A DNA stretch of 64,000 bases from positions 14,045-78,044 of IMG/VR virus record IMGVR_UViG_3300006153_000012. One strand, 5' to 3'. The notes beneath the pieces are model-generated. The model was not told the origin of the DNA, did not search any database, and saw nothing but the letters and a program-made list of their open reading frames with translations. The position numbers and the translations under genes are program-made. Shown one piece after another: positions 1 through 64,000 of the stretch (the stretch's first letter is position 1; each line of letters starts with the position of its first letter). Origin of the DNA: a virus (lineage: Duplodnaviria > Caudoviricetes).

Positions 1-2
1 TC

Positions 3-329
3 AAGTGTATGCACTTCCCTTACGGCAATTGTGTTCCACTTAAATCTTTCCGTGTTTCTACGTTTTATGAGAAGATGGGATACAGTCCTTAAGTTCCAGT
101 CCACGTTGCCCGCATTTGTTGAGTTGCTGAAATCCGCGTGCAGTATTGTGTCAAAGTCCCATTCATCCGGGCAGTCCATGGAAGGCTCGGAAGAAGTCTC
201 CCTTGTTATGTACAGGCAGTCATAAAGCCCGTTGGCAATCCGGACATATGTAATGTTGTTCACATGAGTGGGCGTGAGGGCGGCAGTGTTGCTGTCAGCC
301 CCCAATATGGCCTTTGATAGAAAAAACAA
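3..329 (-). CDS. Tail-associated protein, N-terminal part (runs off window start; TTG start)
   Basis: Open frame LFFLSKAILGADSNTAALTP... from TTG at 329 behind GGAGGTG RBS; lies in tail module; not in ORF track. Confidence 0.55.
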   Translation of the reverse strand, partial: MFFLSKAILGADSNTAALTPTHVNNITYVRIANGLYDCLYITRETSSEPSMDCPDEWDFDTILHADFSNSTNAGNVDWNLRTVSHLLIKRRNTERFKWNTIAVREVHTL

Positions 330-342
330 TTATCTCACCTCC

Positions 343-1554
343 TTAATTCCATACATCATTTACATCTGCATTAGCTGGCTCACTGTCAGAATAATGAGTT
401 TTCATGTCATCCTTGCTGACGACATAAGTGAACGGGTTCGGTGCATCCACCCATACGTCATATGTGCTTGGGTTTGGAGGCATCTGCTGACCATACCAGA
501 TATTGTCTGTATCTATGTAATCTGGATCTACAATCACTTCTAATTGGTAAATATCTTTTACCTTCCGTATCCATATACAAACCATATCAGTAGAGTTAAA
601 TGCAATTGCATTAGAATATAAGATATAATGTCCAAGCCCATTCGGCACATCCAATTTAAAGCGGGTCGTTCCATCTTCATATAGGTATGAGGTTACGATA
701 ATTGAATGCCTTGTGTTCCTTAGTTCCAGTATGGTAGCTGTCTGGTTCAGATACATGCCACGTAACTTCAATGTGAAGTCTCCGTCTATTACAAATCCAG
801 TGTCATAATATATTCCTTCATTGTCACCCCGTAAATCTATCATCCCATTCTCAAAACTAAATGATTTGTCACCATTATATTGTATTACCACTATATTGGT
901 ATGGTATTTGATATATCCATGTAAAGGGTCATTCTCTGCATAGATGATGCTGTATTTTCCGGGTCGCCTGTAATCCGTATATATCTGGATGTATCCTGTG
1001 TCAATCTCCATGCCGCTCACGGTCATCCCATGACAGCGGAAATAGTATAGGGTATGGTTGTCAAGTCCCTTGTATTGGTATCTTATTTTTGTGCTGTCAT
1101 ACATGGTTTCGCTTTCGGACAGAAGTGTCCTTGTCCCGTCATAAAGAAAAAACTTGAAGGACTGAATGTCCTCATAGTTCTCCTGCAGATAATATATCTG
1201 GGCATCATAAGATGCAGAGTATATTGTCTGCCCGTCTGCCAGTCCATAAAAATAGAAGAGTGGTGTCTTCAGGGTCTGGAAATATGTTTTATCAGACAAT
1301 TCACTTGCTGCATCATTTATGTCAAAGGTCTGGAACTGTGCCAGCCATTTCTTTCCGTTTGCAAGAGTCCCGGCAGGGATGATATGGGTATGGGGGAATG
1401 TGCTTATTTTCCTGTCATATACAATGTCCATGGTGTCTGCATGATATATGATGAAACGGTTTGCGTATGACTGGCTGCCATTCCAGGAGAAGCTGACGGT
1501 TTTTTCCGTTGCGGCATCAAAAGGAGTTATTTTATTTACGATTGGTTTCGCCAT
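343..1554 (-). CDS. Phage distal tail/baseplate-type protein (beta-rich)
   Basis: 403 aa ORF with GGAGGTG RBS, downstream of TMP; product inferred from position and composition. Confidence 0.6.
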   Translation of the reverse strand: MAKPIVNKITPFDAATEKTVSFSWNGSQSYANRFIIYHADTMDIVYDRKISTFPHTHIIPAGTLANGKKWLAQFQTFDINDAASELSDKTYFQTLKTPLFYFYGLADGQTIYSASYDAQIYYLQENYEDIQSFKFFLYDGTRTLLSESETMYDSTKIRYQYKGLDNHTLYYFRCHGMTVSGMEIDTGYIQIYTDYRRPGKYSIIYAENDPLHGYIKYHTNIVVIQYNGDKSFSFENGMIDLRGDNEGIYYDTGFVIDGDFTLKLRGMYLNQTATILELRNTRHSIIVTSYLYEDGTTRFKLDVPNGLGHYILYSNAIAFNSTDMVCIWIRKVKDIYQLEVIVDPDYIDTDNIWYGQQMPPNPSTYDVWVDAPNPFTYVVSKDDMKTHYSDSEPANADVNDVWN

Positions 1555-1587
1555 TTCTGTTCACACCTCCTTTATTTTATTTAATCT

Positions 1588-1872
1588 TTACCTCTGCTTA
1601 ACTCCGCAGATGTGTATGTCCTCCAGTCTCCCGGACGGAACCTTCACCCAAACGTACTGCCCGACTCTTAGTGTAGTATTTGGTATTGCACATCTGACAT
1701 TCCTGCTTACACCGCCGTCATCCATGATGGCATAGGTGGAATCCCTGTTTATGCTTTTCACTGCCGATGAGAATGTCCTGTCATATTTATGCTCATGGGA
1801 TTTGATTAATCCGACAAATTCCTTGACCAATATATCCAGTGCCCGTATATGCTTGTTTGAGACTTGTTCCAT
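1588..1872 (-). CDS. Small tail-module protein
   Basis: 94 aa ORF with RBS, co-oriented with tail genes. Confidence 0.55.
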   Translation of the reverse strand: MEQVSNKHIRALDILVKEFVGLIKSHEHKYDRTFSSAVKSINRDSTYAIMDDGGVSRNVRCAIPNTTLRVGQYVWVKVPSGRLEDIHICGVKQR

Positions 1873-1970
1873 ATGGTTGTATCCTTTCCTTTTCGTGTAT
1901 TATAAAAAGGACAGCTTATTTTAGCTGTCCTTTTATAGATTTATATGGATTAAAAAATAGTCACAGGCAA

Positions 1971-2216
1971 TTATTTTACAAAATTATTTTTCAGTATGCA
2001 TTGGCCTCCCGAAAAACTAACTTCGTCCCATCCCGCTTGTTCGGCTTTATCTTTAAACCATTCTTGCACTTTTTGTGTTACTTTTTGCATGTCTTCTTCG
2101 TCATTATGTTCCTGATTGTAAATTCCTAATACTTTCTTGCTGCCCACAATGATATTAGGGTCATTTTTGGATCTGTCATCTGGATCAGGAAAAACATATT
2201 TTCTTGGCATTTTCAT
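1971..2216 (-). CDS. Hypothetical protein (AT-rich insert after TMP)
   Basis: 81 aa ORF with AAAGGGG RBS; hairpin AAGGACAGC/GCTGTCCTT at about 1906-1932 follows it. Confidence 0.55.
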   Translation of the reverse strand: MKMPRKYVFPDPDDRSKNDPNIIVGSKKVLGIYNQEHNDEEDMQKVTQKVQEWFKDKAEQAGWDEVSFSGGQCILKNNFVK

Positions 2217-2334
2217 ATATCCCCTTTCTATTTTTCCATTATTATATTTTGTAAATAGAAAAATTTTAACAGTAATTGATAAATTTTAGCAATAATGATT
2301 CGTCCACACCCATGTTTCAGGGTGTGGGATGTCC

Positions 2335-4713
2335 TTAATATTTTTTCATTTCCTGTAAAATCCTGTTATGTGCACGCATGCTTACTATATCCGAGAAATC
2401 TTCTGGGTTCTGTACGCCATGTACATGGATTCCGCCGACATCGACATTCATGTTTCGGTTCATGGTGCTGTTATTGTTGATTACCTCGACAGCCTTCTCC
2501 ATGGCTTCTGCCGCATTATTCATGGCATATGCTGGCCTCATAAATGCGTCCCTGTTCGCACTGAAATATTCCTCGAATTTCTTTATCATTTGATATTCCC
2601 TGTCATCTGGTGTGAGTGGGTACAACGTTCTTCCATCCTTAGTGATGATGGTTCCATCCACCAGTTTGACATTTCCATTCTCATAAGTCTTGAGCACTTC
2701 ACCCTTATTTTCCATGATCTGTTCGGTCTGCTCTTCATTGAAAATAACGGTGCCTTTTGGAAGATCCCCCATGGTTGGCTCAGTGGTAAGTTCCGCCCTG
2801 CCGTCAGGGTACACGGTAAGTTCCGGCTGCCCGTACTCAGAACGCAGGGCATTCCTCTCGTCATTTGGAAGTCCTTTATACCCTCCCGTCCCTCTTGCGA
2901 ACGCCTTTCCGACCGTGCCATCTGCATGCGCCGGGACTGTGCTGCCGGACACGGCGACACTGACGGACGGCATCCCGGATGACTCCAGCGTCTCTGAGAG
3001 GGCACGCAGGGAGTTTGCCGCGGCCGCACACTGATCCTGTATGGAGTCCGCCATCTTCCTGACCATCTCGACAATCTTCTCACATATGGACTGGATGGAT
3101 CTGTCGCCGTCAGTCGCGAAGTCACTGAAGGCTTTCAGCCACGGGTCTTCCAGCTTGGATGCCACCTCATCCCCGCCTGTCTGCATGATGTCTATGATGC
3201 TCCCGCCGTTGCCGCCCGGCTCGGAGCCGCCGCTGTTCCTGATGGGCTTGCTGCTCCCGGCTTTCTTCCCGGGGTCACTGCCGTCACCGCCGCCCACACC
3301 GATGATCTCCGCAATGCGCGCCTGCATTTCCTCCCATGCGGGAAGGTACTCCTCCGTTATCTTCCTGATCTGGTCATCGAAGGACGTGTTGCCGATGTCC
3401 AGTGCCTGGCTCAGGCTGTCCATCTGCCCCTGTATCGTTGTGACCGCATCGGATATGGCTGACGCAAGGCCAATGAACCCTGTCCCTGCCGGTGCCGCGT
3501 CACCATCTGTCATGGCGTTCCCATCCCCCATGGACGCGGCAGTGCCTATGACGGCGGAGAAGTCTATCTGTCTGAATTCAGCACATTTCAGCGCAATGTC
3601 GCCGAAGGCGGATGCAGTGTCCCTCAGCTTCTGCACATACCCCTCATCCCCGATTTCCGGGAACTTTATGCTGCCAAGCTGGGTGACAACCTCATCAACC
3701 AGCTTCTTCAGCTTCTCCAGTTCCGTGCCCAGCGGCGCGATGCTCTCGGACATGCCAGACACGCCCTCCTGTATACCGCCCACTGCGGCGGATGCCTCCC
3801 CTGCGCTTGTGGCAAGTCCTGCCGCAGAGTCCTTCACGTCACTGACGCTGTTGCTAAGACCGTCCAGTGTGACTGCCCCAAGGTTCTCAAACGCACCCTT
3901 GGTTGACTCAAGGTAGCTGATGGAGTCCGCGCTGACCCCGGAAAGCCTTGACAGCTGCTCCAGGATGCCGTCATTGCCACGGCTCATGTCCGCAAGGATG
4001 CCCACATAGGCGGCCTTCAGCTTCTCAAATTCCTCCTGTGAGCCGCTTAAAAGCGCGTCCATGTTGATGCCGAGTTCAGAAAGTGCCGCTTCCATCTGTG
4101 CATTCTCAAGCAGGTCTGTCAGTTCCTCGAACTGTGACTTGTAGTCCTCCATGCCCTTTATCATGGCATCGTAGCGTTGCTCCTCTTTGGCGATGATGTC
4201 GTCATAATGTTTATTGACTTTCTCGGCTTCCTTATCCAGTAAGTCAATTTTGTCCTGACGCAGTTCCTTCTCCAGTTCCAGATAGTCTATTTCCTTCTCA
4301 ATTTTGGAAATGTCAATTTCGAGTTTTATATCCTCCACTTCCTGCTTCGCGTCACGGATGCCTGACGTGTCAGCCTGGTATGACATCTGGCCGTCCTTGT
4401 AGACGAGATCCGTCCTCTGGTTCTGCATACGCTGCAGGTCGTATTCCGCTTTCTGCAGGTCAAGGGAACGTTTCCGTTCTTCGTTTGCGTCCTGCATCGC
4501 CTTGATCTCTTTTTCCTTGGCCTCTATCTGTTCCTCGATGCCCTCAATCTCGGTTTCATACTGCTCCTTCTTGGCTTCTATTTCCTCAAGCCTTGCGTCA
4601 CGTTCCGCTTCAATGGCAGATATCGCGGCATCCTTTTCATCATTGATTGCGTCTATGCGCTTGTCAATCTGCCTCGTGATGTAGCTGAAGGCGGACTCAT
4701 AGAGGGATTTCAT
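2335..4713 (-). CDS. Tail tape-measure protein, exon 3 (C-terminal, 792 aa)
   Basis: Coiled-coil Ala/Glu/Lys-rich ORF; begins ATGAAATCC directly after the predicted terminal G of the intron (4714); in frame with exon 2 (YLDG|MKSLYESAF). Confidence 0.85.
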   Translation of the reverse strand: MKSLYESAFSYITRQIDKRIDAINDEKDAAISAIEAERDARLEEIEAKKEQYETEIEGIEEQIEAKEKEIKAMQDANEERKRSLDLQKAEYDLQRMQNQRTDLVYKDGQMSYQADTSGIRDAKQEVEDIKLEIDISKIEKEIDYLELEKELRQDKIDLLDKEAEKVNKHYDDIIAKEEQRYDAMIKGMEDYKSQFEELTDLLENAQMEAALSELGINMDALLSGSQEEFEKLKAAYVGILADMSRGNDGILEQLSRLSGVSADSISYLESTKGAFENLGAVTLDGLSNSVSDVKDSAAGLATSAGEASAAVGGIQEGVSGMSESIAPLGTELEKLKKLVDEVVTQLGSIKFPEIGDEGYVQKLRDTASAFGDIALKCAEFRQIDFSAVIGTAASMGDGNAMTDGDAAPAGTGFIGLASAISDAVTTIQGQMDSLSQALDIGNTSFDDQIRKITEEYLPAWEEMQARIAEIIGVGGGDGSDPGKKAGSSKPIRNSGGSEPGGNGGSIIDIMQTGGDEVASKLEDPWLKAFSDFATDGDRSIQSICEKIVEMVRKMADSIQDQCAAAANSLRALSETLESSGMPSVSVAVSGSTVPAHADGTVGKAFARGTGGYKGLPNDERNALRSEYGQPELTVYPDGRAELTTEPTMGDLPKGTVIFNEEQTEQIMENKGEVLKTYENGNVKLVDGTIITKDGRTLYPLTPDDREYQMIKKFEEYFSANRDAFMRPAYAMNNAAEAMEKAVEVINNNSTMNRNMNVDVGGIHVHGVQNPEDFSDIVSMRAHNRILQEMKKY

Positions 4714-4954
4714 CAAATCTGTTACTTTCACCATGACTGGCTACTGACTATGTGCATACATAGCGGATAGTCATTTCTGGCTATCTTTCACATTTCATTT
4801 ATTTGGGATTATTGTGTGAGTTCGGACTGGATCTTCACCCTCCCTGATAGGGTAGGGGAGTAACGGAACCTTATATGCTTTGTATCACAATATAAGGTAT
4901 TACAGTCTCTACGGATTCTGGTTTTAGATAATACTAATTTAAAAATAAATATAC

Positions 4955-4987
4955 CCAAAAAACACCTACCGAAGTAGATGTTTTTGG
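4955..4987 (-). terminator. Intrinsic terminator inside intron loop L6
   Basis: AACATCTAC-TTCG-GTAGGTGTT followed by T-run on minus strand. Confidence 0.7.
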
Positions 4988-5088
4988 AACCATAACCTTG
5001 TTATGGTTTTCTACATTTGATTTGCCATTAATCTATGCCTCGCATAGACATGCTTTTGGTAAACTCTTTCGTTCACCTTAGTAATATT

Positions 5089-5117
5089 ATACTACTACAT
5101 CTCTGATAATATGTCAA
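5089..5117 (-). promoter_or_regulatory. Sigma-A type promoter inside intron L6
   Basis: TTGACA-17 nt-TAGTAT on minus strand, overlapping the stop of the PemK-like ORF. Confidence 0.55.
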
Positions 5118-5118
5118 T

Positions 5119-5895
5119 TCAAAATTTAAAACTCAGATTTTTATTTATAGCCTTTATTATGTTATCAAAACATTTATCAGTAGCAATGCCCAAACATTTG
5201 CTGTCGATTCGCTTCCTGTCTATCGCCCGTATATGCATTACATTTACGAATCCATATATCCCGTTGCTGTTTCCCTCTAACCTTAAAGGAATTTCATAAA
5301 AATCTAAATATTTATTCTTTATCGCGCCATCTTTTACTATCTCAATATAGTATTTTCGTTTTACATCATCCCATTTGACTTTTTTTTGGTGTGTTGTCAC
5401 TGGGGCAATAATTGTGATATTGCCTTTAATGTTCCCTGTATTGTTTTGTAATATGATTACTGGCCTACGTCCATTTTGCTCACTGCCAATATTGTCTCCT
5501 AAATGGGCATAAAAAATTTCTTTTTGAGCGACCGTATATTTTCTTGTGCTTAAGTTTATATTTCTTGTTCTATTTACCCAAGCCAAATAATCTATATTCT
5601 TCTGCATTTTTTCTAAATAGATTGCCTTATTAGTTGTTTTTACAAACATTTCTCTTGATAATTTTCTGAATTCCTTTATTAATCTATTCTCAAGATTTTT
5701 ACACTCCCGGTCATCTTTCATAATAAAAAGAATTCTATTTATTATGTCTGATAATGTTGACTCGACCATTTCCTTTTCAGCAGAATTGTTCCTGTCAATA
5801 GAATTTGTAAATTTACGTAATATGCGGATTAAATCATCATATAATTTTTCAATATCCATTAGTATTCCCCAATCATCAGCATTATAATATCCCAT
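5119..5895 (-). CDS. PemK/MazF-family endoribonuclease with N-terminal extension, intron-encoded
   Basis: IFYAHLGDNIGSEQNGRRPVIILQNN..IIAPVT matches the MazF/EndoA GSEQxGxRP motif; located between the two strands of P6. Confidence 0.8.
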   Translation of the reverse strand: MGYYNADDWGILMDIEKLYDDLIRILRKFTNSIDRNNSAEKEMVESTLSDIINRILFIMKDDRECKNLENRLIKEFRKLSREMFVKTTNKAIYLEKMQKNIDYLAWVNRTRNINLSTRKYTVAQKEIFYAHLGDNIGSEQNGRRPVIILQNNTGNIKGNITIIAPVTTHQKKVKWDDVKRKYYIEIVKDGAIKNKYLDFYEIPLRLEGNSNGIYGFVNVMHIRAIDRKRIDSKCLGIATDKCFDNIIKAINKNLSFKF

Positions 5896-6064
5896 TATAT
5901 ACCAATAATTGACATAATACTACAAGAACATACATTCTAAAACCTTTATTATTATTATTATATCTAAAACCAGTCTTTCCTCGGTCTTAACGTTCCCATA
6001 CGCCTTTAACCGATATAGTTACTTTTCATTATGCTGCATTACTGCAGCAGATGGCATGTAATCC

Positions 6065-9040
6065 ACCATCAAGGTACTGATGCTCATACTTCTCATATTC
6101 CTTCAGGTATTTCTCTTTGTCGCGGAAATACTTGAGATAGAGCCTGCGGAGTGCATCCAGATATTGTTTTTCCGTGATTTTCCCACGGTCTTTCAGATCA
6201 TCAAGGTCTTTTAGTTCCTTCTCGAATGACTCTAAATATGCATCTGCTGCTTCCTTGCCGGCTTTCCCTGCTGACTTTTTACCACCTCCGGCATTGGAGA
6301 AATCAACTTTAGGCTCATAATTGATCTTGCCTGCTGATTCTTTGATAAGCGCCTGTAACATTGCCGCCCGTGCAATCTTGAATCCTATGTCCAAAGGATC
6401 AATTGTGCCGCTTGCGACCTCCTGATAAATCTGCTCCAATTCAGTCAGATATTTAATCACTTCACCCGTATAACCTGCATTCTCCGCAAGGGTTCTCAGG
6501 TTCGCAACCTCGCCATCTGTGTTCATAATCTGCATGTTGTACAGTTCCTTCTGGAACGTGAGCATCGCAATCGCCTGTGACGCATTTTCAGTAGACACCA
6601 TCTCATTTGCAAATGCGGCAATCTGTTCTTCTGTGGCTCTTGCAAGGTCAATCCCGGCTTCCTTCAATGCTTCCTTCAATGCCTCCGTGTTGCTTATCAA
6701 GGCTTCAAACGCCACCAATTCCTCATTGACAACACCCAAGTCTTCCAGTGCGGCTTTCAGTGTTTCAAAGTCCTCCGCGCCTGATAACGCCGCCTGTGTG
6801 ATGGAAGCAGCAAGGGAGTCAAATGCAGTCTCTACATCCTGCTCCGTTGACTCAGAATTGCGCAATACCCTGACAAAATCCTCATAGGAAGAGTAGTCTA
6901 CATCAAGATTTAATCCTTCTGGGTCAGACATCTCGTCTAGTTTAGACTTAATTGCGTCACATGTTGATAGGATGTCTATGCTGTTTAGTGCGAACTCATC
7001 ATCCGTGAAGATGGACTGGTATGCGGATTTCAGGGAATCGAATGCGGGTTTCAGCTGGGTGTTTAGCTGATCGATGGTGGAAGAGATGGATGAAATGGGG
7101 TTTTCAATGTTCGATGTTGAATCTTGAACTTCTTTAATCTTAGCAACAAGTTCATCCCAAGATAGAAGAGTACCCTCTGGAACTTCTACCTGTTCTGCCG
7201 CAATGTGCAGTTCTTCAAGTGTTAATTCTCCAACTTTGTCATCAAAATCATCTTGGAGTTTTTCTTTTACGTTGTTGATTAGTGGTTGGGTATCGTCTAC
7301 TTTTGCTTGTAAATTAACAGAAATTGGGTGTTCTGAACCAAAATACTCTTGAACTTTAGCAATAGCTTCTAATAATTCACCAGAATTTAAACTCCCAGAA
7401 TATATATTAGCTAAAGCTTCTGATACTTCTGAATCATTAATATTATTGATTGAGAATAAGATATTACGTCTTAAATATTCACTAACAGCTTCCCAATCAT
7501 TTTTATCAATGCCTTCTGGTAAACTTGACCAATCAAAATTGAAAAGTGTGTCTTGTATTGCTTTTTGTAATCCACTATCTTCAATCTGATTGTAAGTAAA
7601 CTCAGTCTGTAACCATGTATTTAAATATTGATTAATAGACGATGTTTCAGCTTCAAACTGTTGCTCTGCATATTTTACATCGTCAGATGCCTTGTTAAAT
7701 GCAGATACATAAGCATCTTTTATACCAGAAAGATTTGGTATATCACCACCATCTTCTAATTCCAGTTTATAACCAATGATTTGACCCATGCCATCTTTTA
7801 AATTTACTTGTTTTGCTGTTATACCTAATTTTTCAAGTAACTCTATATATTGACCAAGTTTTAATGCAACTGGATCTCCATTTGCATCTTTAGCATTTCC
7901 ATTAATATCAAAAGCAGTATAAATCCCATATTTATTTATTTCTTCATATGCTCTTTGGATTTCATCTCTTGTCTTTTTAGCATCTTCTTTTTGTTTCTCT
8001 AAATCAGAAACATTATTAGAATAACCAGCAAATAAGTCTGGCATCTGTTTCATGATTTCTTGATTTGCCAATACACGTTGTCTTTCAATTAAATCATCTA
8101 ATGAACCAACGATAGTATCTACATCACCAGATAGATCAAGTATAGCAACACCATTTTCATCAAAATTCTTTGTTAATGAAGGATAAAGTGTTGATAACTG
8201 ATTGCTTAACTCTAAAAATCTCTCATATTTTTCAGTAGAAAGATTTTTATTTTCATTAGTTAGTAAATTAACTCCTTGGGCAAGTTCAGCATATTCTTTG
8301 GCAATTTCTTTAGTTTTTGATGAATTTTCACTAAATGTATAGTTTATTTCATCAATTGCATTTTTGGCTTCTTCATAAGCTTCTTTTATTGCCTTAGCCG
8401 CTTTTTCTTGTTTAACCTTGTTTACTAACGCCGCACCACCACATAATGTTAATGCTGCTGTAATACTAGCAATAACAGGATGAGCCTGTGCAATAGTTAA
8501 AATACCAGTACCCAGTCCTTTTAGTGCAGTACCAGCACCTTTAATTTTAGCACCTATACCTGCAAGTAAAGAAGCAGACTCTTTTTGGTTTGCTAGAGTA
8601 ACACCAGCTTTTGCAGCAATTAAATTAGCTTCTGCCTGTGTTAATTTACCAGTAGCAACAAGTTCCTTTAATTTTGCGGCTGTCACAACATTGGTAGCCG
8701 TAGCCTCTGCCGTTTCAGAAGTGATAAGTCCAGTATTAATCAACAACGCTTCTGATTGATCTTTATTTCTCTTTTTTGTTACGAGTATAGCATTAAGTTC
8801 AGCAGTAGTTAATTTGCCAGTAGAACCTAATAATTCTGCCTGTGATAAAATTGCCTGTTTCTGTGCAAGATTAAGTCCTTGTGTTGATAATACCAATTCT
8901 GCTTGCTTTGCGTTTAATCCTTTTAAAGCTGTTGCATATGCAGTTATATTTGTAGCATTTAATTTCAAATTGCTGAGTTCGTTTATTTTTCTTCCAGCAA
9001 TATAAACATCTTCCAAACTTTGTCTAATTGTTTTGAATAT
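6065..9040 (-). CDS. Tail tape-measure protein, exon 2 (992 aa)
   Basis: Ala-rich helical TMP-like ORF; starts ATATTC after AGTATG; ends GATGGT at the P1 U.G. Confidence 0.85.
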
Positions 9041-9121
9041 CATACTAATATATGTTATACTTGTGGAGAGTATAACGTCCTCTTGTGGAGAGAGGATATT
9101 GATTCCCTTGTGGAGAGGGAA
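9028..9121 (-). repeat. 3'-splice-site module copy 1 (functional): three CUCCACA-loop hairpins + AGTATG|ATATTCAAAACAA
   Basis: Plus-strand stems GTTATACT/AGTATAAC, TCCTCT/AGAGGA, TTCCCT/AGGGAA each enclose TGTGGAG; 19-mer TTGTTTTGAATATCATACT at 9028-9046. Confidence 0.9.
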
Positions 9122-9145
9122 ATTTATAATAGGAGATGTTTATTT

Positions 9146-9817
9146 ATGAAAAGAAAAATAATAAAAGTAACAATTTTGATTTTAATGTCTATTTCTATAA
9201 CTGGATGCTCCAAGGCTAATTATCAAAAGGATGAATCATATGAAACAGATATTATTGGAACATATGAAATAAATGCCGAAGCTGATTCTGATAATAAAAC
9301 TACTTATTACAAACAATATGTGTTAAATGACGATAATACATATAATTATGAAAGCAATGTATTTGGCACAGATTCAAAGTCAAGCGGTAATTACACTATA
9401 AATAATGAAACAGAAAATATTCTCATAATTGATTTTGATATTATAAATAGTACATCTACCGATGAAGAATCAGTAAATATTAATTCTGCTAAACAATACA
9501 AAAAGGTTTATAAATATAAAAATATGCTTGGTGATATAATAGAAACGAAAGAGTTGCCAACATCCGAAATGTTTAATTACATAATACCGAATAAAACAGG
9601 AGGTGGCATGATATTTACTAAGGATGGTTATTATCATGCGTGTATTGATATTGATAATTGCCAATGTGACTATGCAAAGGACACAAAATATATAAGAAAA
9701 GATAATATTATATATTTCAATATTAAAGGTTCTGGTACTGATAACTATTGGCAAATTGCAGATTATGTAATCGATGATTATTTATTTACTCCAGAACTAT
9801 ATAAAGTGGAAGAGTAG
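9146..9817 (+). CDS. Lipoprotein (cargo)
   Basis: MKRKIIKVTILILMSISITG-C lipobox; AGGAG RBS; start revised from ORF track 9020. Confidence 0.8.
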   Translation: MKRKIIKVTILILMSISITGCSKANYQKDESYETDIIGTYEINAEADSDNKTTYYKQYVLNDDNTYNYESNVFGTDSKSSGNYTINNETENILIIDFDIINSTSTDEESVNINSAKQYKKVYKYKNMLGDIIETKELPTSEMFNYIIPNKTGGGMIFTKDGYYHACIDIDNCQCDYAKDTKYIRKDNIIYFNIKGSGTDNYWQIADYVIDDYLFTPELYKVEE

Positions 9818-10013
9818 TAGTATCATTTCATTCAATCATATAAATCACGTCCTTTCTAAATATTTTTATGAGTAAGATTACTCAATAGATATCACAATAT
9901 CAATTATAATATCTATTCAATGATCTTGGCTTTGATGAAAATATGTTCTGGGTATCAAAAATATATAACTAATGATACAATAAATGTATCAATGTTTAGG
10001 AGGATATCATGCT

Positions 10014-27760: not shown

Positions 27761-28483
27761 TTATTTATTTGGAATCCATGAGAGAATATCTTTATTGCCT
27801 AATTTGGAGGTATCTACAGTGCCGGCATATACACCAACCATTGCGTTATCAAATGCAATTTTATGTTGTATCTGCTTAAAACTTTGATTAAATCTATATA
27901 TAGATAAATCCATACACGAGTCATAATCATATGGAAATTCACTTGTATTTACCAAAGCAATAACAAGTTTCTCTAAATATGGTTCCTGTTTCTTTTTAGT
28001 GTTTCTTTTTTGCTTTTTTCGTTCTTTTTCTAATAAATACTTCCGTGCCGATTCATTGCCCGGCTTATATTTTACCTTTTCAAGTAGATTTATTTTTCTT
28101 ATAGTGTCAACTAAATCGTTATATACTTTTTCATTGATTTTAATATTGTTATTTGTACTATATATGTATGTATCATTATTCTTTTCCTTACAGACATCAA
28201 AATCAGACATATCTAAATCGCCAAATAATATTGAGATATCATATTTAGCATAAACAGGAAATAACATCTTAAATAATTCATAATCTGATATTGTTGTAAA
28301 ATCAATTCCCATATTGTCAAGTTGCACCATATATTGGAAAGGGCTGGCGGTAAGAGAAGAAACAATGCCATAATATGCGAATTCATCTTCCAGTATTTCT
28401 CCGACAGTAGGAATCCGAACCGAAAGTTTAGTGTCAGGAACATTTACAGACGATAGGTTTAAAAGACTTTTTTTATTTTCCAT
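27761..28483 (-). CDS. Tail-module protein
   Basis: 240 aa in head-tail/tail cluster. Confidence 0.65.
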   Translation of the reverse strand: MENKKSLLNLSSVNVPDTKLSVRIPTVGEILEDEFAYYGIVSSLTASPFQYMVQLDNMGIDFTTISDYELFKMLFPVYAKYDISILFGDLDMSDFDVCKEKNNDTYIYSTNNNIKINEKVYNDLVDTIRKINLLEKVKYKPGNESARKYLLEKERKKQKRNTKKKQEPYLEKLVIALVNTSEFPYDYDSCMDLSIYRFNQSFKQIQHKIAFDNAMVGVYAGTVDTSKLGNKDILSWIPNK

Positions 28484-28964
28484 ACTTCAACCCATTATTA
28501 AAATCCTTTACTATGAATTTTAATAGCCTTCCCTTATATTTTTGCTGTGGGCAATATGGATCGTTACTTATTAGAGTTGTTTCCCCTACCCCTAAAACAT
28601 TTTTTTCGCAAAATATATTATCAAGTTCACATACGGCTTTGTCATACCAAAGATATTTTCTGCCTTTTTCTTCATATTGAATAATATCCTCATGACACAT
28701 AACAAAGAAATAAATTGTCAAATCTTTAAATACGTTATTCCTTGGGTCGATTTTGGCACTGATTTCATAATTTATAAATCGTTTTGTTTTGCTTTGGGTT
28801 TCGGGTATAAATTCATGTGGATATGAATACTTGTATGGAATTATGTCTTCAGGATATTCTTCGTTTTCACAACCAAGTAATTTGATAATTTCTGTAGAAG
28901 TACATATTTGTCTCTCTATCAGTTTTCGATATTCAATAATTTCATAACTTCTTGATTTACCGAT
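28473..28964 (-). CDS. Head-tail joining/tail-terminator-like protein with non-ATG start
   Basis: Frame open from ATC (28964) GKSRSYEIIEYRKL.. through ORF-track 28721; fills the gap behind a GGTGGTGA RBS. Confidence 0.6.
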   Translation of the reverse strand: MGKSRSYEIIEYRKLIERQICTSTEIIKLLGCENEEYPEDIIPYKYSYPHEFIPETQSKTKRFINYEISAKIDPRNNVFKDLTIYFFVMCHEDIIQYEEKGRKYLWYDKAVCELDNIFCEKNVLGVGETTLISNDPYCPQQKYKGRLLKFIVKDFNNGLKYGK

Positions 28965-28980
28965 AAATATTCACCACCCA

Positions 28981-30009
28981 TCATTCAATAATATTTATTT
29001 TTATCTCAGACAATACAGTTTCACCAAGGACAATCTGTACAAAAAAAGAACCTCCAATAAGATTCTCATCATTAATAGAAACCGTTATTTGGTTATCGCT
29101 AATAGACTGCTGAACATCGAAATCTGATTTAACATTCCACTGATAATTTACTTTCTGCCAGTCAACAGAATTTCCATCTTTATCTATAAAAGTTACAGTA
29201 TATGAACGTTGATACCCATTCTTCAGATTTGTATTCCCAGAAATTAAACACCTTAAATCTGTCGTTTCATCGGGTTCTGATGGAGTGGGTGGGAGAGGAG
29301 AGGACGGATCAATGTAATCACAGATTCGTAATTCTTGATTGTCTTTATTTGGATTGAATTCTGTTTTATCAGCAATCAGGCTCAAAGTTCCTCCGTGATT
29401 TCCATGTAAAAACAGAACATCATCATTCCTTGTAATTTTAAATACCTTCTTTGGTATTTCAGATGTATCAACAAAAATCCTTTTTCCATCAATTGTTAAG
29501 CCATCAGCGTCATGTGGAATAAGAATTGTAAAGTTGTTAGAGGATAAGATTATTGTACTATTTCCAGATTCCCCAATATCATATTTAGACGCAGAAGTGA
29601 AGTTAGCCCAACGTTCTATAATTGTGCCATCATCTTTTTGCCATTTTATTTTATACTGACATTCTTTTAAAACTGCTTTTTCATATTCTCCGTTGTTTCC
29701 AGGTCTTCCATCAACAAGCCAATATTCATCTTCAAAAAATATATAATTCCCACTATGTAAAGTACCAATAGGTACTAAAATACATCTTTCCATAGACCTT
29801 AAGGATGAATCTGCCACATTACCTTGTATAATTCCACGCAATTCTATTGATTTGCTTAAATCGTGATTGAACAACAAAACAGTAGAAGCAATATCTGTCT
29901 CTAAAGATTCTGCGAAAGCATCTTCTCTATAATCCAGAAAACTTTGATTTTCATATCCGCCTAACATATTTGGTTTTGTTTTATTACCAATAAGATACCA
30001 TTCTTTCAT
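28981..30009 (-). CDS. Head-closure/neck protein with C-terminal Ig-like extension
   Basis: 342 aa; position after adaptor; Pro-rich linker before beta-rich C-terminus. Confidence 0.65.
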   Translation of the reverse strand: MKEWYLIGNKTKPNMLGGYENQSFLDYREDAFAESLETDIASTVLLFNHDLSKSIELRGIIQGNVADSSLRSMERCILVPIGTLHSGNYIFFEDEYWLVDGRPGNNGEYEKAVLKECQYKIKWQKDDGTIIERWANFTSASKYDIGESGNSTIILSSNNFTILIPHDADGLTIDGKRIFVDTSEIPKKVFKITRNDDVLFLHGNHGGTLSLIADKTEFNPNKDNQELRICDYIDPSSPLPPTPSEPDETTDLRCLISGNTNLKNGYQRSYTVTFIDKDGNSVDWQKVNYQWNVKSDFDVQQSISDNQITVSINDENLIGGSFFVQIVLGETVLSEIKINIIE

Positions 30010-30020
30010 CTGATACCCCC

Positions 30021-30413
30021 CTATGTATAAGCGGTAGGCTTTTGATTTTCTACCATTTCACTTGCGTTCCATGCAATATAATCAAGATGTGATTTCTCCG
30101 CTGTTTTAGTGCCATTACTACCGTCAATGCTTAAATCTTTACCTACAATTGAAACACGCTTATTAACAAGTGATACTTGACGTTCCTGATACATCTGTAA
30201 CATAAATTGTGCCAATGTATCAATTACATATTGGTCAAGTTTAGAATCGAATTGCAATAATTCATCATCAAAATTTATTTTGTCTAATTCAACAGAATAT
30301 CTACCAACAGCTTTCTTTAACCACATTATTTCAAGTGATTCTGGCAATACCTGTTTATCGGCAAAACTTGACTCAAAGCTATCTATTATATCTTTTGCTT
30401 CTGTATTTGCCAT
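30021..30413 (-). CDS. Head-tail adaptor-like protein
   Basis: 130 aa; position downstream of capsid. Confidence 0.6.
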   Translation of the reverse strand: MANTEAKDIIDSFESSFADKQVLPESLEIMWLKKAVGRYSVELDKINFDDELLQFDSKLDQYVIDTLAQFMLQMYQERQVSLVNKRVSIVGKDLSIDGSNGTKTAEKSHLDYIAWNASEMVENQKPTAYT

Positions 30414-30431
30414 AATTCACCTCACAATTGA

Positions 30432-30917
30432 TTAAATATCTGCAATTCTGCGACCGCAATAATCTTCACAAAATGCGTTCTTAGTATAATCATTCAGTTT
30501 TAAGTTTTTGATTGTATGTAACAGGTAAAATTTTTCTGCCCTAGTTACAACACTCTTTTTGACATTATCCTCAAAAGATTTTTGTGTTTTTAAATCAAAA
30601 ATTTTCTTGATAGCATCCTGAGTAAGAAAATCCTGTTTCTTATTATCAACATCAAAACTTAATTCGCTTCTTGTATAATCATCTTCAATATACCATGTAG
30701 CATGGCTGCCAACACCGTCTACGCCAGTAATAAGGGTATTGCCATTTTGTCCCTGTGCAATAATTTCCTCACGAGAAAGTAAAACAGTTCCCAATGCAGG
30801 AATAGTAATATCTCCAACACTTGTTTTCCTTGCTGAACCAGTAGTCCAAGGAGCAATACTTCTTACAGTTACCTTTTTATCTAATCTGATTTCTTCAGTA
30901 TTCTTTTCTTCAGCCAT
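30432..30917 (-). CDS. Phage protein (head module)
   Basis: GGAGGA RBS before MAEEKN. Confidence 0.65.
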   Translation of the reverse strand: MAEEKNTEEIRLDKKVTVRSIAPWTTGSARKTSVGDITIPALGTVLLSREEIIAQGQNGNTLITGVDGVGSHATWYIEDDYTRSELSFDVDNKKQDFLTQDAIKKIFDLKTQKSFEDNVKKSVVTRAEKFYLLHTIKNLKLNDYTKNAFCEDYCGRRIADI

Positions 30918-30953
30918 TTTTATCCTCCATAACAACTAATTTGTTTTTCGCAA

Positions 30954-31142
30954 CTATTTATTTTTAATTGAATTCCACAATTCTATGAGCATATCTAATC
31001 GTTCCGACTTTTGAAAAGTCCAATATCTTACATGTGTTCTCTGATTTGTGTCAGTATCAACATATTCTTCTTTCATCGAACGTAGAAATAAACTCATTCT
31101 TTTAGAATAACAATAAAAAATATTATTCATTATAATCACCAT
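30954..31142 (-). CDS. Small phage protein (resembles 48718-48900)
   Basis: FYCYSKRMSLFL vs FVCKSKRLANYL. Confidence 0.5.
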   Translation of the reverse strand: MVIIMNNIFYCYSKRMSLFLRSMKEEYVDTDTNQRTHVRYWTFQKSERLDMLIELWNSIKNK

Positions 31143-31197
31143 TCAACTAAGATAGGGGATAGAATACATCCTATCCCCACAATAAAAAGAATCCTAA

Positions 31198-32298
31198 TTA
31201 CTCAGCAAGAGAATCAAGATTCTTATCATGTAGCATACCAATCATATACTCCCTGTTTGGAGCAACCAGTGCGCCAACTTCGAGATCATACCTTGTAAAT
31301 AACTGACCAGTAGTAACATCATTTCCACTAAAGGAAGTAAGACCGCCACGAGTAACTGTAAATACAGGAGATTGACCACCCGTAGGCATTACAAAACCAA
31401 GTCCAGCATGTAACATAGTATCAAAGTTTGTGCCATCCTTATCAAGAGAAGTCAAATCATAAGGATTAGGAATCTCGGAAAGAGTAGCACCGTTGTAAAC
31501 ACCCATAAGCCCCGTATTATGAATTTCATCCATAATAGTTCTTGAAATACCGTTTACTGTAGGTGTAACACCTGCATATCCAGCAAAACCATTAAACTGA
31601 GAAATCAACGCATAATCGCCAGACACAGTAGGCTTACCAAAACGCCTTACGTTTGTGATAACACCATCAACACCAGTCTTTGTAAGACCTGACCCCTCAA
31701 AGAAGTATTTTACGCCTTTTGCGTTCTTGATTGCATTATAAATAGTTTCAACAACGTATTTTGCTGCCTTATTTCTAATCTGCACACGAACCTGTTCTTG
31801 TAACTCATTCTCGTCACTCATATCGCCAAGAGCCGCTTTTCTATAATCTACGGCATAACCGCCAGAAATAGTAGTGGTAGCAATAGGCATACGTTTCTTT
31901 CTGATAACAGGGAACTTCACGTCCTGACCAAGTGCCTGTTCATTTGCAGGAAGATTAGCAAACTCAGGAACTTCAACTTCGCAAGACTCATTATATCCGA
32001 TTGGTTTATAGTTACCATAAATTCCAAGCAGCTTGATTTCCTTTAAAAGCACCGGCTGCATTGCAAAACGTCTGATTTCGTTCAACTCAGAAATAGCATT
32101 TAAATCACCAGAAGATGCTTTGGAGTTCAGTTCCTTGATATATTTAGCAGCGACGTCTGCCTTCTTACCATAAGGTGCCAAGTCCTTTCCTGCTGTCATA
32201 GAAGAGAAAATTTCTACAACAGCAGACTTGCCGTTTACTTTACCACTAGCAAAACTAGCGTCTTTTCTTTCATTATTCAATTCAATAACATAAGACAT
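31198..32298 (-). CDS. Major capsid protein
   Basis: 366 aa after scaffold; HK97-like size and position. Confidence 0.8.
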   Translation of the reverse strand: MSYVIELNNERKDASFASGKVNGKSAVVEIFSSMTAGKDLAPYGKKADVAAKYIKELNSKASSGDLNAISELNEIRRFAMQPVLLKEIKLLGIYGNYKPIGYNESCEVEVPEFANLPANEQALGQDVKFPVIRKKRMPIATTTISGGYAVDYRKAALGDMSDENELQEQVRVQIRNKAAKYVVETIYNAIKNAKGVKYFFEGSGLTKTGVDGVITNVRRFGKPTVSGDYALISQFNGFAGYAGVTPTVNGISRTIMDEIHNTGLMGVYNGATLSEIPNPYDLTSLDKDGTNFDTMLHAGLGFVMPTGGQSPVFTVTRGGLTSFSGNDVTTGQLFTRYDLEVGALVAPNREYMIGMLHDKNLDSLAE

Positions 32299-32318
32299 AA
32301 ATTATGTACCTCCTTTTG

Positions 32319-32684
32319 TTATGCAGTTACCTTAACAACTGCGCCAAGTTTATTTCCAATGATTTCAGTAATTGTAAAGCAACCTACTGTATCCCCAACT
32401 TTAAAATCAGCAGACAGTGGATAGCCATATACTTCAAGTTCACCTACGACTTTTGCAGGGTCAAGAACACGCACATGAGTACCGGCAGGAATCTTGTATT
32501 CTGGCATTGCTTCGTCATCACCAGTTTCAAGCTGCATAATAACCTTTTTACCAGAGTCACTAGCAGTAAATTTACCATTTGCTACATCACCGAAAGCTCC
32601 GTTCATAACTTCCTTATCTACAACAGCATCCTCGAATGGATAAGCACCTCTTTCGATTTGACCAATCGTATGAAATTTGACCAT
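32319..32684 (-). CDS. Capsid decoration-like protein
   Basis: 121 aa between scaffold and capsid. Confidence 0.6.
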   Translation of the reverse strand: MVKFHTIGQIERGAYPFEDAVVDKEVMNGAFGDVANGKFTASDSGKKVIMQLETGDDEAMPEYKIPAGTHVRVLDPAKVVGELEVYGYPLSADFKVGDTVGCFTITEIIGNKLGAVVKVTA

Positions 32685-32706
32685 TTATTTTTCCTCCTAA
32701 ATTTGA

Positions 32707-33900
32707 TTAAAAAATATTGACATCCTCTTCCTCATTGTCCTGTGTTTCAGAACACATTTCAGAAAAAATGTCAATTACTTCATTGTCCTTATTTTCTTTT
32801 GCAGAATTCTGTTCTGCCACCTTTGCTTCAGCATCAGCTTTCTTAGAAGCCTGTCCAATGCCGGCATAAATCTTATTAACAATAGCATCAATATTTCCTT
32901 CTAGTGGCTTCTCATTAAAGGAATTAATTTCTGACTCGGCATATTTCTTTTCCTCATCACTAAAACCTTCAATAGCAGTATTAAGTTCTCCAATTCTTGC
33001 CTTAGCCTTTAATGCACCAAGTTCCTTTTCTAATGCTTCTCGTTCGCTCCAATAAGTTTCATGTTCTTTTTTGAGATCATCAAGAGCTTTCTGTACCTGC
33101 TCAATAGTTGCGTTCAATTCAACAATCTTTTCTTCCTTTTCAGCAATAACAGAATCCTTCTCACTGATTGTAGAATTTAACTCCGTAATTTTTGCAAGCA
33201 GTTCTTCGTTTTTACTATTTATTTCAGAAATAGTAGATTGGATTAATTCTTTCAATTCTTTTTCATCCAAAGTTTTGTCCTCCTTATTTTCTTGTTTTTG
33301 TGCGACTTCAAGTACAATGGCGTTATCATCTGCGGGAGAAACTGATAAAATAGAAGTGCCAGAGAAAACAAATTCTTTTGGTGTACGGAATTCGTCTTTT
33401 GGTTCTGCTTCTTCATATACAATTTTGTTATCGTTAGTTTCCAATCCCATGATTTCTATTGAACTATCCACGTTTCCTAATGCTTTATTTTGTCTTACCC
33501 ATTTAACAAAATTAGGATATCGTTGATTATATAAAAATCCGTTTGCAACTAAAGCTCTAATATCATTTCCATTCACATTGACATCTTCAATGCTGGCACC
33601 CTCAAAGCATCCAACAGTTTCAGAATTTTCAAATAAAGGTTCACGAACTCCATCATTATCAATTTCTTCACCTGTTAAACCGTGATCAAGAGGAGTTGAC
33701 TTCGTTTCGTCACAAAAAGAAGCACAGATAGGCATGAGTTTTACACTATCCATTGCATTAAGCACATATTCTTCCTTCCAATGAAGACCGTTCTTATTTG
33801 TTTCTTTATCATCTTCGTGAATTTTTAATAGGGCAATCTTTATAGGAACACGTCCGCCTTTAGAAGTCTGTTTAGAAATTTCGAGGATTTTTCCTAACAT
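32707..33900 (-). CDS. Prohead protease/scaffold
   Basis: Protease-like N-terminus (SSIEI), coiled-coil acidic C-terminus, after portal. Confidence 0.75.
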   Translation of the reverse strand: MLGKILEISKQTSKGGRVPIKIALLKIHEDDKETNKNGLHWKEEYVLNAMDSVKLMPICASFCDETKSTPLDHGLTGEEIDNDGVREPLFENSETVGCFEGASIEDVNVNGNDIRALVANGFLYNQRYPNFVKWVRQNKALGNVDSSIEIMGLETNDNKIVYEEAEPKDEFRTPKEFVFSGTSILSVSPADDNAIVLEVAQKQENKEDKTLDEKELKELIQSTISEINSKNEELLAKITELNSTISEKDSVIAEKEEKIVELNATIEQVQKALDDLKKEHETYWSEREALEKELGALKAKARIGELNTAIEGFSDEEKKYAESEINSFNEKPLEGNIDAIVNKIYAGIGQASKKADAEAKVAEQNSAKENKDNEVIDIFSEMCSETQDNEEEDVNIF

Positions 33901-33975
33901 AAACCATCCTCCTTAAAAATTTGTATAATAAAAGAAGCTTATAAAATGTAAGCCTCTGATTATTATTGTATTGTT

Positions 33976-35613
33976 TTATTTGTCGCTCGGACTTGGTATT
34001 GCATTACCGTTATTGGTTTGAGACTTTAATGTGTTTTCAGATGGGTTATCTGTTTTAGGTCTACCACCTTCATCTCCAGTATCATTATTAGATGTCCATG
34101 CGGTTTGATGTGGTAAATATTTTTCATATATACCGTCTTCAATTTCAGAATCCATTACACTCATATAAACATCAGGATCAACCCCTGTACTGGCGATTAG
34201 AAATGTCATAGAACCAGATGCAGAAATATATAAATCTTTCATCATTCCAAAAAATTCTTTCCTATTTACAAAAGAAGTAGGGAAGTAGTATATATCTATT
34301 TTATTTTTGGATTCCTTAATTAGATTTTTATTTATTACATGAACCAATTCATTTTTCCATTCACAAGCCCATGTATAAAGCTGTGCGGTTATCATTTCTA
34401 AGTTAGAAGTAGAACCAGCAAACGTGCCAGTAGACATTGCGCCAATCAGCGAAGCGCAGATACCTAAATCAACAGCAATATCGTTATTCATATCAGATTC
34501 ATTCTTGTTATCAAAAATATCTGTAGAAACATCTATTGAATCCAATTTTGTACCAGCAGCCAATGACATAAAACTCACGCCACCACGACTGTTTTTATGT
34601 AACACAGCACCCTTTACTGCATTATGTTGATCCTCTTGCTGTTTCTTTGTTAATGTAGAACCAGTACCTTGCTTATTCTCTGGAAACACCTCATAAATAA
34701 CACGGTTGTTTAATTCATCAAGAACATTCCTTTTAGTATCAATAAAGTAATCCTTATATAATACATCTGACAATGCAGCTATAATAAGACTTCTTCCCCA
34801 AGCCTCAACATTTTTACACTTGATTTTTCTGCACATTGTTCTATCAGGATTAAGAACTAACCAATCACCAGATGTATTTGTATTCTTTTTCTGATTGTAT
34901 CCATCAACAATTTCTTTAGGATATTTTCTTAATTTTCTATCTAACTCTTCACCAGTAAAATCATCAAAATATCTCAGATTAAATGCTAATACAAAACGTC
35001 CATTTTTCTTACCAACAATTTTTGTATATTGCCAAGGAAGAGTTATAATAGAAGCATTAAGACCAAAATCATTGATTTCTACAATATTTTCCACGTCATA
35101 ATCAGTCATAAACTTTCTGCGGTCTACAGACTTTTCCGTAGTTTCAAAATAGTAGAAAGCTATTCCATCCAACATTTCTGTGAATAAAGCGTCACGAATG
35201 AAAGCTTTATCATCAATTGTATCTAATGTAGACTTCATCAAATTTTTATTTACTTTTGCTTTTTGGGTTTTACTTTTACAAGTAATGATTCTATCAAGAG
35301 TCAGAAGTGCAGTCATATAATCTATAGAATTACTTACAATACCATTTTTACCATACACAAACTCAGATAATCGAATTGCTGTCTCGTGATTTCCGATAGG
35401 ATTTCTCAAAACAGAATCAATTTCTTCTTTTGTAAAGTAATCATACACTCCGCAATTAAAAATTGATTCAAATAGATGATGATAAGAATATGAGTTAAAC
35501 TCATAATCAATAGAATTGTCTTGCAGAGTGGTATTATTTGTTTCTACTACGGGTGGAGTAGTAGTTCTATTTTTAGGAGGGCGACCCCTCTTGCGTTTTA
35601 CTTCTTCAGGCAT
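33976..35613 (-). CDS. Portal protein
   Basis: 545 aa directly after terminase. Confidence 0.8.
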   Translation of the reverse strand: MPEEVKRKRGRPPKNRTTTPPVVETNNTTLQDNSIDYEFNSYSYHHLFESIFNCGVYDYFTKEEIDSVLRNPIGNHETAIRLSEFVYGKNGIVSNSIDYMTALLTLDRIITCKSKTQKAKVNKNLMKSTLDTIDDKAFIRDALFTEMLDGIAFYYFETTEKSVDRRKFMTDYDVENIVEINDFGLNASIITLPWQYTKIVGKKNGRFVLAFNLRYFDDFTGEELDRKLRKYPKEIVDGYNQKKNTNTSGDWLVLNPDRTMCRKIKCKNVEAWGRSLIIAALSDVLYKDYFIDTKRNVLDELNNRVIYEVFPENKQGTGSTLTKKQQEDQHNAVKGAVLHKNSRGGVSFMSLAAGTKLDSIDVSTDIFDNKNESDMNNDIAVDLGICASLIGAMSTGTFAGSTSNLEMITAQLYTWACEWKNELVHVINKNLIKESKNKIDIYYFPTSFVNRKEFFGMMKDLYISASGSMTFLIASTGVDPDVYMSVMDSEIEDGIYEKYLPHQTAWTSNNDTGDEGGRPKTDNPSENTLKSQTNNGNAIPSPSDK

Positions 35614-35629
35614 GTGTCGCCTCCTTTCG

Positions 35630-37447
35630 TTAATTTATCAGTGGTTCAAAATCATAGTCACTGTTATCTGAAATCAAGTCTTGTTCTAGCAAACTTATAA
35701 AATAGTTCCCATATGCAAGACTTACATATCTATCTTTAGTATTACTTCCAGTTTCATATAAAGTAATTACACCAGTTTGCTCATTTCTTGTATATTCCAA
35801 AGACATCATTTCATTAACCAATGCCTGTGTTTCTAAATATGGGCGTTCGTAAAATGACATTACATCACTATCTGGTGAAGCTAAATATTCAGGAATGTTT
35901 GATTCCAATATGTCTTTTGCTTCATCAAAGTTTACAAGCAAATCTATCATTTGAGAATCAAGAATATTTCGTAAAGATATAGCAATATCATTATTCAATT
36001 TCTGACTTGCATTTATTGCAAATACATTTTCTACAGCACCAGAAACATTTACTCTTTTTGCAATATCATCATCATTCATACAACGCCAAGCAGGATATTC
36101 ACAATCTCTATCTTCGTCATAGAGAACTTTTGCAAGTCTATCATATGTCAAAATACCACCATTACGAGTATCTAACACCACATAGTCTGCTTCAAAATCA
36201 TAATATAGCTGTTTGATTCTAATAGCTTGTTTGTCAACATCGCTACCTGGATTAGCTTCTATATAAGATGGGATTCTTCTATATCCGCTTTTGATTTCGA
36301 TAGTTTTGCCATCAATATTACTCGACTCGTAAGTAATGCTTTCAGGTAATGCACGAATACATGTAAAACATGAATTATCATTTTTGTTAGAGCGTTCAAT
36401 AAATGCCATATCACAAGCAACAATGCGAATTTCTCCATTTTGCTTTGGAATACTATATGGATTTTTCTTTTTGTTTCTTACATCTTCATACCTTCTTGGA
36501 TAAAATGCCTTTTTATTAGTTTGATTTTTAGTCAATAACCCATATGTAAAATATGCATTTGCACCTTCACGGAGCATTTCATTTTCATATTCCTCTCGCC
36601 ATGTAATAGGATCAGTTGTTCTCTTAGCTTCAATTAGTTGCGCCCGTGTTTTTATTGCATGTTTTAAGGCAATTGAGTAATCAGTGGCGAGCATACAAGA
36701 GGTATTATCTTTATATTTACTACTGATAGTGTCTTTTAATAATTTACCCATCCAATGAGAAGTAGGAGCCGCAGAACTGATATAAATATTTACAGCTTCT
36801 TCTAGGAATTCATCATTTTCACGATATTTAACGCCATATTGTTCACACTTTTCATTAGTTCTGAATTGTGCAGGTCTTGCCATTTGGAACGGTTTTAAGA
36901 CTTTATCAACAATATACTTGTCAATTCGCTTAAATTCTTCAAAAATTAAAACTGTACTACGATATCCTAAAGCCCCTTCGCCAGCAACAACAACTACAAT
37001 AGAACTGCCATTATGGAAAGTCACCTCAATATCATTTGCGTTTGTTGTTATTTTTTTTATTTCACGTCTTAGATTTTCCGATTTTGGCATCAATTCTTTT
37101 TGTATTTTTTCTTTTACAATAAGTGATGCCTGTTTTTTGGAGCCGCTGGCAACCACGACTTTAGTATTTGGATATAAAATTGCTTTTGCACAAGAAAATA
37201 TAGCAATAACAAATGACTTTGCGCTTGCACGACCTGCAATAATTACAACACTTATATAAATATTCAAAAGATAGAGCCATATTATTTGATACCAATGTAA
37301 GGGGATTCCGAGATAGTGTTCTACGAAAACTGGAATGTTTCTACGATAGAATGTTATCCAATCAATTATTCTTTCATAATTTGTTTTGCTAGATAACCAT
37401 GAATGAGGTGGGAAATTTTTGAATACATTTTTCTGGTAATTGTCCAA
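35630..37447 (-). CDS. Terminase large subunit
   Basis: AGRASAKS Walker A-like, GYRSTVLIFEE Walker B, CDMAF/NDNS and KDRYVSL nuclease motifs. Confidence 0.9.
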   Translation of the reverse strand: MDNYQKNVFKNFPPHSWLSSKTNYERIIDWITFYRRNIPVFVEHYLGIPLHWYQIIWLYLLNIYISVVIIAGRASAKSFVIAIFSCAKAILYPNTKVVVASGSKKQASLIVKEKIQKELMPKSENLRREIKKITTNANDIEVTFHNGSSIVVVVAGEGALGYRSTVLIFEEFKRIDKYIVDKVLKPFQMARPAQFRTNEKCEQYGVKYRENDEFLEEAVNIYISSAAPTSHWMGKLLKDTISSKYKDNTSCMLATDYSIALKHAIKTRAQLIEAKRTTDPITWREEYENEMLREGANAYFTYGLLTKNQTNKKAFYPRRYEDVRNKKKNPYSIPKQNGEIRIVACDMAFIERSNKNDNSCFTCIRALPESITYESSNIDGKTIEIKSGYRRIPSYIEANPGSDVDKQAIRIKQLYYDFEADYVVLDTRNGGILTYDRLAKVLYDEDRDCEYPAWRCMNDDDIAKRVNVSGAVENVFAINASQKLNNDIAISLRNILDSQMIDLLVNFDEAKDILESNIPEYLASPDSDVMSFYERPYLETQALVNEMMSLEYTRNEQTGVITLYETGSNTKDRYVSLAYGNYFISLLEQDLISDNSDYDFEPLIN

Positions 37448-37449
37448 TG

Positions 37450-38442
37450 TTAATCACCATCCTCATTAATCCAGTATTCTTTTTCTTTTTCCTTTTCTCC
37501 GAATATAAGATTTCTAAGAGGTCTGAACATAAACCTTTCAATATATTCAACAATCCCAAAGAAATCATGATACTTCTTTTTATCTTGATAAAATTCCGCT
37601 GGACAATATTTTTCAATATCCATTATCCATTTTCCAAAAGAGTCATTGCTTGTATCAGCATTTTCTACTTTTAATTCAGCAGCCTCAAACATTGCTTTAT
37701 AAGAATTGGAGAGCGTACCTATATCTTTTCCTGCCTGAATATTGACTTGCATCTGATATTCAAGCAGACAAAGATTTTTCATCATTTTTTGCTTCTTAAC
37801 ATCTGGCTTTTCAGTACATAGTTTTAACAGTTCATCATAATATCCTTGTAAAGTGGGATAAACTTTTGGTTCATATCCAGATCCCCAAAATTTAATCATT
37901 TTAGGAGTTAATTTATATTGATCAATATCTTCAATATCATCTGGATATTCTATTGGTTTATCTGTTTCCTCAAACCTCTCTTTGAGAGTATCTAACCAAG
38001 ATAATCCGATCCATGGCTTAATCTGTACTTTGCTTGAATATGTATGAATCCGGCTCCTATGTTCACTGATTTTTCTGCTTGCTGCCAAAGGAGATTCATT
38101 AAAATACAATCCATACATCATGCAAATAAATTCAATTGCCTTTTCCTCAGAACCTTCAAAGAATGAAATCATTTCAGGATAGAATTTATCGGTACATTTT
38201 CTGCAAACAGGGTAGTAGCCATAATGTTTAAATAGTGGAAAATTAGTTGGTGTAAAATTGGATTGCAGCTTAGTATATTCGTTACCGCAACACCAACATT
38301 TATAGGATTCTTTTTTAGAAGTAGTATCAACAGATACATTTTTCTTGGTATTTATTTTAGTGGACGCACTTACAGCTTTCTGCGTCTGTTCTAATTTGGT
38401 TCTTGCCATAAGCACTATCCTTTCGTTTTCAATTTTGTTCAA
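37450..38442 (-). CDS. Terminase-associated/small-subunit-like Zn-finger protein
   Basis: CWCCG..CRKC; immediately upstream of TerL. Confidence 0.6.
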   Translation of the reverse strand: MNKIENERIVLMARTKLEQTQKAVSASTKINTKKNVSVDTTSKKESYKCWCCGNEYTKLQSNFTPTNFPLFKHYGYYPVCRKCTDKFYPEMISFFEGSEEKAIEFICMMYGLYFNESPLAASRKISEHRSRIHTYSSKVQIKPWIGLSWLDTLKERFEETDKPIEYPDDIEDIDQYKLTPKMIKFWGSGYEPKVYPTLQGYYDELLKLCTEKPDVKKQKMMKNLCLLEYQMQVNIQAGKDIGTLSNSYKAMFEAAELKVENADTSNDSFGKWIMDIEKYCPAEFYQDKKKYHDFFGIVEYIERFMFRPLRNLIFGEKEKEKEYWINEDGD

Positions 38443-38475
38443 TTAAAAAAGACAGCCATGATGACTGTCTGAAAA

Positions 38476-38548
38476 CACATAGAAAGAGTCGGACTCTCAT
38501 TTTCAATTTTTGTGCGGAATCGAATGCCTTACCGTTAGGCGATATGTG
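38476..38548 (-). tRNA. Degenerate tRNA-like sequence
   Basis: CACATA/TATGTG acceptor, TCGCCTAACGGTAAGGCA D-arm, GAGAG-TCCGA-CTCTT T-arm; anticodon arm aberrant. Confidence 0.45.
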
Positions 38549-38588
38549 TGAATTGTGCTTTAAATTATAGTGAAAAATCAAATCTAAT

Positions 38589-39080
38589 ATGGTATACTTA
38601 AAAGAAAATACAAAGGTGATACCAATGAATAAATTAGAAAATTACCTAAGTGGTGAGAACCTTGATACATATAAAAGAAAATGGGAGACATGGATATTTA
38701 GTTCAATTGTATCAATATTCTTTCCATTTATAATTTCCATAATAATAAATGCTGTGTCTGGAAGTTTTAATTTTTTAGAACTTTTTGCACATGGAGATAT
38801 TATTATTTTATTTTATTCCTTAACAATTGCAGTTCTATTTGACTTATGGAATACACCCAAGGACAATAGAAAAAATGATAGAGGGTTACAAAGAAGTTTT
38901 TATATAATTCTTATGGTGTTATTTTCACAAATGGCTATATATGGAGTCATAAAAGCCAACATTATAACTAATTTATGGATGCTATTTTTTATGACGATCG
39001 GGACAATAATAGCATCATATTATATATGTAACTCTACACTGCTACAAATTTTTTTGTATAATATTGAAGAGGTAGAATAA
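38589..39080 (+). CDS. Four-TM membrane protein (moron)
   Basis: 163 aa with four hydrophobic segments, opposite to phage orientation. Confidence 0.7.
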   Translation: MVYLKENTKVIPMNKLENYLSGENLDTYKRKWETWIFSSIVSIFFPFIISIIINAVSGSFNFLELFAHGDIIILFYSLTIAVLFDLWNTPKDNRKNDRGLQRSFYIILMVLFSQMAIYGVIKANIITNLWMLFFMTIGTIIASYYICNSTLLQIFLYNIEEVE

Positions 39081-39713
39081 ATGGATTTTTCAATTATAGC
39101 AAGCATAATTTCAATTATTGCTGGTGTATCATCTGTTATATTAAGTATTACTAATTTTATTTCCACTAAAAAGGAGATGCAAATTAAAATAAAATTAGCT
39201 AATTCTGAAATAAAATTAAACAAAAAAGATATAGATAATTTAAACAAATTAATAAACACATCATTAACAGAAGAATGTACGAGTATTGCAAACTATTTTA
39301 AAAAAATTTCTCCCAATAATGAAATTAGAGTATATATCTATAAGATTGTAGATAATGAATGCATAAAAGTTGTTTCTTCTTCATCTCAATTAAAAGATGA
39401 CAAGAAATACATTATAGAAGAAAATATCGAATTTTCTCAAGCAAAAAGGACAAAAGAACCTTTTATTATAAATAATATATCTTATTTTTTAAAACGTGGA
39501 AATAAATTTTTTAACTCTAATACAAATTGGAATAAATATTATCAATCGCTTATCTGTTGTCCAATTAAAGACAAAAATGATATAATTGTTGGCTTTTTAT
39601 CTGTAGAGATAATGAAGCCTTTAAATGATTTAATAGACATAAAAAATATAACTGATTTTTTAGAACAACAATGCAAGATAATTTATAAAAATACAGAATT
39701 TGAGGAAATGTGA
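39081..39713 (+). CDS. TM + GAF-like domain protein (moron)
   Basis: N-terminal TM; YQSLICCPIKD...IVGFLSVE GAF-like end; translationally coupled to previous gene. Confidence 0.65.
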   Translation: MDFSIIASIISIIAGVSSVILSITNFISTKKEMQIKIKLANSEIKLNKKDIDNLNKLINTSLTEECTSIANYFKKISPNNEIRVYIYKIVDNECIKVVSSSSQLKDDKKYIIEENIEFSQAKRTKEPFIINNISYFLKRGNKFFNSNTNWNKYYQSLICCPIKDKNDIIVGFLSVEIMKPLNDLIDIKNITDFLEQQCKIIYKNTEFEEM

Positions 39714-39809
39714 TTTTTAACCCAATGAAACAATTCTTTCACCATATACAATTATGATTTATTTTAAACGGAATCAGGGAGAGGGTAAAGTTCACTCCCT
39801 GATTATTGT

Positions 39810-42455
39810 TTATATTTCATTAATTTCAAGGCGAAAGTAATTTAAATAATGGCCATCAAGTTCAGAAGAGAAAGTCAAGAGAATGCTGGCGGTTTGTTCT
39901 GATTCTGCATTATAGTAGATCAGTCCTTTGCCTTTATGTTGATGCATATCATAATAATCGCCATTACTCATTGCTAGTTGTATCATTATATTATTATGGG
40001 TATCCTCTTCACCATTTGGTGTAATAAGTCCTATTTCTGTTTCTATTCTATATGTTTTGCCTGTTTCTAACTTAATTTGTCCATTGGTGGTTGTCAGAAT
40101 ATTGCCAATAAATTCGCCTCTATTTTTTGTTATCAAAAGCTGCTGCGCTGTGCCACTTATTTCAATAGGACTGGAAAGTGTATACAGGCAATATTTCGGT
40201 TTAATTGGTTCTGGAATTTGTGCTAATGCTTGACCGGTTATTGATTCTTGATTCACTGCTAGATTTTGTTCCATTATTCTTGTAATAATGTCATCTTTTA
40301 GTGCAGATATTTGTTCATCAGACATATACACATTATTAATTACCGGCTGAGCAATCTCGAATACAGATAAACGAACTGCTGAAAATGTAACTGGTTCTGA
40401 ACAAGCCATAATTTTAATGCTAATCCTTGTGTCAACATCAAATTTAAAGAACTGAATATTTGAGCATAAATCAGAAGTTGTTTTTGTGTTGTTTACCGTC
40501 TGAAGGGAATACCCGATTTGCTTCTGTGCATCTACATTGTATAACATTAGATTACACATTGTTTCATCAGTGACATTATCAAGCCTGAATGATGCATAGA
40601 TGGCAAGCAATTTGCCTGCCGGTGCTATCATATATCCATCTGCATCTACAGCTAATCCATACAAGTCTTCTCCAACATCGGCGAGTTGGAAGTGGTCAAA
40701 TACTTTATTTACAGAAACTGGGTTTCCCATGTTTTCTGGGAATATCATGAGGTTCCCACGGATTACCTTATCGTTTAAAACAGATTGATATCCGTTGGCA
40801 ATTAAATCAGTACAATTATCAATTGCCAATTCAGAAGCTATTGCAGAGACTTCAGATTTAAATATATCATCTTTTTTCACGTCTGCAATTGTCTCTTGCT
40901 TTAATGTGGTCATCAATTCTTCTTTTTCCGTGTCGGTTAGTCCTGATACGGTACAGGGAGGGACAAATAAACCATCAGCTTTCTTTTCCAGTTGGTTGCC
41001 ATTTTGCGCAGAGACTGCAATTTCTGCCTCTGGAATAATTTCAGATAGTTCTGTCCTGATGTCTTCTTTCATTTTATCAAATTTTTCATCTGATATATTT
41101 GTTTGTTCCTGTATCTTAACATAGTAAGTATGCTCACATTTGATGCAGTAACTTACAGCAGTATTAGTTGGTCTTGAGGTATATTTATTGACACCTTCAT
41201 CATCGGTTATGACTTTGCCGGTATGCTGGTCGTGAGTTGAGCAATAAGGGGTTGTCTGGTCGATAGCGTCATAATATAAACTTGGGGTTAATCCCCATGC
41301 ATCATCATGACTCAAACCAGAGAATATGGCTAATTTATTCATATTATTGGCTTCATCATACCATTTCCCTATATGTTGGTGGGCAGTTGGTTCTTGATGT
41401 ACCCCTACATCAGCACCACTCCCAGTATTTCTGGTGGCAGTTCCGGAGCCGCGTAAAAATTCTCCTCTTAAATCTGGAACCGCGAAAGTTCCCGCAGCCC
41501 TATCTCCACCAAAATAATTGACATCTCCGAATTCTGCTTCGATATGTTGCGAGAGATGGGGGTAATCTGTGATGGCATAAATTGAACCGTCACATTTCAG
41601 ATAATGGGCAGGGCAATTATTTCCCATATAAGCCATAATGTGCCCAACTGGTATATCTTCTGGGTGTTCTTTTGCATCGTGGATAAAATCAACAATATCT
41701 ATGTTCTTTACTATTGGCTGTGCAATTTCGATGATTGTAAGCGATCTTTTTTGATATGTTGAGTTTGCGGTAGGTGGTGGATTATCAATAGTCCTTAATG
41801 TCACACTTACATCTGTAGGTGGAACATATATAAAACTTGCGTGGTCGTTACATGAGTGTATATCTTTCACGCTGCAACTGTATTGTATGTCATATACTCC
41901 GCTGTGTTGTATGTTATTTGTTACATCATAAAAGAAGTGCGCAAACCAGTTTGGTGTAGTGTTGTAATCACCACATCTTGAATGAAAAGTTATGTAATAT
42001 GTTTTACCCTTATGAAGTTTGATATAGCCGTTCTCGTCCAACTCAATTCCTTTTGCGTATTTATAAAATGAAGAAAAATTCATAAGACCGCCAGATATAA
42101 TTGGATCTTTATTGCAACTGATTAAATTGATGAACTCTACTTGCCCACCTAATATAGATGCGGAGAGATTAGGATCTGTTTTGATGATGTCCATGATTTT
42201 CTTTATGATTTCGTCTTCTGGAAGAATTAAATCATCATCTGTTAATTTCTGTATAATCTGCTGTATGATTGTTTCCTCTTCCAATACACTGTTGCAAGGT
42301 GGAACATAAAGACCATCTGATTTTCTGCTTATTGCATTGCCGGCTTCAGCGGAAATAGATACATTGGAATACTTTTTGCTCAATATTTCTTCATCAAAAT
42401 CTTTCAAAGAATTAATGAGATATTCTTTATCGATAGGTTTTTTTGTGTTTGGCAT
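39810..42455 (-). CDS. Tail-collar-domain fibre protein
   Basis: PVGHIMAY..YLKCDGS..YPHL..FAVPDLRGEFLRG tail-collar motif; internal repeat GNxxxxKxDGLxVPPC. Confidence 0.75.
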   Translation of the reverse strand: MPNTKKPIDKEYLINSLKDFDEEILSKKYSNVSISAEAGNAISRKSDGLYVPPCNSVLEEETIIQQIIQKLTDDDLILPEDEIIKKIMDIIKTDPNLSASILGGQVEFINLISCNKDPIISGGLMNFSSFYKYAKGIELDENGYIKLHKGKTYYITFHSRCGDYNTTPNWFAHFFYDVTNNIQHSGVYDIQYSCSVKDIHSCNDHASFIYVPPTDVSVTLRTIDNPPPTANSTYQKRSLTIIEIAQPIVKNIDIVDFIHDAKEHPEDIPVGHIMAYMGNNCPAHYLKCDGSIYAITDYPHLSQHIEAEFGDVNYFGGDRAAGTFAVPDLRGEFLRGSGTATRNTGSGADVGVHQEPTAHQHIGKWYDEANNMNKLAIFSGLSHDDAWGLTPSLYYDAIDQTTPYCSTHDQHTGKVITDDEGVNKYTSRPTNTAVSYCIKCEHTYYVKIQEQTNISDEKFDKMKEDIRTELSEIIPEAEIAVSAQNGNQLEKKADGLFVPPCTVSGLTDTEKEELMTTLKQETIADVKKDDIFKSEVSAIASELAIDNCTDLIANGYQSVLNDKVIRGNLMIFPENMGNPVSVNKVFDHFQLADVGEDLYGLAVDADGYMIAPAGKLLAIYASFRLDNVTDETMCNLMLYNVDAQKQIGYSLQTVNNTKTTSDLCSNIQFFKFDVDTRISIKIMACSEPVTFSAVRLSVFEIAQPVINNVYMSDEQISALKDDIITRIMEQNLAVNQESITGQALAQIPEPIKPKYCLYTLSSPIEISGTAQQLLITKNRGEFIGNILTTTNGQIKLETGKTYRIETEIGLITPNGEEDTHNNIMIQLAMSNGDYYDMHQHKGKGLIYYNAESEQTASILLTFSSELDGHYLNYFRLEINEI

Positions 42456-42489
42456 TTTTCATTTTCCTATACATTCATTTTTTATTTGT

Positions 42490-43053
42490 TTACCATGTTG
42501 AATAATCTATTGGGTCTGTTTCAAAACCATCAATACTTATTCCTCCAGAAGTATTTTCAAGATTCAATAGACGGGATTCTATATCCACAAACCAATTTTT
42601 TTGTGGCGGAGCAATATTCAAAAAGTCTAATGAGTTTTCAATTTTTATAGTGAATGGGACTGTTTTTAGTGCATAATTTTGTCCTGCCTCTGTACCTATA
42701 AAAATAATTGCAGCAGTAATTGTTCCGCTTTTATAAGTCACGGAATCAGACAAGATCCATGAAAACCTTAATAAGTCATTATTGTATTGAAGGTTATATG
42801 TGTCTTCTGTAAATATGCCCAGTTCATTCTTTACAATAATTTTTATATTTTTCGTATATAAATCAACGCCATCATAATATCTGTTTATCTCAAAGGTCAG
42901 GATATTTGAATTTATGTCGCCCATTACGATTTTTCCAATATTCTGTAATGCAGGGGTTTTTTCGGTTATCTTAATTAGCTGGTGTTCGTCTACCATAGTG
43001 GAAGTTTTGATGACACGTCCATCGGAATTTATAAAGTTTGTGTTATTCATCAT
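42490..43053 (-). CDS. BppU-like baseplate/fibre-anchoring protein
   Basis: LTFEINRYYDGVDL..FSWILS..VT pattern; start revised to MMNNTNF. Confidence 0.6.
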   Translation of the reverse strand: MMNNTNFINSDGRVIKTSTMVDEHQLIKITEKTPALQNIGKIVMGDINSNILTFEINRYYDGVDLYTKNIKIIVKNELGIFTEDTYNLQYNNDLLRFSWILSDSVTYKSGTITAAIIFIGTEAGQNYALKTVPFTIKIENSLDFLNIAPPQKNWFVDIESRLLNLENTSGGISIDGFETDPIDYSTW

Positions 43054-43114
43054 TTTTCCTTTTCGTTGTGTTCTTTTTTTAGAATTTTGTCCTTTATGTT
43101 GACTGATATTAAAA

Positions 43115-43201
43115 TGGGAAGAGTAGGATTTGAACCTACGGTACATTTCTGCACATCTGTCTTCAGAACAGACACAATAAACCAGACTCTGACATCTTCC
43201 C
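43115..43201 (-). tRNA. tRNA-Ser(UGA), class II
   Basis: GGGAAGA/TCTTCCC acceptor, TCTGT-TCTGAAG-ACAGA anticodon arm, long variable arm, GGTTCAAATCC. Confidence 0.75.
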
Positions 43202-43245
43202 ATGGATATGGGAGAACAGCGGTTGTTGCCCTCCCAAATGTTTGC

Positions 43246-43554
43246 TTATTCGTTGGTATCAGAATCAAAAATCATATCTAAAGCGTAATCCTCAATTGCA
43301 ACAGGTATAATTTGTCTCCTATTATAGGAATCTAAGAGACTAATGTATTTATTTTCAAATTCCTGTTTATCGGAAACTGAATAGTTTACAGTTTTTGTTT
43401 CTCCGGTTGGCTCATATGTAATTACTTCCTTAACTTCATTAGTTTCTGTATCTGTAACCTCTGTTTTTATTTCCTCCATTACGGGTTCCTTAACGGTGAG
43501 GAATTTGTATAATTTTGGATCTTTTTCATTTTGCACCAGAATGGTATATCTCAT
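43246..43554 (-). CDS. Hypothetical protein
   Basis: 102 aa with GGAGGA RBS. Confidence 0.65.
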   Translation of the reverse strand: MRYTILVQNEKDPKLYKFLTVKEPVMEEIKTEVTDTETNEVKEVITYEPTGETKTVNYSVSDKQEFENKYISLLDSYNRRQIIPVAIEDYALDMIFDSDTNE

Positions 43555-43569
43555 AAGTATCCTCCTTTA

Positions 43570-44019
43570 TTAAATTACTTTTTCGACAGTGCCCTCAATG
43601 TTGGCAGCATTCTGTTCTCTTGCTTCATCTACGAGTTCTTGTATTTTTGCTTCAATTTTGTCTACCCAGATAATAGCCTTTGCTTTGCTGAGGATCTCAA
43701 CATTTGAGATAGCGGTAGTCAACTCTTTTGCTGACATTTTATTGCTATCCAGTTCCATAATAAGACTGAGGTTTTCGTCAACAATAAAGGATTTATCAAC
43801 AAGTTTGAGCGTCACCTTTTCTCCGTCAGGATCATCGTCAGATACAATTTCCGGCATACTGTTGGTGACTTTGATATTTGCAGAAAAATCAATATCCCCA
43901 TATTTAAGTAATTTTGTGTAATCATGTAGTGCTTCTTTTGTCTCATCAGAAATTTCTATACATACAATACTTGCTGTCACCACATCATGTTCAGTGTTAA
44001 TGCTTCTTGCTAATTTCAT
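43570..44019 (-). CDS. Hypothetical protein
   Basis: 149 aa with AGGAG RBS. Confidence 0.65.
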   Translation of the reverse strand: MKLARSINTEHDVVTASIVCIEISDETKEALHDYTKLLKYGDIDFSANIKVTNSMPEIVSDDDPDGEKVTLKLVDKSFIVDENLSLIMELDSNKMSAKELTTAISNVEILSKAKAIIWVDKIEAKIQELVDEAREQNAANIEGTVEKVI

Positions 44020-44032
44020 ATTTTTCTCCTTT

Positions 44033-44305
44033 TTATTTTAGTGAATTATGCAATTTGTTAAGCCCGATAATAAAGTTCCTTAGAGTTTCTTTATTAATTG
44101 CACATTGTAATTGTGGGATGTCTGCTATCACAGTATCACGAACTACTAAGTTCATTACGTTTAATTTTTCATCTACCATCATTTCAGCCTTTGTTTGGTC
44201 GCCAAGTAAGATTTCTATAGATTGTACAGTTTGTCCAGAATCTTTAGTTATCATACGGACTTGACCTAACTGTAGCTGAAAATTATCTAAATTTAATTGA
44301 GGCAT
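44033..44305 (-). CDS. Hypothetical protein
   Basis: 90 aa with RBS. Confidence 0.6.
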   Translation of the reverse strand: MPQLNLDNFQLQLGQVRMITKDSGQTVQSIEILLGDQTKAEMMVDEKLNVMNLVVRDTVIADIPQLQCAINKETLRNFIIGLNKLHNSLK

Positions 44306-44345
44306 TTGTTCACCTGCTTTCCTTTTGTTTTCGCTTTGCTGAACT

Positions 44346-44428
44346 GAGGCAGGAGAGGACTCGAACCTCTGATGTTTCTAATGTGTCTGATTTGCAGTCA
44401 GGTGCAGTCGCCTCTGTGCCACCAGTAT
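44346..44428 (-). tRNA. tRNA-Cys(GCA)-like with long variable arm and poorly paired acceptor (likely pseudo)
   Basis: CTGA-CTGCAAA-TCAG anticodon arm, AGAGG-TTCGAGT-CCTCT T-arm; acceptor pairs only 4/7. Confidence 0.5.
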
Positions 44429-44690
44429 TTTAAATCCGTTCTTTCCCTATTTTTCTTCTCATATTTATACTCTCCGAAGCGGAGAGTTGGCCTCTCAGCA
44501 CATTTGCGTGTAGCCGTCAACACATTACGAATTCAGTCATTTTCGTTGATAATATTATCATTGCTGCCTATAACAGTCAGTCCTCCGAAAAGGATAAGAG
44601 GTGAGTTCCACATTGTTTGAATACTAAAAAATGACCGGCACTCGTCGAAGTTTCGGTCATTAATTGATTTATACATATCAGGTAGTTGTA

Positions 44691-45164
44691 TCACAAATGC
44701 TTAAATATGTAGTCTAGGTCTGTTATAACAATTTTAGTTCCCTGATAATATTTATTCATTATCTTCTTGGCTTTTGCATCAATTTTTCTCATTAAATCAT
44801 TTGGAATGGACACATCTTTTCCAGTATGTTCATCTATATACTTTTCGACAATATATTTTTCTGTAACGGGACAAATATTTTGTAAAAGAAATGCTGCTTC
44901 TCTGCCTTGAACATACCCAAACTCTAAACCATCATACGCTTTATAGCGTTTTAATTTCTCTTCTAAAAGCTTTCGGTACTTTTCAATCTGTGAAGAAATA
45001 GGAATCATCCAATAGATATTTTCATTCTTGATATCTTGAATTGCATAAAAACATGGTCTTCTATGCAAACTGTTAGAAGTGGTTTCCTTGTTTGCCATTA
45101 CACCATGTTGTGAGAATTTATTACAATATTCATCTGATAAAAAGTAGAACTTACCCTTAGTCAT
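44691..45164 (-). CDS. Type III toxin, CptN-like
   Basis: FYFLSDEY..RPCFY..WMIPISSQ..FLLQNICPV; preceded by two pseudoknot repeats and a terminator. Confidence 0.8.
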   Translation of the reverse strand: MTKGKFYFLSDEYCNKFSQHGVMANKETTSNSLHRRPCFYAIQDIKNENIYWMIPISSQIEKYRKLLEEKLKRYKAYDGLEFGYVQGREAAFLLQNICPVTEKYIVEKYIDEHTGKDVSIPNDLMRKIDAKAKKIMNKYYQGTKIVITDLDYIFKHL

Positions 45165-45182
45165 TTGTACCTCACAATAGAA

Positions 45183-45202
45183 GAGGACTCCGAAGAGTCC
45201 TC
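45183..45202 (-). terminator. Hairpin between antitoxin repeats and toxin
   Basis: GAGGACTC-TTCG-GAGTCCTC. Confidence 0.75.
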
Positions 45203-45306
45203 AATATTTTGCCCCTGTGCTTTTATTACTCGCCTTACAGGTGGCGAGAAATATTTTGTCTCCGTGCTTTTATATGCCGCCTTACGGATGGCGGAAAAAT
45301 ATTTTG
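45203..45306 (-). ncRNA. CptI-like antitoxin RNA, two approximately 47-nt pseudoknot repeats
   Basis: CCGCC-AUCCGUAA-GGCGG..ACGGA and CUCGCC-ACCUGUAA-GGCGAG..ACAGG with compensatory changes; TTGACA at 45382-45377. Confidence 0.85.
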
Positions 45307-45422
45307 AGTCAAAAGACTATAAGAAGAATGTGTTTATTCCTCTTGTAATTATTATATTACACTAGATGGGTTTTGATGTCAAGAAAATATTGGGTTCTGC
45401 GATAAAATTGGAGATTTATTGG

Positions 45423-46454
45423 CTAGATGAATGCTTCATCGGACTCATCAATTTCATCATTGCGAATAATATAGTGATTCTTGGTGGTGCTTACATCGTT
45501 ATGTCCTAATAATTTTTGTGCAACTTCAGCGGATTTATGTTCATAAACTACTATGTTAGTTGCTCTTGATTCTCGGAACTGGTGGGGATGACAACGTCTT
45601 CCAATGATTTTTTCAAATTTTTTGCACCAACCATTAAAGGTATCTTCGCCAACCTGTCTAGTTTTACCGTTTTTATATTTTACAACAAACATATATGGGC
45701 AATCGTCTTCACCACGCACTTCTAACCATTTTTTCATCCAATACATAGCATCTTCGCCAAATTTCAATTTTCTTGGTTTGCCAACAACAGATGCTCCTTT
45801 GCAACGAATAATATGTGTTTGATACGATTTTGAGATTGCTTCTTTTTCATTTCCATCTTCATCAACAATTTTAATTTTTCTTTCTTTTGCTGGATAATCA
45901 ACGACTTCTTTTAAAAGTTGTCTTGATTCTGCACGTCTGCAGCCGGTTGAATATGTAAAAACTAGATATGCTAACTTTTGCCACTCCTCACGTTTCTCTA
46001 ATTCTTCGCAAAGCATTATATATTCATCTGGAGTAAGAGGTTCTTTAGGATATACATTTCCTGTTTTTACTACTTTCAGTCCAACAGTGAAATTCCTAAA
46101 CGTAGGATACTCCTCTTCGTACATCATCATTACATAATTGCAAAATGAGCTGACACTTGATTTTTTGAATTTGATAGCTGAATCAGATAATCCTCTATTG
46201 GTGACCCAGTTTAAATATCTGACATATTCTTTCTTCTTTATATCCAAAAAACTTTTATTATTTAGATTCTGTTTTACCCAGTAAAAGAATATCCGCAATC
46301 CTGACTTATAGGCAATTTTTGATTTTACTGCAAGATCAGTTTGATTGTCTAAATATTCTTGAACCATATTTCTATTAAATTCAAGAACTTCCGTCCACAT
46401 TTCATCTGTTATATCATCACTACGTTTAGCATTTTTACCGTCCACATTTCTCAC
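45423..46454 (-). CDS. Tyrosine recombinase
   Basis: STGCRRAE, HQFRESRAT, LLGHNDVSTTKNHY (R-HxxR-H-Y). Confidence 0.9.
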   Translation of the reverse strand: MRNVDGKNAKRSDDITDEMWTEVLEFNRNMVQEYLDNQTDLAVKSKIAYKSGLRIFFYWVKQNLNNKSFLDIKKKEYVRYLNWVTNRGLSDSAIKFKKSSVSSFCNYVMMMYEEEYPTFRNFTVGLKVVKTGNVYPKEPLTPDEYIMLCEELEKREEWQKLAYLVFTYSTGCRRAESRQLLKEVVDYPAKERKIKIVDEDGNEKEAISKSYQTHIIRCKGASVVGKPRKLKFGEDAMYWMKKWLEVRGEDDCPYMFVVKYKNGKTRQVGEDTFNGWCKKFEKIIGRRCHPHQFRESRATNIVVYEHKSAEVAQKLLGHNDVSTTKNHYIIRNDEIDESDEAFI

Positions 46455-46531
46455 TTCCTTCCGTCCAATAAGTAACCAGCCTCATCACTGGTAGACACAC
46501 TACTTGCACCGTGTATATAATCTCTATAAAA

Positions 46532-47299
46532 TTATTTGAAATATTCAAGCAGTTTTTTCGTCAACCAAATTTGTCCTTTCCCAGTAAGTAAAGGGGTATA
46601 TGTAATATATGTTTTCCCATTTCTTTCATTTGTTCTTTCTTTATATTTCATGTATCCGCTATCTAACATTTGTTGCGATGGTTTGTTTTTTAAATTATGG
46701 CTTGAACATAAATACTCTCTTTTCCTACACCAATCCAATATCTTATTTCTGCCAAATGAAACTTTGTTATTATTTTGAAATGAAGCAGCAAATTTTCCAA
46801 AGTTAATGCAGTTTTCAGCAACACTTACTGCATCATGAAATTCTGCTTTTGGAATAAGTGGCGCAGTAGCTTTATTTACTTCGAGTTCAACAAGTCTGTT
46901 ATGTGCAGATGCAACTTCTAAAGGATCTTTGCTGAAAAGTTTAAGTTTGAGTTTTTCTTCTTCTGAAAGATAATCACCAGACTTAAGAGTTTCTTCCATT
47001 TTATTGAAAGCTTCTATGTATTTTAATTTCCACTGTAAAGCTTCTTTCCCAGTAAATCCCATTGCAAGAAGTGAAAATCCATCTCGATTCATAAGATAGC
47101 ATTTATAAGTTTTACCTCGTGAATTTTGATATGTACTTTCCACAAACATTTCACTGTCCAAATTTGGACAGTCAGATTTAGAAATAATATCTTCAATATC
47201 TCTAATAACATGATTATGAGATTTACCGAATTTCTCTGCAACATCTAAACTGCTTGCTAAAATTTTTCCATCTTGATTAAATAATGTAATATCACTCAT
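46532..47299 (-). CDS. Rha-family/KilAC antirepressor
   Basis: SSLDVAEKFGKSH..MNRDGFSLLAMGFTG..; C-terminal TPLLTGKGQIWL. Confidence 0.85.
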   Translation of the reverse strand: MSDITLFNQDGKILASSLDVAEKFGKSHNHVIRDIEDIISKSDCPNLDSEMFVESTYQNSRGKTYKCYLMNRDGFSLLAMGFTGKEALQWKLKYIEAFNKMEETLKSGDYLSEEEKLKLKLFSKDPLEVASAHNRLVELEVNKATAPLIPKAEFHDAVSVAENCINFGKFAASFQNNNKVSFGRNKILDWCRKREYLCSSHNLKNKPSQQMLDSGYMKYKERTNERNGKTYITYTPLLTGKGQIWLTKKLLEYFK

Positions 47300-47739
47300 T
47301 TTTATTTTCTCCTTTTATTCAAAAATATTATTTTCAGTAAAAGGAGAGTGGGAGGTAATTATCCTCCAAGGCTCTCCATTGTTGGTGTGGTAGGAACATA
47401 CCCTACACATGCGTACCACCAATGGTTTATCCGTCTAAAGGTAATCAGTCGCTTCACTGATCGGCAGTTACTTTCACTCACTACAAATCTCTAATTTATA
47501 TTTCTCCAAACAAAAAAGACTTACGCTCATTTTCTGATCATAAGTCTTCAGGTACTATTCAATTCAATTTTCTAATTTCTCAAGCAACTCCTTCACAGTG
47601 ATTTCCTCTCCAATAGATATACATTCATTTATACGATAGGAGAGTAGTTCTTTGAGAATAGTCAATTCATCATCTGTTAATTCTACAGATTTTACAGTTT
47701 TATCATACAATGCTGTTCACCTCGTGGATAATAAAAAAA

Positions 47740-48690
47740 TTAGGCAGTCAAACCTAATTCCTTTTCTAAAATACTTTCTATTTTATCAAAATCCCAATAC
47801 CAAATTTCTATAAGTTTAATGTTGTGATCCTTTGCGTATTGCCTTTTTCGTTTATCATGTTCTTGTTGCATAATTAGCTTTTCTATTGTTTGGCACTTGT
47901 TCAATAAACTTCCATCATGATATTGTCCTTGGTATTCTAAAAGAATATTATTTTTAGGAAAATAAAAGTCATAAAATAAAATACCATTATTAACACCAAT
48001 TAGGTCGTCATATGATTTTTGCCATACATAATCAATACTTTTGTTTATGCAAAAATTTCTTATTTTTAGTTCTGCCTTAGAAATATTACAAAATGGACAT
48101 CCCTGCCCTTGTATGAAATTATTTGCTTTCATTTCAAATTTATTTCCACAAACTAAATGTTTTATCAAAATCTTTTCACAAGAAAGATTATATTTTGAAA
48201 GTAGTACATATTCTCCTTGACTTCTATTATCAAATTTTTCTTTAAAAGATTTTTGATTGTCTCTCAATTTATTTGATATTCTATTATGTAAGCAATCTTT
48301 GTTTGTACACCTACATCCATTATTAATAAATTTAGTTGGTTTCATAAGAAAATCAGTATTACAAACATTGTGATGAAATATAACATTTTTATATCTACCT
48401 TTATATTTTGATTTTACTGTATATTCTTTACCTACTAAATTATAAATTTCTGCTTTAAAATCATCATCAGTCATTAGCTGATTTTTTGATAATCGTAAAC
48501 TTTTACAAAATGGACATTGTTGTCCGCTTAATATATTTGATGGTGTCATATCAAAATTTTTATTACAAGTATTATGCCTAATTTTTATTTTTGTTTTCGC
48601 ATTAACATATTTCCCAATTACTGAATATTCTTTGTCATACTTTTCTTTAATTTCTTTTACAAATTCCTCTTGAGTTTTCCTTTTTGACAT
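47740..48690 (-). CDS. Zn-ribbon-repeat (DUF723-like) + Vsr-like endonuclease, free-standing homing-endonuclease-like
   Basis: Three HxxCxxxFxMxP..GxxCP repeats; YDFY..LLEYQGQYH..IEIWYW. Confidence 0.7.
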   Translation of the reverse strand: MSKRKTQEEFVKEIKEKYDKEYSVIGKYVNAKTKIKIRHNTCNKNFDMTPSNILSGQQCPFCKSLRLSKNQLMTDDDFKAEIYNLVGKEYTVKSKYKGRYKNVIFHHNVCNTDFLMKPTKFINNGCRCTNKDCLHNRISNKLRDNQKSFKEKFDNRSQGEYVLLSKYNLSCEKILIKHLVCGNKFEMKANNFIQGQGCPFCNISKAELKIRNFCINKSIDYVWQKSYDDLIGVNNGILFYDFYFPKNNILLEYQGQYHDGSLLNKCQTIEKLIMQQEHDKRKRQYAKDHNIKLIEIWYWDFDKIESILEKELGLTA

Positions 48691-48717
48691 TTTGTAACAA
48701 CTCCTTCGTAACAATTT

Positions 48718-48900
48718 TTATGAAATAAGATATATATTCTTGTCTATATTCCATTTCTCTAAATTTTTGTTTAATAGTTCTGTTTTCGCAAACAAAAAGA
48801 CCAAAAATCCTTTTGATTTCTGGTCTGTATCAATCTTTATAACTGGATTTCCATTTTCAATTAAATAATTTGCTAATCGCTTACTCTTGCAGACAAACAA
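48718..48900 (-). CDS. Small phage protein
   Basis: 60 aa with GAGGTG RBS. Confidence 0.55.
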   Translation of the reverse strand: MFVCKSKRLANYLIENGNPVIKIDTDQKSKGFLVFLFAKTELLNKNLEKWNIDKNIYLIS

Positions 48901-48918
48901 AATGATTCACCTCATGCC

Positions 48919-49194
48919 CTATACATTTACGATACTTTTTAAAGTTTTTGACGCTTTAAACTTTGGAGATTTAGAAGCTGGGATAGTAATTGTATCTCCA
49001 GTAGCCGGATTCCGACCCTGACGTTCTGCACGTTCTACAACTTCAAAAGTTCCGAAACCAACCAACTGTACCTTATCACCATCTACAAGCGCATCTGCAA
49101 CAACATTAGTAAACGCATTGATTACCTTCTCGACATCTTTCTTGGAAATTTCACTCTTTGAAGCAACTGCTCCGATTAATTCAACTTTATTCAT
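48919..49194 (-). CDS. hup: HU DNA-binding protein
   Basis: MNKVELI..VQLVGFGTFEV..RQGRNPATG..PKFKASK. Confidence 0.95.
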   Translation of the reverse strand: MNKVELIGAVASKSEISKKDVEKVINAFTNVVADALVDGDKVQLVGFGTFEVVERAERQGRNPATGDTITIPASKSPKFKASKTLKSIVNV

Positions 49195-49383
49195 AATTTT
49201 TAAATCCTTTCATTTTTAAATTAAAATAGGAGAGCAGTAGTCCACTCTCCAACGCATGTGTTTGTGGCTTTTTCAATCAAAAATAATCGCCCACTCGTGA
49301 CGATTTTGTTTGTTAAATAATATTTCATAACTTTCCACTCTGTAGTACAATAATATCATCACACAAGAGAGGAGATGAGCAAT

Positions 49384-49515
49384 ATGGCGACTACAGGAGA
49401 AAAGCCAGGATCAGGTACATATACCTGTGATAATTGCGGACAGGTGGTTGTATTGGATGATAACACAGATACGTTACCTCCTTGCCCGAAATGTAATGGT
49501 ACAGAGTATCATTAA
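49384..49515 (+). CDS. 43-aa zinc-ribbon protein
   Basis: MATTGEKPGSGTYTCDNCGQ..LPPCPKC; GAGGAG RBS. Confidence 0.65.
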   Translation: MATTGEKPGSGTYTCDNCGQVVVLDDNTDTLPPCPKCNGTEYH

Positions 49516-49692
49516 TCCGCAAGTTTAAAATGTTTAATATTGAAAGGTTTGCAAAACCATTGAGTCCAAATATCGAGATATCGTTCTCCTGTTTGGACTC
49601 GATATTTTGTATAATAGGTTAGAGGTAATAACTGTTTTATATAAAATAAAAATTTATTCATAAATCCTCCGCTTGAAATTAGTAATTCGTGG

Positions 49693-50679
49693 CTAATCTA
49701 ATACAATAACTTTTGTTTTATCTTTTATAATATTTCCGTTCTTGTCCTGGCACACAATAGCAAATCCCATTTTCTGAGGTTTTTGCAATCTACCGTCAGA
49801 ATATCTCATTTTGTTTACATCACAAAAAGCACCTTGTTCAAGTAATCTAATATATCCTTTTTCAGAATCGCCAACAGAGTGAGTATGAGCCATTACAACT
49901 GTATCGAAAGACTCTTTATCTGTATCCTGTAAGTAATCTTTTGCCTTATCCGCTGTTGCAAGAATACCAGAACGATAAGCTAATGGATGAACAAACCATG
50001 TTTTGCCAATTTTAACTTTCCAATCATCTACAAACTTAATGTCAATTCCACTATCTTCAAAAACATCTGTTAAAGGAGAATAGTGTGTTTTGGTTTTATT
50101 AATCTTGTCGTAATTTTTAAATCCATCTTCAAAAATAAGTTCCAAAGATGTATTTGGCTGCAATTGTAAGATATCTGTATCTAAATTTTTAGCAAAATAG
50201 TTGGCAAATCTGATATCATGATTTCCATAATTACATACAACCTTTTTGGGATTGATATACTTAATCAGATCAATCAAATACTGTCTACCTTGTATCATTT
50301 CACCTATAGGAGAAATGCGATATTGTTTAGAAAATTTTGACAAGGCTTGACAATCAACCACATCACCATTAATCTGTAAAATATCAACATTCCTATATTT
50401 TTCAAGCAATGTATAATCTAACTGGAATGGAACATGTAAATCAGATATTGATAGAATAGAAGTAGCAACAGAATTAAAACCATGGATATAATTATCATAT
50501 TCTTCATAACCAACCGCTTGTTTACGAAGCTGATCTGGTGTAATGTCCAAACCGAGCATATCACGAATTTCAATCCAGTCCATATCTGTTTCTTTTCGTC
50601 TTTTGGCAAGACAACAGCGAATTTGCCATGCCATCATATCCTCGTTTTCTAATCTATGTAAGTCAGTAATTGTAGTCAC
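49693..50679 (-). CDS. Metallophosphoesterase
   Basis: SDLH, GDVVD, GNHD, HP, AHTH motifs. Confidence 0.85.
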   Translation of the reverse strand: MTTITDLHRLENEDMMAWQIRCCLAKRRKETDMDWIEIRDMLGLDITPDQLRKQAVGYEEYDNYIHGFNSVATSILSISDLHVPFQLDYTLLEKYRNVDILQINGDVVDCQALSKFSKQYRISPIGEMIQGRQYLIDLIKYINPKKVVCNYGNHDIRFANYFAKNLDTDILQLQPNTSLELIFEDGFKNYDKINKTKTHYSPLTDVFEDSGIDIKFVDDWKVKIGKTWFVHPLAYRSGILATADKAKDYLQDTDKESFDTVVMAHTHSVGDSEKGYIRLLEQGAFCDVNKMRYSDGRLQKPQKMGFAIVCQDKNGNIIKDKTKVIVLD

Positions 50680-50685
50680 CTACTT

Positions 50686-50916
50686 TCAATCTTCATCAAA
50701 CATTGAACTAGAAATTGGAGCTGCACCACCTAATTTTAGATCAATAGCCTGTCCAACATACTGTTTAAACATATTTACAATACTAATAGGAGCGTCAAAT
50801 GCTTCCTCATTCACTAAAACTAATTCGCCATTGATTTCCTCAACTCTTGCACCTACAATATTTTCAATTGTTTGGTGTGTATTATCTAATTTTGCCATTT
50901 GAAATCTTCCTTTCAT
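50686..50916 (-). CDS. Small SPbeta-like phage protein (YonK-like)
   Basis: Short acidic ORF coupled to phosphoesterase; family call from recall only. Confidence 0.45.
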   Translation of the reverse strand: MKGRFQMAKLDNTHQTIENIVGARVEEINGELVLVNEEAFDAPISIVNMFKQYVGQAIDLKLGGAAPISSSMFDED

Positions 50917-51019
50917 TCATACTTATATTTTATATTTTTCAACACTTATATTTGCAATTTGCGGGCTATTAACGATGAGCCTTGCAACGGAGGACTGTTT
51001 TATAAAACAGACAAAATAG

Positions 51020-51092
51020 TAGCAGATACGGGATTTGAACCCGTGTACAACGGTTATGAGCCGTTCGTGGAACCACTCCATCTTAATCTGCG
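51020..51092 (-). tRNA. tRNA with CAU anticodon (Met or Ile2)
   Basis: AACGG-CTCATAA-CCGTT anticodon arm; CGGG-TTCAAAT-CCCG T-arm; GCAGAT/ATCTGC acceptor. Confidence 0.75.
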
Positions 51093-51572
51093 ATATAATA
51101 AAAAGAACAAGTGATGATACCTTTAGGACGAAAGCACCACCACCTGTATAAGAAATGTATTTATTTTTTGTAGCCATTACAGCCATGTACAAACCTAATC
51201 GCCAATTACATAACACGAATAAAACTTGGTCATGGGTTTTATCGAATTTTAGTAATTATATTTTAAACTTTATAAATAAAGAATTTTGACAAATGAGTTT
51301 TAAGTTTTGAATGCTGATTTTTGAATTTTTATTACCATTAATATTTACATAAATATTTATTGAGTAGTAGATGTTATCTCAATAACCAGTATATGTAAAT
51401 TTATCATTTCTTGATAAATTTCATTCCATATTCTATCGAATATTCCTATATAATATTGGAGTTTTATTCGTTAGAAAGCATTAAACTTTCCTTTTTTTTG
51501 CCTATGATGTCCTGCATAGGCTACAGGATGTAAGTTTTAGGTTTTCGTAATAACTACAATATAGTTCAAAAA

Positions 51573-52213
51573 TTAAAAATCTATTTCAATGAAAGTTGTT
51601 GCATTAGAAAGAACAAGTACCGTATCTACATTGGATTTAAAACCATCAATATCCGCTTCAAGCGCCTGAATCTTTTCATATAACCCAAGAGGATATATAA
51701 ATTCAAACTCGTTTTTCTCTCTATAGGGTTTTTCTACAGCCTCTTGATCTTCCTTGCTTAGTTTTTTATCAGAATCTTTTCCAACAAGAGTAGTAAGTAA
51801 ATCATCAACCTTTGCATCCACTTTCTTGTTTTCCTTATCAACAGTGAAAGTGGCATTTGCATACTGACGTTTCATTTCATTAAGTAATGTTTCATCATAC
51901 TCAATAGAATTTTTACGTTCAATAGCCTCTGCAACAGTCATAACCTTATCATCAACAGTAACTTCTGTGATGGCATTTGATTTTACAACGGCAGATTTCA
52001 GAGTGTTTCTATTTGCAATTAAATCAGTGGCAGACTGGTAAGATGCTTTTGCACGTTCCTCAAAATCTTCCTTCTTTACTACACCAACTTTGTCAGAAGA
52101 CTTTTTAGCTGCTCCACAAAGAGTAGCGTTAGTAATTGCCTTTGTGATTTTTGAATCATATAACTTTAGTACTTTAGTTCATTAAGTGCCTCTGTAATAC
52201 TAATTTTTCTCAT
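51573..52213 (-). pseudogene. Coiled-coil phage protein frameshifted by 8-nt tandem duplication
   Basis: MRKISITEALNELK then ACTTTAGT x2 (52163-52178); removing one copy gives a continuous ORF into MTVAEAIERK. Confidence 0.75.
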
Positions 52214-52296
52214 ATCCCATACTCCTTTTCATAATTCAATATATTTTCAGTTACATTTACTATTTCCCTCTTTTATTACCAAAGGAAAGATAAATT

Positions 52297-52620
52297 TTAT
52301 TCTCTATTAAATAAATATTGATTAACCTGTCCATTGTAATATTTTGATAAACATGCTTTCACATTTACATGTTCTGGACAATTTATATTTTGAAACATTC
52401 CTTTGGAATATTTTTTTCCTTTTATGTATTTCCTATTTATATTAATACCATTAAATAATTTAATATTTACTTCTTCAGATGGGTTGATAGAAGATAAGTA
52501 GTCGAAAATAATATTCTCTGCCGATTTTAATATTTTACGGACTGTCGCTACATCAATATCTTCTTTAGTTGCTATTTGATTTATTAAAACATCTTGTGTA
52601 ACATTCAAATAACCTCTCAA
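52297..52620 (-). CDS. Divergent HU/IHF-like protein
   Basis: LINQIATKED..VRKILKS..IKLFNG HU-like fold pattern. Confidence 0.6.
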   Translation of the reverse strand: MRGYLNVTQDVLINQIATKEDIDVATVRKILKSAENIIFDYLSSINPSEEVNIKLFNGININRKYIKGKKYSKGMFQNINCPEHVNVKACLSKYYNGQVNQYLFNRE

Positions 52621-52831
52621 CCTCCAATCTGATATCGAATTCGATTATAAAGAATCATATCTTTCTTTGTAAAATTTAACATTCAATACCTCCGTATTTT
52701 GTTATATGTGCGATATGATTATTCTTTTCTCTTATACGCACAAAACTTCTATCGTTATTTACGGATGAAAAATAAAAATTAAAATAAATTAATCCGTAAA
52801 TAACGATTGGAAAAATAGCAGTTTGCTAATT

Positions 52832-55564
52832 CTAGTTTTTATGCTTATGCCAGTATTCGCGTTTTATTCTCTTGTTTTCTTCATGTTGACACTGGGGACA
52901 ACGATAAGTTTTATTGTCTTTTACATCAATTTCAATCCACTCTCCACAATCAATACATTGAATAAACTTAGTTTTTCTTACTTCAATATTATTCTCCAGA
53001 TTATTAACGACATATTGCCCATAACAAAACCACAATAACTGTTTATATCGCTTACCTTTGCCATATAAATGTTCTACTAACATATCTGTAATAGTTTCTT
53101 CTGAATATCCAAACTTTGAAAATTCATTACGAATTTTACAAGCAATATATCTGAGGTTGTCTATATATTCATCTTTCATATTGATCATGTAACGATATTG
53201 CTTATTCAATTCATCATATAGGTCAGATACTTCTTTACTACAAATAATCTGAGGATTAGACATCATATACTTATAATTGATACTATCCAACTTCAATCTA
53301 CGAGTATTTATAGGCTTATTTGGAATTCTATCATATACTTTATTGACAAAACTCCCATTGCGTTTTTTAACTTGTGATTTTTCTTTATCCTTTGCATATT
53401 CAAAGAAAGCTGGTAACTTGCAGTTGGTATATTTTGATACAACAGGATCAAACCATTCTGCACGTTCTGGCATATATAATGTTTTTGCTGCGTCTATACA
53501 GAAGTTATTTTCCATACATAGCAGTTTTACAATGTCAATAGCTTCTTGTCTTTCTTGATCGGTGCCACTAATAAAAACATCGTGATTCCATATTTTAGAA
53601 ATATCATTACTATATAAACCAATATTGCCGCTTGTAAACGCTTTGTTTAAACCAGCATAAATTGTTTTATTATTCAATTCTGTCGGCTCTGCTTTTCTCA
53701 TGTTATAATAAAGTGGAACAATACCATTCATATTTCTTTCTGCAATTTTAACAAAATCTGGTTGAGCAACAACAAGTGAACGATCTCCGTCAACATCAAA
53801 TTGTAGAATCTTACTTATTAAATCATGTGTGCTGGTATAAACAGCATCAGTTGTAAACCATTCCCTAATATACTTTGTTCTGTCTTCATAAACTTCATTA
53901 GCAACATTGAAACGAATGGCATGTTCTTTATACAGATGGGGACTCCTTAGACAATCCAATTTTTCATATCGCCTAAATAGCCAACAAAACACTTCTTTAT
54001 CACTTAATAAGCCAGTAGGTGTATTGATATGTCCAAACCAATATTCACAAGCAGCATAGAAATCAGGAAGTAAAAATGTATATTTACCATTAACTTCTAA
54101 TTTGCCACTACGATATTTCTTTAAAAGACTGTTTTTTACTTCACGGATTACATCTTTAGCATATGAATCATTAAGTAGAGCAGGATACATTTTCACTGCC
54201 TTTTGAAAAGCAGTCATATTTGTGTTATATGGTGTAATACCTAAAATCTCCATCATAGTATCTTTAGAACTACATACATTACTAATCCGTTCTACTGATT
54301 TCTGTGTAAGTAAATCAATCTCATCATCAGTAATGTTAGTAAGAGTCTGAAGCATCTGGTAATTTATCTTTGCATTTTTAATTTTGTCTTCTTCAATATT
54401 GCATTTACCGGCACTACAATCATATTTTTTGAAATACTCTTTATATTCATCCCATGAGTCATAATATTTTCCCATCTTGAACTGACTTTTTGTAAAGATA
54501 ACCTGTATATCCTCTTTGATAACATCATGCTCCTGACCATAAATATCTGTGATAATAGGAGAGTAGTCATTAACTTCAATGAATTTCCTGAAATTAAACA
54601 CACCTAATAATCCCTTAATCCAGGGCGCACGGAACATAAAGTTTTTCGCGGAAACAGATGGAAGAATCATACCTACCCCATCCGTATGAGGAATTGGTAC
54701 ATAATCTGTTTTCCTTGTTATGGAATAATCAGTTTCGTCAACAAAGTCAAAAGTACCATACACATCAGTCTCAAAATCATCAATCACAATAGATTTATCA
54801 ATATCAAATTCTTTCCACTCATCAGTAGCAGAGTTAGTTAAAGCCATATATGCCAAGTGTTTATTAACATTATTACCGCCCTTTGAATTAATTTTATCTA
54901 TTGTAAGACCACACATAACTGTCTTTTCTATCTGATTCCATACAGATTCCTTAATAAACACTGCCTTCTTTTTGCGAATCTGTCCTGCCGAAGATGTAAA
55001 ATATTTATATTTCTCGCCTTTATATGTAAACCCGTAAAAAGATATATCTTTGAATACGTCAAAATAATAAACCTGTACCACAATCAAAGCATCAGTCAAC
55101 TCATCTTGTTTAATGCCAATAGTCCTGCTCAGAGCAGAATCAAAAACTGATATTATATTCGTATCATTCAAACTATTTTCTTTTATGGTGCGAAGATGAT
55201 CTTTTCCATCCGTCAACTCATTTTGATTCACTTTATTAGATAAAATAGTAAGTAATTTTTCTTTTGATTCCTTCGCCTTTTCTCGTTTATGTTTAATCAA
55301 TCTTGACCAATGTAAATATTCAGAAACAGTGTTATAAGAAGACTCAATGATGTCAACTTCTTCTGTTTTATCATTTTTCAGATTTTTAATATCCTCTTTT
55401 GTATATCCAAATTGTTTTAACTTCTTTTCAATTTCGGGTAGTTTATTCTGGATATAGTTACGCTCTCTACGATATTTACAATTCATATCATGCAAATATT
55501 TCTCATGGTTACTGTAAAAATGTCCAGTATCTACAGAATACATATTGTATTGTTTATCTAGCAA
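52832..55564 (-). CDS. YonO-like single-subunit (double-psi-barrel) phage RNA polymerase
   Basis: 910 aa; LRSPH and ILQFDVDGD (DxDGD) catalytic motif; SPbeta-like context. Confidence 0.85.
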   Translation of the reverse strand: MLDKQYNMYSVDTGHFYSNHEKYLHDMNCKYRRERNYIQNKLPEIEKKLKQFGYTKEDIKNLKNDKTEEVDIIESSYNTVSEYLHWSRLIKHKREKAKESKEKLLTILSNKVNQNELTDGKDHLRTIKENSLNDTNIISVFDSALSRTIGIKQDELTDALIVVQVYYFDVFKDISFYGFTYKGEKYKYFTSSAGQIRKKKAVFIKESVWNQIEKTVMCGLTIDKINSKGGNNVNKHLAYMALTNSATDEWKEFDIDKSIVIDDFETDVYGTFDFVDETDYSITRKTDYVPIPHTDGVGMILPSVSAKNFMFRAPWIKGLLGVFNFRKFIEVNDYSPIITDIYGQEHDVIKEDIQVIFTKSQFKMGKYYDSWDEYKEYFKKYDCSAGKCNIEEDKIKNAKINYQMLQTLTNITDDEIDLLTQKSVERISNVCSSKDTMMEILGITPYNTNMTAFQKAVKMYPALLNDSYAKDVIREVKNSLLKKYRSGKLEVNGKYTFLLPDFYAACEYWFGHINTPTGLLSDKEVFCWLFRRYEKLDCLRSPHLYKEHAIRFNVANEVYEDRTKYIREWFTTDAVYTSTHDLISKILQFDVDGDRSLVVAQPDFVKIAERNMNGIVPLYYNMRKAEPTELNNKTIYAGLNKAFTSGNIGLYSNDISKIWNHDVFISGTDQERQEAIDIVKLLCMENNFCIDAAKTLYMPERAEWFDPVVSKYTNCKLPAFFEYAKDKEKSQVKKRNGSFVNKVYDRIPNKPINTRRLKLDSINYKYMMSNPQIICSKEVSDLYDELNKQYRYMINMKDEYIDNLRYIACKIRNEFSKFGYSEETITDMLVEHLYGKGKRYKQLLWFCYGQYVVNNLENNIEVRKTKFIQCIDCGEWIEIDVKDNKTYRCPQCQHEENKRIKREYWHKHKN

Positions 55565-55576
55565 TTCGCACCTCCA

Positions 55577-56389
55577 TTAAATTCCATTACATTCCCAAAA
55601 ATCTTCCATAGAATCATATCCATGACCTACAATCGAATCACAAAACATTTCATATCCACAAAAAGAATCATCTGCAACATTGCGACAACTATCATAATTA
55701 TCACAATCTGCACACAACGGAATTTGTTCAGAAGAGTATTCGCTATCTTCACAATTTTCATATTTACATTGTGCCCAATGTTTTATAAAATCATCTTCGT
55801 CAGATATTTTTTCTTCTTCAGTTCTTGTATCATATTTGTCAAGACATTCTTCACATATACTATTTGAAAAATCATCACCCCATATAATACAATCTTCACA
55901 AAAATACTCGTGACAATCATAACAAAATGGAATTTCATAACTATCATATAGTAAATCTTTGTCTTGCTGTTCATTTGTAATTAATGGTGTTACATTTTCT
56001 CTATACTCATCTAAATCATTAAATGTATATCCAATTAATTTTCCACAACAATGGCAATATAGAGGTTCCCTTTTAGTTATAATAGGATAAGATGACTGAA
56101 GCATTTCAAATACTTTTGACAAGATGTTTCTGCTGCCTTTAAAAATATTTGCGTAATATCCATCATTTAATACATAACAATTTTTGAAAAATTGTTGCGT
56201 ATATATGAAATTAATACTAACGGACAAATTATTATGATTAATACATAATTCAATAAATTCATTCTCTTTAAAATCTATATTAATTCTATATTCTTTTGTA
56301 TTGAAAAACGCGAATAAATCTTCTTTTAATTTACTAATATCATTTTTATAAAGATAAAACATGATACTTTTATATTTATACTTTTTCAT
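55577..56389 (-). CDS. Cys-rich hypothetical protein
   Basis: Multiple CxxC, acidic C-terminus. Confidence 0.6.
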   Translation of the reverse strand: MKKYKYKSIMFYLYKNDISKLKEDLFAFFNTKEYRINIDFKENEFIELCINHNNLSVSINFIYTQQFFKNCYVLNDGYYANIFKGSRNILSKVFEMLQSSYPIITKREPLYCHCCGKLIGYTFNDLDEYRENVTPLITNEQQDKDLLYDSYEIPFCYDCHEYFCEDCIIWGDDFSNSICEECLDKYDTRTEEEKISDEDDFIKHWAQCKYENCEDSEYSSEQIPLCADCDNYDSCRNVADDSFCGYEMFCDSIVGHGYDSMEDFWECNGI

Positions 56390-56424
56390 CTAAACACCTT
56401 TCTTTCACTGAACCAATGAAATTT

Positions 56425-56655
56425 CTAATCTATTGAGTTCATCATTTTAATATCGAATCCTAACCACTCCAATAACTCTCTCATTCCATAAAAACATTCA
56501 TAATGTCTATACTCACCATCTAAGTTTTCAATATATTCTTCTCCATCATAAATTCCTTCTCCACAAGAAGAACAGTAGTGTGAAGTTCTTGGTGATATAT
56601 AATTTGGACATCGTGAATCATGTCTGCCAGTTCTTCTGCAATATTCACAAGCCAT
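56425..56655 (-). CDS. Small Zn-binding protein
   Basis: CxxC..H..C, CxxC..HxxC. Confidence 0.6.
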   Translation of the reverse strand: MACEYCRRTGRHDSRCPNYISPRTSHYCSSCGEGIYDGEEYIENLDGEYRHYECFYGMRELLEWLGFDIKMMNSID

Positions 56656-57089
56656 TATGCAACACCTCCAATGCTATATTTCTCTATTCTTTCATGTACA
56701 TATCCATCGTTTGTTGTATAGTAAATATCCTTAATCCCCAAATCCTTTATGGCTGCCATACAGGAAGAGCATGGGCGAGATAATCCAAAAGGCTGATCCC
56801 GCCTAATCCGATATATGTACAACTTTACTTTTCCAAAATTTACATCCAAGTTCTTGATAGAGTTAATACAACTAATTTCAGCATGCAACTTTGGCAGCAT
56901 AGAACCAGACGATTTACGATATTTATTATACTTTTTTTGTATTGGATGGGTTTTATTGCAATTGCATCCGATTCCAATAATACTTCCATGATAAACAGCT
57001 ACACACCCAATATGAATTTTATGATAATCAGATATATTTGCTGTCTTCCTTGCCTTGTCAAAATATCTGTAATCACTCCTTGTTATCAT
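56655..57089 (-). CDS. Cytidine/deoxycytidylate deaminase family protein
   Basis: HAEISC and RPCSSC zinc motifs. Confidence 0.85.
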   Translation of the reverse strand: MITRSDYRYFDKARKTANISDYHKIHIGCVAVYHGSIIGIGCNCNKTHPIQKKYNKYRKSSGSMLPKLHAEISCINSIKNLDVNFGKVKLYIYRIRRDQPFGLSRPCSSCMAAIKDLGIKDIYYTTNDGYVHERIEKYSIGGVA

Positions 57090-57447
57090 TCAATTTCACC
57101 AATCTTTCCGTTTCAAACAGTTCATCCCCACGTTCAAAGCAGTGATAGGTATATTCAAATCGTTTGATATAATAGTCAAAGTATCCTGACAAACTTGCTT
57201 GTTCAACTATTCTGTAGATATTATCTTCAATTGTTTCTTTGGTTCCTGGGATATCCTGTGTATCAATTTCCTGCGAATCAATTTTGAAATCATCATCAAT
57301 ATCATCTCGTTTTAGCCACATTGAGAGTCGATATTTTTCTTTTCTTGAGTTATATTTATATGTACATTTTACTGAATAGCCTTCATATCCGCATATTGTT
57401 GGCAATTTTATCCTGATGGTATATCCTTCTTTAATTATTTTCTGCAT
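57073..57447 (-). CDS. Hypothetical protein
   Basis: GGAGGA RBS before MQKII. Confidence 0.6.
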   Translation of the reverse strand: MQKIIKEGYTIRIKLPTICGYEGYSVKCTYKYNSRKEKYRLSMWLKRDDIDDDFKIDSQEIDTQDIPGTKETIEDNIYRIVEQASLSGYFDYYIKRFEYTYHCFERGDELFETERLVKLNDNKE

Positions 57448-57581
57448 TTTATATCCTCCATAATCTAAGCTGTACGTTTGAATTTTCAAGTTAATTATTT
57501 TTGCTGATAATTTTATCATTGAATGTGTTGCAATTTTCTACACTAATATACACCATTCAATTTCTGGCAAATAACCGTATA

Positions 57582-57929
57582 TCATGTATGCTTACTGGCT
57601 TGGTATTTTCTCATACGTTCACCTGCAGCAATTTTCTGTTCCTCAGATAATTCTCTTTTCTTTGCACGGAAGCTGATCAGGGTTTTATCTTCCACACGAT
57701 AGGTCTTTCCTCTGCCAGTATCAGCGATGAGAGAGTACATGTCTGGGCTTGACTTACATAATTTATCTAACTTTGTCATATATGTAGTATCAGAAGTGTA
57801 AATTGTTGCATGGCCCTCATCTCTCATGAAGTTAACGCATACTTCCTGCTCTGAAACTGATACAGAATTAGATAATTTTGGTTCTTCAATATTGTCTTCA
57901 ACATCTATGTATCCAGATTTACTTGCCAT
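57582..57929 (-). CDS. Hypothetical phage protein
   Basis: 115 aa with AAGGA RBS. Confidence 0.65.
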   Translation of the reverse strand: MASKSGYIDVEDNIEEPKLSNSVSVSEQEVCVNFMRDEGHATIYTSDTTYMTKLDKLCKSSPDMYSLIADTGRGKTYRVEDKTLISFRAKKRELSEEQKIAAGERMRKYQASKHT

Positions 57930-58270
57930 AATATTTATTCCTTTCTACATCCTTTTTGCTCTTCTCACATTGCATATCAAATTTTCGGTCTTGTATGATA
58001 CGGTTAGCAATGACTGATCCGTTTATGTTATCTTTTCCTCTGTAATCTGTATTGTAATCTGATGGGTAAATAATTCCCCCAAATGTAGAGTGGTTTACTT
58101 TATAAATTTTGTATTTGCTATTTATTCCTGTCATTTGTTTCTGTAAGTTCTCCTTTTCTGTTTGATGAAACTTTATTTGATGATTTGGTTGATGTTTTAA
58201 TTGTCATAGTGCTTATTCTCCTTTTGGGGATAGGGTAGTGATGACGATGTAGTAGTTATGATATATATTC

Positions 58271-64000: not shown

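Follow-up and report, generated by a model that had tools for sequence, protein, structure and literature searches.

Group I introns of bacteria and phages are usually seen as pairs of a selfish ribozyme and a homing endonuclease. Subgroup IA is defined by an extra pairing, P7.1/P7.2, between P7 and P3'. In phage IA introns, such as that of the T4 td gene, the open reading frame (ORF) is looped out of P6a (Michel & Westhof-type structures). A different cargo is found in the IStrons, in which a group I intron carries a transposase or TnpB together with a guide RNA, and this cargo mobilises the element (PMC10690162).

Type II toxin-antitoxin systems are recognized by an adjacent, co-transcribed protein antitoxin. 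The antitoxin RNAs of type III systems consist of tandem repeats positioned upstream of the toxin gene, with a terminator between the two. In CapRel and EzeT, toxin and antitoxin are fused into a single polypeptide.

The locus described here belongs to an uncultured mouse-gut phage or prophage, the bacterial hosts of which are probably Lachnospiraceae. A stretch of 64,000 nucleotides (the window) was analyzed; all coordinates refer to it, and the intron, its cargo and its flanking exons lie on the minus strand. The reading that we favor, and hold to be somewhat probable, is that the tail tape-measure protein (TMP) gene of this phage is interrupted by a group I intron, the P6a loop of which contains an autonomous module made of a MazF-type toxin and a small RNA (sRNA) partner.

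The intron and its exon junction

The segment 4714-6064 is confidently predicted to be a 1351-nt group I intron of the phage IA type in the TMP gene. This assignment, already made in the initial annotation, is supported by the geometry of P1, P10 and the terminal (omega) G, by covariation in 23 homologous introns, extending over P2-P8, and by an exact exon junction. The upstream exon (6065-9043) is the middle segment of TMP, as delimited by the ORF listing and by intron-less homologs. Its last codons specify Q Y L D G, and its last base is the U of P1. The downstream exon (2335-4713) starts with M K S L Y E S A F. Joining 6065 to 4713 yields EHQYLDG/MKSLYESAF (the slash marks the junction), which is in frame and exact to the nucleotide. 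In more than 40 TMP homologs that lack the intron, the sequence runs YLDG/MKSLYESAF with no gap at the predicted junction, and against these uninterrupted proteins both intron ends, 6064 and 4714, are exact.

P1 is formed by GAUGGU (6065-6070) and GCCAUC (6050-6055), and U6065 makes a U.G pair at the 5' splice site. P10 pairs 6056-6064 with the first nine nucleotides of the downstream exon (8/9 paired), and the terminal base of the intron, at 4714, is a G. The internal guide sequence (IGS) covaries with the exon in four related introns (L002, L011, L197 and L215), and three different TMP sites are represented.

The reading frame of the upstream exon runs into an intron-encoded junk sequence, GLHAICCSNAA. 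The downstream exon lacks its own ribosome-binding context. Gene callers list the TMP pieces as separate ORFs.

These separate ORF annotations, together with the lack of an intron call in Rfam, could be taken to mean that the TMP pieces are synthesized as distinct polypeptides and that the 1.35-kb segment is an intergenic moron island. Such an arrangement is hardly credible, as the junction is exact, in frame and the same as in many uninterrupted homologs, and the flanks of the cargo form a covarying P1-P9 core common to ORF-less copies of about 270-370 nt. Neither the ending of the upstream frame in GLHAICCSNAA nor the missing ribosome-binding context of the downstream piece fits an independently translated pair. 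Judging from the architecture and the exact junction, the intron would thus be spliced out of the TMP transcript. Contigs from four RNA-library runs, compared with 3500-7500, contain no joint across the intron; these contigs come from related strains and might include DNA carry-over.

The structure of the intron core

The 5' part of the core (5978-6055) comprises the IGS, which provides the 3' strand of P1 (6050-6055), P2 (6032-6049), the 5' strand of P3 (6018-6022), P4 (6008-6013 with 5981-5986), P5 (5989-6004) and the 5' strand of P6 (5978-5980). The 13-bp stem that encloses the cargo is formed by 5961-5973 and 4918-4930. The 3' part of the core (4714-4930) starts with the second strand of this stem and continues with the 3' strand of P6 (4913-4915), the 5' strand of P7 (G(A)GACUG, 4903-4909), P7.1 (4869-4897), the 3' strand of P3 (4860-4864), P8 (4838-4857), J8/7 (UGAAGAUC, 4830-4837), the 3' strand of P7 (CAGUCC, 4824-4829) and P9 (4788-4819), ending with the terminal G at 4714.

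The initial annotation had correctly placed the ORF within the 13-bp stem and had called that stem P6. Because a 3-bp P6 (GGA/UCC) lies beneath it, the stem is here named P6a. It covaries among the homologs, with compensatory changes in L002, L011 and L215.

Over P2-P8, 91.5% of the cells are paired in the alignment of the 23 homologous introns, compared to 35-38% when the partners are slid against each other, and 31 of the 44 pairs show compensatory changes. P7 has an invariant GACUG/CAGUC pairing with a bulged A, and J8/7 is followed directly by CAGUCC. The P7.1 hairpin, situated between the 5' strand of P7 and the 3' strand of P3, is paired in 94% of the cells, with compensatory changes in seven of its eight pairs. 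This single extra helix is the type of pairing that places an intron in subgroup IA.

The Rfam group I model (Intron_gpI, RF00028) does not match the intron at E<=10 in scans of 4400-6400 and 4690-4975, nor does it match a compact relative (L025). A scan of the whole window at gathering thresholds gives three tRNAs and nothing else. An ORF-less relative (L026) gives a weak match over the whole model, with 18.8 bits and E=0.024, the gathering score being 50. The probable cause of these misses is the large P6a insert together with the IA-type extras; the shortcoming lies with the detector, not with the structure. A BLAST search of deposited phage genomes gave no match to the intron region, to the ORF-less relative or to the protein encoded in the loop.

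The toxin gene and its product

The toxin gene occupies 5119-5859 and encodes a protein of 246 residues, in which a four-helix domain (residues 1-105) precedes a MazF/PemK endoribonuclease domain (residues 106-246). The longest frame (5119-5895) would give 258 residues. The ATG at 5859 is the likely start; it lies six nucleotides after a GGGGA Shine-Dalgarno (SD) sequence (5866-5870), and most homologs (243-244 residues) begin at the same position. Further upstream, at 5894-5931, is a putative promoter/operator-like region, ATGTTCTnnTAG..TGTCRATTATTGGTATATAAT, which is kept in both the intron-borne and the free-standing copies and might serve as the promoter of the gene.

Profile and structure comparisons agree on the identity of the second domain. 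The Pfam PemK_toxin model (PF02452) matches with E=5.9e-16 and 59.1 bits (cutoff 23.1), a PDB profile search matches B. subtilis MazF (7e-26), and the GSEQNGRRP motif is present. The AF2 model has a pLDDT of 90, rising above 90 over residues 1-105, and its MazF domain superimposes on the MazF fold with Z 14.6 and an rmsd of 3.0 over 111 residues (Foldseek, VIA). NCBIfam gives only sub-threshold matches to its MazF/ChpB models, and the PADLOC defense models give none. R132 is invariant and T155 is kept in at least 90% of 67 sequences; these residues align with Arg25 and Thr48 of B. subtilis MazF, which are catalytic (PMC7354611). With its catalytic Arg and Thr kept, the domain is predicted to be catalytically intact, and the protein would be toxic. 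A family-specific β-hairpin of about 27 residues is inserted after the catalytic Thr, in the β3-β4 loop, which is described as an antitoxin-contact site in MazF (PMC7354611).

In a comparison aimed at self-avoidance of a cleavage motif, none of the 1024 5-mers shows significant depletion across 16 ORFs of the family (largest |z| 2.7), UACAU included.

The helical extension before the MazF domain is about 105-110 residues long. An ESM Atlas search with this domain gives scores of at most 0.78, and a wide structural search returns generic helical matches only, with Z of at most 6. Searches against Pfam, NCBIfam and PHROGs give PemK_toxin only and no homing endonuclease domain of the LAGLIDADG, GIY-YIG, HNH, His-Cys or PD-(D/E)xK/Vsr-like kind. 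No MazE-like ORF is present in the intron, and no neighboring ORF recurs across about 20 homologous loci. The initial annotation had described the product as a MazF/PemK RNase with a GSEQxGxRP motif and about 110 extra N-terminal residues, encoded in a loop with no homing endonuclease and with no MazE-like ORF nearby; each of these points holds, and sister introns carry endonuclease-like ORFs at the same place. The conserved sRNA gene that lies downstream of the toxin gene had, however, been overlooked; it is the obvious candidate for a partner, and the view that an antitoxin is missing needs to be amended.

The downstream sRNA

The 13-bp stem encloses a single protein-coding gene. Its stop codon is directly followed by a near-consensus promoter (5089-5117), a structured RNA of about 125 nt with three hairpins, and a terminator. 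The promoter consists of a -35 hexamer TTGACA (5112-5117), a 17-nt spacer and a -10 hexamer TAGTAT (5089-5094). Across all the loci compared, the hexamers are kept as TTGACA (TTGACG in two) and TAnnAT; the spacer is constant in length and variable in sequence. The sRNA (4957-5082) folds into hairpins H1 (5058-5077), H2 (5031-5049) and H3 (4988-5008), with a conserved single strand (5011-5023) between H2 and H3, and ends with an intrinsic terminator (4957-4985). In the alignment, 95.9% of the cells are paired and 22 of the 24 pairs show compensatory changes, a result equaled by none of 500 shuffles. The minimum free energy has a z of -6.8, and G.U pairs fix the strand. Apart from a TTA run, the sRNA contains no tandem repeats. 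No known Rfam family matched it in a scan of 4400-6400, and it is a well-defined new RNA motif.

The sRNA is found behind every family member examined, intron-borne or free-standing. A model of the sRNA (R1) gives matches behind two further loci, L040 and L123, that had no part in building it, and none behind ordinary MazF genes. In all four of four genomes there is a single copy, adjacent to the toxin gene. A survey of 151 genomes of the family to which G001, the genome with L118, belongs found the sRNA in one, the copy already known, and no orphans. The toxin-sRNA module is rare in this survey.

An antisense action of the sRNA on the 5' UTR of the toxin mRNA, as in type I systems, was considered and rejected, as the duplex energies at 15 loci are no better than those of shuffled sequences (z from -1.9 to +1.7).

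The linkage between the two genes suggests that the sRNA might be the antitoxin, for which we see a nearly even chance. A different explanation is that the toxin is self-contained: the N-terminal four-helix domain would be a cis-acting antitoxin or sensor that keeps MazF switched off until a trigger, such as phage infection, releases it, and the sRNA would do no more than regulate expression, or would be an unrelated element transcribed along with the gene. The conservation of the N-terminal domain across the family, the high pLDDT of its model and the lack of an adjacent protein antitoxin gene in about 20 loci would all fit, and the β-hairpin at the antitoxin-contact loop (PMC7354611) suggests an altered mode of inhibition. 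We nevertheless consider a self-contained toxin unlikely. It leaves unexplained the strict association, at every locus, of the toxin gene with a strongly structured RNA that has a separate promoter. Shorter family members of 197-201 residues (P0076-P0089, L039 and L209), in which about half of the N-terminal domain is absent, still keep the sRNA, and the N-terminal fold has no informative match.

One feature counts against the favored reading: the terminator, a canonical intrinsic one, acts in the sense direction within the intron and precedes the 3' core, and part of the TMP transcripts would be expected to stop there. TMP expression would then need read-through or antitermination, or the loss might be tolerated, since TMP is a low-copy protein.

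Representation in RNA libraries

The toxin ORF is covered by contigs from the RNA libraries of three mouse-gut studies. In two runs of one study the sRNA and the 3' half of the intron are covered as well, and in a run of another study a separate short contig lies over the sRNA. The flanking TMP exons are essentially uncovered, except for short pieces of lower identity at about 7020-7500.

The coverage of the ORF bears on the possibility that the cassette is an inert or decaying passenger, which landed in the loop by chance and, unexpressed or inactive, is hidden by splicing. Loops of group I introns do tolerate large insertions, and the PADLOC models find no match. A passenger would not be expected to appear in RNA-library contigs, and its RNA pairing would not be maintained by compensatory changes. 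Furthermore, the ORF, the catalytic residues, the SD sequence and the promoters are kept in the intron-borne copies at two TMP sites, the proteins of which are 77-86% identical. Conservation of the intact cassette at two sites implies purifying selection, and an inert passenger is very unlikely.

The P6a loop as a cargo slot

In related introns, the P6a loop contains Zn-finger/Vsr- or HNH-like ORFs, a P63C protein, a skipping-rope RNA, or nothing. The ORF-less copies have the same covarying P1-P9 core. In one relative (L215), this intron occupies the identical TMP site with an unrelated cargo: the aligned flanks have 82-88% column identity to those of the present intron, and the core helices are near-identical. 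The toxin gene and its downstream RNA, in turn, also occur outside introns as free-standing cassettes in bacterial chromosomes and phages, beside an IS element, in the rplL-rpoB interval, and where phages have their morons. As the sRNA accompanies every family member examined in both settings, the cargo can be described as an autonomous module of toxin and sRNA. The swap of cargo in L215 and the free-standing cassettes strongly support the proposal of the initial annotation that the intron serves as a cargo slot.

The same annotation had counted the present intron as the second case of a cargo intron in the TMP gene, the other being an insert of about 10 kb (9044-18957). The TMP flanks of this insert are indeed contiguous in a homolog (P0173). 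No copy of the present intron family was found around it, however, and an nhmmer search of positions 1-22000 of the window with both intron halves detects only one copy.

Introns bearing the PemK gene occupy two TMP sites, and the guide sequence matches the site in each, which implies that the intron moved together with its cargo. This, and the position of the gene where relatives encode endonucleases, might suggest that the RNase serves the intron, either in a maturase or processing role or by biasing, at the RNA level, the competition between intron-plus and intron-minus phages and so standing in for a DNA homing endonuclease. We regard such a service as highly improbable. The gene and its sRNA are also present in bacterial chromosomes and at phage intergenic sites, so that the function of the module cannot depend on the intron, and the spliced mRNA is identical to the intron-less mRNA, leaving no obvious RNA target.

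A model of the cassette

Computed from the locus and its homologs are the architecture of the intron, the exact junction, the identity of the MazF domain, the structure and strict linkage of the sRNA, and the exchange of cargo in P6a. By combining them, it is possible to propose how the favored arrangement, an autonomous toxin-sRNA module in the P6a loop, may operate. The intron would act as a neutral docking site: whatever is placed in P6a would be spliced out of the TMP mRNA, and the essential gene would survive the insertion. In the present copy, the loop would hold a complete, autonomous two-gene module, expressed in the lysogen from its own promoters and independently of late TMP transcription. 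The strong sigma-A-type promoter behind the stop codon would drive the synthesis of the sRNA, which would be ended by the intrinsic terminator. The RNase would be the effector in a module of the toxin-antitoxin or abortive-infection kind, and the abundant sRNA would most likely be its neutralizer or regulator, acting on the protein itself rather than through antisense pairing.

The fullest version of this proposal, that a MazF-family RNase is restrained by a dedicated, non-repetitive sRNA with a strong promoter of its own, that P6a is a safe harbor for the pair, and that the intron family is an exchangeable cargo slot, is a tentative possibility. If it is true, a MazF checked by a non-repetitive sRNA would be a new toxin-antitoxin architecture, and the intron family would be an exchangeable slot for toxin-antitoxin-like modules, nucleases and other genes in gut phages. 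The sRNA is previously undescribed. As a candidate for a new RNA-protein toxin-antitoxin pairing, this MazF subfamily with its strictly linked sRNA can be put to the test, and it falls within the toxin family that has been studied best. A loop in which endonucleases give way to a toxin module or to other genes suggests that introns may be insertion-tolerant cargo sites in essential genes, a route by which phages could hold accessory or defense genes with no intergenic space spent. Annotation is affected as well: TMP genes of this kind are now mis-called as two or three ORFs, and the toxin is mis-called as type II.

Comparison with known systems

The intron resembles those of the T4 td type in its P1 U.G pair, P10 and terminal G, its P3-P8 core, its P7 with a bulged A, its AAGAU-type J8/7 and its P7.1 between P7 and P3'. 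It likewise resides in a phage gene and has a short P6 followed by a P6a loop with an ORF that has its own expression signals. It differs from them in that the ORF encodes a MazF RNase and no homing endonuclease, that the loop adds an RNA-coding gene with a promoter and a terminator, that the host gene is the tail tape-measure gene, and that RF00028 does not match it.

The toxin shares its family, its fold, the GSEQxGxRP loop and the catalytic Arg and Thr with the toxins of the MazEF/PemIK systems (B. subtilis EndoA/MazF, PDB 4MDX). In contrast to these, it has a helical extension of about 105 residues, a 27-residue β-hairpin and a downstream sRNA, and is not accompanied by MazE or PemI, the adjacent co-transcribed protein antitoxin of type II.

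As in the type III systems (ToxIN, CptIN and AbiQ), which are likewise associated with phages and defense, an endoribonuclease is paired with a non-coding RNA. The type III toxins are distant fold matches (CptN Z 7.8, AbiQ 5.6 and ToxN 5.3), whereas the present toxin is a true Pfam MazF member and not of the ToxN/AbiQ type. Its sRNA, unlike the repeat RNAs upstream of type III toxins, is single, non-repetitive, downstream and equipped with a near-consensus promoter of its own. Its downstream position and its lack of repeats count against the sRNA as an antitoxin, and binding or inhibition of the protein by it would here be hypothetical.

As in CapRel and EzeT, an extra domain is attached to the toxin domain and there is no separate protein antitoxin. 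No homology to either was found, however, an sRNA partner is present, and inhibition in cis would here be hypothetical. With the IStrons the locus shares a non-homing cargo in a group I intron and an insertion hidden by splicing, but the toxin and sRNA carried here have no evident role in mobility.

Structure of the intron

Three large minus-strand ORFs of the window (18958-20970, 6029-9043 and 2335-4734), which belongs to a 78-kb IMG/VR virus record, represent pieces of a single tail tape measure protein (TMP). Near homologs, e.g. from Kineothrix sp., are annotated as phage tape measure proteins, and related sequence is present in mouse-gut sequencing runs. The AT-rich segment of 1.35 kb separating TMP pieces 2 and 3 (4714-6064, minus strand) is established as a group I intron by comparative structure because of its exact junction, splice-site geometry, covariation, core features and ORF-less copies; its splicing is a prediction.

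Exon 1 ends with ..CAG UAC CUU GAU GGU at 6065 and exon 2 begins with AUG AAA UCC at 4713, exactly the boundaries proposed in the initial annotation. The predicted join is in frame (..EHQYLDG|MKSLYESAF..), and in more than 40 long homologs of the exon-1 tail, including P0101 with 93% identity, this tail and the exon-2 head abut with zero gap. The interrupted TMP allele is common, since many other homologs terminate in a shared intron-encoded read-through tail, GLHAICCSNAA. P1 is formed by the exon end GAUGGU and GCCAUC (6050-6055), with a U.G pair at the splice site. The adjacent P10 strand (6056-6064) pairs at 8 of 9 positions with the start of exon 2, and the final base of the intron is G.

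The conserved core motif retrieved 22 viral loci, the toxin homologs supplied further ones, and iterated nhmmer delimited both halves of 23 introns. In their alignment, helices P2, P3, P4, P5, P6, P7, P7.1 and P8 are 91.5% paired, versus 35-38% with slid 3' partners, and compensatory changes occur in 31 of 44 pairs. P9 has one such change, seen by eye between the window and a homologous locus, L215. P7 is G(A)GACUG/CAGUCC with the A bulged, and is preceded by J8/7, UGAAGAUC. An extra pairing between P7 and P3' defines subgroup IA; a single additional covarying hairpin is found there, making the intron IA-like. Six of the 23 introns are ORF-less, with just 7-48 nt between the two halves, and the two of these read completely measure about 270 and 370 nt. 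Rfam RF00028 has no match in the window or in locus L025, and reaches only 18.8 bits (E=0.024) in the ORF-less L026. The RNA-library data examined gave neither a spliced read nor a spliced contig.

TMP pieces 1 and 2 are split by an insert of about 10 kb (9044-18957), which no copy of the studied intron family borders. Its cargo is mainly plus-strand and includes a GmrSD_N/Mrr_N protein (9984-11462) and two lipoprotein-like ORFs; large AT-rich minus-strand ORFs lie at 12709-15789 and 16767-17810. The TMP regions bordering this insert are present within a single protein in the homolog P0173. Three tRNA genes are found on the minus strand at 43115-43201, 44352-44423 and 51021-51091 (Rfam tRNA; 44, 30.7 and 38.4 bits).

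The predicted toxin

The sole sizeable ORF of the intron sits between the strands of a 13-bp stem (5961-5973/4918-4930), which is P6a, stacked above a 3-bp P6. Translation probably starts at the ATG at 5859, preceded by GGGGA, giving a protein of 246 residues (5119-5859, minus strand). The earlier assignment of this protein to the MazF/PemK family is upheld by profile and structure prediction. The domain spans residues 106-246 approximately, with a Pfam match of 5.9e-16, and the family profile matches B. subtilis EndoA/MazF at 7e-26. The AlphaFold model has a pLDDT of 90, a Foldseek TM-score of about 0.8 on targets and a VIA Z of 14.6. Residues R132 and T155 align to Arg25 and Thr48 of MazF, mutation of which abolishes MazF activity (PMC7354611). 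Among 67 homologs R132 never varies and T155 only rarely does. About 100 homologs, mainly of 240-245 residues, come from gut metagenomes and Lachnospiraceae/Eubacterium MAGs.

The long N-terminal extension, also anticipated, is predicted to form four helices (residues 1-105), for which structural searches gave no informative match. Directly after the catalytic Thr, the beta3-beta4 loop carries a beta-hairpin insert of about 27 residues. As had been noted for the window, no MazE-like ORF accompanies the toxin, and this holds at all of the approximately 20 loci inspected. The N-terminal domain may, though this is less likely than not, inhibit or sense, instead of or besides a candidate RNA partner of the toxin.

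The small RNA

This candidate partner is an sRNA (4957-5082, minus strand), whose conserved gene downstream of the toxin was overlooked in the initial annotation, which had the loop's toxin ORF right. The module lies 3' of the toxin stop codon at every locus aligned; the alignment includes intron-borne and free-standing copies, with toxins down to ~41-47% identity. In its promoter, TTGACA and TAnnAT are separated by a 17-nt spacer whose sequence varies, and TAnnAT often has a TG upstream. The transcribed part that follows, of about 110 nt, forms three hairpins with conserved single strands between them, notably AAAUCAAAUGUAG, and the module closes with an intrinsic terminator. RNAalifold finds hairpins 2 and 3; when all three are specified, 94-96% of cells are paired and 21-22 of 24 pairs show compensatory changes, while none of 500 shuffles is as good and slid controls are ~30% paired. 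Frequent G.U pairs place the sRNA on the toxin-gene strand. The copy in the window is predicted to fold likewise (-41 kcal/mol, z = -6.8).

A covariance model built on 18 copies detects the sRNA behind two unseen family members (L040 and L123) and not behind ordinary MazF genes. Four bacterial genomes have one copy apiece, adjoining the toxin gene; among 151 genomes from the family of G001, the bacterial genome containing L118, the sRNA was found solely in the genome already known. The sRNA matches no Rfam family and contains no tandem repeats. An antisense role against the toxin leader was rejected, as its predicted duplexes with the toxin 5' UTR in 15 loci were energetically no better than shuffles (z from -1.9 to +1.7).

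The region upstream of the toxin gene is alike in intron-borne and free-standing phage copies. With the sRNA module conserved and having its own promoter and terminator, the cargo is therefore a complete pair of transcription units, a toxin gene and an sRNA gene. The upstream region (5894-5931 and homologous loci) contains a conserved element, ATGTTCTnnTAG ... TGTCRATTATTGGTATATAAT, immediately preceded by an imperfect AGAA..TTCT inverted repeat; the element may be an operator for autoregulation.

P6a as a cargo slot

The suggestion that the intron serves as a cargo slot is borne out by the P6a content of homologous introns. The majority occupy a different TMP site, ..QDPxxVG|, confirmed as a junction by the first TMP piece of the window, which runs through it unbroken (QDASQVGNAIRS). 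Their P6a holds a Zn-finger protein of ~307-321 residues with weak matches to Vsr and the PHROG 'HNH endonuclease'. In further relatives P6a is empty or carries the Rfam skipping-rope RNA, other ORFs or, at a third site, a P63C-domain protein. The third site, ..QYLDALR|, precedes the window's site by 27 codons (L216:5670-7125, also L217); the P63C-domain protein there has 297 residues (phrog_2384), and about 25 truncated TMP homologs (P0114-P0143) stop at this site.

Toxin-bearing introns are found at the window's own site and at ..LV|Y(T/K)KDG (L002, L197 and L200), which is unbroken within exon 2 of the window and to which their guide sequences are altered. Cargo exchange is suggested most tellingly by L215, which has the window's intron at the window's site, with 82-88% column identity over aligned flanks and near-identical core helices. 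Its P6a (3340-3770) holds an unrelated insert of ~430 nt that has promoter-like boxes, a long-range stem and, on the opposite strand, an ORF (3466-3594) for a hydrophobic peptide of 42 residues. By its appearance this insert is a candidate type I toxin-antitoxin module.

In L200 the toxin cassette is separated from the 5' intron half by an extra 150-residue ORF (2451-2903), so P6a has room for more than a single cargo gene. The skipping-rope RNA (L024:7673-7754, 65.8 bits) lies beside a 142-residue ORF, a possible genomic context for this orphan motif. One viral TMP gene (L033:2075-3130) has three consecutive group I introns: two ORF-less copies of the studied family (about 2075-2336 and 2858-3130) and, between them, an unrelated intron (2430-2754) recognized by Rfam at 73.9 bits.

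The toxin-sRNA module also occurs free of introns, beside an ISL3 element, at other phage positions, and between rplL and rpoB of a bacterial MAG (L207:3001-3904), within a gene neighbourhood that ranks among the most conserved.

Proposed function of the module

Splicing of the intron would hide the insertion from the TMP, and the module would rely on its own promoters for transcription, plausibly during lysogeny. The toxin ORF is covered by RNA-library contigs from three mouse-gut studies. Contigs of two runs from one of these studies also span the sRNA together with the 3' half of the intron, and in one run of another study a short contig of its own covers the sRNA. These contigs are compatible with expression, short of proof. 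The RNase would be the effector of a module of the toxin-antitoxin or abortive-infection type. The leading candidate for a neutralizer of this RNase, at a nearly even chance, is the strongly promoted sRNA, which would act on the protein. Situated within the intron and ahead of its 3' core, the sRNA terminator is expected to cut short some TMP transcripts. As it is retained in all four intron-borne lineages, the phage would have to read through it or tolerate a lower output of the TMP, presumably a low-copy virion protein.

Comparison with known systems

The four N-terminal helices and the ~27-residue beta-hairpin insert distinguish this toxin subfamily from other MazF proteins. Phage structural genes are already known to harbour group I introns. 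Full-text literature searches turned up neither a group I intron that houses a MazF/PemK or toxin-antitoxin module nor a MazF toxin partnered by an RNA. Introns with non-homing cargo have their precedent in the IStrons (PMC10690162), and the intron described here possibly contains a new toxin-antitoxin architecture.
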